A stretch of 63,745 nucleotides of DNA, the filler included, from Octopus bimaculoides (taxonomy: Eukaryota): NCBI RefSeq assembly GCF_001194135.2. It is 7 parts of 5 records of this genome, joined end to end, with 100 filler letters (N's around TTAATTAATTAA, not from the genome) between each part and the next. Parts side by side here need not be neighbours in the genome. Positions count along the whole stretch, not along the records: positions 1 to 23,532 come from NC_069004.1; 6 more parts are not named here. One strand, given 5' to 3'. Below the pieces are notes generated by a model, which did no database searches, was not told the origin of the DNA, and was given only the letters and a program-made list of their open reading frames with translations. This document shows positions 1 through 63,745 of the stretch, piece by piece; position 1 is the first letter of the stretch, and each line of letters opens with the position of its first letter. The position numbers were made by a program, and so were the translations under genes.

Positions 1-330
1 TTCGATTCCCAGACCGGGCATTGTGAGTGTTTATTGAGCGAAAACACCTAAAGCTCCACGAGGCTCCAGCAGGGGATGGTGGCGAACCCTGCTGTACTCT
101 TTCACCACAACTTTCTCTCACTCTTTCTTCCTGTTTCTGTTGTGCCTGTAATTCAAAGGGTCAGCCTTGTCAAACTGTGTCACGCTGAATATCCCCGAGA
201 ACTACGTTAAGGGTACACGTGTCTGTGGAGTGCTCAGCCACTTGCACGTTAATTTCACGAGCAGGCTGTTCCGTTGATCGGATCAACTGGAACCCTCGAC
301 GTCGTAAGCGACGGAATGCCAACAACACAA
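1..330 (+). mobile_element. tRNA-derived SINE, head A + tail X (5' end cut by window edge)
   Basis: Near-identical to the copies at 47161-47535 and 59147-59530; (AAC)n tail. Confidence 0.9.
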
Positions 331-785
331 TGTTTATGTGCAGATTTGTGTTTTATGTATGCCTTGCATATCTAGACATGCTCATATATACTTAAATGAT
401 ATACTTCTGGAAAGTTTTACATATTTTTACAGTTCCAGTGATGGCTTGGATCTGTAGTCTTTGAATTAGTTTTCTCCTTCCTATTTTTGAGAAGCCTAAT
501 TTCTCAAGAATGGCATTTAGGCAGTGCTCCAATGTATGCATGGTATATCCCAATACCCCAATGTATGTATATGTGCATGTACGTATATATGTATGTGTGT
601 GTGTCTGGAAAGAATTTTTCTATACACACCCATACAATTTCATTTTTGCATTTGTTTTTGCAATATTCTTGACACGAAAACACGTGTTGAAACACATTCT
701 ATCTTGGAAGGGTCATAATGCCAATGATAAACACATGCACTGATTCTATTTCACTATATATTATTATCATTAGTTAAACTAGTTA

Positions 786-995
786 AGGTGGCGAGCTGGC
801 AGAACTGTTGGCATGCTGGACAAACTGTTTAGGAGTATTTTGTCTGTCTGTACATTCTGAGTTCAAATTCTGCTGAGGCCAACTTGGCCTTTCATCCTTG
901 CAGGGTCAATAAAATACCAGTTGATCACTGGAGTCGGTGTAATTGACTTACCCATCCCCTGAAATTGCTGGCCTTGTGCCAAAATTTGAAATCAG
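786..995 (+). mobile_element. SINE family C (Nin/Deu-domain-like, GCCTTTCATCCTTTCGGGGTCGATAAA core), CpG-decayed copy
   Basis: Homologous to the intact copy at 33624-33835. Confidence 0.85.
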
Positions 996-1392
996 TATAT
1001 TATTGGCATCTTACTGGCAATTAACAATACAAAGTTCATGTGCTGTCTAGTACAAGACTGACTTGTTCATTCAAACACAACATATTACTGAAGGAATAAA
1101 AAATAAAAATCACTCACAGCAGGGGGTGAACTCAAAACATATTGGCATGAAATTAAATATTATGAGGTAGTTGATTACAGTGGATTAATATTTCTGTCAA
1201 CTTGGTGCTGTTTGGGATTTTAAAATCATTAAGGGAAAGAGTAGAGAGTGAGAAAGAGAGAGAATGAGATGAAAGTCAGTGATATTAAAGAAGAGAGAGA
1301 AAGAAATATACAGATATATAATACAAATGTATGTGTATGTATGTACATATACATATGTATTTACATATGTATATACATACATATATGTATGT

Positions 1393-1805
1393 AGGTGCAG
1401 GCATGGCTGTGCAGTAAGAAGTTTGCTTCCCAACCACATGGTTCTGGGTTCAGTCCCACTGAGTGGCATATTGGGCAAGTGTCTTCTGCAATAGCCTCGG
1501 GCCAAACAAAGCCTTGTGAGTGGACTTGGTAGAGAGAAAATGAAAGAGACCCATTGTGTATATATACATCTGTATTTATGTGTGTGTGTGTGTGTTTGTT
1601 TCCCAGCCATCATTTGACAACCGATGCTGGTGAGTTTAAGTTCCCATAACCTAGCAGATTGGCAAAAGAGATTGATAGAATAAGTACTAGGTTTACAAAA
1701 GATGAAACCTGGGGTCGATTTCTTCAACTAAAACCCTTTGAGGCAGTGCTCCAGTATGGCCACAGTCAAGTGACTGAAACAAGTAAAAGAATAAAAGAAA
1801 GAAAT
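1393..1805 (+). mobile_element. SINE family D (tRNA-like head, internal TA/TG microsatellite, GTAAAAGA tail), CpG-decayed
   Basis: Homologous to 48587-49020. Other copies or fragments: 3600-3800(-), 4625-4760(+), 5645-5725(-), 11460-11810(+), 15660-16250(-), 17990-18310(-), 34684-34822(-), 38975-39064(+), 44505-44720(-), 45425-45600(-), 58455-58760(+), 60385-61105(-), 61730-61975(+). Confidence 0.85.
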
Positions 1806-1814
1806 ATATATATA

Positions 1815-2990
1815 TTAGGGCGCTGGGCAAGTAATTGCGTTTTACCAGAAAGGATATAAAAATAAATGTAGTCTATGTTTATTTGAATAGCTTTAATCAA
1901 GAATGTAATCACCGTTGTTTTTAACAACTGCAGCCCAATGGGAAAGTAACATTTTCATGCCATGTTCAAAGAAACCTATCTCTTTTCCTGACAAAAAAGT
2001 CTGAAAGACTCTTTTCAATTTCCTCTCTGTTTCTGAATGTTTTGCCACTTACAAAATGTTCTAGTGATTAGAACAGATGGAAATCCATCGGTGCTGAGTT
2101 AGGTGAGTATGGAGAATGTAGAAGAACTTCTCATCCTAATGATCTTATTTTTTCTTGGGTTTGTTTTGAAGAGTGTGGCCAAGCATTGTCATGCTGGAGA
2201 ATAACAACTTTACTGTTTCCCAAAGCTGGCCATTTTCAACATAATTTTTCATTTACATGATCAAGCTTTTGGCAGTAGACATCTGCATTGATGGTTCTTC
2301 CATATTCCAGTAGCTTGTAATGGATGATATCTTTCATGTTCCACCAAACACAGATCAAAGATGTTCGTGGATGGAGTTCTGGTTTTGGTTTTGGTACTGG
2401 CCTCTCATTACATGATAATCATTGTTCTTTTTTTTGTTTTCTGTTGTAATATAAAACTCATTTTTCATCACCTGCAACAATGCGCTGCAAAAATGACAGG
2501 CTGTTATTCCTGGTTAGAGGACTACTGCAGATGGTGGTATGTTGTGTTCAGTTCTCAAGTGTAAGCTCATGTGGAACCTAAATTCCCTCTGCATGTTTTC
2601 CCAATTTGTTTGAAATGCTCATGGATAGTTTAACATGACACATCAAATTTTTGTGCCAAATTTCTGGTTCTTTGATGTGGATCTGATACAGTAGTCTCAT
2701 TCAAAAGGTCATCTTTCAGAGTGGGCTGTCTTCTAGAGCGAGGCTTGTCAGATATGTTACAATCACCATCTTTAAACCTTTTAAATCACAGTCGACGCGG
2801 ACGAGCTGTCACTGCATCCGGATAGACTTCAAAAATATTTTTCATAGCTTCTTTAGCAGTACTGGTTATTCAAAGACATTTATAGATTGTAAATTTATTC
2901 TGTCCAGTTACCTATCGGTATAGTGGTCACTTGCAAACTCCAGAGGTGACACTTTCATTTCCCCTTAGCTCTCACGTCACACAGTCGTTA
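1815..2990 (-). mobile_element. Decayed mariner (DD34D) transposon
   Basis: TA + TTAGGGCGCTGGGCAAGTAATTGCGTTTT (mariner-type TIR) at 1813. Minus-strand translation gives HTH, VPHEL, AGDEK, CVWWN, HDNAWPH, YSPNSAPMD with 34 residues between the last two Asp; multiple stops. Confidence 0.88.
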
Positions 2991-3582
2991 ATGTTTATTT
3001 GAGTAGGGTCACGCCCTTCCAATTGCTATAGATCTATAATACATCTTACGGCTGTGCCTGTCACCTGTATGGTGAGGAATTCTACATCGGGGAGTAGTAA
3101 CGACTAGGGTAGGGTAGCTGACTGCTTATTGTGATCATTCGCCTTTTGCTCTCTTTTACAAACCCAGTGAACATACATATGTTTCTTATTTCAAAGAAAT
3201 TCGAACAATAGTTATAAGACCCAAGTTAAAAAGATTCTCAACAATTCAACTTCTCTGGTCGACATTAAGACACCCACCCCCAATAGGGGCCTTAACTCTC
3301 ACATTTTAGAGCTCCATGACCTCCATTTTTCAGGGGCAAAATCCTTTTAACAGGTTCCATAAGATTGGAATTTTGGAATCTGTGCATAAAGACCAGTAGT
3401 ATGGGATACATGTGTCATGATTAGAATTTTTTTAGGGTGTGTAAAGAGGGAAAGAACCCTCATCTGCAATTTTGATGAAATTCGAATCATAAGTATTCCA
3501 GTTCATTAGAGAAAATATAACAGAAAAGTCTAATTCTTCCATTGCATGTAACACGGGCAACAACGGGTATCTCTACTAGTAA

Positions 3583-3615
<33 letters not shown>

Positions 3616-4913
3616 TACATACATACATATACATGACAGGCTTCTTTCAGTTTCTGTCTACCAAATCCACTCACACTCACAAGACTTTGATCAGCCCGAG
3701 GTTGTAGTAGAAGACACTTGCCCAAGTTGCCACACAGTGGGACTGAACCTAGAACCATGTGGTTGGGAAGCAAGCACCTTACCACACAGTCACGCCTGCA
3801 CTTATATGTTTCAAAAATCCTATTATATTTTTATAATTAAATATTATTAGGAATTGTATATAAAAATAATTATTAAAATATTTTGTATATTGTAGAAGTA
3901 TAACCAATTTTATTGCACATAAACTTCAACATCAAAATCCTATACGGACCCCTCCAAGGATCATGTGAATCTCAATTAAGAATTACTGGTCTAACGAGAA
4001 CAGCTTCTATCATTTACAGATTTCTGATGTTCCATTCTGTGGTTCTAATGTTGACATTGATAATCTGAGTACAGCTTTTTCCTGGATGCCTTTCAAAGCT
4101 ATAAATGTCAAATGTGAACTGATGTATTGTCTTTTTGTTATGTATATTTCCCGTTAGGCTTTTACAAAAGACACATGAAATGTGTGTGTCCTATCAATCT
4201 CGAAAGGATTAAGACTCATGACCTGATACAGTAATTTAACATAAGTTGCGTTTAATGGTCCACAAGAGTATTTAAATCTTTATGATTTGGACAGCCAATT
4301 AATGCAATATAACATTTTAATTAATGTTACTTAATGTGATTGTGTTCATCATCATCATCATCATCATTGTTTTAACGTCCACTTTTCCATACTTGCATGA
4401 GTTGAACAGAATTTGTGGAAGTGAATTTTCTATGGCTGGATGCCCTTCCTATTACCAACCCTCACCTGTTTCTAAGTAATGTAATATTTCCTCATGACCA
4501 GACATGTTTTTACAGAATACTGGAAACGTTTTCATAGAATACTGGACACTACTTGGAAGATGGTGACATTTATTTACAACCATCATGTGATATCAAGACA
4601 AGGACACACACCTACCCACACATGTATGTATTATATATTACATGCTTGCTTCCCAACCACATGGTTCTTCTACTATAGTCTCAGCCTGATTAAAGCTTTG
4701 CAAGTGGATTTGGTAGACGGAAACTCAAAGAAGCCTGTTGCGTGTATATATATATATATATNNNNNNNNNNNNNNNNNNNNNNNNNNNNNNNNNNNNNNN
4801 NNNNNNNNNNNNNNNNNNNNNNNNNNNNNNNNNNNNNNNNNNNNNNNNNNNNNNNNNNNNNNNNNNNNNNNNNNNNNNNNNNNNACACACACACACACAC
4901 ATATATATACATA

Positions 4914-5615
4914 CAGAGTGCAATGGGTAAATTGTTGCCATTTTATATTTTTAATTTTGCGCATTGTTTGTTTTAGATTTTGTTGACTACACAGTGTAGT
5001 AGGGTCAGTTGGGCACCGTCTGTGAGAAAAACAGAACCATAACGCAATTCACTCTGCCAGAAATTTGGAAACAACATGTAATACTGCTTGGCATTTGTGC
5101 TGAAAGCTCCAATACAAATATTTCAGAGTGTTTGGGTGTCAATCTGAGGACAGAACATGTACCGAGAGTGATAAAAGTCAAACATCTAGTCAACATCATG
5201 GTGTTTGGAGTGATCACTAGTGATGATGACGTTATGTCTCCATTCATCTTCCCACACGGTCTTAGACTCAACATGGAGCCTACATCAAATGCCTGGAGGA
5301 GGTAGTGCTACCCTGAGTCAAGAGGGTGGCTGCTGGAAGAACCTATGTCTGGCAACAGGACTCTGCACAATGCTACACAAGTAGGAGAACTCAGTCATGG
5401 CTGTCAGACAATTTCTGTGACCACATCACCCTTAACATCTGGTCACCTAACTCCCCAGACTGCAGCCCCCTTGATTATTATGTGTGGAGTGCAGTTGAGC
5501 AAGAGACCAACAAAACTCCTTGTAACACTAAAGATGAACTGAAGGCAAGGACTATGGCAGCATTCACCAACTTAAACAAGGAGACCGTCCAGAAGAGTTG
5601 CAGGAGATTTCAAAG

Positions 5616-5617
<2 letters not shown>
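4914..5617 (+). mobile_element. Internally deleted maT-type (DD37D) Tc1/mariner element
   Basis: TA-CAGAGTGC terminus at 4912. HTH fragment joined to IMVFGVITSD; WQQDSA...WSPNSPDCSPLDYYVW with 37 residues between Asp2 and Asp3; frameshift near 5280 and stop near 5313. Confidence 0.88.
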
Positions 5618-5654
<37 letters not shown>

Positions 5655-6698
5655 TGAGGTGTCATGCAGTGACCAAACCTGAAACCTTGTGGTTGGAAAG
5701 CAGCTTCTTACCACACAGCCTCTTCCGCATTTCACTTTGTCTCCTGACACTATAATAGTTTATCATTCTCACTGTGGAGGGAAGAACACAGGAATAATCC
5801 ACTGGAATGATCAACAAGCATTACCTAATGACATGATCCACTAGTAAGTTCCAATTTTTGGCTTCAGTATGATCTGTGTTGCAATGAAATTGAATTCTTG
5901 AGATTTAATCATAAATTGAAAGTTTTAAGGAGAGCCATTTGGCTCAAAGATTTCGATTGGTGTAAGGATGTCGACTGCTGCTATCAAAAGAACAAGAGAG
6001 TCTCAAAGAAGGCTTATTTCAAACTTGAGAACAGTTTTACCATAAAAGTATTACAACTTTGAGAATAAACAATAGAATTGGTAGCTATATGGCAACTACA
6101 GAATTTCAGGATGCACCAAATCTTCAGGTTGTCTTTGCAAAATGCAGTAATAGTTATATTATTTGAAGCATGGAGAATGCTTATATGCTTAATAACTGAG
6201 ACAAGAAACTTCAAAGAAACATCAATGCTTACCACTGACTCTCAACAAGATCTTTCATTATATTCTGCTTTATTCTGGTAGTGCAGATGCCCAGCAAATT
6301 AGACCAGTGGTAAACAATGGTTAGTCCACATTACTTGGTAAGGATCAAAAGGCTGGTTTCCTGGTTTTTCTGGTGTATATATTCCACCCTTGAAGGGATG
6401 TCAATCTGTCATAGGATTACTCAGTTTTACTATCTGAATGGACTGAAGCAACATGAAATGAAGTGCTTTGCTCAAGGACACAATGAATCGTCCAGTCCAG
6501 AAATTGAAACCGCAATCTTATGATCACAAGTCCAACACCCTAACTACTGAGCCATGCACCTCAACAAGTCAAAAACAATAAAGAAACAATTTGCAGATAA
6601 TCTTCAGTCAATATTCAATACATTTCTTTAATCTGTGAGAGTTAGAATTAAATAAATATTTACATTGTGTACGCTTGTGTAGTTAACTTATAATCTTG

Positions 6699-6832
6699 TC
6701 ACTCCACGGTTGATGGAACAGTCAATTCATATTCAATATTTAGGTTAGCATCTGTTAAGTTATCTTTCACCATTTTCTCAACTCTTCGACTGAAAAATGG
6801 TGTTAAATAATGCTTCCAATCTCCAACTTTAC
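6699..6832 (-). CDS. SULT coding exon 6 (GKVGDWKHYLTPFFSRRVEKMVKDNLTDANLNIEYELTVPSTVE*)
   Basis: Not in the ORF track. Acceptor atttgcag|GT; GxxGDWK motif; stop TGA at 6701-6699; candidate ATTAAA polyA signal at 6632-6627. Confidence 0.93.
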
Positions 6833-9800
6833 CTGCAAATATAAAAGAAATAAACATGAGGCAAGGTAGGAAAAACACTCAACCTGTGACAAATAACAGC
6901 CAAACCTTACTCAAGTTACATCCCATTCATTCATCTTCTCTGCCCACAATTCCTGGGATGGCTGTGTGGGTAGAGTCTTCAGGCACTTCCTCTAGAAGGT
7001 CCTCTCAGAAGCAACCATCATTACGCTTTCTGACTGGAATCCCAAGCACAACCAACTGAGACTATGGATATTACCGAACTGTTTCATTCATGGTCTACCC
7101 CTGAGGTCTCCTACTGATTGGCTTGCCTTGAAGAATTCGTCTTGTGATTCTTTCTTGCAACATTCTAATCACATGCCCAATGTTTTCTCACTGCAGAGAA
7201 GTAAAAGCTCAATTTGGAGAGACTCCCTGATCTCTGGTTTATGCACCCTGTTGAACAATATTACTTGTTTGGCGGAACCCCCATCTTGGACACTTGTATT
7301 CCTGATAGAATGCAAGAGGCTGAATTGAATGCTAGAACTGCAGGTTCTGGCAGAGTAATGTACCATCTCAAGCATTTGGATTTCACCTCAGAAGAGGTGA
7401 AGTTAGCATAAAAAGCCAACCTCGCTATTTTCATTTTGGTTTTCATGCCTATCATCACGTATGTGCAGGCAAAAAAAATTATTATTATTATTAAGGTGGC
7501 AAGCTGGTAGAATCTTTAGCATATCAGGCAAAATGCTTAGCAGCATTTCATCTCACTATGTTCTGAGTTCAAATTCCACTGAGGTCGACTTGGCCTTTCA
7601 TCCTTTTGGGGTTACTAAAGCAAATACCAGTTGATCACTGGGGTCAATGCAATCAATTTACCCCTCACTTGAAGTCGCTTGCCTTATGCCAAAATTTGAA
7701 ATCATTATTATTTCATTTCCTTTTTGTTCTTCAAGTCATGATATTATAGCAGATATCATTTCTAGTGACAACACGGTCATATCCACGCAAATGTTGGGTA
7801 ATGACTGAAACAATACAATCATGAATACAGGCAGCCAAAATGGGGTTCCTTTTAAGGGTCTCTGGAGTAATGTTACTTGACAGGGTGCATAGCTCAGCAA
7901 TCAGGGAGTTTCTACAGATCAAGCCACTACTTCTCTGCACCGAGATGTCACAGCTCCAGTCCTATGGACATGTAATTAGAATGTCACAGGAAAGAATTGC
8001 AAAGAGACCAAGAATGAAATGGTTGGATTACATCCACAGCTTCAGTTGGTCACACTTGGGAATCCAGCAAGAAAGTGTTATAACAGTTGCTTCAGATAGG
8101 ACCCTAGAGAGGAGATACATGAGGACTCTACCTCAACAGCTCTCCCAGGAATAGTCGGTGGAGAAGATTGATGGATGGAGAAATCATAGTCTTTCTTTAT
8201 TCCTTAGTAGCTTAAAAGCTGCACGCTGGGCGGACTTTTAAGCTAGCTCCTGTAGAGGGCTAATTGGGCTTGTGGCCCAGAACTAAAGAGAGCAAGAGCA
8301 TTTATTGGTACCCTACCAATATGGTATTACTTTAAATTCAGTTTAAATGAAAGACTTGTAAGTTCAGAAATTTTGGGAGTTCTTTTAAAATTTGAATTTT
8401 CACCTGTTAGCATATAACAAATCCTCATCTAGACCTGATCCCAATGGTGGATGTACAAGAACCTAATGAAGGGCATTTTCAATTCCAGGATCATCTTGGT
8501 TCCAAAAAGGTATATTATGTCTTTGTAGAGCAAATGTAGACTGAAATACAGGAGACCCGGATGGACGGACAGACAGAATATTTTTTTATGTTTATTATTA
8601 TAGATTTCTGTTCCTAGTGAAGGCACATGGTCTGGTGGTTAGTATGTTGCACAGATAATCACCAGATTGTGGGTTTGATTCCTGGACTGGGTGGCATATT
8701 GTGCTCTTGGGCAAAGCATATTTCATTTCATGTTGCTCTAGTGCTGTGCAGGAACCAGCATGCCAAAGAATAGACCCAACATTTCCTTTGCGTGTCATGA
8801 AAAGTGACTAAAAGAGGTTGATATAGGATTTGTACTCCAACCCCATAAAAGCCTCACCAGCAACGACTACTCAAACAGACCTATAGGTTGGTGAGTTGTC
8901 AGCTGAGTGGTGTAAAGCCATAATCTGTCAGGAGTAGTAGGGAATCACCAACACATGGTGGATGCAGCAATGTGCTGTTACAGTACATGCCCCTATATTA
9001 CAATTAGCTATGCTGCACAAAGAGCTGTTCTTGGATAGTTCTAGTGGTCAGGGCCTATAAAAAGGGTTTTCAGCTGGTACACCGATTGGTGCAGACATAT
9101 AGAAACAATCACATGCATGCACACACACTCACATGGAGAATGCTTGGGAGAAGGAGAGTCTTCCCAGTGTGGACCCAACAGAGTGATCAGCCATTTCAAA
9201 GCACAGTAGTATGAGAGAGAAAGCAAATATCTAATATGGTAGGATACAGCTGAATCTTCTGTAGAGTCAATGAGGTTGTACAGGAAGGTGCCATACCCAA
9301 TGACTGGCACAGTAGCATTATAGCCAACTGTTACAAGGGGACACAAGAGTGACAAGATCATGACAGTTACAGAGAGAACTTTAGGTTAATTATTTAGGAA
9401 GAGAAATAGACCAAATGAAATGCAGTTCAGTTTTGTGTCACAGAGAAGTACTTTTGATGCTCTTTCCCCAGTGAGACGGCTATAGAAGTATTTAGTTAAA
9501 AGTAAGCTACTGTCTTATTTGTCAACCCAAAGAAGGCCTCTGACAGGGTATATGTGAACAATGGAGTGCAGATTGTAGTGAATGGTGAACAAGAGTTGAG
9601 GAGGGGGTCAATGGTAAATACGAGTTGGGTAAGAGGAGGTGATGGCTGGCAGTACAGAAAGGGTGGAGAGTAACAAAATAAGGACAAAATAGAAAACAGG
9701 TGAAGGATGAGAGACAAGATGATGCATGGGGTAGGTAAAAGTTGCAAGAGTGTGGATATGTAAACTATGTTGATGTTATTGATGATGGTGGTGGTAATAG

Positions 9801-12800
9801 TGGTGGTGATGATGATGTAGAAGACGACAATGTTTTTACTCACCTTGCCGAAGAAATTGTGTCTGGGTTTGATCTCGGATCCCATAGCCGTCCCACCACG
9901 AGTAGTTGACACTTTTATTCTGGCGCATATTCTTAAACAGACATCTCTGGCAAATAGTCAACAATTGTTCCGGTGTTAACTCCTTACCAAGAAATTTGGC
10001 AATACGCTGCACATTTCCAGCAAGATCCTGCCAAATAACAAACAAAACTTCTATTATTGGTACTTAATTTATCGACCCAGAAAGGATGAAAGGCAGAGTT
10101 GATCTCAGCAGAATTTGAACTCAGAATGTAAAGACGAATGAAATGTTGCTAAGCGTTTTGTCCGGCATGCTAACTATTCTGCCAGCTCACCACTTGATAT
10201 GCAAACATACTAAAATGATACAGTAATACCTTAGTTTACAAGGACATACTTTACAAGACACCAGGTTTACGAGTTTTATTTTTCAAGCACTAAATCCAGA
10301 TTTTGAACATAGTGCAAAAGTTTCTACTACCATAACAAATGCTTCTGCATGTTACCCAGAAATTTATAGAGAGCAAGAAAACGTTTCTTCAAAGCAAACA
10401 ACTTTAGACTTGTTTTTTAAAAAGAAATCTACAAGTCTGTCTATGAGTGCTTGTGAATCAGCAATTGCATCTGCAAGTCTAGTGTGCAAGTCTAGTGAGA
10501 GTGAAAGTGATTCAGAAAATGATTATAATAATATTATTTTTTATTATAAATGATCTTGATATTCTTTTTACTTTACATAAAATATTCTTTACATTCTACT
10601 GTTGTTTTATTGCCATTTATTTATGAATATTATAAATTTTGTAAAATATTTTTCTGGGAACAAATTACGATTTATAACATAGCTACTATGAAAAATTATT
10701 GCTCTGCTCTATGAATTTTCGCTTACAAGCGGACTCCAGGAACAAATTAACTCGTATATCGATGTATTACTGTATATTGGTTATTGATCCATTCTGAATA
10801 TACCCAAATTGGCATGTAGGATTTGAACGCATGTCCAAGCCGTTCTCTTCATGACTTTGAAATAAAAATACGAAAGCCAGAGAAGGAAGAAAAGAAAGAT
10901 AAAAAGACATTTTATTGACCTCGAAAGGATGAAAAGCAAAGTCGACCTTGGCAGAACATGAACTCAGAACATAAAGACGAATGAAATGCCGCTAAGCATT
11001 TTGCCTGGCCTGCTAACAATTCTGCATCTACACTCCTGAAAGAGCTGGTCAGAAATTGAACATCATCTAGATGTGTTTGCATGCAACCAATAGAAGTGTT
11101 CTGATGTTTCTAATAAAACTTTGTTTGCCTATATTTTCTAGTAAACTCTACTAAATTATTCTTACTTTTCATTTTTTTCTGAATTTTTCAAATTGTAATG
11201 ATAATTTATGAACACAAATGGATTAGTCTATATAACGTTCTTTTTTTCAAGCATCCTTTCCCCCATATAAGCCTCATTCACTCATATAAGACCCATTAAC
11301 CCATATAATTTCCCCATTCATTAGTGTAATACCCTATCATCCTCATAACTCCCCCACTCATATCTCATAATTCTTCTATTCTCCCATGTAAATTGTAAGT
11401 CTCATTCACCTAAGGGCAAACAAGTAAATACCCTTCTCTCATCAAGTTATCATAAAGCTGCCAGCAACGAACGGAAACTGAAAGAAGCCTGTTGCGTATA
11501 TGTGTATGTATGTATATATATAACCACCTGTCTTCGTCTGTTGTTTTTTCGTGAATTCTCCCTATATATATATATATATATATATATAAATATACATTTA
11601 GATGTGCGTATCTGTGTTTGTCCCCCATCACTTAACAACTAGTGTTGGTGTATTTACATCCCTGTAACTTAGTGGTTTGGCAAAAGAGACCAATAAAATA
11701 AGTTCTGGAGTCAATTTATTCAATTTAAAGGCGGTGTCCCAGCATGGCCACAATCAAATGACTGAAACAAGTAAAAATGAAAAAGATAAAAGAACTGCTC
11801 ATTGGTTCACAAACAGTAAATCTGAAAAAAATTTTGGGGGAAAAAAAGCATTTCAGCTGCCCCACACGAGGGTCTTGTCACAGGCCCCTACCCTACATAT
11901 TCACTAGTTGCTGACCCCTGCCCTACAGTCATAATTAAGAAAAGAAAGTATTGGATAATGTCGTGCTGGAAAGTCTACTTGATCAGGGTTTACATGGAGC
12001 TAAGGAACAACAGCAACAACAATAACTCCCATTATTATAGTGTTATATTGCAAGAGCTACATATCTGCTCTTGATTTCAGTTGTGGTCTTTTATACCCAG
12101 GTACTCTCTCTGCTTATTTATGCTCTGCCTCTCATACTCATCTAACTGAATATGCTTACCTTATTTCTCTTTGGCCTTTGCAGAGGTTCTTCTAATTTAT
12201 CACCAGCTTCCATAGAGATTCTCCTCTAATATTAAGAACTACATAAAAATAAACAGAAGCAAAAAAAAAAAAAAAAAAAAACTTACCTTATGTAAATCTT
12301 CATACTGAACAATGAGGATGTTATGATGTTGTTGGTTCAAATCCACAGCAGTTCTCACATGTTTACCCCATGGGGAATAATACACTGCAATCAGAAATAA
12401 ACAGGACTTTTGAGATGGTAAAGGTATGGTTTGAAGGCAATTTTAGCTGCTTTTTTAGAGTGGCACTCTGCCAGTTACTATGACAAGCGTTCCAGTTGAT
12501 CTGATCAATGGAATAGCCTGCTCATGAAATTAACATCCAAGTGGCTAAGCACTCTGTAAACATGTATAACCTTAATGCAGTTCTCAGAGAAATTCAGCAA
12601 GATACAGAATGTAACAAGGTTGGTCCTTTGAATTACAGGTATTATTCATTTTTATCAGCTGATTAGATTGGAGCAATATGAAATAAAATGTCTTGCTCAA
12701 GGATACAATGCACCAGCAGGTATTGAACTCAGGAGCTTACGATCGTGAGCCAAAGACCCTAAACACTAAGCTATGCGCATGTCAAATAGGACACTGCTGG

Positions 12801-15800
12801 GAAATATAACATACAGCTCAAACTACTTCATAATAAATGACAGCACATCAAAATTTGGAAGATGTACTGGATCTATAGAATACATAAAAGTATTTGACAA
12901 GTTATCTACACACCACAGCCTGTTTGACCAAACTCTGCTGCCGAGGAATACACAACCGAAATGTTTGATTTATAGAAAAGTTCGCTAATTATAAGGATTT
13001 TTATAGGGGCTGTTTCTTCAAAGTTATAAGAATATTTGCTTAGCTCCATGTTGGTTCTGACTGAGCAGCCCTATGATCAAAGACCATTTCAACTTCACAG
13101 CTATCTTTTTCTGCACGAGTGAGATCGTTGCCAGTGCCGCTGGACTGGCTCCTGTGCAGGTGGCACATAAAATACACCATTTCGAGCGTGGCCGTTGCCA
13201 GTACCCGCCTGACTGTCCCTTGTGCCGGTGGCATATAAAAGCACCCACTACACTCTCGGAGTGGTTGGCGTTAGGAAGGGCATCCAGCTGTAGAAACTCT
13301 GCCAGATCAGATTGGAGCCTGGTGCAGCCATCTGGCTTGCCAGTCCTCAGTCAAATCGTCCAACCCATGCTAGCATGGAAAGCGGACATAAAAACGATGA
13401 TGATGATGATGATGATGAATGCACCCTGGAATACATTATCTAATGTGGTTTTCCTATATTTTAAAGATTTTATGGGTGTGATCTGAGAGAGATGAAGCTG
13501 TTATTTCTAGCTAGTTAAGTGATTGCATAGAAACTCCCTGGTTGGTTCGGGTTTTATAGAAGTTTCTAATAAGGGTGGTTATTATTGCTATAACGTAGGG
13601 AATTCTCATAAGGGTGATCTGTGAAGGTATAATAAAAATGTTGTGAAATAAAGGTGGTTTGTGACAGGATGTTGTAGTCAGGAACTAGAAAATTGTATTA
13701 TTTTCTGTAACTAAAAACTTTTTACATCTATTTTTTCCTTATATATATGGCTCCTAAAACTTTGATAATTTGGATATGGAGGGACTGAAACTGCTGGTGA
13801 TGATGATGATGGTAAGAATGATAAAACATTTAAAGATACATTCAATACTAAATAAATTTTAAGTTTCAGCAGATTTTGAATTATTACAATTATGGGCATA
13901 CCTTAGAGATCATGGAATCTCTCTAAGTCGAGTTGCTACTTCTCCACATTGAGAAGTAACAGCTCTAGTCCTAGGGACATGTGATAACAATGTTGGGTGG
14001 AATTCTGGTTTAAGAACCCCATAGAGCCCCACGTAACATTTTAATTTTTTGAAATTTTTAGAAAACTTTTGTGAATATGTCTTTTACACACTGGAATTCA
14101 TATGATTATGAAAAAAATTTTTTTATTTAAAAAATTTTTAAGACCCCATTCCCCCATAAACCCTAAAATTTTCACTCATTTTCAAATTTTTTTTTTTTAA
14201 ATCAAGTGTTTAAAACATGGACAGTCTGAATTTCTTGCTTAAATTCAGCAATGGATCACCCTTGGGTGCACCATCATTCCATTAAATGTGTTTATGGGGA
14301 GAAGAATATTGAAAAACATCAATACATTTCAGAGAATCAAAGAAACGAGGAAGATATTAGGTGGTTGTAAGACAAGCTAAAAACAACAGCTAAATTGCTC
14401 TTAAATCACATACAAAAATTTTTTTTCTTTTTGTACAATCATATGAATTCCTGTGTATAGAACACAAATTCACAGAGATTTTCTGAAAATTCCCAAAAGT
14501 AAAAACGTTATGAGGGGTTATATGGAGTGTTTAAACCACAATTCCACCAAATATTGCTGGAAAAAAACTGCAAGACTGATTAAGCTGAGCCAACTGGCAA
14601 GAAATTTACAAGTAGACCAAGAACGAGAGGGTAAGACGATATCCAATGTCTCAATAAGTTGTGTTTAGGAATCCAGCCAGCAAGTCTAATGGCATCTGAT
14701 AAGACCTTATAGAGGAGGTACCTGATGGCTATACCTCAAAGCCCTCCAAGAATAGCGGGTGGAGAAGATGGATGGATACAACTGTATTTTTGTTTTAACT
14801 AATGTTTGCTCTTTTGAACAGATACATCAGAAAAACCTTCGGGGTTTTTCTGATGTATCTGAAGCAGTGTTGGGCAATAAAAATAAAACATGTTTACATA
14901 CTGAGTTGTACTCACCTTTATCTTTGGTAAATCTATCACAGAATTCTTCAAATGTTCCAACAAATTTCAAAGGTGTCAACATTTTTAGGAAGTTGTAGTA
15001 TGAAATTAGAATATCCTTTGGATTTCTAACAACATAAATTATCTGAAAAAGAAATACCATCATAATTACCAGCATTTTTAACTATTCCATATGTAAATCA
15101 TCAACATTTTTAAGAACTATAATTGTATGCAAGAAATAAATGCCAAAAAAATTTTAGTTACAGAAAATAGCAGAATTCTCTATATTATAACTGTAGTGTG
15201 GAGGCGCAATGGCCCAGTGGTTAGGGCAATGGACTCGCAGTCGGAGGATTCCGGTTTCGATTCCCAGACCAGGCGTTGTGTGTGTTTATTGAGCGAAAAC
15301 ACCTAAAGCTTACGAGGCTCCAGCAGGAGGTGGTGGTGGTGACCCCTGTTGTACTCTTTCACCCCAACTTTCTCTCACTCTTTCTTCCTGTTTCTTGAGT
15401 AACGCTGCGATGGATTGGTGTCCTGTCCAGCTGGGGGGAACACATACGCCATAGAAATCAGGAAACCGGGCCCATGAGCCTGGCTAGGCTTGAAAAGGGC
15501 ACATAAATAAATGAAATAACTGTAGCATCAGCCCTAATTTAAATTTGTTGTAACCTTAGTGGCTTAGTGGTTAAGGTATTCAGTTCATGATTGTTAGGTT
15601 GTGAGTTCAATTCCCAGTGGTCCATTGTGTCCTTGAGCAAGAAACCATGTTGGATTTTCTTTATTTTCTTTTACTTGTTTTAGCCATTGGACTGCAGCCA
15701 TGCTAGAGTATCAGCTCCATCTTGATGGGTTTAGTTGAACAAATTGACCCCAGTATTTATTTTATCAGTCTCTTATGCTAAATTGCTAAGTTACAGAGAC

Positions 15801-18800
15801 ATAAACAAACCAACACTGTTTGTCTAGCGGTGGTGGGGACAAACACAAATGTAAAGACACACACGCACAAATATAGACATATAAATACACACATATGTAT
15901 ATATGTGTGTGTTTGTATGTATGTAAGCAATAAGACAAGTCCATATATACATTAGTATGTATGCGAGTGTCTACATATACCATTTGGTACACAGACATGC
16001 TGTTCTTGACTCTCCCTTGATGTCCTTATTATTAAAATACTTTGATACTATTGGATCCTGCAAATAATTAATTAATCAAGTAAATACAAACATACAAACA
16101 AACACAATATGCTTCTTTCAGTTTGTCTACCAAATCCACTCACAAGGCTTCGGTCAGCCTGAGGCTGCAATAAAAGAGACTTGCCAAAGGTGCCACGCAA
16201 TGGCACTGAACCCAGAATCATGTGGCTGGGAAGCAAATTCCTTATCTCAAAACCCACATAGCATATCTAAGAAAAAAATTACTTTGAATTTTTTTTGGTA
16301 GTACTGCCTGTCTGATGATGAGTCACGTCTTGAGAAAGCTTACCCATGCTTGCACTACAGACTAATATTACTCTGGCACATCACATTATTCCTTACAGAA
16401 TCTATTTTTTCTTTTTACTGTGATGATTCTATTGTCTCCTTTAGATTAAACAAACCTAGGGTAACGTGGTGGTGGAATAATACAGTAGACAAGGCCATTA
16501 GAGCAAAAGTCCTGGAAAACATGGAAGAGTAGGGGTAGCAGGGAACTATATCAGATAACCAGAAGGGAGGCTGGGAGACAGGTATATGTAGCCAAGGGAG
16601 AAGCAGAAAAGAAGAAGTTTGCCAATGTTCAGCAACGTGAGGACCAAAGAACTGAAGTATTTCGGATTGCTAGACAGGGTGTGAGAAAAAATTGTGATGT
16701 TACAGGAGAGAAATGTGTCTGCATGGATGATGGTGCATTTGCTTTTAATGATTCTACAAAGAAAGAGGCATAGAGATGCCATTATGAAAGGTTGCTGAAT
16801 GTTGAGAATGAACGGGAGGAGGAGAGGACTAGCTACCCGAATTGATAGCACCCTGGTAGATAAAGCAATTAAGGATATGAAGTCAGGAAAAGCCCCCTGG
16901 CCCATCAGGAATCACTGCTGAGATGCTCAAAACATCTGATGGTGTGGGTTATGGTCTAGTCACCCATTTTGTAAATCAGGTAGTTCATGAAGGAGTCATA
17001 CCCAATGACTGGTGTAGCAGCACCATAGTCAACTGCTACAAAGGTAAAGGTGATGCTTTAGACAGAAATAACTACAGGGGTATCAAACTGTTGAATCAGG
17101 TGATGAAGGTCACAGAGAGGGGCATAGCCCAACTAATTAGGGGAGAGAGTCTGCTTAGATGAAATGGCAGAAGTAGAAGAAATACTACATCATGTGTAGT
17201 ATTTTTAAGTTTAAAAAGCACTGACTTAGAAGGGTAGCAGAAGTAAACTGGAATGAAGAATAAAAGGGTGACAGACAGACAGAAAGATAGATAAACAGAT
17301 GGATTGATAGATGGATGGACAGACAGACAGGCAGACAGATAGATAGATAGACACAGAGAGAGAGAGCTGAATGACAATTATTGATCAGATGGAATAGAAA
17401 CAGTAATTGGTGTGATGAAGGAGAGTGACAAGTACTGAGGTGTAGGGAGGGAGTGATAGAGAGAGAGAGAGAGAGAGAGCAATAGATGTCAACAAGTGAT
17501 AGAGGAAAGAATAATGTCAGAGAGAGAGAGAGAGTGATGGATAGCAATGAAGACAGATGTGGGTGAGTGAGAGTGATTGATATAAATAAGCAATGGGGAG
17601 AGAGTAATGAGAAAGTGAGAGAGGAAGAGAAAGAGAGAGAAAAGGAAGGAACTAATTAGTGGCTGGTAAGAATGAAGCATGATGGTAAAGGTAGGACTAG
17701 ATGCAGATTCAATGTGATGCAATTCCTTGTTAATATAATAAACATGATGGGAGAAACACAGCTGAGAGATAACAAAGAGGTGGTGGGAGCAGAGAAGAAT
17801 GGCTGTTGAAGACTTAAGAGTATAATCATAACTATGAAGGGAGACCCAAGTATACATGTATAGATAATAACCCTTTCTGTTGTAGTCACAAGAAAATTTG
17901 GGTTAGGGGGCTAGTTGAATACATTGACCCTAGTGCATGACTGGTACTTATTTAATTCACCCTGAAAGGATGAAAGGCAACTAATCAATCAAAGTACTTA
18001 TCTTCTTTTTTTTTTTTTTCAATCTTGGTACTTATTCAATTGATATCTTTTGCTGAACCACTAAGTTATGGGGACATAAACAAACCTACACTGGTTGTCA
18101 AGTGGTGGTGGGGAACAAACACAGACACATACACATAAACACACATGTATACAATGGGCTTCTTTTGGTTTCCATCTACCAAATCCACTCACAAGGCTTT
18201 GGTTGGCCTGAAGCTGTATTAGAAGAGATTTGCCCAAGGTGCCATGCAGTAGGACTGAACCTGGAACCATGTGATTGGGAAGCAAACTTCTTACCACAGA
18301 GCCATGCCTACACCTCTAATAACAATAATAACAATACTCAAATATAAACCCAAGTCAACCTCGGTAGAATTTGAACTTAGAACATAGAGATAGACAAAAT
18401 GCTGCTTGACATTTTGCCTGGCATGCTAACAATTCTTATTTCTTTATTGCCCACAAGGGGCTAAACATAGAGGGGACAAACAAGGACAGAGAAAGGGATT
18501 AAGTCGATTACATCGACCCTATTGCGTAACTGGTACTTAATTTATCAACCCCGAGAGGATGAAAGGCAAAGTCGACCTCGGCGGAATTTGAACTCAGAAT
18601 GTAACGGCAGATGAAATACTGCTAAGCATTTCGCCCAGCATGCTAATGTTTCTGCCAGCTCGCCACCTTAGATATAGATAACAATAACAAAACAGAAAAA
18701 GAACATTTACATTTGGTTTGACTGTTGAAAGCTGTTCTGGAAGGAGATGGAAGGGCAAATGGCTTTTGATCAGTCGAGGCGATTCCTTAGCAGCTATGGC

Positions 18801-21800
18801 AGGCAATCCAGGATAAATATTTTCAAGAAAATGGAATCGTTGTTCAATGTTTTTCTCTTCTTCTTGTGAAATGTCAAGATTTGAATGGATGAGGTAGACA
18901 ATTTCTTGAACCCATGTAGTTCCTGGAAAAGACAAACCATTACACACACATATTTAATATAACAATAATAATGGTTTCAAATTTTAGCACAAGGCCAGTA
19001 AGTTAGGGGGAGGGCATAAGTTGATAACATCAACCCCAGTGCTCAATTGGTACATATTTTATTGACTCTGGAAGGAAGTAAGGCAAAAATAACCTTGGCA
19101 GAATTCGAACTCAGAACATAAAGACACAAATTGTCACTAAGTATTTTACCCAGCATGCTAATGATTCTGCCAGCTCGCAGCCTTAATAATAATGATAATA
19201 AAAATATCCTTCTTATTATAGGCACAAGGCCTGAAATTTGGGGGAAGGGTGTAAGTTGATTACGTCAATCCCAGTGCTCAACTGGTGCTTATTTCATCGA
19301 CCCCGAAAGGATGAAAAGCAAAGTCAACCTTGGCGGAATTTGAACTCAGAATGTAAAGATGGATGAAATGCTGGTAAGCATTTTGCCGAGCATGCTAACG
19401 ATTCTGCCAGCTCACTGCCTTAATAATAATAATAATAATAATCCTTTCTACTATAGGCACAAGGCCAGGAATTTGGGAAGAGGGGGATAGTTGATCACAT
19501 CAAGCCACAGTACTCGACTGGTACTTAATTTATTGACCTTGAAAGGATGAAAGGCAAAGTTGACCTTAGTGGAATTTGAATTCAGAATGTAGCAGCAGAT
19601 GAAATACCGCTAAGCGTTTCGCCCAGCATGCTACCGATTCTGCCAGCTGAAAGGATGACAGGCTAAGTCAACTACAATGGAATTTGAACTCAGAGAGTTA
19701 AGATTTGGAAGAAATACCACCATCGCTTTAATGATTCTGCTAGCTCACCATTTACATACAAGGCCAGCAATCAGTATTTGATTGGTACTTCATTTTAACG
19801 AGAGTATTACATGGTACCATTACGTTTCCAACAAAGAACTGCATGTGTACACACATCGGCCTGCAGCCTCCCACCTCATTGCCATCCATCACATGAGCTA
19901 GTACAGACATGTCCTCTGCATCCTGCTGGTCATCCTACCAGAGCTTTACTCTCGTTTGACATAGCAGCTGCAGACTGGAAGAGGCCTCATGGCACCAGGT
20001 GGCTGAACGAGATTGGGGAAGATCTCCAGAGGCTCAACATAACCTTGGAGGAAGTAAAAGGGCTAGCATGGGACTGCCAGCAATGGAGAGAGCACTGGTG
20101 AACCCAGATGGCTCTACTCATGAAGATGTCTCTGGGACCACTAACCTGGGATGACCCCAGCCTCATCAAGCAAGAGCGTAAAGCAAAAGAGGAAAGACAA
20201 AGTTGACCCCAGAACAAATGATGCAGAATATTTCTTCCAATGCTCTAACGATTCTGTGAATTCACCACTCTAATAATAAGAACAGTTTCAAATTTTGGCA
20301 CAAGGCCAGCAATTTTGATGGAGGAGTTAAGTCAATTACATCGACCCCAGTGCTCAACTGGTACTTATTTTAATTGCTGCTAAAGGGATGAAAGGCAAAG
20401 TCTACCTGAGTGGAATTTGAACTCAGAACATAAAGACTGATGAAATACTGCTAAGCATTTTCCCCAGCATGCTATTCTGCCAGCTTGCCACCTTTAACAA
20501 TGATAATGATACTCAAATATAAACCTATGTAGCAGATGTATAAACAGGGCAAATTCAACTGTTTCTCTGTAGCTTGAACAACCTTAATTGATTTTCAAAT
20601 CTTACTCAATACTCATCAGAGGCTTCTACATCAATCTGACCAATTACAGAGAGACAAGCAGCCAATCTGTTTATATACACAACAGTTTCAGTGGCTACCG
20701 TGAACTGGAGCTACAAATTTGCAAACTGTAATTGTTAACACCATATTTTATATCAGTCCATACAGTATCATCATCATCATCGTTTAACGTGTGCTTTCCA
20801 TGCTGGCATGGGTTGGACGGTTTCACAGAGAATTGGCAAGCCAGAAGGCTTAACCAGGCTCCAATCTGATTTGGCAAGGTTTCTACAGCCGGATGCCCTT
20901 CCTAACGCCAATCACTCCGAGAGTGTAGTGGGTGCAAATTTACTCCATGACTTCAGAGAAATGTCTTATTTAACTGCGATATTTATTTTCTGTAAAATAA
21001 GTACCTGGCAACATCTGACAGGCAGGACATCATAATCAGTTCAGCTTGGTTATCTCAACAAGAAGAAGGCCTACTCAGTAATTATCTTGACTTGTAATAA
21101 AACATTAAAACTTTCACATGAGGTTTCAATTTTAGGCATATCACTGTAGTTAATGGTGAGGCCTGAAAGCCTCAAAGCTTTTTGGTTGGGACTGGCATAC
21201 TACATGAAACATAAAACATCAATCTTCAGTTTTTGTAGAGCAGAGAGATCCACTGATAATTCTCTGATTGGACTCCACATTTCGTAGCGCTGGCACGAGG
21301 GTCAGTCAGGTGGTACTGGCATCGACCACGCTTGAATGGTGCATTTTACATGCCACCAACACGGGAGCCAGTCAGGCAGCAATGGCAATGACCACACTCG
21401 AATGGAGCCTTTTATGTGCCACTGGCACAGGAGCCAGTCAAGTGGCACTGGCAATGACCATACACGAATGGTACTTTTTACGTGCCACTGGCACGGGACA
21501 TAACTTATGTAGTAGATATTTAAACAGGGCAAATTTAAATTAATTTCTCTGTAGATTAAAAAGACAATGGTGAAAAGCCTTGAGCAATGTTCGAGCCTTA
21601 TTGAGTTTGCATCATATAGTCGTTAGGATGGGCATCCAGCTGTAGAAACTCTGCCAAATTTAGATTGGAGCCTGGTGTTGCCATCCGGTTTCACCAGTCC
21701 TCAGTCAAGTCGTCCAACCCATGCTAGCATGGAAAGCGGACGTTAAACGATGATGATGATGATGATATATACACACACACACATACATATGTATATCAGC

Positions 21801-22931
21801 TTGCTGATTCCTTCAGTTTCACTTCGAAACGGTAGCAAATAAGAACCCCGATGAAGCTGTACTGACAATGACACCAGAATACATATCTAACAGTGTGCAG
21901 TCAATGCAGTTGAAATGTGCATATGTCCACATAACTGTTTAATAAAATTATAGATGTGGAAAATCTTCACTCTCCTTATCATTATTAATACTATATATAT
22001 ATATATATATATGATGGGCTCTACCATCGAAGATGATGCATGTATGAGCTTTCAGCTTTTGCTGAACGACCTGCACAAATAATTTGTTTATAGTGATCAA
22101 ATATTCATACTGCACATTAGCTTACTCTCTCCATAAAATTAACATCTAATTAGAGGTACTGAACAACAATATATAGTGTATCAGCAGAATGTTTAAGCAC
22201 TGGGGTCAATATAATCGACTTACCCCTCCCCCAAAATTTGAAACTGATATTTCTGCAGGCGTTTTTTTCCCAACTTTCTTATCCACCATTATATGTGCAT
22301 AATACGGAAGATTGCCGAAGTCATCTTTCTAGAAATGGAAAGTGTGGGCAAAATACACCACGAAAACTTATGTTAATTACCACCTGACTGGAATCAACTT
22401 ACCTGACCGTGGCCAAGACACTACCCACACGTCATCTGGTCTAACGTCAAAGTCTCGAATCTTAGGTAAATCGTTTTCTAACATTGCGGGTAGGACAACC
22501 CCTTTGTATTTTATCAGCTTCTGTCGTCGACCGAAAGGTGCATCGTAATAAGTGTCAATATCATGAACAAATTTTTTGTACATAATTTTCAGGCGAGAAA
22601 ACAAAATAGTGCCGAGAAGTAGAGCACCAATGGTTATGGAAGCGTAAACCATGTAAATGATCCTTGGATCCATCTGTTCCTGAGAACTCTTTCTTCTGTA
22701 AAGTGGTGCCGGTTTCCATCTTGTCTGTTGGTGTCCCGGAGAAAACAAACCTTGTTGAGATGATGAATGTTTCGACGTCAAACACGATAGGGGTTGTATG
22801 AAAACACATGCATGAGGGGATAAAGATTGTCTTAAAATAGGGCGAAGTGAGACCGTGGGATGAAAACGAGTTAAAGTGCCGAGTTGACGGCTTAATAAGC
22901 GAGGAAGAAACAAGGAATTTATTATTGACAT
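6699..22931 (-). CDS. SULT4A1-like: Cytosolic-type (PAPS-dependent) sulfotransferase, SULT4A1-like core, 6 coding exons, 427 aa, with N-terminal presequence and TM helix
   Basis: Exons of 529+212+127+98+184+134 = 1284 nt join in frame (intron phases 1,0,1,0,1) with canonical GT-AG. Motifs: 5'-PSB loop SWPRSGTTW, catalytic His in IKSHLP (H231), 3'-PB motif RNPKDILISYY, YEDLHKDL, C-terminal FLRQGKVGDWK. The family assignment rests on recalled vertebrate sequences. Confidence 0.95.
6935..7470 (-). mobile_element. RTE-clade LINE 3' fragment
   Basis: FNRVHKPEIRESLQIELLLL...GRP...SLSWLCLG...TLPTQPSQE; homologous to 7765-8175 in the opposite orientation. Confidence 0.75.
7494..7710 (+). mobile_element. 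SINE family C, antisense to SULT, in intron 5
   Basis: Head GGTGGCAAGCTGGTAGAAT, Nin-like core, AAAATTTGAAATCATT tail. Confidence 0.85.
7765..8175 (+). mobile_element. RTE-clade LINE 3' fragment
   Basis: MGFLLRVSGVMLLDRVHSSAIRE...QSYGHVIRM...RPRMKWLDYI, typical of the RTE post-RT C-terminus. Confidence 0.8.
9230..9530 (+). mobile_element. RTE-clade RT fragment
   Basis: VVQEGAIPNDWHSSIIANCYKG and EMQFSF...STFDA; same family as 16455-17150. Confidence 0.65.
9844..10027 (-). CDS. SULT coding exon 5 (DLAGNVQRIAKFLG...SVNYSWWDGYGIRDQTQTQFLRQ)
   Basis: Acceptor gttatttggcag|GAT; donor CAAG|GTGAGT; 184 nt. Confidence 0.95.
10056..10195 (-). mobile_element. SINE family C, sense to SULT, ~30 nt from the exon 5 acceptor
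   Basis: Reverse complement of the family C head and core; a second copy lies at ~10910-11025(-). Confidence 0.85.
10221..10772. mobile_element. Tigger/pogo-like MITE, 552 bp
   Basis: TA TSD at 10219-10220 and 10773-10774; imperfect TIRs CAGTAATACCTTAGTTTACAAG versus revcomp CAGTAATACATCGATATACGAG. Confidence 0.75.
12287..12384 (-). CDS. SULT coding exon 4 (VYYSPWGKHVRTAVDLNQQHHNILIVQYEDLHK)
   Basis: Not in the ORF track; found by reading the minus strand. Acceptor ttgcag|TG; donor AAG|GTAAGT; 98 nt, phase 1 to 0. Confidence 0.93.
12466..12780 (-). mobile_element. tRNA-derived SINE, head B + tail X, decayed
   Basis: Minus strand: head with TGTATCCTTGAGCAAGACA core, then CCTGTAATTCAAAGG...GATCAACTGGAAC tail X. 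Other head-B copies at ~6300-6562(-), ~8620-8770(+), ~15555-15650(+), ~25750-25910(-), ~58050-58140(+). Confidence 0.8.
13100..13415 (+). mobile_element. Retroposon family E (RTE-type 3' end TTAGGAAGGGCATCCAGCTGTAGAAA, (GAT)n tail)
   Basis: Other copies: 4350-4500(-), 20762-20935(-), 21290-21500(-, 5' repeat part), 21620-21765(+), 50555-50715(+), 52385-52692(+). Confidence 0.8.
14916..15042 (-). CDS. SULT coding exon 3 (IIYVVRNPKDILISYYNFLKMLTPLKFVGTFEEFCDRFTKDK)
   Basis: Acceptor tttctttttcag|ATA; donor AAAG|GTGAGT; 127 nt. Confidence 0.95.
15197..15515 (+). mobile_element. tRNA-derived SINE, head A + tail Y, TSD-bounded
   Basis: 10-bp TSD ATAACTGTAG at 15187-15196 and 15516-15525; tail contains a CTGCGATGGATTGG.GTCCTGTCCAG (V-domain-like) block. 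Confidence 0.88.
16455..17150 (+). mobile_element. RTE-clade LINE fragment (pre-RT and RT N-terminus)
   Basis: TWWWN...VDKAI, KAIKDMKSGKAP, IPNDWCSSTIVNCYKGKGDALDRNNYRGIKLL. Confidence 0.88.
18711..18922 (-). CDS. SULT coding exon 2 (GTTWVQEIVYLI...PRLIKSHLPFHLLPEQLSTVKPN)
   Basis: Acceptor gtcttttccag|GA; donor AAT|GTAAAT; 212 nt, phase 1 to 0. Confidence 0.92.
19850..20110 (+). mobile_element. RTE/L2-like LINE C-terminal fragment
   Basis: HPTRALLSFD...WKRPHGTRWLNEIGEDL...AWDCQQWR. Confidence 0.6.
21303..21500. repeat. 66-bp minisatellite (3 units) from the 5' part of retroposon E
   Basis: Unit starts CAGTCA(G/A)G at 21303, 21369 and 21435 (exact 66-bp period). Confidence 0.9.
22403..22931 (-). 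CDS. SULT coding exon 1 (M1-S176): presequence, TM helix, start of SULT domain
   Basis: ATG at 22931-22929 in context aaaaacaATG; ends ...SWPRS G|GTAAG (donor at 22402), phase 1; 529 nt. Confidence 0.9.
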
Positions 22932-22971
22932 TGTTTTTGACTTTCACATGTGTGAAATTTTAGTTTTACCG

Positions 22972-22979
22972 CCGGAAGT
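22972..22979. promoter_or_regulatory. Ets/GABP-type consensus site CCGGAAGT upstream of the SULT start codon
   Basis: Perfect CCGGAAGT ~40 nt upstream of the ATG, at the edge of a CpG-containing first-exon region. Confidence 0.45.
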
Positions 22980-23532
22980 TGAATACATTCAAGGGAAATC
23001 ACTCTGAACAAACTATCAAGAAATCACTTTGAATAAATCTCCCAAGAAATAAAATTCCGGCAGAACTGAGTTTTAACATTTTAAAACATCTTTACGAAGT
23101 CAATAAAAGAGTCTAATCTATTCTATCATTTACTTACTATAATTAATTACAAAAACAAAGTCTGTAACGAAAAGGTAACTAATTAGGCATAACTTCCAGA
23201 AAATGGATACTTTTTAACGAAATTTTCAATAAATACCGTTTAGATGCTGTAAATTCAGAGTTTATAGGGATTTGTTACAGAAAATTTTTACCGAGGGGTT
23301 TCAAAATATTTAGACGATCCGGGTTTTTTTTTTTTACCTACATAACTTTCAAGAAAATGGGTATTTTTAATGAAAGTTGATACGGACACCTTTTAAACGG
23401 CATAGATTACGGTTATAAAGAAATCTGTGGGGGAAACTTTTTTCCGAAAGGGTAGGGAGAGGAGTTCCGCATCAAGAAGACCACATAAGTTGGCGATCTT
23501 ACGGTACGAGTCCTTAATATCGGCCTTTTCAG

Positions 23533-23632
23533 NNNNNNNNNNNNNNNNNNNNNNNNNNNNNNNNNNNNNNNNNNNNTTAATTAATTAANNNNNNNNNNNN
23601 NNNNNNNNNNNNNNNNNNNNNNNNNNNNNNNN
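23533..23632. other. Assembly spacer N44-TTAATTAATTAA-N44 (100 bp)
   Basis: The identical construct occurs six times (linker at 23577, 34628, 42565, 55748, 59575, 61653); the 12-mer places stops in all six frames. Confidence 0.97.
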
Positions 23633-23687
<55 letters not shown>

Positions 23688-25921
23688 ATGATGCTGATTA
23701 TGAGTGTTAACAAGAGGCTTGAGATAAAATACCCAGGGGAGCATTCTGCATGTTAACTACCGTATTCATAGAAAGCGACTTCCCTTTTTTTTTTAAACAG
23801 TATATTATCTGAGGAAGTTATGGTTGTTATTTCTTGTAGGTTGAGCGACTTCATATCTATTCCCTCTGCAGGCATTTATAAAATGTTTCTTAGTGAGAGA
23901 GAAAGACAGTTTCTTATTACACTGATTTCATCAGTGATTTCATATGGTGAGTTGTATCATATTACGTCCGTCTTTTAAAAGTGGTTATTAAATGTTTCTA
24001 CTGAGGATTCAAGGTCTGTATTGCAGTGACTGCATGAAAGTGTCTCATTGTTATATTCTGAGATCCCATTTAATATGACTTAGTCTGAGGATAGAATTAC
24101 GTTAATGTCTTCAGACACAATTGGATGGAATAACTCGATTTTAAATATATGTGAAGTAGGCTATTATTTTCTTTTACCGTTGTTACGTTCATGCCAATAG
24201 CTAATCTTAAACTGAATTGTTTAAATGCCGTTGATCCCTTTATTTTGATGTGTTAGCTGAATGCTTGTTCAAGTCCGTCATCCCTGTAAAGGTCCACACT
24301 AAGGCCACTAAGTGTTTTCTAGTGTGTTGAGTACGAACAAACTTAGTACTTTATAAGCTACGTGAATTAATAAGTTACCAATGATAATATCAAAACTGTT
24401 TGATCTTTATTCACACACATCTTTGGAAGGAGGAATCTTCTGGCATGCATGATGACATACAATCCGCTTATATGATATTTGTAAGGGATCTGGCAAAAAT
24501 GCATTTACATAAATAAAATTGTATCACAGCAGTTATCAAGCGAATTTGTGATGTCAAGATAAAAAAAAAATGCATTTCTTGTTTAGCCTCTTGTTAGCCT
24601 TATCGAGTAGACTTATTTATAATAATAGCATTCCGTCTTTTTCCTGTATGCAGAGAACTCATGCACCTTATCCAATATGTTCTTTCTTTAAGACAGTTGT
24701 GTGATTTAAGGGAATTTTAACTTCTATTTCTAGCAGATAGAACGACTTTATAGAGGTTCCCTTATTGGTTCGAAATGTCTGTTGTATCTCATATTGCTTG
24801 GCTGGTTGTACTAAAATCGTTTTGCTCGAGGTTAACCGGTCTACATTTGGATAAGTTGTTGAAATTGTTATTTATGGTTCTTTAATGTAATGGAGACTGT
24901 TTTCTTTTTAGTAATGTTGCTTAGTTCGTCTTTGTATAGTGTTTTGAAGCTCCCTTTCGTGCTTCCGCTTTGATTTCTTCGTTGTTTGTTTTTTGTATGA
25001 AGATGTGATAGTATTGTGTAAGAAGGTGTAAGTATTTAAGCTTGCTTACACTGCATAAGCATTCTGTTTTGTCAGTAAATACGATCTTCTCATGAACTTT
25101 GAAAAAACCTCACATGCTGCAAGAGAAAAAACACCCGGCGGCGCATGGGCCAATGTGTAAGTCTAATAACATCAGGTACCATTTAAAACTTTCAGTCGTT
25201 GTCTGTTATTTTTTTTACAAATTACCGATGAGTACATGGCCAATTAAGGGAAGTTGCTCAAAACCTTAGCGTGTGAGAGTATTTCTGGTTGTTACATGCA
25301 TAAACTAACCAATAAGGGATCTATTGTGAAACTATTCGACTTGCTCGATTTGAATGCTAGAAATATCTCCTTGAAACCACGTTTTAAACAAAGACCACAC
25401 TGGATAATATTGGTTTCAAATTTTGGCACAGGGTAGCGGTATATCGATTAAATCGACTCCAATACTAAACGGGTACTCGCTTTATCGATTCCGAAGGCAA
25501 AATCGACCTCGGCGGAAAACAGGTTACAGAATTCCCGAAAGAAATGTGTGAACGGTTTGAATGCCCTTTGATCACAAATTTGCTTGCTCAGAGTCGACTT
25601 GAGGTTAAATGACAACTACTTAACGATACATCGAGGATTCTTCTGCCGTATACAACAGATTAAGGTTGCGCAATTTCTCACTGAACAACCTCCACCAATG
25701 ATTTGTTTATAGTGATAAAATTTTTGTACTGAACACTAGCTCACTCCTTCCATTAAAGTCGACACGTGTCACACGTTAGATGTTGAAGTGATCGCAGGGC
25801 AACGTGAAATGAAATGTTTTGCTCAAGAACACACCAAACCTCCTGGTGCGGAAATCGAAACCACGAGCTCTCGATTGTGAGTGCAACATTAACCACTAGG
25901 CTACATGTCTTTATTATAATG

Positions 25922-26010
25922 ATACATACATACATACATACATACATACATACATACATACATTAGATTAGATTAGATTAGATTACATTACATTACATTA
26001 CATTACATTA
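25922..26010. repeat. Compound microsatellite (TACA)n(TTAGA)n(TTACA)n
   Basis: Direct reading. Other simple repeats: (GA)n 23633-23685, (CA)n 27945-28040, (TAC)n(TAA)n 30200-30300, (ACT)/(GCT)n 33508-33605, (CAT)n 36230-36275, (ATT)n(ACT)n 56390-56467, GA-rich tract 17270-17830. Confidence 0.95.
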
Positions 26011-27860
26011 CATTCAACTCTAAACCTGACTCATGGTTGCTGAAGTCTCTACACTTGGCAAATGTACCTGATACCTTAACTACAACGATTGAGAGTCTCA
26101 AAGATCTAGGCAACAATCCTCACGCATAACTGAGAGTGGAATGATGATCTCTGCTCTGATGTTTTAAATATTCCAGAGGGAATATTCTAAGGATATAATC
26201 TTTCTGTAATTCTGTTTATTTTGGCATTAAATTCATTATCAATTCTGTTACAAAAATCTAATAGCTACAAGCTAAGGTCTGCAATGGCTAGAGATACCAG
26301 AGTAACTTGTAATTTGTTTGTGGACGAAAATTTATACTAAAAGTGTTTACAATGCCAACATACAGCTGGATTTAAAAGCAACTTTTCCAACTGACAAAGA
26401 ATAGGATTTTTTCAAAACAAGTGTTCGTTTGTCAAACGTGGAAAATCACCCCACCCCTAAACCTGAAACCTGTGCACCAACGGTCTCATTATCTCTCCTG
26501 TTCCACCCAAAGAATGCTACAAATACCTTGGCATTGATAAAAAAATGTATCACACGAAGTGTGCTGTGAATAAAGGTAGATAGACCCGAGAATATCATAC
26601 CAGATTTAGAAAAATACGGCGGTCGGAACACTCTTCTGACAACAAGTCAATAACTCATAATTCATTTTCAGTATAAGTTCTGACACCAACATTTTGAATG
26701 CTTGATTGGTCTGTAGAGGAAATACACTCCATAGATTTTAAAACCTACAAGATCCTGATATCAAGTGGAAACTTCAACAGAAACAAAGATATTGACAGGC
26801 TCTGCATAAGAAAAGATGGAGTAAAAGCTTGAGATCAATGAAGGCAACCTTCGAATGTCATATAACATCTCTCAAACGGTGCCTGTCAAACAATAGCTGC
26901 AAATATATGTATAAACCTTGTACTGAAAAGCGAAGAGAGCAACATTTTGCTTGCGGGCAGTAGTTCCCTTACAATCTGAAAACAGCTGAACTAACATACC
27001 TCAATCACCTCAGGAAAATCTGAATGTGAAACGCTCAGTACATCAAAAAAGGTTATGCATGTGTGTTTTCCGAAGACTTGAAAATGACAGTAAATTCGGC
27101 ATGAAGTGCAACCTTTCCTAGACTCGTGACCACTGCATCACTTTACATTTCGCAGGCTATGCGTCTGCAATCCAAGAGTAGGATATTACTGCAAAATGTT
27201 AAATAAGCAAAAGATACAGTGAAGCCTTTGGAAACCCAAAATGCAATGGAAAATGTCGATTATGTCGCATTTCTATTGAAGACACACACGTTATTAGCAG
27301 CTGCTCAACAATGCTGTCAAGGTATTAACTCCCAATGCAACACGAACTGGTCTCTGAAACAATGACCAATGTCATCTGAAAAATAGACTGCTCAAGGTTA
27401 AATATAGAGAACACATTCCTGCTACTGCGTACATACATAAGCATTGACATAAGGGATATTGGCGAAACATTCACAACAAAACTTCTACAAAGTGCAAACG
27501 TAACAAGCTGGATATCATTGCTTGGAACATCAAGAACAAGTATTTACCGTCATAGAGATAAGCTGCCCTGTTGATGTAAATAACCTCTAAAATCAAAGAA
27601 AAAGAGAAAAACTACCGACAACTGCATCGAAAACTCTAGGTTCTTACCTACAATACACGTTTCTGTCAATAATAGTTGCTGCCCTTGGTTTTGTAAGTAA
27701 ATGCCTAAGTTGCAAGCTGGAAAGGCTGTGATTTTCAGAAAAAGAAATCAGCCAGCTAACACGCCCATTACAAATGCAGTCTGTAAGCGCAACAATAAAA
27801 ATACGTAAATTTTTTTTCTCAAGTTCAATATATGAGTTTGTTAACTACATTCCAACGATG
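26010..27860 (+). mobile_element. Decayed RLE-type (R4/Dong-like) non-LTR retrotransposon
   Basis: Ordered relics: DSWLLKSL, GIF*GYNLSVILFILAL, LFVD (YADD box), CYKYLGID, DIDRL..RKDG, CRLC zinc knuckle, IEISCPVDV and IIVAALG (RLE domain). Confidence 0.82.
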
Positions 27861-27941
27861 GTGCTTTGCATCATTGTTAGAAACCAGCTTCTTCCTTCTA
27901 CGAAGATACGAAGATTTTTCAAATATTTGAAAACAGAAGAG

Positions 27942-28043
<102 letters not shown>

Positions 28044-28920
28044 AACATACATCCGGACCGGCAGATGAAGCATTTTCTTCGTATACTCTGAGTAGTGTAA
28101 TTTTCTTTCAAAGGATTTATTTCAACCGTATATTTTCTCTGCAACGCGTGTCATTATGCTCAATGTTTCACTCTCTTCCAAAATGCTAATGGACATTCAA
28201 AGTCCAACATACCTCCACCTATTTCAATGGGATGGCTAATTAGTTCCACTTCATTTACTTATGTCTAATTTAGAAAATATCCCATTTTGATTTGATATTT
28301 TGGGTGAGAATGAATCCTAAAATGTAGGAATAAATTATAAATTTACAGTATGGAATTTTATGATAAATATTAAAAGATATTGTATGATGTTTAATTTAGC
28401 AAGCTGATATATAAAGTAATTATAATTACAATGTTAATTCTTGTTGAAGAATCGAATCAAAATTTTTGACTTCAGTAGTAAGTAACCTGCTTTTCGCAGG
28501 ACTACCCGTTGACAACCTGTTGTCTTAAATACTGGGATTTAAATGTAAGTCAGAAATTCATATATAATTTGAACACTGGATTTCAGTCAGGTACTTATCC
28601 AGCAAGTAATGGGCCAGTGGTTTGAATTCCAGCAATTCAATGTGATGAATGAAGATTTCATGCTCAAACTCGTATTTAGAGGGTTATAAAGTTATCGCCT
28701 GCATACATGCACACACACATACACACACACAGAGTTATTTCTCTCTTTGTTTCTCTGTTTAACGGTAATTTGTAAAAAAAAAAAATCCTCTGTGGCCAAC
28801 AATTTGAAAGAAAAAAAGATTTTGTTAAAACTGCATAACTATGGCTTTTAAAACGGTTCTATTTAATCGAAATAATGCTCAAAGTAACCTCAAATATCAC
28901 TTGAATATTTATTTTAACAC

Positions 28921-28960
<40 letters not shown>

Positions 28961-30017
28961 ACATACACACCACACACACAGAGAAGGTGATTCAAAAGTC
29001 CCTTTAGCATAACTACCAAGGTCAATTCTTAATGTGCAACTTGTCTCCTTCCCTCTCTATCCCTATATCACCGCTATCAAATTTGATATGTCAGAATTCT
29101 TGACATTAGGGAAAAGCCTGCCTCCACCTCATTTATGTTTATAGGAAACTCAAAAATCTACTATAACTTTAGGGTCTGACGAGAATAAGGGCTAACTGTT
29201 TTGTTAATTAATTGATTAATTACACAGTTTAATTTTTGTCTTTGGGCAGCAACTTATTTCCTATTTGCTTGCGCCAAGAAAGCCTGAAAAATGGCTAATA
29301 TTTCCTTCAGACTTTGCTTTCGTTACATTTATTCAAACCCCAAAGAATCCCTCTCAACACATGGCTATGATGCTCCACTACTACTCCTGCTCATCATCAG
29401 AGATGAACATATTGTCAGCTACTAAGGGACATGCTCAAATGGTTAAGGTCAAGTAACTGACAAACAAATCTGTGGTATTGAGCAGAATATCTACTATAAC
29501 GATATTTCTGCTTCAGCAACTCAGCACTGAATCTGTCTGAAATGTAATGGAGAATAGTTCAGGTTTATAACATTGATGTCCAGGTCACAAAAGCAAAGTT
29601 TAAAGGGAATGGTAGTCATTTCCTTTGATTTCTAGATAGAAGCAAGTAAGAAATAACAATTACTGACCAAAGACAAAAAATGTTTAAGTTTGTTACACAG
29701 TATTATGCATACAAACCAATGTATAGTAATGAAATAGTTCCTCTTGTTGTTTGAAACGATCGTAACCCAGAATAAACTTATGTCATTGCATTATCTTCAT
29801 TGTTTTTAGTCTGACTGCTATTAAACTCTGTGATTAATACACCAACCACTTGATTGGTGAATGAACTCGAAATTACGGGTTTTATAGATTGCTCCAAAGA
29901 TTTAACTTGTGCAGAGTCCCATCGTTCTCACTTGACATTTTATTAGCCAAGCTAAGTATTCGCCTGGATTTAACCAATCCTCACCATGTGTGTGTATGTG
30001 TGTGTGTACGTGCGCAG

Positions 30018-30056
<39 letters not shown>

Positions 30057-30201
30057 GAAATTCTCCATTAGCTTCCCTCTCAACTTCATACGGCTTCACA
30101 GCACTGAGGATGTAGTAGAGTGATACTGTTGGAATGTGCCAAAATCATGATGATTCTCAGTTGATAGCTGAAAATGAAGATTTCCCGCTGCAGAACGTAG
30201 A

Positions 30202-30251
<50 letters not shown>

Positions 30252-30469
30252 ATAATAATAATAATATTAATAATAACAATAATAATAACCACAACAATAA
30301 CAATAAATAACCTAGAATATCTTATTAACCTTGAAATCTTAATCAGTTCATCTTTAAATATGTTTTCCACAATGCATTTCTTGTTTTTAGAAAAGAATAT
30401 CTTGACGTATTTCTCAAACCGTCAATAATAAAAACATAAATAAATTCACTACCAACAATAAACACAGCA

Positions 30470-30870
30470 GTAATGAAAATAATGTTACATTGTTTCTGGT
30501 TGTTCAACCTGTGCCAAAACTGTCTATATAAACAGACATAACTGAGTTGGCGGTTTTGTACACTGGAAACAAAGCCAAAATTATGGAATATGTTCATGAA
30601 AGAGATGGCATAAATACGTACTTCAAAAAGACCATGTTCTCTGATATGCCGGTTTCTACAGGCGGATATATGTAAGTCAATTGCCCAGATATTATTGTCA
30701 AAGACCACCAGGAAAAGAATGCTTCCTAATTTCAATGGGTGACAGTGTATCGCCGAAAGAAATAGATAAAATATTCAAATGTAAAGACTTGGAAACAGAG
30801 ATATCTACATTTTAAGGATTGTATAACAGAATCAACCCCCATAATAATAAGTGCCTCTGGAATGATATAA
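30470..30870 (+). mobile_element. RLE-type LINE C-terminal fragment
   Basis: VSGCSTCAK..YINRHN, PDIIVKDHQEK, DSVSPKEIDK...KDLETEI; same family as 42150-42520. Confidence 0.7.
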
Positions 30871-32002
30871 AAAAAGATGCAGGCAATTGAGTGTAGGTAT
30901 GATTGGCTTTTACAACTAAATGCTTCTAAAATCGATCACACGACGCAGCACCCACGGACAGTGTCGCTCATGTTGAGTTATATCTTGTGAGTAGAATATG
31001 GTAGTCAGAAACTGCTTCAATCACACAGACCGCATCTACTATACGGAGGTAGCTACAGACACCATTATAACTTCATCCTGAAGATAAAACTAGAAACGTT
31101 GATGCTGGATTTGGGAAATTTTCTCTTAAACTGCTACGAACCCATACATAAATGTAATACACACGCGTACGTCCAAGCACACATACACACACGCATGCAC
31201 GCAATGTATATGCATGTGAGTGGATTGATGTGTGTCTGCATCAATGTTTATACGCATGTTTGTATCCTTTTCTAATGTGTGTAGGCAATGAAAGTAAGTA
31301 TTGGCCATTAAAAATTCATCAGGATTTTTCGAGAAGTCCTTTGGGATATTCATTCTATACTAAGTTACAGATGCTCCCTTGTTATTATCACTGTTGTAAA
31401 CATAATGAATAATTGATTGACTCATTGTAAACCCATAACCAACGATGCTAATGCCAACAAATTGCCATACAAAACAAACAAAAAATATATAAATACACAC
31501 ACACAACCCAAACCTCACGATTTATACGCAAGCGTAATATATAGAAATAGCATAATCAGGCAGTGCGCATATATCATAGAGGCTACTGAAATGCAATACT
31601 TAAATACATTAAAAGAAGATCACAAACAAAAGAAAGAGGCACTACACTCACACAGCGCTTCTCTCAATTGTGCTGTGAAATTACAACATAAGATTACTAA
31701 AATAACAATTACGATAATGATTTCTTATGTTTACAAGTTACACAGTTCATGACAAAGATAAAGCCGATTAGATCGCTTTCAATACTTGACCGTTACTTAT
31801 ATTATTGACCCAGGGAGGATGAAACATAAAGTCAACTTTGGTAGAATTTGAACACTGAAATGAAAGGTACTTTACAAATTACTATTTGGCATTATGTCAA
31901 ACGCTTTGCAGATCCATCTTTTATCTTTTACTCCTTTCGGTCGAACTAATTGATCCTAGTGCTTATTCTATCCGTGTCCTTTGCGCAACCGCTAAGTTAT
32001 GG

Positions 32003-32121
32003 GGCTTACTGTACTTAGTTTTCCCAAACGGCCACCCATCTAAGTACTAACTAGGCTCGCCGTTGCTGAACTTCGGTGATCAGACGAGAGCCGGTGTTTT
32101 TAACGTGTCATGGCCATTAAT
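32003..32121 (-). pseudogene. 5S rRNA-derived sequence (full length, degenerate), fused to a SINE tail
   Basis: Minus strand reads ...GGCCATGACACGTTAAAAACACCGGCTCTCGTCTGATCACCGAAGTTCAGCAACGGCGAGCCTAGTTAGTACTTAGATGGGTGGCCGTTTGGGAAAACTAAGTACAGTAAGC, colinear with metazoan 5S rRNA including box A and box C. It is solitary, has a damaged helix I and has no oligo-T terminator. Confidence 0.9.
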
Positions 32122-32650
32122 ATGCTTAAAACCAACTAATGTTAATAGGGACGAATTTTCTACCGTAAAAGCAATTTCCCTACTGAAATCCATAAATTTT
32201 ATCGTGGAATCTTGAAATTTCCCCTCTAGGTAAATTTTTCCCAGGTTAACAGCTGTGGTCGCAGAAACAAGGATAGAAATATGTTCTTCGACAAAATGAA
32301 TTAATACATTTGTTAAATGATGTGTTACATAATATTTCTAGTTTCTAAAGTTGATAAATCAATTTGCCTGAATTGTCCACTTAAACAAGACTTGATCACA
32401 CGTAAATTCAGTGTTACAAATACAGTTTTTTACATTTTTACAGTTTGCAATTTCTCTTTTATACACCAACTCACGTACACCCACATGATCTCTTTCCCCC
32501 ACTCTCTCTCTCACACACACACATCTATGTATATATATTAATACATAAATGGTAATGGTAAGTGTGCATGTTTGTGGTATAAGACATATATATTTGTATT
32601 TGAGTGTTTAGTATGTACGTATGCATTTGTGGAGCTACTGTACACACGCG

Positions 32651-32689
<39 letters not shown>

Positions 32690-33535
32690 GCACACACTGC
32701 CATATAATCTGATTTTACATGACTTAATAACAAATTACTACATCATATTCTTTTCAAAGTCAGAGGTGAATGGTATTAAACCATTATTACTCAGAGATGG
32801 ATCTACTGCTAAAGTAGGAAGACTTGTATTCTCAGAAAATTGTCATCTAATGATCATAATTAGAAAATAGCAACAACAAAAAGGAAACCGAAACGAGCAA
32901 ACCATTTTAGTTAACCAATTCTAATTTCCTTTAAATTTCAATTTCACATTAAATAAGACTAATTTTCTTCCACGTCAACATATTTGTATAATCTTGTTAA
33001 AAGAAAAGAAAGAGAAAAGAGCTATTGATAATATTACCAAGACAAGCCGACATTAATTATTGCAAGTTCAAATAGTCTATCTGGCTACACTTCGAGTTTC
33101 ACATACTATTTAGTCTTTCGTTATTGGCATAACCATTTGAAAAGACCAAACTTCTAATTATCTTTGCTTTATAAACGTGGTGAAAGCTTAATTTAATACA
33201 ATAATTAGGGTCCATTATATGCATGTATATATGTATGTATGTGTGCGTGTGCGTATGTATGTGCATGTGTGCGTGTGCGTGTGCGTGTGCGTGTGCGTGT
33301 GCGTATGCGTGTGTGTGTAAATATCTTTCAAAGGTTATGTACAGTTTGCTAGAAGTTTCATCTGGAGACCAATATGGCTGAATCCAGAATTATTAGATAA
33401 CCTTTGAAATATAAATTAACACATACTGCGTTCAGTTCCGATTTTTTCTCGTTTCTTTTTATTATTTCGATCTGCAGATACCTTTGCCATATCATCAAGG
33501 ATATCTCAACTACCACCACCACTACTACTGCTGCA

Positions 33536-33580
<45 letters not shown>

Positions 33581-33623
33581 ACTACTACTACTACTACTAC
33601 TACAAGTATATGCCTTTATACAC

Positions 33624-33835
33624 ACGTTAGCGAACAGGGCGAAACGCTTAGCGGTATTTCGTCTGCCGTTACGTTCTGAGTTCAAATTACGCCGAGGTCG
33701 ACTTTCCCTTTCATCCTTTCGTGGTCGATAAATTAAGTACCAGTTACGCACTGGGGTCGATGTAATCGACTTAATCCCTTTGTCTGTCTTTGTTTGTCCC
33801 CTCTATGTTTAGCCCCTTGTGGGCAATAAATAAAT
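33624..33835 (+). mobile_element. SINE family C, near-intact copy
   Basis: All CpGs retained; tail GTCCCCTCTATGTTTAGCCCCTTGTGGGCAATAAA. Confidence 0.9.
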
Positions 33836-35069
33836 AGTACATATTGGTAATAATAATAACAATGTTAGAAGGAATTTGTTGTACTCCCCTTCCCACGTGT
33901 CAGTCGTTGTAGGGAGGTCGGTAGCAGTAGAGTCGTTGTACGAGTTCTCAGTCGGAGTCAGTGTCAGTTACGTGATATATACGGGTTCGAGCACGATAAA
34001 CGAGTCAAAGATAAGACGCGGAATACCGCCACAACATGATAGTGTCGACAAGAATATTACAGTACCGACAATAGCATACAAGTTGACGAGGTTCTCACAT
34101 TATAACATTGGTTTATTTATATACAAGTGCAGAAAGTATTCGAATTTCAAGCGAAATGAAATGAAATGGCACGAAAAACAAAAAAAATTATGTGCAATAA
34201 AGTAGAAATTTTACGTTATCAGATTTAAGAATATTTCGTCTGGTGCTGGAGAATACTTTTTACTTTATTTTATTGATTCCATTCCATTTCTTTTAATTTC
34301 GTTGGAAATTTGAAGATTTTCTTTACTATATCTGTATATAAATAAACCACGGAAAAATTCCGCCTACACTTTTTTCTGCAAAATAGGGGTAGTTTATCCT
34401 GTTCAGGCTATATTATCAGCATTATCCTGCGTTTGGGAATTAAAAATCACTTCTTTAACTTTCTAAGACATCTCAACGCTTCTAAAAGCAAACTTCGTTT
34501 GTTTGTTTACGTTCATCGTAATTTGAACTGCAAATATACTATTCTGTACACTATAAAAAAAGAACGTTTTATTCATATATATANNNNNNNNNNNNNNNNN
34601 NNNNNNNNNNNNNNNNNNNNNNNNNNNTTAATTAATTAANNNNNNNNNNNNNNNNNNNNNNNNNNNNNNNNNNNNNNNNNNNNCGACGGGCTTCTTTCAG
34701 TTTCCGTCTACCAAATCCACTCACAAGGCTTTGGTCGGCCCGAGGCAATAGTAGAAGACACTTGCCCAAGATGTCACGCAGTGAGACTGAACCCAGAACC
34801 GTGTGGTTCGTAAGCAAGCTACTTTATTTCATATAATATTTGCCATGAAGGCATTACAAAGAGAGGACGAACAAAGACAGACAAACATAAAAAAATGTAG
34901 TAGCTGCTATAACGTTTAACATTTCTGATAAATTTCTGATGCGATTTAAAAATTACAAATACAATTTACCGATTATATTTTACAAATTACGAATTACAAG
35001 TTGCTCATTACAAGTTACCTGCTACTCATTGAAATTTGCAATGATTTTTCTGAAGGAAAGGCATCTGAC

Positions 35070-35545
35070 CACCAGGGTAGACTCCTTGCTTTCTCTTTTC
35101 TTTTTTTTTTGGCCTCCACTTACTTGGTGTCAAACACTCCCAGCTTCCTTGCTACTGGCTTCCATCTTCTCGTGAATCAATCTCGTGACAGGTACTTCTT
35201 CTCCAACCTGATCTTGCTGCTGAGGTGGTAACTAAAAAAGTTAACCAACCCTTGGTCGGACACAAAGGTACCCGTCACTATGCCTCTCACACACGTCTTC
35301 CATACTGTTTCTTTCAGTATGGCTACTACGCAGAAAAAGCAAGCCATCCTTTCCCTGTTAAGGGAAGGAGGCGGCACAATCTCGATGACAGACTCAGCTG
35401 ATAGCTGAACTCTTCCCATCGATGACAACAGTTGCTCTGTGAAAACTATCAGTCCCGTTAATTCCAGACATTCCACAAATGCGTGCAAGACAGTTTCCCT
35501 GTCCTGTCCGCACCTCGGACATATCGGATGGCTAAAGATAGACAC
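35070..35545 (-). mobile_element. L1/Tx1-clade LINE 3' end (CCHC knuckle)
   Basis: CPRCGQDRETVLHAFVEC followed by a hydrophobic C-terminal region typical of Tx1 ORF2. Confidence 0.8.
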
Positions 35546-36232
35546 AACTGATTAAATCAGTTTAACTATTTTTAACTAATAGCTATTTTATCGATTCATG
35601 AAACATTAAAAGCAAACTCGACGTCAGTAGGATTTTAATGCAAAATATAAAAGGACACAACAAAAACATTTTGTCCAGTATTCTACCGATGAATCCACCA
35701 GTTATCAACATTAATAATGAACGATAGCTAATGTAGATAGAAAGCCTCACATTTGTGGCAAAGAGAGAGTAATTGTAACAAACCAGCACGTGATTGTTTA
35801 CTTTATTTTATTCATTGGTTGGATGAAAGGCAAAAAATCAATCAAAAGGCTGTTAACAATGTAGACCGGTCAAACTTCTATACTTTGTAGACGAGACCGA
35901 TGTCGCTTATGGATACCACTGTAGTGGACAGATTTGGTTAAATACCTAAGCTCATCAGTTGATGCATCTAGTCCTGCAGCAGAAACGGAGCAACATAAAC
36001 CCTATCAAATACGAACTAATTAGGGAGTTTTAACTTACTATTATTATTCGGGACACGGGTGCATAATACACAATCACGCGCGCAGCAACTGAAGAAAACT
36101 CCAAACAACTTGCTGAAATAACAAACGATGTATGCGAATTTCTGTCTTCTTCGCTAACGACTTTCGATAGCAACAATACGAGGGTACACGACTAAGGTTG
36201 CCAGTTCAATTTCATAAAGAGTAAAACAAAAT

Positions 36233-36275
<43 letters not shown>

Positions 36276-36799
36276 GTTTAATTGTTGTGGTGTTGGCTTC
36301 TGTACAGCTTCCATGATAGTGGACGATTTTCGTTTATTCTAGTTTTATCGCCAGATTTTGGCCGTTAGTTTTCTACATCACGAGGGTTATATCTTGGCCG
36401 TTTCATATCATTAGTCAGTTAGTCATATGCTTATCCAGTTTGTGTCATGTATATGTTATTTGTGTAATAATAATCGCCCTGTGTCGCGATATGAATATTG
36501 CTTCTATTATTAATCGTCTGTTTTTCGGGAGAATTGTGTGTAGGATGGAAGTACTTTCCTATATAGCTTTGTTTTGGGATACGTGGTGTCGGGTATTGAA
36601 ATCGCTGCTTGTTGTAAATGCATTGTGAGCCTACGAGAGAGTGTTGTGCTCATCTGGCCAATGTAACTGGCCAAATGAGCACAACACTTTCTCGTTTGTT
36701 ACTTTCAATTTTACATTTGAATTTATATATTACACCCTCACATATGTATGTATGCATGCATGTATGTATGTATTATGTATGTATGTATCTGCGTGTGTA

Positions 36800-36847
<48 letters not shown>

Positions 36848-37389
36848 TGTATGTAAGGATGGATGGATAAGTCGATGGCTTTATTTCTAGGTTTCTTGTC
36901 AATAGAGAATGAGACAGTTTCTAACTCAGATCCAAGGCCTGTTCCTTGCAGTTCCAACATTACCAGTGCAGTTCTGCATGTGTGTGTATATTCAAGTATT
37001 TGAAGTGAATGCACGTGAAAATCTCTATGTCTTGTTTTATGCATGTATCTTCATACATATAGTTGCATGTATAAACACGTCCATATGTACTTATACACTA
37101 AGCTTTTGGAAAAGATTTTCCATATTTTGATAGTTCCATTGATGGCTTGTATCTGTTATCTTCTAATTAACTTTCTCCTTTCTGGTTTTAAGATGTAGGG
37201 AAGTGGTTATACACCATTAGGTGTACACCGCAACCGTACATTAAATTTCTAGAAGAAACAACGGAACGCAGATTCTGAACAACATAACAGCATGCGTGGA
37301 TAAAACTCCGGACATTGAACATATAACAGGTCGATATTCCTCGTCTAGTACTAATTCTTTTGTGCATTTTATGCAGCAGACGCCTATAC

Positions 37390-37680
37390 AAGAGCAGTAT
37401 TACTGCTCTCCTATTATAGGTAGTTTATTCCATGCTTCAGCAATTCTGCACATGAAAAAATGTCTCCGAAAGTCATGGATACTGTGTTGTTTTTTGATTT
37501 TGGTGTATTCGTTTTGTTGCACGTTTCTGAACAGTTTCCAGGTGATTGATATGCTGAGTAAGATAGGAGTTCCAGACTACTGATGCACCATTGTCATATA
37601 CAGTTTTGAATAGATAGCCGAAGAGCGACTGACAAAGGTCTGACTGAGTGATGCTAAGATCCCCTCAACATTCTTGACAA
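37390..37680 (-). mobile_element. CR1-clade LINE C-terminal fragment
   Basis: SLSQTFVSRS, VWNSYLTQHINHLETVQKRATKRI, FRRHFFMCRIAEAWNKLP. Confidence 0.75.
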
Positions 37681-39343
37681 TCTTAGAAATTGTCTTCCCC
37701 AACTCAACGGCCGTTATCCCTGGCTGCAGTCAAATGACTGAAACAAGTAAAAGAGTAAGAGTATATATATGATCTGTCCTTCGACAGGCCTTGCTTTTAG
37801 TCCGCTGGATATCCAGATACCCTCCACACAAGAGTAGCAAGCTATTCAATGGGGTAGCTGGCTCAGTCGCCAATCACCCGACCATGAAAACGGGTAGTAG
37901 TGATTTACATAGTACCAGTAGTAGATCTCATCAGCCTGTGATAAGACCCTTCACCTGACTAGTTTTAATTGTAGGTCTTCGTAATCAGAGATCAGGGTTA
38001 AAGAACAATAAGCCGCCTCTATAATAACGCAGTAAAAATGAAAACGACGTAGATGTACAAGAGTCAGAGTTTGTTGCTGTAGTGAACTCCAGCATTCACC
38101 TTCTCCGTTACTAACCTTTCTCAGATCTCCTCTGAAGAAACTTCTATGATACTATCCTTCTGTTTTAAAGCAATTTAAATTAGAATCTTTCGTCAAAATC
38201 TCAAGTTAATTTATGTTCCAAACAGCAGGTTAATAATGACCAAGTTATTTTAATAAACTTGTCATTATTTTCAGAATGATTTCAAATAAAAGCTGTATAT
38301 TTCAACAAAAGTCAGGTAACGGCAAGGTTAATCACTCTAAACACTCAGACACAATATGCCACTAAATGGAGGCTGATGACTAGCTAAAATTACAATATTC
38401 TAAATGTTTGTAGCTTCTTTATTATTAATTTCGAGAAAAGAAAAATGAATGTAAATTTCATAGTCAGCATGCAAAACTATATCAGAACTACAACTTTTGA
38501 AAATAATCTGGTGAAAATTCGAAAAATCTCAAGTGATTGGAAGAAATTTAACAAGCTCCTTAAATGCCTCTAAAAAGGGATGGTTATAGTTGGAATGCTT
38601 TTGATGACAGATTTGCTTAATTAGGGGCCAAACGACATCACCACCACCAATAACAACAACTATTTTTCCGACAACAGTAAAAAACAACGAGAACAACAAC
38701 AACGACAAACAACAACAATCTTATCACCACTAGCACAACTATCAACAGTACCAAACATTCCTTAGTAATAAATTTCCGTTAATAACTGAATGGTGTCGGT
38801 GGAGGGGCGAGAGAAGCGGAAGATATAGGAATCTGTTTCGATAACGGAGCGAGCAACAACAACAACAGCAATAACAATTACTTTTCACTTGAAACAGTGC
38901 TAAGTATTTTATAGGAAGGAGAAAAAATTGTAAAGTTGTAACATTTATCGCTTTTCCCATATGTTTCTTACGACAAATTGGTATGTGGTTAAGAGGCTCG
39001 TTTTGCAACCAAATGGTTTCGGGATCAGTCCCACTGCGCAGCATCTTGGGCAAGTGCCTTTTATNNNNNNNNNNNNNNNNNNNNNNNNNNNNNNNNNNNN
39101 NNNNNNNNNNNNNNNNNNNNNNNNNNNNNNNNNNNNNNNNNNNNNNNNNNNNNNNNNNNNNNNNNNNNNNNNNNNNNNNNNNNNNNNNNNNNNNNNNNNN
39201 NNNNNNNNNNNNNNNNNNNNNNNNNNNNNNNNNNNNNNNNNNNNNNNNNNNNNNNNNNNNNNNNNNNNNNNNNNNNNNNNNNNNNNNNNNNNNNNNNNNN
39301 NNNNNNNNNNNNNNNNNNNNNNNNNNNNNNNNNNNNNNNNNNN

Positions 39344-39376
<33 letters not shown>

Positions 39377-40572
39377 GTATTTGTTTGTCTGTGTGTAGAC
39401 GGTATATTTGCTGCCACTTTTCTCCTTTGCCTTGCACCCTCTAAGCCTGTTAATACTGGTTGAAAGAAAGTCTCTCATACCATTTTGACACGACGATCAT
39501 CATTTTGTGCGCTTCAAGTGTGTATGTATGTATGTATGTATGTGTGTATGTATGTATGTATGTGAATGCACGCTCGCGCGTATAGTCGAGTAGTATATTC
39601 TTGGTTATAGCGTATAACCAGTCAGAAAGTTATTGATTTCGTGTCAACTTATTGCACTTAGCAATATAGACGACTTATCAGACATGCTAGACAGAGGCAC
39701 AAAACCTCTTTAATGCTGGCGATAAATATAGTCTTTGTTAGCTTGGTGGTGAAAAAAACTGAAACGGAAACCCTTTTCTGGGAGACAAAGGAAAGTTTCC
39801 TCTCCTTGTACGATTCCGGCCATAGCCGGAGTGGATCAGCTGTGCTTGTATATGTTTTTTCCGTTCTCTACTCTGTAAATGGTGAAGAACACGTTTCCAA
39901 AACGAATTTTCTCTCATGAGAGCACCAACTGAAAATTTCACTTTTTGAATTCAAGAAGGCGCCCGGACAGTGCGAAGTTTTTGATCCTTATTCTCTCGGT
40001 TAAGCAAAATTTGCATCGTCTGTTTCTGTTGATGTATGACTCAGGTTGTTCCAGTAGCTTCCAGTTAATTTTGTATAGCATTCTCCCCTCTTTTAACCCC
40101 CATATATGGCTGGCTAATGTTGTAATGCTGCACCTTTAAGGGATCCTAAAAGCGGATCTGTGGTTATTTAGCCTGGTCTGAAATGATCTCCTGTTGCTCC
40201 AACATATTTCTGTGTGTATTCTTTTTTTGCTAATGGTAGTGGTGGTAGTGAAGATGATGATGATAATGGTGATGATTTTGCTGTTGTTGATCGAGAAGAC
40301 ATGATCTAAATGCTTCCAGCATAGGCACAGTTAGAGGTGGAGGATATTAAACTTTGGGCCTCCCAGAGTTTCTTTTAAATGCATTAAAAATTATTACCAA
40401 ATATGAAGAACAAAAAATTATTAAAGTAACTTGTGTCAAACATTGCCATCCCCTATGATGAATAGCGCTGTTCTCGAGTTTTGTGAGTCATACAATTTCC
40501 AAGTCAATTTCCATGACATTTACTAGAATAACTTCTTATACCAACTGTCATAGTTTCTAACTTTGTATGTAG

Positions 40573-40770
40573 TAATGTTCTGATATGTGTCACGAATAGT
40601 CTGCAATGTCTTATGACGTACAATTGCACTAACAGAGCTCTCAATGTTCTGTGCAGTACAAATGCACTAACACATAACTTGCAATGTTCTATGCAGTACA
40701 ATTGCGCTAACACATTGCTTATAATGTCCTGTGGAGCACAATTTCACTAACACATTGTTTACAATGTCTT
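40573..40770. repeat. ~40-bp degenerate minisatellite (4-5 units)
   Basis: Consensus CAATGTTCTGTGCAGTACAATTGCACTAACACATTGCTTA. Confidence 0.85.
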
Positions 40771-41571
40771 TTAATGTGATGAGCAATCCCGATTTATTTC
40801 AGTAAACCTACTGTCGGAGAAGTCACCTTTGTAAGAAGATTTGATCAGCTCTCTGCACGCTCAAGCCATGGAATTATTACTCAATATGGAAATACTTCAG
40901 TGGAGAAGGAACCACAAGCAGTGTCTGTGTGCTGGTTATCTAGATTTCTGCTTGATGAGATAGAGTGTCACTTTACACNNNNNNNNNNTGCGTTTTGAAT
41001 TCGAGTCAATTTTCCTGTCATCATTCGAGGATCGATAAATAAAGTACCAATCTAAGGCAGAGGAGTCGGACGAGATGCCTTATGGTAGTATTTGTTCTGG
41101 CTTTTCGAGTCCTGTGTTCAAATCTCGCTGTATCCTACTTGGGTGGTAGACTTAATTCATATCCCGGTCAAACACTACCGTCTGATCTTTGAATGCATTT
41201 AACGGAGTCCACTCTGATGCAAGCATTTAGGTTTGGTTCTCGATTTACAAATGACTTCCTCCTTCCTTCCTGCCAATCTTGGACATCCTGTTGTACTGCC
41301 TCTTTCTTCCGCCTAAAAGTTTTAAAAAAGAAGGTTGATTGTTTCGAAGAAAATTGTCATGTTTGTCAAACGATCAAATAGAAACGCGTTCAATGTGTTT
41401 TTGTTATCTCTATTTTTCTTTGTGTTTGTTTTGGAAACTGAAAGAAATACTTGTTTAAAAGCATGTTAAGTGTTTTGTACCGGAATGTCATCTGAACACT
41501 AGCCTCTCCCAGTGTTTGGAATGGATTCGGCGGTGAGCAGACAATCGTTACTGCGTTGAGAAAAAACCGGG

Positions 41572-42150
41572 AAAAATGCTTAGCGGCATTTCTTACGACT
41601 TCTGAGTTTTCATTCTTTCTGGGTCGATAAAATAAGTACCAGTTTAACACTGAGGTCAATATAATCGACTTATTCCGTCCTGCTAAATTGCTGGCCTTGT
41701 GTCAAAATTTGAAACTATTATTTACAAAGCGTGAGTACGCCGGGCAAAGTGCTTCGCGGTATTTCGTTCATCGAGCTGGCAGAAACGTTAGCATAGCGGG
41801 CGAAATGCTTAGCGGTATTTTGTCTGTCGCTACGTTCTGAGTTCAAATTCCGCCGAGGTCGACTTTGCCTTTCATCCTTTCGGGGTCGATTAAATAAGTA
41901 CCAGTTACGTACTGGGGTCGATATAATCGCCTTAATCCATTTGTCTGTCCTTGTTTGTCCCCTCTGTGTGTAGCCCCTTGTGGGCAGTAAAGAAATAGGT
42001 ATTTCGTTCATCTTTACGTTCTGAATTCAAAATTCCGTCGAGGTGGTTAAATTAAGTACCAGTGGAACATTGGGATCAATGTAATCGACTAGTCGCATGC
42101 CTCCAAATTTCAGGCCTTGTGCCTTTAATAGAAAGGATTATTATTATTAT
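41572..42150 (+). mobile_element. Tandem stack of SINE C copies including a dimer
   Basis: Three to four consecutive plus-strand units (~41572-41720, 41730-41995, 41996-42150). Confidence 0.85.
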
Positions 42151-42520
42151 TTTTATTATTATTATTGTTCAGTAGTTTTATTTTTATAACGTGCTTTCAC
42201 TTCACTACCGAGCGCAGCTCTGTGCGCCTTGGGTATGTGCTGTGGTTTGCTGTGGTGCTCTTATGTTTACTGTATTGAAAGTGTTTTGCGTAGAATGTGT
42301 GCAGTACCCAGTAGTGCAATTTTCTGTATGTTATATATATTTGTAAGTCCTGGTGTTTTTGTTATGTATTTGTCTGAATATTTTTTTATTATACCTAAGG
42401 CACCTACTATGATAGGAATTGTTTCTGTTTTTAGATTCCACATTCGAGTTATCTCTATTTCCAGGTCTTTGTATTTTGAAAGTTTTTCCATTTCTTTTAG
42501 AGAAACGTTGTCATCTGCTG
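42150..42520 (-). mobile_element. RLE-type (R4/Dong-like) LINE 3' end
   Basis: DDNVSLKEMEKLSKYKDLEIEITRMWNLKTETIPIIVGALG...LLGTAHILRKTLSIQ*, then a 3' UTR ending in (AAT)n. Confidence 0.88.
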
Positions 42521-42620
42521 NNNNNNNNNNNNNNNNNNNNNNNNNNNNNNNNNNNNNNNNNNNNTTAATTAATTAANNNNNNNNNNNNNNNNNNNNNNNN
42601 NNNNNNNNNNNNNNNNNNNN

Positions 42621-42965
42621 GGCTAATGATGCGCAGACATGCGTTGAGGCTGAGACATCTCTGGTGCCACCTGGAGGGTGATAAGGTGTGGAGTCCGTTG
42701 GCGGAGGAGTTCTTGCCGCGACCGGCCTCGCTGGAAAGATTTAAACCCGGTCTCATTAAAAGACGTAATTTGACTTTATGGCAGAAGGAGTGCCGTCAGG
42801 CACTCTGGTTTATCCACAAGACGGGCAAGGCTGGCTGCAGGAATACCACCTCGGTGTTCTACAGAGGACTAGTGGAGGGCAAAAGCGATGACGTCCTAGG
42901 AGAGGCTCTGGGGTTCGACGAGAACCAACTTACTGCACTGTTTAGTAAAACCTTCTCTTGGTTAA
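42621..42965 (+). mobile_element. L1/Tx1-clade ORF2 fragment (post-RT)
   Basis: MMRRHALRLRHL...ECRQAL...FYRGLVEG; GC-richer than the flanks; starts at an assembly gap. Confidence 0.65.
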
Positions 42966-43453
42966 GTCATTTGATATTTCTTCTATAGGGGTTCCAATGT
43001 AATCTGAAGTGGAGAATTATTAAACCAATTGAATGTAAGTCAAGAAGGAAGTCTCTCTGATTGTTACACCTGTTAGAAATAGCAGCCAAATTTCCTTCAA
43101 ATGGTGGTCCAAAATGTGTGATATAGATATTCAAAAGTATAGTTTAAAGTTTTAGAAATTTTATATGAATGGAGTACCTTGAAAAAGATATTATTCATAA
43201 TTTCATCACATAGAGTTATGAATAATAAAGCAAGGTAAGTTATAATTTTCTGTATGCTTTTAGTTTTTTAATATTTCATGTACAACACAGCGTGAACCAG
43301 AAGTAGTAAACTAACTATTAATTATATAGTTCTACACTTCACTTCCATGGCTAAGGTTGTCTTATATTTAAATTCATTTCAGTGTCTTTCGTTGTTCATT
43401 TTAACACAAAGTGAACTAGTAATGTTTTTATTTGATCTCTAAAGTACCACGAA

Positions 43454-43705
43454 TGTGGAGGCGTGAGGCTTAGGGTGTCAGCACCATGATCGTAAGATTG
43501 TGATTTCGATTCCTGGACCGGGCAACGTGTTGTGTTCTTGAGCAAAACACTTCATTTCACGTTGTTCCAGTCCACTCATCTGGCAAAAATGAATAACGCT
43601 GCGATGGACTCGCGTCCCATCCAGCTGGGGAACGCATATGCCATTGAAACCGGGAAACCGGGCCCATGAGCCTGACTAGGCTTTAAAAGGGTGCATTTTT
43701 TTTTT
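43454..43705 (+). mobile_element. tRNA-derived SINE, head B + tail Y, TSD-bounded
   Basis: 12-bp TSD AAGTACCACGAA at 43442-43453 and 43706-43717; TGTGTTCTTGAGCAAAACAC core; tail shared with 15197-15515. Confidence 0.88.
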
Positions 43706-44402
43706 AAGTACCACGAAATTAGAAAGATTCAAAACCACTGCCCTAAAAATTTGACAAAATAAAACACGTTGGATAATAGTGTCCTAGAAAGAAAGGGTGG
43801 TCACGTGTGCTAGGGAAAAACAAGGGCCTCCATAATTTTTTTTTGTTTTTGTTTTATAGAAGTGGCATTCATCAATAATAATGTGGATCTTTCACTGAAA
43901 TAATATATCTGAATTAAGCAACACGAATAAAATTTCTTGATATATGATTTTTTCTGCTTCTAGTATTTATTATGAACATTCTATGAATAGCTATTAACAA
44001 ATACAAGAGGCAGCAAAACCCAACAACAGGGAGATAACTCTTTTTTGTTTAAGGGGAGCTAACTTAGTCCTATGCCTATCACTAAATTAACTCTGAAATT
44101 TTCATTGGCATGAATTACTCGAAATAAATCCACGCATGTGTGTGCATGTATTTGTTTTGCAAGATTCTTCGTGTGAAATCGTATGTTGAAACAGGTACTA
44201 TTATATCTGGTCATCTTTTGCCAATTAAACACACGCACTATTTATCTTCACTTCAGCTTTATTTTTATTATTTCAGTTTATTTTATTATTTTAGTCAAAA
44301 CTCTTCCAAATAGAATAAGCAGAACAAGAGGAAACACGTGGGATAAAGAGTTATTGAAGCGGTCATGTGACGAAAGAAATTTGATACAAAAAAACTAAAA
44401 TG

Positions 44403-44434
<32 letters not shown>

Positions 44435-46534
44435 GCTGAAGTGATGACCAAATAGATAATGCGTGTGTTGAATTGACAAAATATGGACTGTCCCCAAGCA
44501 TAACGATATCCTTTACTTGTTTCATTTGACTGCTGCCATGCTGGGACACAGCCTTGAAGGGTTTTGGTCAAACAAATCGACCCTAGAACTTCTACCGGCC
44601 TTTCTTGCCGAACCGATAAGTTATGGGACGTAAACACACCACCACCAGTTGTCAAGCGGCGGTGGCGGAGCGCACGCACACACACACTCACACACACACA
44701 CACACACACAAACATATATATATATTTACAGTGATGGTCTGGCCAGGTTGCCATTAGAATCCATATATAGGGGTCCATGTTAGTATCTAAGTGGCCCATC
44801 CCCTCAAGTTTGAGAACTTTTTATTCACTGCTGGATGAATGCATTAATTATTTCAGCCTGGCTGTGCTTGTAGACAGTTGAAGAGAATACTTTTAACAAA
44901 AAAAAAAAAATTAAAAGATAGTGTAGCGAGGCACAAAGAAGCCAACACCATTTTGAAACAGCGAGAGCTTGCCTGCAACCATTGCCATACGCGAGACAAA
45001 TACGACATCTCGCCTGCAACTATTATTTAAGGAAAAGATAACATTTTCCCGCTCGTTCTTCTCACGCTGACGCCAAGCATGACTTCGAAGCCAAGAGCTC
45101 ACAGCGGTCTTTTGTCTTGCTATGATACCACATGCATTGTCTCTAAACGTTATTGAACTTCATGTGTATGGGAGAGAAGGCTAGCTACGCACTGCTGTGA
45201 AGATGGTTACTGAAAACAAACCTCTTGTACGAAGCAACTGTGAATAAACGTTTATTGAATGTACTCCGCCTGAAAACTTCATTCTTCATATTTCCAGCTC
45301 TTTGAATCAACAGAATAACTGTAATGGAAGAAGATACCCGCAAAAGTATAAAAATCTTCCTTCCATTATAATAGCATTGTAGTTGTGGGTGGACCCCCTT
45401 ATTTTTAAACCCAGTCCGCCACTACACACACACACACACACACATGACAGGCTTCTTTCAGTTTCCATCTACCAAATCCACTCACAAGGCTTTGGTCGGT
45501 CGGAGACTATATTAAAAGACACTTGCCCAAGGTGCCACACAGTGGGTCTGAACTGGAAGCTTGTGGTTGAGAAGCAAGCTTCTTATCACACAGCCACGCC
45601 TCTGGTATCGAGCTTTGAGGCAAAGATGATCATGATACCAATCTATTCAGCTTCGTTACAATTAGTCCTGGGTATGACTCTAAACTACATCCAATAGTGA
45701 GGCCCTGCTTCAGAACTTCCAGGATTTTGAGGAGTTAGAACCATCCCTTAGCCACTGTTGTTCCTAGGTCTACTCTGACCCGGAGTTGTAACACCTGTCA
45801 AGGTCCTCGCTATGGATTAAATAGCATGTAACCACCTGAGCCAGGGTACATTGAAATAAATTATGGGATGCAGCATGGTGGATGTGAACTATTTCGGTTG
45901 ATAAACTTATTGAATGAATGACAAGTATCCTTAGATGCTGAGAGGATGAACAGACAACTAACTGTCAATGACCAGGATCAACTAATTCAGTCAGCCAAAT
46001 ACTACAATCTACTATAGTCGTAATGTGCGCTGATGAGATAGCGTAGACTCGGGTGTGATGTGGTACAAAAGAGCCATTCTCGTCACCTCATCACACGGCC
46101 TTTACATACTAATATGATTTATTGTCGGGCAAGTCGCCCGATTCAGATTCGGACAATTAGAATAAAGCGTCCTCTCTAGTTAGAATGCACGCGTGTGTGT
46201 TAAATTAACTTTATAATAATATAGATTTGATATTTAGTGCACGGAAAAGTTGCTTAACACTCAAATAAATATCAATAAAAAAATAACAATATTCATCAAT
46301 AATAGAAAAACGAAGTTGACATTTCAACTGTACCCTTATTTTCGTAAGAGTAGAAAAACAAAAGCAGTAACTAAAGAGAAATAAAAATAAACAAATAAAC
46401 AGCATTCAAAAATGATAGGTGAGCTGGCTAGTAAGGGATATATGAGCGTTTGTTTGAAATGTCTGATGTTATAGCACGGTCTACATCCTCTATCGCCTTG
46501 CACCTAAACTGGTGTCCATTCTCGTCGCTTTAGA

Positions 46535-47085
46535 ATACTCCAAAAGTTTTCTATTGGGAGCAGGTAGGCCACGTCATCTTCTGAGGTCCACAGAAGCCTA
46601 ATTGTTGCAAATACTCTGTAGTTTTCTTCGCTGAGTGTGAGGGCGCATTATCTTGCATGAATATTATTATTGTCTTGAAGGTGATCCTTAGCTTTTTTAA
46701 CCAAGGTTCAAGAGGCTCCCTCAGAAAGGCTATGTAAGCATCAGCAGTCATTTTAACACTGTCTGGCACTTTCCAAGGACCAACCATAATGCCTCCAATA
46801 ATACCTCCCCAAATCATGATGCCTCCTCCCCCTTGTTGGCATCTCAAGCGTTGATGAGCTTCTCGACCATTTACAACCCATCCCTTGCTTCAACCATCAG
46901 GTTCATCAAGGGTAGCACGAGTTTCGTCTGTAAACAAAATTTTTGAAAAGTCGACCTTCATGTTATCTTCTGTCCATTTCAGATGATTTTGTGTGTATTT
47001 TGTTTAAAAGAGGCCTTTTAACTGATGTCACTAGTTTACTGACCTTTTTCAGAAGACGACATCGGGAAATGAGGAAGTTGATAGG
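46535..47085 (-). mobile_element. Tc1-like transposase remnant, TRT (DD37E)-type
   Basis: LFTDETRATLDEPDG, RCQQGGGGIMIWGG, FMQDNAPSH...WPTCS. Trp-Pro at positions 27-28 after Asp2 implies DD37E spacing, but the final Glu is truncated away. Confidence 0.8.
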
Positions 47086-47160
47086 TAAATTGTGAAAGGC
47101 TCTTGACCATGGAGTTTGTGCTAGTATTGAGGAGTGGCCATGGTGGTTGTTGTTATATAT

Positions 47161-47535
47161 ATGGCCCAGTGGTTAGGGCAGCGGACTCGTGGTCATAGGA
47201 TCGCAGTTTCGATTCCCAGACCAGACGTTGTGAGTGTTTATTGTGCAAAAACGCCTAAAGTTCCATGAGGCTCCGGCAGGGGATGGTGGCAAACCCTGCT
47301 ATACTCTTTCACCACAACTTTCTCTCAATCTTACTTTCTGTTTCTGTTATGCCTGTAATTCAAAGGATCAGCCTTGTCACACTGTGTCATGCTGAATATC
47401 CCCGAGAACTATGTTAAGGGTACACGTGTCTGTGGAGTGCTCGGCCACATGCACGTTAATTTCACGAGCAGGCTGTTCCGTTGATCGGATCAACTGGAAC
47501 CCTCAATGTCGTAAGCGACGGAGTGCCAACAACAA
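47161..47535 (+). mobile_element. tRNA-derived SINE, head A + tail X
   Basis: A box TGGCCCAGTGG, B box GTTTCGATTCC; homologous to 1-330 and 59147-59530. Confidence 0.9.
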
Positions 47536-47931
47536 TATGTATATATATATATATAAGATCTAATTTTTTAATGTTGAGGATGCTTTAGTTTAGTAATATA
47601 TCTTTCTAAGGATTCTGGGGGAGGTTTCTTTTTATATATTTTAGTTCCTTGTTCTTATTTTCTAAGCCTAGGAAAATTAAGGGGATCCAACATTGAATTT
47701 TGCACCCTAAAAATTTTACAGGGTGCAAGTGCACCCCCTGCATCCCCTGTTCCCAGGCCCTTGCACATCAACATAATTTAATTATGAGAAATGCAGTCAG
47801 TATTATACAGAATGCAAGAATATTTTTCTCTAACATTTTGGCTATTCCAACATTTTTCTCAAAATCGCCATAACATGTATCCATTCTCAAGAAGCATATG
47901 GACATCAGCATTCCATGTCCATCCTCTAGAA

Positions 47932-49757
47932 CAGTGGTTCTCAAACTGGGGTCCGCAAAGTGATTTTAGGGGGACCATGAAGGGATGCTGAAGTATCATG
48001 AAAACTGACAGCTAGAGACAGTTAAGTTTAGAAATTTCAAGATTTTCAATTTTTTGCATTCTATCATCTTTTTTTTTGTCACTGACCTCAAAAACCCACG
48101 CCAATCCTACCCACTCATTTGCTAATCACACTTGTTGCACAACAAGTGTGGTTGGCCAATGGAAAATATGCAGGTAAAACAGTTGATCATGCATGTGTTA
48201 TCGGTATTCTTCACTCATATGATTCACCACTCCACTACTGCAATCCACACATTTGCAGGTCTTTCAGAGTCATTATCCTCATCAGTGCATGTTCCCACAT
48301 GATCTTGCCCTTTGCCAGACACCCATTCTCATCCTGCATCATGGCTGGGCTTTTTAAAGCATGGTTGTTTTACATGGCAATGTTTTTCAACAGAACTGTC
48401 TTCTCAACGGTTATCAATTCACAGAGGTTTACCTACAGACAAAACAACACTCATATACACTTTAGTTTTCTTCCACAATTAATAGTGAGAAGTAAGCTTT
48501 ATTGTTGATTAGTACATCCAAAAGCTGGCTACACTAAAGCATATATACCCACCTGTAATATATGTAGTATATGATAAATTCGAATATAGGCGTGGGAGTG
48601 GCTGTGTGGTAAGTAGCTTGCTTACGAACCATATGGTTTCGGGTTCAGTCCCACTGCATGACACCTTAGGCAAGTGTCTTCTACTATAGCCTCGGGCTGA
48701 CCAAAGCCTTGTGAGTGGATTTGGTAGACAGAAACTGAAAGAAGCCCGTCGTATATATGTATACATATATATATGTATGTGTGTGTATATGTTTGTGTGT
48801 CTGTGTTTGATCCCCCCCCCTCCCAACATCACTTAACAACCGATGCTGGTGTGTTTACGTCCGCCGTAACTTAGCGGTTCGGCAAAAGAGACGGATAGAA
48901 TAAGTACTAGGCTTCCAAAGAATAAGTCCTGGGGTCGATTTGCTCGACTAAAGGCGGTGCTCCAGCATGGCCACAGTCAAATGACTGAAACAAGTAAAAC
49001 AGTAAAGAGTAAAAAGAGTATACAATGGTTTGCTGAATTTTATCTTTTTTTATAATGCCTCCAAAAAAGAAAATGAGATATGACGAATCTTATTTGAAAT
49101 TCGGTTTTACTGTGATAAAGTCTGGAGGAGAAGGAAACCACAGTGTGTTTTGTGCTCTGAGGTTTTGACGTCTTCTTCACTAAAGCCCAGCAGAAACTCC
49201 TGTACATTTTGGGATGCAATTACAATTCTTCTACTAAAAATAGCTAAATTGGTTGAAATGCACCTCTTGAATAATCAGTATGAGGAATGACCTGACACTG
49301 AGGAGGAATAGCATCCCAAACATGGTGAAAGAGGAAGGTGATGCCAAAAGTTCGAGAGCCACTGTCATGTATGTATATACCACAGTTTTGGGAGTATGAT
49401 CCCAGTTTCTTTCTGCCAAATGGGCATAAATGGGTCTCATGCAGTTGTTAATACCGGATGCTCAGGATATTTTCGAATTGTTTTCATTTCTAATTTTTGT
49501 AACCAATTGATCGACTGATCCCCCACAAATTTTGTGTGTATTTATTGTATCCTAATGTGGCATTGCATGGATTAAATTGTGATTTTCAGGATTGTGGGTC
49601 TATGGGCAGTGCAGTTCATAGTCCGGAAATTACAGTACATGAATATATGTCATTTTCCCATGTTAGTTATCTTACATTTTGAAGGAGGCCATGAATCATT
49701 GAAAAAACTGTAAGGCGACCAGCATGTAAAATTTTTTGAAAAGTTTGAGAACCACTG
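47932..49757 (+). mobile_element. hAT-Charlie non-autonomous element with nested SINE D
   Basis: Perfect 16-bp TIR CAGTGGTTCTCAAACT; 8-bp TSD CTCTAGAA / CTCTTGAA (7/8, Charlie NTCTAGAN type); BED-finger relic RYDESYLKFGFT...QCVLCSEVLTSSSLKPS at ~49075-49200. Confidence 0.9.
48587..49020 (+). mobile_element. SINE family D, complete copy nested in the hAT element
   Basis: Head GGAGTGGCTGTGTGGTAAG...GGTTCAGTCCC, internal (TA)/(TG) tract, tail CAAGTAAAAC...; CpGs retained. Confidence 0.9.
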
Positions 49758-50111
49758 CTCTTGAAGGTGGAACTTTAACATATGGACTGTGAGTAGAGTT
49801 CATGAAAATTTGCAACCTTTAAAAAGCTCCTTTATATGTTTGTTTCGTTTTACACAAAATTAAAACAATGGCTAAAAATTTTCTGAAGCAGCATCCCCAC
49901 TTATTTCAGCCATGAGCTGCAACTGGTCCAAAACAGAAAATATTTTTGATCAAAATAAAGTGACGTCATGAAACCTTCAACCAATCAAAACTTGTTTCTT
50001 GGTCGTGGTTATTACCAGAAAGCCAACCAACAAAACACTTGACTTTGCCAAAACAAAAATATTTTGACCAAACATCCACAAGTAAAAGATGTTGTAGCAG
50101 AAGCATGATTA

Positions 50112-50190
50112 CTCTTTACCTTTAGCTACCCACATTGTGGTTCTTTACTTTTAGCTACCCACAGTGTGGCTCTTTACTTTTAGCTATTTA
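50112..50190. repeat. 29-bp tandem repeat (~2.6 units)
   Basis: CTCTTTACTTTTAGCTACCCACA(T/G)TGTGG. Confidence 0.85.
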
Positions 50191-51699
50191 TTTTTGGTTC
50201 ATTATGTTATTATGATTTTAAAATTATATTATGTAAAATCAAAAAAAATTTAAATCAAAATTAACTTTAGCTGAAAAGGAAAAAACATGCATACCCAAAG
50301 TAAATTAATTAATGGTAAAATAAATTTAATTAAAAAATATAAGTCTGTTTATAATTAAAAAATATTCACTTACAGAAATAGACATACATACAAACGTATA
50401 CGAAATATTCACTTATACATACACACACAAAACATATGCATACATATATACACTAAACATACAAACGTTGATACATGCATACATACATATATATACAAAC
50501 ATATACAGGTAAAATATAAATGTGAATATATATGCTAATGTGTGTATATATATATCTCTGAGTGGTTGGCATTAGGAAGGGCATCCAGCTGTAGAAACTC
50601 TGCCAAATTAGATTGGAGCCTGGTGTTGCCATCCGGTTTCACCAGTCCTCAGTCAAATCGTCCAACCCATGCTAGCATGGAAAGCAGACGTTAAACGATG
50701 ATGATGATGATGATATACATATCGCTGACCAAAACATTCAATTTTTTTTCTCTGTGTTTTTCTCCTTATTTCTTTCTGTTGAAGAGCGTAGGCTCGAAAC
50801 GTTAAAGACTTTCTCTATTCCCGAGCGTTAAACTAATACATCCTTTTGTTGTTTACACCACCTGTCCTCATCTGTTGTTGTTTTTTTCGTAAATTCTCCC
50901 ATATATATATATACATATATATNNNNNNNNNNNNNNNNNNNNNNNNNNNNNNNNNNNNNNNNNNNNNNNNNNNNNNNNNNNNNTATATATATACACACAC
51001 ACACACATCATACGTCACTGTGCATATAGTCTAAATGCACAATTTAGTTGTTGCAAGTTAGAAAATGAAAAAGAATTAGAAATAAAAAGTGGTGAGAGAA
51101 AGGAAAGAGAAAGAGAAAAATAGAAAGAGAGAGAGAGAGAGAGACAATGATTTGAAAGATGGTGTTCCCAGAAAGTATCTAACTATTGATCAATACATTA
51201 AAACTCTTCTGTAAGCTTGTCACTCCACACATTTAAAACAGACATGCATACCCACATAAATACATACATATATATAATAGTAACATACATGTATACATGC
51301 ATACAAATATACAAATACACATATATACATATATACACCATAACCTATATATGCATATGAATACATTAAAAACTGTCTGGTGTATTAAATATTAAAATAA
51401 GAAAAAGGTGCAATAAATTAATGTGATATAATTAAGTGTAATATAAATTTTTAAAAATATAAATTTAAAATTTAAATATGAAAATGAGTTAAAATTTGAC
51501 CTTGGCAAAATTTGAATTTAAATTTGTAAACAGTTAAAGGTTTTCTTGAAAGTTGAAAGATATATGTAAAATGTGAAGGTGAAAAATGTACCAGAATTGT
51601 AATACAAAATGAGGCATGTATTTAGGTGAAAAGGCCAAATTCAAATATGAAAGTCAAACATTATCTGTGTGTGGTATATTTTTATTTGACATTTTATAC

Positions 51700-51935
51700 C
51701 TCGTTCTGCAGGAATTTAAAAGTTCCTGTCTTTGGTTCTGTGCGTATATATCCTGAAATAGGATGGAAAGTTTCTCAGTCAGGCACAAATTGCACCTCAT
51801 TGGGCACCTATATGCTCCATGCTTATATGGTTCTGCTTTCTCCAAAATTGTCCAGCTAATTTTGAAAGGATGGGTATCATTTTCTTTCAATTGCCAGACA
51901 TGTTTAGCAAGAAAAATACCCTGAAGATAGGACAG
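51700..51935 (-). mobile_element. Penelope-like element, GIY-YIG endonuclease C-terminal part
   Basis: LAKHVWQLKE...ISWTILEKAEPY...CNLCLTEKLSIL...RQELLNSCR. Confidence 0.75.
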
Positions 51936-52335
51936 CAACAAATATTGCTAAATACCCCAAAAAATAGGATAGCAACAAGGAAATGAACTGATAGGTCTGC
52001 ATATAACATCTCAAGGTACATCTCTCTATCTCTGATGAAATTATGTTCATATCACATAAATTCAAATTTAATGTACAAATTTGTATTTGAATTATTGAGT
52101 ATTAATTGAAATGGCAGTAAGAAGTAAGCATGACCAATTTGTTGATAATAGATAATTGTAAACTTCCTACTCTCCATTTTCTTTTCTTCATTTAACTGGA
52201 AATGAATTATATAAACTTAATATATACCTATTATTTTAAGGGAATTTCATTCCCCAACAATACTAGGTATTGAACTAGTATTTCCCTGGATGTAACAATC
52301 CCTCTGCAAGGTTAACATATCTTCTAATTAAATTT

Positions 52336-52381
<46 letters not shown>

Positions 52382-54121
52382 CTTTACCAGCGTTGCCTTC
52401 TAGCACTTGTGCTGGTGGCATGTTTAGAAAATCATTCGAGCGAGGTCGTTGCCAGTGCCACTGGACTGGCTCCCATGCAGGTGGCACATAAAAAACACCT
52501 TTTTGAGCATGGCCATTGCCAGTACCGTGTGACTGGCCCTTGTGCCGGTGGAATGTAAAAGCACCCACTACACTCTCGGAGTGGTTGGCGTTAGGAACGG
52601 CATCCAGCTGTAGAAACTCTGCCAGATCAGATTGGAGCCTGGTGCAGCCTTCTGGTTTGCCAGTCCTCAGTCAAATCGTCCAACCCATGCTACACACACA
52701 CACTAGCAATGCATCCCAGCGTTGCCAAGGTGTTATGCCCTACAGCCACATTGTATTATTTGTTCCTTTCTCATGGGCAGAATCGGCACAGCTGATATAT
52801 AGTGAACTGGATTGCTGGTGTAATGGAAGTTATTGTTTGTTTAAAAGTGAAGTGCTTTCTGTTCTTAANNNNNNNNNNNNNNNNNNNNNNNNNNNNNNNN
52901 NNNNNNNNNNNNNNNNNNNNNNNNNNNNNNNNNNNNNNNNNNNNNNNNNNNNNNNNNNNNNNNNNNNNNNNNNNNNNNNNNNNNNNNNNNNNNNNNNNNN
53001 NNNNNNNNNNNNNNNNNNNNNNNNNNNNNNNNNNNNNNNNNNNNNNNNNNNNNNNNNNNNNNNNNNNNNNNNNNNNNNNNNNNNNNNNNNNNNNNNNNNN
53101 NNNNNNNNNNNNNNNNNNNNNNNNNNNNNNNNNNNNNNNNNNNNNNNNNNNNNNNNNNNNNNNNNNNNNNNNNNNNNNNNNNNNNNNNNNNNNNNNNNNN
53201 NNNNNNNNNNNNNNNNNNNNNNNNNNNNNNNNNNNNNNNNNNNNNNNNNNNNNNNNNNNNNNNNNNNNNNNNNNNNNNNNNNNNNNNNNNNNNNNNNNNN
53301 NNNNNNNNNNNNNNNNNNNNNNNNNNNNNNNNNNNNNNNNNNNNNNNNNNNNNTGGTGAGGTGATGGGTAGATATTTGGGAAGGAGATTTTAGTGTTTCT
53401 TTAAGAAAAAAACGAAGAAATTCTTAAAGATTCATATTCTATGTTGTTTTTTTTTTTCTCCATGAGTTACCAAGAAAAAAAATTGGAAAAAAGTAAAAAA
53501 CGAAGAAACTGAGGTGGGGAGGAAGAAAATAAAAATATTTAGAACATGTTTTGGGGGCAAAATCCTAATCTCCTGTATTGAAAACATAGGAATCGGAAGA
53601 AAAAAATAAGGTAGGATGGGTGCAAGTGTCACCTTGGACATGCTAGAAACAGCAGATAAAGGACAGGATTTCTGGAAAGACTTCCTTTTAAGTTTATATC
53701 GAAGATCAGGTTTTTAAATATGCTTATCACAAACACAAATTACAGAATAGAAAAAGGTCATTACAACTGAATTTAAGCTGTAATTTTGCGCATGCACACA
53801 GCAAGAAATAACGTAATTTGTACAGAAGTCTTGCCTATAGTGCGTGTGTGTGTGTCTGGCAAAGGAAATTATTTTATGGCATTCTTTTGTTTGAAACAGC
53901 AAGTTGTTGACTCGATCGTATGGAATCATATGATTGTTCACTAATTTCTGTAATATTTCTTTATGCTTTGAAAAGAGTAGAAAGTGAAAGAGAGGAGAAA
54001 GCGAAAGATGTATGTACGTGTATATGAAATGGACATGTGTGTGTGCGTGTGCATGAGAGAGTGAAGGTGCATGTTGTCATGTATGTATTTTTTGCATGTA
54101 TGTGTAAGTGGCACTCACTCC

Positions 54122-54161
<40 letters not shown>

Positions 54162-54639
54162 TTATCTTTCACATACATGTACATGAATGTATATGCATAC
54201 ATCTTTTTTGTATGTATGTGTGCACATGCACGAGAGAGAGAGAGAGAGAGTCAGTAACTGTATTTCCTTATAACATATATAGAAATGGATGTCTTTTGAT
54301 GAAATTTTTTTGGTTGTGGCTTATTTTAATACAATACTTATGTGTACATTTTCATAAATGTTTTTCTGAGTAGAATTCTATGCATGCATGAAACATCGGA
54401 CGAAAATGAAACATTAGAAGCAAATCAAAATGTTACCTGAAAATGACCTCAAAATTGTGCGACCCGACCTCATTTCCGAGGTTATTTTAGCAGTAAAACA
54501 GAGTTGTTGTACCAAAAACATAGTTTATTTGGTAGCCTTTATATTGGGTCATCTGATAAATAATGTGTTTTTTCTATCCTTCTTTTATTTTTCAAAATTA
54601 AGATCAATGAAGTTCTCTTTAGTCTAAAATATACTCTCC

Positions 54640-55330
54640 TTCATTTTCTACAATGCTCTTTTATCTGTCTGGTAGGCTTGCAAGGCACCTTTTCCAAAAT
54701 TCACTTGTCTATCATGAGAAGTACTGTTTTCACCTCATCTACAGAATTCATATTTTTTCTGTTCAAATGATTTTGAAGACTGCGGAATAAATGATAATCA
54801 GATAGGGCAATGTCCAGTGAATATGGTGGGTGGGACATCATTTCCCATTTAAATTGCTCCAGCCTTTGGAATGTCATCCTCGCTGTATGTGGCTAAGCAT
54901 TATCTTGATGGAAGAACACCTTTCATCCTGAAACCAAAGATGACCGTTTTTCTTCTAGTGCTGACTTGAATGACCAAATCCAAGCATCTCTACTAGTTCC
55001 TCAACAGTTAAGATGGGATTTTGTTCCACCAGGATTTGCAGGACATCCTCATCAAGCTCTACAGACCTTCCAGGACAAGGCTCATCTTCTAGGCTGTAGT
55101 TTCCAGCTCAGAATTTCTGGAACTGGCTTATGCTTATTGTCCGATCTCCATATACTACATTAATATTCCTCGCACTTTCTGTTGCATTGCTGCCTTTATT
55201 GAACTCATAAAGCAAAATATGCCAAATATGCTCCTTTGTCACTTCCGTTACAGCTTTGAAAAAATAGCTGTTAAAATCAAACTGCACTCTTCAAAACTTG
55301 CACTAAGAATAAGGACAAGGTAAAATTACT
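54640..55330 (-). mobile_element. Internally deleted mariner (DD34D)
   Basis: EVTKEHIWHILLYEFNKG...EDEPCPGRS HTH region joined to QDNA*PH...HPPYSLDIALSD (34 spacing). Confidence 0.85.
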
Positions 55331-56189
55331 ACCTGCTTTAATATAGCAAGTTGATGCAGGTAGTTTATCCTGCCCCACCCCTGACTTTTAGTTCATGAAA
55401 TTGAAAAAAAGCATTACTTATAGGATGACCTAATATATATAGTTAAATGATAAGCAACTTTCTTTATTATAGTACAGATGTGGGCAAAGGTAAAGGACAT
55501 GTACAGCACTCATTTCTAGTGTCTTTTTTTTTTTTTTTCGGATCTCTGTTTTTAATATAGGAAAATAGGATTTTGCCCGAAAATCACATTTTCCAAATTT
55601 TAATTTGATTGTGATCTTCTCGTTGGGGGTCACTTTCATTTCTAAAAAAACAAGGATCTGTTTTGTTAGAAATAAAGAGAGAGTATTATGTCATTCTTCC
55701 AATNNNNNNNNNNNNNNNNNNNNNNNNNNNNNNNNNNNNNNNNNNNNTTAATTAATTAANNNNNNNNNNNNNNNNNNNNNNNNNNNNNNNNNNNNNNNNN
55801 NNNAAGACGAGGATAAAAGGGATTAAGACAGGCAACTTTATCTCTGGCCACAATTTACGTTCATTTTTTACTTTTCGTTTGAAAAGGAAAGTGTGGCTGG
55901 AGAGGAGATGTCTGTCGGAGTGTACGTTCCAAAAGAGATGGAAGCATGTTGCCCGAGTGTTGTGTGTGCAAGGAACCGTGTGAATAGTCTGAAAAAAAAA
56001 GGGAAAAAAAAAGGTGCCAGCGATAGATCGGGGCTTGTGGGGTCGGAGCGTGGCCTGATCATTGCTTCATTTGTGTTGTCTAACGTACTGTTAATATCAT
56101 TCGATTTTTTAAATATATTTTATAAAATTTTTAAAGTCATATTTTATGTAAACCATTCGCATTACTGATCCCAATCAGTTGTTTTGTAC

Positions 56190-56399
56190 CATTCTATGTT
56201 TAGCCCCCTGTGGGCAATAAAGAAATTGGTATTTCGCCTGCCGCTATGTTCTGAGTTTAAATTCCGCTGAGATCGACTTTCCCTTTCATCCTTTCGGGGT
56301 CGATAAAATTAGTACCAACTGAACACTGGGACCGATGTAATCGAGTAGTCCCACCTTTCCCAAGCTGCCCTTGTGGCAAAAAAATTTGAAATAATAATA

Positions 56400-56400
<1 letters not shown>
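56190..56400 (+). mobile_element. SINE C dimer remnant (tail + 5'-trimmed second unit)
   Basis: Junction GGGCAATAAAGAAATTGGTATTTCG matches the junction at ~41983-42007. Confidence 0.8.
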
Positions 56401-56469
<69 letters not shown>

Positions 56470-56474
56470 GCTAT

Positions 56475-58045
56475 ATTAGTTAGGAAGAATGTTATTTTGA
56501 GATTTTATGACAAGAAGAAACTCTCTTTGGATTATTGTAGACTACAGGATAGCACTTTTCTACAGATCGATAATATGAGTCCAGCTCCAATATCTTCCAG
56601 CCTTTTGACGTAACAGTTTGGGTGTTGTGCCAAGTGCACCGATTTTCACAGGAACAACTGTCACCTTTGTCTTTCACACTTTCTTCATCGTTCTGGCTAG
56701 GTTTTGATTTTTCTCAGTTTTCACATTTTCTCTGGTATCCTCTCTATTGCCAAATGATATTGCAATGTGTGTGATCTTACACTGTTCGTTAGTTTTGTCC
56801 TCTTTGGTTATATCTGATATTCTCACTTCAGTGGTACGGTCAGTCTTTATAGAGATGTCCCATGAAATCCTGTAATTATTATCCACCATAACAGCGTCTG
56901 GTTCGTATTCGTACCACTTTTTTGTCACTTTCAACCCACGCACTCGGTTAACATCCGACTTTGTTTACCAACACAATCATGCTTGCATTTATATTCTTTC
57001 TACTTAGCTCACTGCATTCGCTTAAGAGGTGGTTAATGTGTTGTCTCCTTTTCCACAGATTGTATGATTGCTCTCCGAGTGTTGTCAATCTGTCACTCTG
57101 TCTTTATCACATTCGTTCTAATGGCTGAAAATTAGCGATGCAGTTTCTTCATTTAGATGCCCATCGATTAGCCATAATGAGCGTTCTTTACTTCTAACAT
57201 CCTCGGATTGTTGCATGAATTGGCCACGTAATTCCTTCTTTTTCCAACTATATGTACTGTCGTTCTTCGTTCTGTTCTTGAATTCTCCTCCTGCGATTTT
57301 ATGGATATTTCTAGCCGCAGCCAGTATTCTTTCTTCACTATGTGCAACATAATTTTTCAAACCGCAGTATTAGTGGCATCTTCTCCGTTTAACAAGCAAC
57401 TGCCTCCTTCCTTTCTTCGTAGGTGGAGCCAATCGTTTCTTTCTTTTAAAGTGGTGCGCATTTTGCATTGTGAGAAGCTTCCTAGTTCTTCTAATTCTTG
57501 GATACTTTGTCTTTGTCCATTTTAGAAAAGGAGTAGAATATACTAGCATGACTCATGTTTTCATTGCTTAGATAATATTCTCTCCATTTAGTTTCAGGTA
57601 GCTTTCAAATCCATCTCTTGTAGTCTTTGAGACTTTTCTTTCATTTCAGTTAGTGTTTGAATTAGTAATCTTTTTTCTTTCTCTAGTTCGTGTCTCATTT
57701 AGCCATTGTAGTACGTTCCTTTCTTCTGTAACATCCTTTCCTTCACGAAGTAAAATTGTTTGCATCTTCACTTTTATTTCTAGTCTGATGGTTTATTGGA
57801 CTTTACTCTTTCTTGTTCAATTTCCTTTTCTTCTATTACGTAGCTATGTTCTGCTTCTTGCATTTTTTTTTAGTTCTCTTCCGGCTCTAGCTGGGACAGT
57901 CACTGTCTTTTCATGATTAAATTTGTGTAGCTCAGAATTCTTTGTTCTATGACAGAGAACTTGTCTCTCTATCCTTATTTTATACATTCTTTTCGTGTAT
58001 CTTGTTTTGGCGGGTCCGCTACTATAGTAACATTCCACCACAGTT
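56475..58045 (-). mobile_element. RLE-type (R4/Dong-like) LINE, internally deleted
   Basis: N-terminal ECYYSS..RYTKRM, LHLRRKEGG, WKKKELRGQF...WLIDGHLNEET, KWYEYEPDAV...ISWDISIKTDRT, VPVKIGALG. Confidence 0.82.
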
Positions 58046-59146
58046 TGGTTCACATTCCTGATACGGGCGGTGCGTTTGTGTCCTTAAACAAGACACTTAA
58101 TTTCAAGTTGCTCTGATCAATATAGCTAAAAATGAGTACTTGTTTAGTACTAGTGCAGCCTTTCTTTACTTCCAGTTGCCACATCTTGGATCTCCCGTTC
58201 TGTCAAATTAAGAGGGTCGACAAAGGCAAGTGAAACAAGTCACGAATGCATGGAACATGATACCGGGTCATACTCACTTGCGAATGACGGCTATGGTTAT
58301 GGCTTGGTTCACAAATAAATTTTTACAGATATGCCATAATTTAACGGCTGGCTGAAGGCACCGGCAACTGGGGCAGTCGCCCAAAGTGTTTCGTCATATA
58401 TCTGGGTATGTTTCAAGAAAGACAATGGGAAAAATATGAAGATATTAAATATAATAGGCACAAGCATGGCTGTGTGATTCAGAAGCTCGTTTGCAGCTGC
58501 CTGCTTTTGAGTTCAGTCCCATTGCGCGGTACTTGGGCAAACCTCTTATACTATAGCCCTGGGTCAAATAACGGCGTGCTAGAAAATTTGGTAAATGGAA
58601 ACTGCGTGGTTTGGTTCACTGATAAACTTTTACGGATATGCCATACTTTATATATGTATATATATATATATATTCGATTTGTTCGACTAAACTCTTGAAA
58701 GCGATGTCCCAGCATGGCCGCAGTCAAATGATTGAAACAACTAAAAGATAACAGATGAAAGATAATAGAATATCCTTACTTTTAAGAAACTGTAATAAGC
58801 GCTTTATTCCTACACTTGTAGGTTTTTCCTAAAGGTTTTTTTTAACACAATATTTACACGCTATTACTTATAGTTTTATCTACTTCAAATTTAACCAGTC
58901 CAAAAATGAATTATTTCACCTTCGCTCGAAGTTTCTAAATTGTTATGAAGCCAACAATATACAATTGTCGTTGGTAATAATGAAGTTTCTAAAATGAGTA
59001 ATGACATTCGAGCGTTTGTTTTGTCCAATGGTAGAACGTGTTATGTTTATAGAAAGAGTAGGTTCGAATCTCAAGGACATCCTTTGACATTTTTTTTCCT
59101 TCAAAAGGGTTTTCTTTACACAATGACTACTTGCTAGAATGTGTGT

Positions 59147-59530
59147 GTGGAGGCGCAATGGCCCAGTGGTTAGGGCAGCAGACTCACGGTCATAGGATCG
59201 CGGTTTCGATTCCCAGACCGGGCGTTGTGAGTGTTTATTGAGCGAAAACACATAAAGCTCCACGAGGCTCCGGTAGGGGATGGTGGCGAACCCTGTTGTA
59301 CTCTTTCACCACAACTTTCTCTCACTCTTACTTCCTGTTTCTGTTGTGCCTGTAATTCAAAGGGTCAGCCTTGTCACACTGTGTCACGCTGAATATCCCC
59401 GAGAACTACATTAAGGGTACACGTGTCTGTGGAGTACTCAGCCACTAGCACGTTAATTTCACGAGCAGGCTGTTCTGTTGATTGGATCAACTGGAACCCT
59501 CGACGTCGTAAGCGACGGAGTGCCAACAAG
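59147..59530 (+). mobile_element. tRNA-derived SINE, head A + tail X
   Basis: Complete head and tail; ends at an assembly gap. Confidence 0.9.
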
Positions 59531-59702
59531 NNNNNNNNNNNNNNNNNNNNNNNNNNNNNNNNNNNNNNNNNNNNTTAATTAATTAANNNNNNNNNNNNNN
59601 NNNNNNNNNNNNNNNNNNNNNNNNNNNNNNTATATATATATGTATATATATATGTATGTATGCATGTATGTATATATGTATATATGTATGTATGTATGTA
59701 TG

Positions 59703-59733
<31 letters not shown>

Positions 59734-59749
59734 CCATGCGTTTACGCTG

Positions 59750-60331
59750 AATGCTGATAAGGACACTGCATTTCGTTATGCAACCTATATATACAACAAC
59801 TATATTAAAGGCTTACAAGTCGATACCGTGTCCTGCCTGTGTCAGCAGTGCGATTGAGTCACTTTTTACGCTTTTAGAACCAGCACTTTTAAGAAATTAG
59901 AGCCAGTACTTAAAGTTACGGCCTTTCGTATACGAATACGTCTATGTAAGCAATGCGATGAAAAATAGAAACAAAAGTATCGGTTGTGTATGCATATTTC
60001 AGGATCCCTTGTTCCTTTTTCATTATCACATCCAAAACATCAACCGTCCACAAACACATTACTTAAACATTCACTAAATTTAGCAGTGTAGCACAGTTGG
60101 ATATTCAGATTTTACATATGAAACACATTCCTGGTAACTGGTACGTATATATTCGTACACGAACGATAGTAACTTTCGAACCTCTGTAGAAAATCTTTTG
60201 AGATAGCCTTGAAAAGTGAGTGAATCGCACTGCTAACACAAGTAGGACACAGTATCGACTTATAAGCCTTTAATACCGTTTGTAGTATATTATGGTTGCG
60301 TAGATAATATACGGTGTTCTTACCAGCCATT
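59750..60331. repeat. Long imperfect inverted repeat (arms ~59750-59938 and ~60150-60331)
   Basis: Left arm TATTAAAGGCTTACAAGTCGATACCGTGTCCTGCCTGTGTCAGCAGTGCGATT versus revcomp of right arm TATTAAAGGCTTATAAGTCGATACTGTGTCCTACTTGTGTTAGCAGTGCGATT. Confidence 0.9.
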
Positions 60332-60482
60332 AATATGTACGTACCAGCTGCCAGGAATGAGTTTAATGTGTAAAATTGGTAGATACTAAAAGCTAAGTTA
60401 CGGAGACGTAAAGAAACCAATACCGGCTGTCAAGCGGTAATGATAGAGTGACAAACACGAAAGCGAAGATACACAGACCTAG

Positions 60483-60544
<62 letters not shown>

Positions 60545-60939
60545 NNNNNNNNNNNNNNNNNNNNNNNNNNNNNNNNNNNNNNNNNNNNNNNNNNNNNNNN
60601 NNNNNNNNNNNNNNNNNNNNNNNNNNNNNNNNNNNNNNNNNNNNNNNNNNNNNNNNNNNNNNNNNNNNNNNNNNNNNNNNNNNNNNNNNNNNNNNNNNNN
60701 NNNNNNNNNNNNNNNNNNNNNNNNNNNNNNNNNNNNNNNNNNNNNNNNNNNNNNNNNNNNNNNNNNNNNNNNNNNNNNNNNNNNNNNNNNNNNNNNNNNN
60801 NNNNNNNNNNNNNNNNNNNNNNNNNNNNNNNNNNNNNNNNNNNNNNNNNNNNNNNNNNNNNNNNNNNNNNNNNNNNNNNNNNNNNNNNNNNNNNNNNNNN
60901 NNNNNNNNNNNNNNNNNNNNNNNNNNNNNNNNNNNNNNN

Positions 60940-60976
<37 letters not shown>

Positions 60977-62739
60977 CAACGACGGAATTCCACGCAGTTT
61001 CCATCTGATTCGCTGACAAGGCATTAGTCGTCTGAGGGATATAGTAGGAGACAGTTGTCGAAGGTTCCGCTGAACCCAAAACCCACACAGCCACACCTGC
61101 GCCTATGCATAGCTTAAGTAAAGAACTATTTCAGTTCGTGTACGAGCACGCAACGAACCCATTTTGAGAAGAAAAACACCAAAATTACAATCAAATCCTT
61201 ATTGATTTATAAATAAGCTTCTATTTGAAAACTCCCTTAGAATGCCCAACGGCAACTTCTGTGGATAACATTTAGAAATACAAAAACAGATACTTATTGC
61301 AAATCTCCGAATGAGAAATTTGATTTAATTTTATTTTTAGATAAACATTGTCCCAGCATGGCCATAGAGCAAAGACTGAAACAATTAAAAGCCAAAACAA
61401 AGTTACAGTAAATATATTTCTTTCGTATAAAGTACCAAGGCATTTGATACAAGTTAAATCATGATAACTGCAGATAATCCACAAATCATATTAGCCTTGG
61501 TGACCAAAGCGTGCTTCCAGAGTTACCCATCATATGACAGGCAACACTAATACATCTCTCTCTCTTTCTATTTATTTATTTATTTATCTATCTATCTATC
61601 TATCTATCNNNNNNNNNNNNNNNNNNNNNNNNNNNNNNNNNNNNNNNNNNNNTTAATTAATTAANNNNNNNNNNNNNNNNNNNNNNNNNNNNNNNNNNNN
61701 NNNNNNNNCTCTCTCTCTCTCTCTCTCTCCCTCTCTCTCTCCCTATATATATATGTATGTATGTATGTATGTGTGTTTGCGTGTCTGTGTTTGTCCCCCC
61801 CCCCTCCAACCATTGCTTGACAATCCGTACACTAGCGGTTCGGTAAAAGATACCGATAGAATAAGTACTAGGCTTACAAAGAATAAGTCCTGGGGTCAAT
61901 TTGTTCGACTAAAGGCGGTGCTCCAGCATGGCCGCAGTCAAATGACTGAAACAAATAAAAGAATGAAGAATATATATATATATAAATTTAAATAATAAGG
62001 GTGAAAAATTGAATATTCATTTGATTAATATCAATTTAAAACCAGTGGCCTATCATATTGAAAAATCTGAAGATTCAGAAAAATTATATTACATACTTGC
62101 TCGTTTACGCTCTGGCGTACGCTGAATTTTCTTGAGAACAATCTTTTCTTAGTGGTCAGACCATATGGGGTCTTCTTCTAGCATAATGGATATCCACTTA
62201 GTGGTCATCCCTCTGATATATATAGATATATTACCATGTCATATTGGATATATATCTTTCGAAATATTAAATATTNNNNNNNNNNNNNNNNNNNNNNNNN
62301 NNNNNNNNNNNNNNNNNNNNNNNNNNNNNNNNNNNNNNNNNNNNNNNNNNNNNNNNNNNNNNNNNNNNNNNNNNNTATATGGGGGGAGAGTGTATGCATA
62401 TATATATATATATATACATACATACATATATACATGCACATATACTAAATACGTACATATGTGTGCATATATATACACACATACACACACCCACAGATAT
62501 ATTCATACATACCTTCATATATATGCATGTGTGCATGTGTTAATTTATGTGAGATAAAGCAAGATTACAATCTGAACCGTGAGAATGAAACCCTTGGTTA
62601 TCCCACATTGATTAACATATATTTAAGATTTCCTTCAATGTACTGAATGCAATATGAAGTTTTACCGAACACGTTAAGTGTTGCATCAGAGCAACAACAA
62701 GAACAACATATACACACACGTGTATTCCAGAAGTAGACA

Positions 62740-63525
62740 CATTTATAGATTTCATGGAAGTATAAAACTCTTATCTCGTTTTGACTATGACGCTCTGACT
62801 TTAATGCATCAGTAGTAGCACTCCAATTCCTTCGTCAAAGCCCCATAGAAGTTCTCCAAAGTGAAGGAGTCCAGGACCCTTGTCACAGGCTCCTTTATCT
62901 TCTCAACATCTTCAAAATAACTACCTTAGATGTTCTCCTTCAGCTTGGAGAACAATCAAAAATCGCAGGGAGCGAGGTCTGTATTGTAGGGAGGGCAAGA
63001 GGAAGTTCTGATGTCCATTTCTGTCAAGTAGTTTGTTTTCAGGACAGAATTGTGGACTGGTGCATTGTCCAGATGCTGGTGCCACCGAACCGAGTTGAAG
63101 AGCTCAAGCCTTTTGCAACGAAATCCCTTCCTAAACTCTCTCAAAATCTCTACGAAGTACTCTGTTGACCGTTGGCCAGAGAGAACCCAGTAAATATAGA
63201 TGATGCTCTAAATATCACAAAAAAAAAGGGAACCATCGTGAGCTTCCTGGTAGACTTGCTTTTTCTGACCTTCCAATGATACCTCCAATGAGCATTCTTG
63301 TCCCTTGGTCTCTGGATCACAATAGTTGATCTAGATTTCGTTTTAGGCCACCAGAGACCCAAGTACCCTCGGATGGGAGATAATGAGCTCAACTTGCTCC
63401 TTGCTGTTACTAACATATCTTTCCTTCTGCTCGTTACTGAGCATCCTGGAAACAAAATTTGCATAAATTTTGTGCAGGTTCAGATCTTAAATAATCCCGC
63501 GTGCAGTTGCCACACCAACTGCAAA
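62740..63525 (-). mobile_element. Decayed mariner (DD34D), different subfamily
   Basis: FVSRMLS, YCDPETK, HLDNAPVHNS...CPPYNTDLAPCDF (34 spacing), LFSKLKE; stops and frameshifts. Confidence 0.85.
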
Positions 63526-63528
63526 CTA

Positions 63529-63745
63529 TAGAGGGTGGCCCAAAAGTAGGTTTACAGTTATTCATCTATCTCTTTGGCATTCATATATTAACAGTTTAGA
63601 TCTTAATTATGAAAAAATATGAAACCATTATTTAGCAAGATGGAGGACCTCCACATTATGCGTTGACAGTAAGAGACTACCTTAACCAAGCCTTTCCACA
63701 GCGTTAGTTTGGAAGACGGGGCAGCATCGAATGACCACCACATTC
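63529..63745 (+). mobile_element. Internally deleted DD41D (rosa/VS-type) Tc1/mariner, runs off the window
   Basis: TA-GAGGGTGGCCCAAAAGTAGGTTTACAGTT terminus, then *QDGGPPHYALTVRDYLNQAFPQR*FGRRGSIE*PPHS. Trp-Pro-Pro at positions 31-33 implies 41 spacing; the final Asp is outside the window. Confidence 0.75.

What the first reader, a model, noticed from the sequence alone, without database searches (positions are those of the whole stretch)
22596..22931. Soluble-family sulfotransferase with a mitochondrial-type presequence and a single TM anchor
Seen: residues 1-84 contain no Asp/Glu, 8 Arg and 3 Lys, and are rich in Ser/Leu; they are followed by a 22-aa hydrophobic helix (I91-S112, IIYMVYASITIGALLLGTILFS), a basic flank (RLKIMYKK) and then the SULT domain, all in one uninterrupted exon with a good Kozak ATG. 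Established: cytosolic SULTs are normally ~280-320-aa soluble proteins without targeting signals, and presequence plus stop-transfer TM is the classic sorting signal for mitochondrial inner-membrane proteins facing the intermembrane space. Inference: this is a membrane-tethered, possibly mitochondrial small-molecule sulfotransferase, implying organellar sulfation in cephalopods. I also recall mammalian SULT4A1 being reported at mitochondria without such a leader.
Basis: partly seen in the sequence, partly recalled or inferred. Interest (0 to 1): 0.85.

Follow-up and report, generated by a model that had tools for sequence, protein, structure and literature searches.

The report
Membrane-anchored octopus sulfotransferase with mitochondrial-type leader
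An octopus enzyme of the normally soluble "cytosolic" sulfotransferase family carries a leader that looks like a mitochondrial import signal, then one membrane-spanning helix, and many other invertebrates share this layout, so sulfation may occur at or inside mitochondria, though no one has tested this.

Summary
On the minus strand, an ATG at 22931 opens a 427-aa protein identical to Octopus bimaculoides RefSeq "sulfotransferase 4A1". Residues 1-84 have no Asp/Glu, 8 Arg and 3 Lys. Residues 91-112 are hydrophobic, RLKIMYKK follows, then a Sulfotransfer_1 domain (E 1e-72).

One claim is wrong. The gene has six exons, and exon 1 ends in the PAPS-binding loop (WPRSG|TTW).

The leader is coding. 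It stays open in O. sinensis, O. vulgaris and Argonauta (pN 0.37 vs pS 0.81, p=3e-9). Squid transcripts have no Met next to the helix.

The layout is not cephalopod-specific. Gastropods, chitons, a bivalve, mites, a copepod and a rotifer have it too. Across 29 leaders D+E is 3.5% and R+K 16.9%. Twelve carry an MPP-type R-x-[FYL]-[SA] motif 13-21 aa before the helix (1.4 expected). Acidic residues reappear after it.

My best reading is a cleavable presequence plus a stop-transfer anchor, placing the enzyme in the inner membrane facing the intermembrane space. This rests on sequence patterns only. An amphipathicity test was not significant and no localisation predictor could be run.

It is not a SULT4A1 orthologue. 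I rate it a new variant of a known kind, of moderate to high interest.

The parts
22932..23194 (-). 5' flank or 5'UTR block upstream of the start codon. It holds an in-frame TGA at -15 and a possible splice acceptor (ttacag) ending at 23162.
   Evidence: 93.5% identical to O. sinensis over 263 nt with one gap column. The sequence was read. Whether it is UTR or promoter is not resolved.
22929..22931 (-). Start codon (M1), context acaATGt
   Evidence: First ATG after the in-frame stop. The same start is used in the O. sinensis, O. vulgaris and Argonauta proteins.
22689..22931 (-). Predicted cleavable presequence, residues 1-81: no D/E, basic, rich in Ser, Leu and Pro
   Evidence: Composition. 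AlphaFold gives a helix at 2-15 at low confidence and disorder for the rest. Against Argonauta, pN is 0.37 and pS 0.81, p=3e-9.
22683..22697 (-). Candidate MPP site R79-R80-K81|S82-S83 (R-2 type). The first acidic residues (E85, D88) follow it.
   Evidence: I inferred this by analogy with the R-x-[FYL]-[SA] motif found 13-21 aa before the helix in 12 of 29 relatives. I chose the site post hoc for cephalopods.
22671..22673 (-).
   Evidence: Present in Octopus and Argonauta. Absent at this position in squids, gastropods and other relatives. Its context, cagATGg, has a weaker -3 base.
22596..22661 (-). Transmembrane helix, residues 91-112
   Evidence: The summed Hessa scale over 19 residues is about -0.1, and there is no Pro. 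AlphaFold gives a helix at 89-123 with pLDDT above 90. The pattern Y-x-S-x-x-x-G-x-x-L-L is conserved in molluscs.
22572..22595 (-). Basic flank RLKIMYKK, residues 113-120
   Evidence: A positive C-terminal flank (+2 to +6 over 15 residues) is present in all 16 orthologues scored.
22403..22571 (-). Short tether and start of the SULT fold, residues 121-177, to the end of exon 1 (WPRSG, GT donor)
   Evidence: Splice donor GTAAGT. Aligns to residues 14-50 of SULT1C2.
18711..18922 (-). Exon 2: TTW of the PAPS loop and the catalytic His231 (IKSHLP)
   Evidence: H231 is invariant in the clade alignment.
14916..15042 (-). Exon 3: 3'-phosphate binding residues R253 and S261 (VRNPKDILIS)
12287..12384 (-). 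Exon 4
   Evidence: Matched by tblastn in O. sinensis and Argonauta.
9844..10027 (-). Exon 5
6699..6832 (-). Exon 6: GxxGDWK of the 3'-PB motif, a degenerate KTVE motif (KHYLTPFFSR) and the stop codon

Best explanation
This is the first exon of the Octopus bimaculoides gene that RefSeq names 'sulfotransferase 4A1'. It encodes an apparently active, PAPS-dependent enzyme of the cytosolic-SULT fold, but it has acquired a bipartite N-terminal sorting region.

Shown:
- The 86-residue leader is translated and under constraint.
- A single helix with basic flanks follows it.
- A 20-residue tether then leads straight into a complete SULT domain.
- The same layout occurs in a protostome-wide clade.

Inferred:
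- Residues 1 to about 81 act as a mitochondrial presequence. It would be imported through TOM and TIM23 and cut by the matrix processing peptidase near R80-K81|S82.
- The proline-free helix 91-112, with its charged flanks, stops transfer and is released sideways into the inner membrane.
- A 9-residue stub would be left in the matrix. The catalytic domain would sit close to the membrane in the intermembrane space.
- PAPS made in the cytosol can reach that space through outer-membrane porin.
- The likely substrates are small hydrophobic or membrane-associated molecules such as sterols. Substrate identity is a guess.
For: Gene model and identity:
- Six GT-AG exons give 427 aa, 100% identical to XP_014780530.

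The enzyme is probably active:
- Pfam Sulfotransfer_1, E 1e-72.
- PDB sequence matches to SULT1C2 (E 1e-55) and other soluble SULTs.
- The AlphaFold model has pLDDT above 90 over most of the domain, with a Foldseek TM-score of 0.9 to SULT1E1, 1D1 and 1A1.
- His231, R253, S261, R382, G384 and the GTTW loop are invariant in the clade.

The leader is coding:
- It is open and of the same length in O. sinensis and O. vulgaris, and open with in-frame indels in Argonauta.
- Against Argonauta, pN is 0.37 and pS 0.81, Fisher p=3e-9.
- There are no indels against O. sinensis, versus 27 gap columns in the adjacent intron.
- Squid transcripts carry a leader and have no Met near the helix. In one species, stop codons upstream fix the start at MSSTLFKRV.
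- A snail transcript whose called product starts at the helix is in fact open upstream, with 77 acid-free residues.

The leader looks like a presequence:
- In 16 orthologues the leader is 50-146 aa, has 0-6 D/E and a net charge of +6 to +19.
- Pooled over 29 proteins, D+E is 3.5% and R+K 16.9%, against about 12-14% acidic in the catalytic domains.
- The R-x-[FYLIMW]-[SAT] motif lies 13-21 aa before the helix in 12 of 29 proteins, against 1.4 expected. None of 3000 shuffles reached that count.
- D+E is 2.0% before the motif and 11.6% between the motif and the helix, p=3e-10.

The helix fits stop-transfer:
- It has marginal hydrophobicity, no Pro, and charged flanks on both sides.

Context:
- SULT4A1 associates with mitochondria (PMC8803991).
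- SULT1C2 sulfates mitochondrial membrane cholesterol (PMC11411706).
Against: - No localisation predictor (TargetP, MitoFates, DeepLoc) could be run, and there are no experimental data.
- The leaders are not significantly more amphipathic than shuffles of themselves. Fisher combined p is 0.086, only 5 of 29 have p below 0.1, and the octopus leader has p=0.057.
- Cephalopods lack the clean R-3 motif. I picked the R-2 site for them after the fact.
- The 29 sequences are related, so the shuffle statistics overstate independence.
- Between the closely related O. bimaculoides and O. sinensis, the leader's dN/dS is 0.51 and not significantly below 1 (p=0.096). Its nucleotide identity (89.9%) is lower than that of the flanking non-coding DNA (93.5-94.9%).
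- After the proposed cleavage, the positive charge in octopus sits on the C-terminal side of the helix. By the positive-inside rule this would favour a matrix- or cytosol-facing domain.
- Some relatives (Priapulus, Lamellibrachia, one Tubulanus isoform) have only a short N-terminus plus the helix. That points to a cytosol-facing signal anchor in those proteins.
- No full-length octopus transcript assembly was found in the collection.
Confidence: 0.45

Rival explanations
1. ER or Golgi membrane protein. The helix would act as a signal anchor recognised by SRP. The long basic N-terminus would stay in the cytosol (type II) and the SULT domain would face the lumen, where Golgi PAPS transporters supply the donor, as for carbohydrate and tyrosine sulfotransferases.
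For: - A single helix near the N-terminus with a basic N-flank.
- All known membrane-bound animal sulfotransferases are Golgi type II proteins (established knowledge).
- The amphipathicity test of the leader was not significant.
Against: - The catalytic domain is of the cytosolic-SULT type, not related to Golgi families.
- There is no invariant Cys pair or conserved N-glycosylation sequon among the invariant columns.
- The stem is only about 20 residues.
- The C-flank is as positive as the N-flank (+2 to +6), which disfavours translocating it.
- The helix has marginal hydrophobicity.
- A cytosolic tail gives no reason for acid depletion that ends at an R-x-[FYL]-[SA] motif.
Confidence: 0.2
2. 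Outer-mitochondrial-membrane or ER-surface anchor with the SULT domain facing the cytosol. This would be a tethered 'cytosolic' SULT, anchored like Tom20, Tom70 or microsomal P450, or arrested like PINK1 with its leader reaching inward.
For: - Moderate helix hydrophobicity plus a positive C-terminal flank is the known Tom20-type outer-membrane signal (recalled from Kanaji et al. 2000, not checked here).
- Relatives with only a short N-terminus plus the helix exist.
- PAPS is made in the cytosol.
- SULT4A1 sits on the cytosolic face of the outer membrane (PMC8803991).
Against: - Signal-anchored outer-membrane proteins have short N-termini. A conserved 40-146 aa acid-free leader with an MPP-type motif is unexplained by this model.
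- Arrest of the PINK1 kind is a regulated exception.
Confidence: 0.15
3. The leader is not part of the protein. Transcription or translation would start so that Met87 is the initiator, giving a 341-aa enzyme with an N-terminal anchor (MDPR + helix).
For: - Met87 is conserved in Octopus and Argonauta and has G at +4.
- The leader evolves fast between Octopus species.
Against: - The frame is open and constrained as far as Argonauta.
- There is no Met at this position in squids, gastropods or other relatives, whose transcripts encode leaders.
- M1 has A at -3 and is the first ATG after an in-frame stop.
- Out-of-frame ATGs lie between M1 and M87 (sequence).
- RefSeq lists four accessions with this same 427-aa protein.
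Confidence: 0.05
4. Full import with the catalytic domain in the matrix. The helix would either not be arrested or be re-inserted from the matrix side.
For: After the proposed cleavage, the positive flank is on the C-terminal side of the helix in octopus, which fits positive-inside for the matrix.
Against: - No PAPS carrier into the animal mitochondrial matrix is known to me.
- A helix without Pro and with flanking charges favours arrest (the rule is recalled from Meier et al. 2005, not checked here).
- N-tails in gastropods are strongly positive, which is poor for export.
Confidence: 0.05

Closest known systems
Soluble cytosolic sulfotransferases (SULT1/SULT2 families, e.g. human SULT1C2, SULT1E1, SULT2B1)
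   Same: - Same fold (Foldseek TM 0.9, rmsd about 2 A).
- 31-37% identity.
- Same PAPS-binding loops and catalytic His.
   Different: - 130 extra N-terminal residues, made up of a leader, a transmembrane helix and a basic flank.
- Arg replaces the Lys of the PKSGTTW loop in cephalopods.
- The KTVE dimerisation motif is degenerate (KHYLTPFFSR).
Vertebrate SULT4A1 (the name RefSeq gives this protein)
   Same: - High similarity over the first two thirds of the domain (185 bits, aligned 136-351).
- SULT4A1 is reported at mitochondria (PMC8803991, PMC11275347).
   Different: - SULT4A1 and the ambulacrarian SULT4A1-like proteins form a 100%-supported clade that excludes the octopus protein and sits with vertebrate SULT1/2/5.
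- SULT4A1 has no leader or anchor and binds the outer membrane peripherally.
- Its PAPS loop (GTS/GTG-LL) and C-terminal third differ.
Inner-membrane proteins with a presequence plus stop-transfer anchor that face the intermembrane space (e.g. Tim50, OPA1/Mgm1, AIF, HtrA2, D-lactate dehydrogenase). Examples are from my own knowledge.
   Same: The order of elements: an acid-free basic leader, a candidate MPP site, one Pro-free helix about 90 residues in with charged flanks, then a large C-terminal domain.
   Different: - None of these carries a sulfotransferase domain.
- Import, processing and topology are untested here.
Golgi type II sulfotransferases (HS3ST, NDST, CHST, TPST)
   Same: Membrane-anchored PAPS-dependent sulfotransferases with one N-terminal helix.
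   Different: - They have short cytosolic tails, long stems and glycosylated lumenal domains from other sequence families.
- This protein's domain matches only cytosolic SULTs.

Membership tests
Cytosolic-type SULT (Pfam PF00685 fold) | Sulfotransfer_1 domain above the Pfam gathering score | tested here: met
   244.9 bits against a cut-off of 22, residues 165-411.
Cytosolic-type SULT (Pfam PF00685 fold) | 5'-phosphosulfate loop (PKSGTTW), catalytic His, 3'-phosphate residues (RNPKD..S; RKGxxGDWK) | tested here: met
   - The loop is PRSGTTW, a conservative Lys to Arg change.
- H231, R253, S261, R382, G384 and G387-D388-W389 are invariant in 15 clade members.
- Lys383 is Gln in O. bimaculoides, Arg in O. 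sinensis and Lys in Argonauta.
Cytosolic-type SULT (Pfam PF00685 fold) | Three-dimensional SULT fold | tested here: met
   AlphaFold pLDDT is mostly above 90 from residue 89 onward. Foldseek gives TM 0.87-0.92 to SULT1E1, 1D1, 1A1 and 2A1. This is a predicted model, not a solved structure.
Cytosolic-type SULT (Pfam PF00685 fold) | Soluble protein of about 280-320 aa without a targeting signal | tested here: not met
   427 aa, with an 86-aa leader plus helix 91-112.
Cytosolic-type SULT (Pfam PF00685 fold) | KxxxTVxxxE dimerisation motif | tested here: not met
   The motif reads KHYLTPFFSR in octopus. The final Glu is replaced by R, K, Q or H across the clade (compare SULT1C2).
Cytosolic-type SULT (Pfam PF00685 fold) | PAPS-dependent sulfonation of a small acceptor | not testable with these tools
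   Needs an enzyme assay.
SULT4A1 orthologue | Groups inside the SULT4A1 clade in a phylogeny | tested here: not met
   In an NJ tree of 297 columns with 200 bootstraps, the SULT4A1 plus hemichordate and urchin SULT4A1-like clade has 100% support and excludes it. That clade joins vertebrate SULT1/2/5 at 85%. Deep protostome nodes are weak.
SULT4A1 orthologue | Atypical PAPS loop (GTS/GTG-LL) and shortened loop 3 in the C-terminal third | tested here: not met
   The octopus protein has the canonical GTTW and a full-length C-terminal third. The HMMER alignment to SULT4A1 stops at residue 351.
Mitochondrial presequence + stop-transfer (TIM23 lateral sorting) protein | N-terminal leader poor in acidic residues and rich in basic and hydroxylated residues | tested here: met
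   Octopus residues 1-84 have 0 D/E, 8 R and 3 K. The 29 relatives have D+E 3.5% and R+K 16.9%.
Mitochondrial presequence + stop-transfer (TIM23 lateral sorting) protein | Amphipathic helix in the leader | tested here: inconclusive
   For octopus, the maximum hydrophobic moment is 0.72 with p=0.057 against shuffles. The family-wide Fisher p is 0.086. The AlphaFold helix at 2-15 has low confidence.
Mitochondrial presequence + stop-transfer (TIM23 lateral sorting) protein | MPP cleavage motif (R-2 or R-3) at the end of the leader | tested here: inconclusive
   An R-3-type motif lies 13-21 aa before the helix in 12 of 29 relatives, against 1.4 expected, and acidity rises after it. In octopus there is only an R-2-type candidate, RRK|SS, which I chose post hoc.
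Mitochondrial presequence + stop-transfer (TIM23 lateral sorting) protein | One hydrophobic segment without Pro, downstream of the leader, with charged flanks | tested here: met
   no Pro in the helix of any of the 16 orthologues, and both flanks net positive in all but one (lgn20, N-flank net 0). The AlphaFold helix is 89-123.
Mitochondrial presequence + stop-transfer (TIM23 lateral sorting) protein | Potential-dependent import, processing, and intermembrane-space topology | not testable with these tools
   Needs import assays, fractionation and protease protection. TargetP, MitoFates and DeepLoc are not available here.
Golgi/ER type II sulfotransferase | Catalytic domain homologous to Golgi sulfotransferase families, with conserved lumenal Cys pairs and glycosylation sites | tested here: not met
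   All PDB sequence and fold matches listed are cytosolic-type SULT-fold proteins: the 44 sequence hits and the 50 fold hits shown. There is no invariant Cys or N-x-S/T among the invariant columns.
Golgi/ER type II sulfotransferase | Short cytosolic tail, signal anchor and a stem region | tested here: inconclusive
   A helix is present, but the tail is 86 aa and leader-like, and the stem is only about 20 aa.

The most novel reading that the evidence does not exclude
A protostome-wide clade of 'cytosolic-type' sulfotransferases is imported into mitochondria and anchored in the inner membrane facing the intermembrane space. The clade covers molluscs, mites, copepods and rotifers, with anchor-only or flatworm relatives. 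If so, PAPS-dependent small-molecule or lipid sulfation happens inside an animal organelle other than the Golgi. The peripheral mitochondrial association of vertebrate SULT4A1 and the action of SULT1C2 on mitochondrial cholesterol could then be late echoes, or convergent versions, of an old link between sulfation and mitochondria.
Probability: 0.35. Interest if true: 0.8.

Novelty: new variant of a known kind. Interest (0 to 1): 0.6.

Why it matters
SULT enzymes are textbook soluble phase-II enzymes, and the only membrane-bound animal sulfotransferases described are Golgi enzymes of other families. I found no paper describing a SULT with a presequence plus anchor.

A conserved, anchored and probably mitochondrial SULT clade would have three consequences:
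- It would add a compartment to sulfation biology.
- It would give a simple tool for asking what sulfation does at mitochondria. That question has been left open by the orphan enzyme SULT4A1 and by the reported effect of SULT1C2 on mitochondrial cholesterol and respiration.
- It would correct an annotation. These proteins are variously named 4A1, 1E1, 1B1, 1C4 or 'estrogen sulfotransferase' in databases, and several gene models are cut off at the helix.

Tried and rejected
- **SULT4A1 orthology.** I took this seriously because SULT4A1 is the second-best PDB match and the RefSeq name. I rejected it after retrieving SULT4A1 and invertebrate SULT4A1-like proteins and building a bootstrapped NJ tree.
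- **Met87 as the true start.** Rejected on conservation grounds.
- **dN/dS between the closest species as a test of coding.** The result was too weak to use. The ratio was 0.51 with p=0.096, and the leader is less conserved in nucleotides than the flanks. The Argonauta comparison was informative, although synonymous sites are saturated and the tblastn-based codon alignment favours amino-acid matches.
- **Amphipathicity of leaders against shuffles.** Not significant. I report it as a negative result.
- **Chance estimate for 'no D/E'.** It is only about 3% under the leader's own base composition, so I did not lean on the single-sequence statistic.
- **Squid 518-aa and 508-aa products.** The 518-aa 'start' is a TTG chosen by a prokaryote-style gene caller. 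In a sister species, stop codons show that the upstream part is UTR.
- **Apparent helix-first isoforms.** P0015 turned out to be a 5'-truncated contig. P0024 is undecidable because the frame is open to the contig end.
- **Pfam scans of eight other ORF fragments in the piece.** They gave only a mariner transposase remnant.
- **Literature.** Four literature searches for a mitochondrial or anchored SULT found nothing relevant.
Full report
**What is there**

The finding lies on the minus strand. An ATG at 22931, preceded by an in-frame TGA 15 nt upstream, opens a reading frame that runs to a GTAAGT donor at 22403. Joining it to five further GT-AG exons gives a 1284-nt coding sequence and a 427-aa protein. 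Those exons are 18922-18711, 15042-14916, 12384-12287, 10027-9844 and 6832-6699.

The protein is 100% identical to Octopus bimaculoides RefSeq XP_014780530, named 'sulfotransferase 4A1'. The window is therefore octopus genomic DNA and the gene is already annotated.

- There is no Asp or Glu in residues 1-84, which contain 8 Arg and 3 Lys. Residues 1-86 contain 14 Ser and 13 Leu.
- The hydrophobic stretch I91-S112 is followed by RLKIMYKK.
- A Pfam Sulfotransfer_1 domain follows at 165-411 (E 1.1e-72).

The claim that everything sits in one exon is wrong. Exon 1 stops at codon 177, inside the PAPS-binding loop (WPRSG|TTW). The Kozak context has A at -3 but T at +4.

**Is the leader really protein?**

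Yes, with high confidence.
- O. vulgaris and O. sinensis have 427-aa orthologues with the same leader.
- Argonauta hians has a 425-aa orthologue whose leader shares MS[IV]INS, SLSPH, QPLSCLT and YRRKSSQ[ED]QMDPR. In Argonauta genomic DNA the frame is open from the homologous ATG.
- In the Nei-Gojobori counts for the leader, 37% of non-synonymous sites differ against 81% of synonymous sites (Fisher p=3e-9).
- Against O. sinensis the leader has no indels, while the next 259 nt of intron have 27 gap columns.

Two points weaken the case. The leader's dN/dS against O. sinensis is 0.51 and not significantly below 1. Its nucleotide identity (89.9%) is below that of the flanks (93.5-94.9%). The leader therefore evolves fast, as targeting peptides do, and the close comparison alone proves nothing.

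Decapodiform transcript assemblies settle the start-codon question.
- They encode a leader and have no Met next to the helix (GVDHRILY, GVDRRILL).
- The apparent 518-aa product starts at a TTG chosen by a prokaryote-style caller.
- In a sister species the region upstream of MSSTLFKRV is full of stops. This gives a 408-aa protein with a 67-residue leader that has no acidic residue before position 60.
- Met87 of octopus is therefore not a conserved initiator.

**The catalytic domain**

- It is a complete cytosolic-type SULT. The best PDB sequence matches are SULT1C2 (192 bits) and SULT4A1 (185 bits, aligned only over 136-351), followed by SULT2A1, 1A1 and 1E1.
- An AlphaFold model built on 15 clade members has pLDDT above 90 through most of residues 89-423. 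It superposes on SULT1E1, 1D1 and 1A1 with a TM-score of about 0.9.
- The catalytic His (H231), the 3'-phosphate residues (R253, S261, R382, G384) and GTTW are invariant in the clade.
- There are three departures from the canonical pattern. Arg replaces the loop Lys in cephalopods and chitons. Gln383 replaces Lys in this species only. The KTVE dimer motif is degenerate (KHYLTPFFSR).
- Only about 20 residues separate the helix from the first strand of the fold, so the enzyme would be held close to the membrane.

**How widespread is the layout?**

The first search already showed gastropod, chiton and unnamed transcript homologues of about 400-475 aa with a basic leader, a helix and a basic flank. 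A profile search of 1.8 billion representatives, followed by name look-ups, extended this.
- Leader plus helix: Biomphalaria, Gigantopelta, a second chiton paralogue, the oyster Ostrea, two mites (Dinothrombium, Halotydeus), a copepod (Caligus) and a rotifer (Didymodactylos). A flatworm (Macrostomum) sequence, N-terminally partial, also shows a basic N-terminal stretch and a helix but was not scored.
- Short N-terminus followed directly by the helix: a nemertean isoform, the tubeworm Lamellibrachia and Priapulus.

The helix itself is conserved in sequence in molluscs (Y-x-S-x-x-x-G-x-x-L-L). This is a protostome family, not a cephalopod novelty.

**Does the leader look mitochondrial?**

*Composition: yes, and consistently.*
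- In 16 orthologues the leader is 50-146 aa, holds 0-6 acidic residues and has a net charge of +6 to +19.
- Over 29 proteins (2368 leader residues), D+E is 3.5% and R+K 16.9%. The catalytic domains are about 12-14% acidic.

*A cleavage-type motif: yes in many relatives.*
- Twelve of the 29 carry R-x-[FYLIMW]-[SAT], the R-3 pattern of the matrix processing peptidase, 13-21 residues before the helix. Examples are RNLS, RTFS, RYFS, RHYA, RYYS and RPFS.
- Shuffles give 1.4 on average, and none of 3000 reached 12.
- Acidic residues are 2.0% before this point and 11.6% between it and the helix (p=3e-10). This is what a cleavable presequence followed by an ordinary mature N-terminus would give.
- In octopus the corresponding place is YRRK|SSQEQMDPR, an R-2-type candidate followed by the first acidic residues. 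I chose it after seeing the pattern.

*Amphipathic helix: not demonstrated.*
- Against shuffles of the same residues, the family-wide p is 0.086 and the octopus p is 0.057.

*The helix.*
- It has marginal hydrophobicity on the Hessa scale (mostly -1.5 to +2.8, up to +5.4 in one unnamed sequence), no proline, and positive flanks on both sides.
- From general knowledge, this fits arrest in the TIM23 channel and also Tom20-type outer-membrane anchors. It fits a strong SRP signal anchor less well.

The sequences are related, so the shuffle statistics are not independent trials. They show a conserved feature, not a probability of function.

**Best explanation and rivals**

I rank the readings as follows.
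- **Presequence plus stop-transfer anchor.** The enzyme would sit in the inner membrane with the catalytic domain in the intermembrane space, which cytosolic PAPS can reach through porin. Confidence about 0.45.
- **ER or Golgi type II protein.** Confidence 0.2. It is weakened by the cytosolic-type domain, the lack of conserved Cys pairs or sequons, the very short stem and the equally positive C-flank.
- **Outer-membrane or ER-surface anchor facing the cytosol.** Confidence 0.15. The anchor-only relatives and the positive C-flank favour it. The conserved long leader weakens it.
- **Initiation at Met87.** Confidence 0.05.
- **Matrix-facing domain.** Confidence 0.05.

That the protein is a real, leader-bearing, single-pass membrane SULT I hold at about 0.9. 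That it is mitochondrial in some topology I hold at about 0.6.

**Relation to SULT4A1**

The RefSeq name invites the idea that this is the invertebrate SULT4A1. The literature says no such homologue has been reported (PMC8803991), and SULT4A1 binds the cytosolic face of the outer mitochondrial membrane without an anchor (PMC8803991, PMC11275347).

I retrieved vertebrate SULT4A1 and the SULT4A1-like proteins of hemichordates and a sea urchin. In a bootstrapped NJ tree these form a 100% clade that joins vertebrate SULT1/2/5 at 85%. The cephalopod (100%) and gastropod (98%) anchored proteins lie elsewhere, among protostome sequences with weak deep support. The octopus protein also keeps the canonical GTTW loop and the full C-terminal third.

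It is therefore not a SULT4A1 orthologue. Any link between the two mitochondrial associations is speculative.

**Novelty**

The gene is known and named. The architecture, its conservation and its likely meaning appear undescribed in the papers I could search. The search covers open-access text only.

I class it as a new variant of a known kind. The result is a prediction that ordinary localisation and import experiments can test directly.

Noticed in passing
window 3605-3807, 1389-1589, 18125-18313, 16086-16244, 4666-4761: There are five copies (one partial) of a SINE-like repeat of about 200 bp, 78-80% identical to each other and in both orientations. They lie in introns and the 3' flank of the gene, and several adjoin TA/CA microsatellites.
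   Followed up: partly
window 4762-4884: An assembly gap of 123 N lies in the 3' flank, next to a truncated repeat copy.
   Followed up: no
window 2239-2418 (minus), with neighbouring fragments around 2633-2785: A mariner-type transposase remnant (Pfam PF01359, E 1.6e-16) with a broken reading frame.
   Followed up: partly
window 21294-21498 and 13125-13245: A second repeat family. The copy in intron 1 is internally tandem, with a period of about 66 bp.
   Followed up: no
window 22932-23194: A 263-nt block upstream of the ATG is 93.5% identical to O. sinensis and holds several short upstream ATGs. A possible splice acceptor (ttacag) ends at 23162. It could be the 5'UTR part of exon 1 or the core promoter.
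   Followed up: partly
window 22596-22661 (helix) and 6699-6832 (exon 6): The membrane helix carries a conserved small-xxx-small pattern (S98-x-x-x-G102) across molluscs, while the KTVE dimer motif of soluble SULTs is lost. Dimerisation may have moved into the membrane. This is inference only.
   Followed up: no
L003 1-216; L006 1-355: Squid transcripts have long 5' leaders with several upstream ATGs and short upstream ORFs. The public protein calls for them start at a TTG or include UTR, so the lengths of 518 and 508 aa are artefacts of the gene caller.
   Followed up: yes
P0009, P0015, P0019, P0016, P0032 (public gene models): Several database models of this clade start at or just before the helix or lack it. 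At least one (P0015, locus L005) is simply 5'-truncated, so the anchored architecture is under-annotated.
   Followed up: partly
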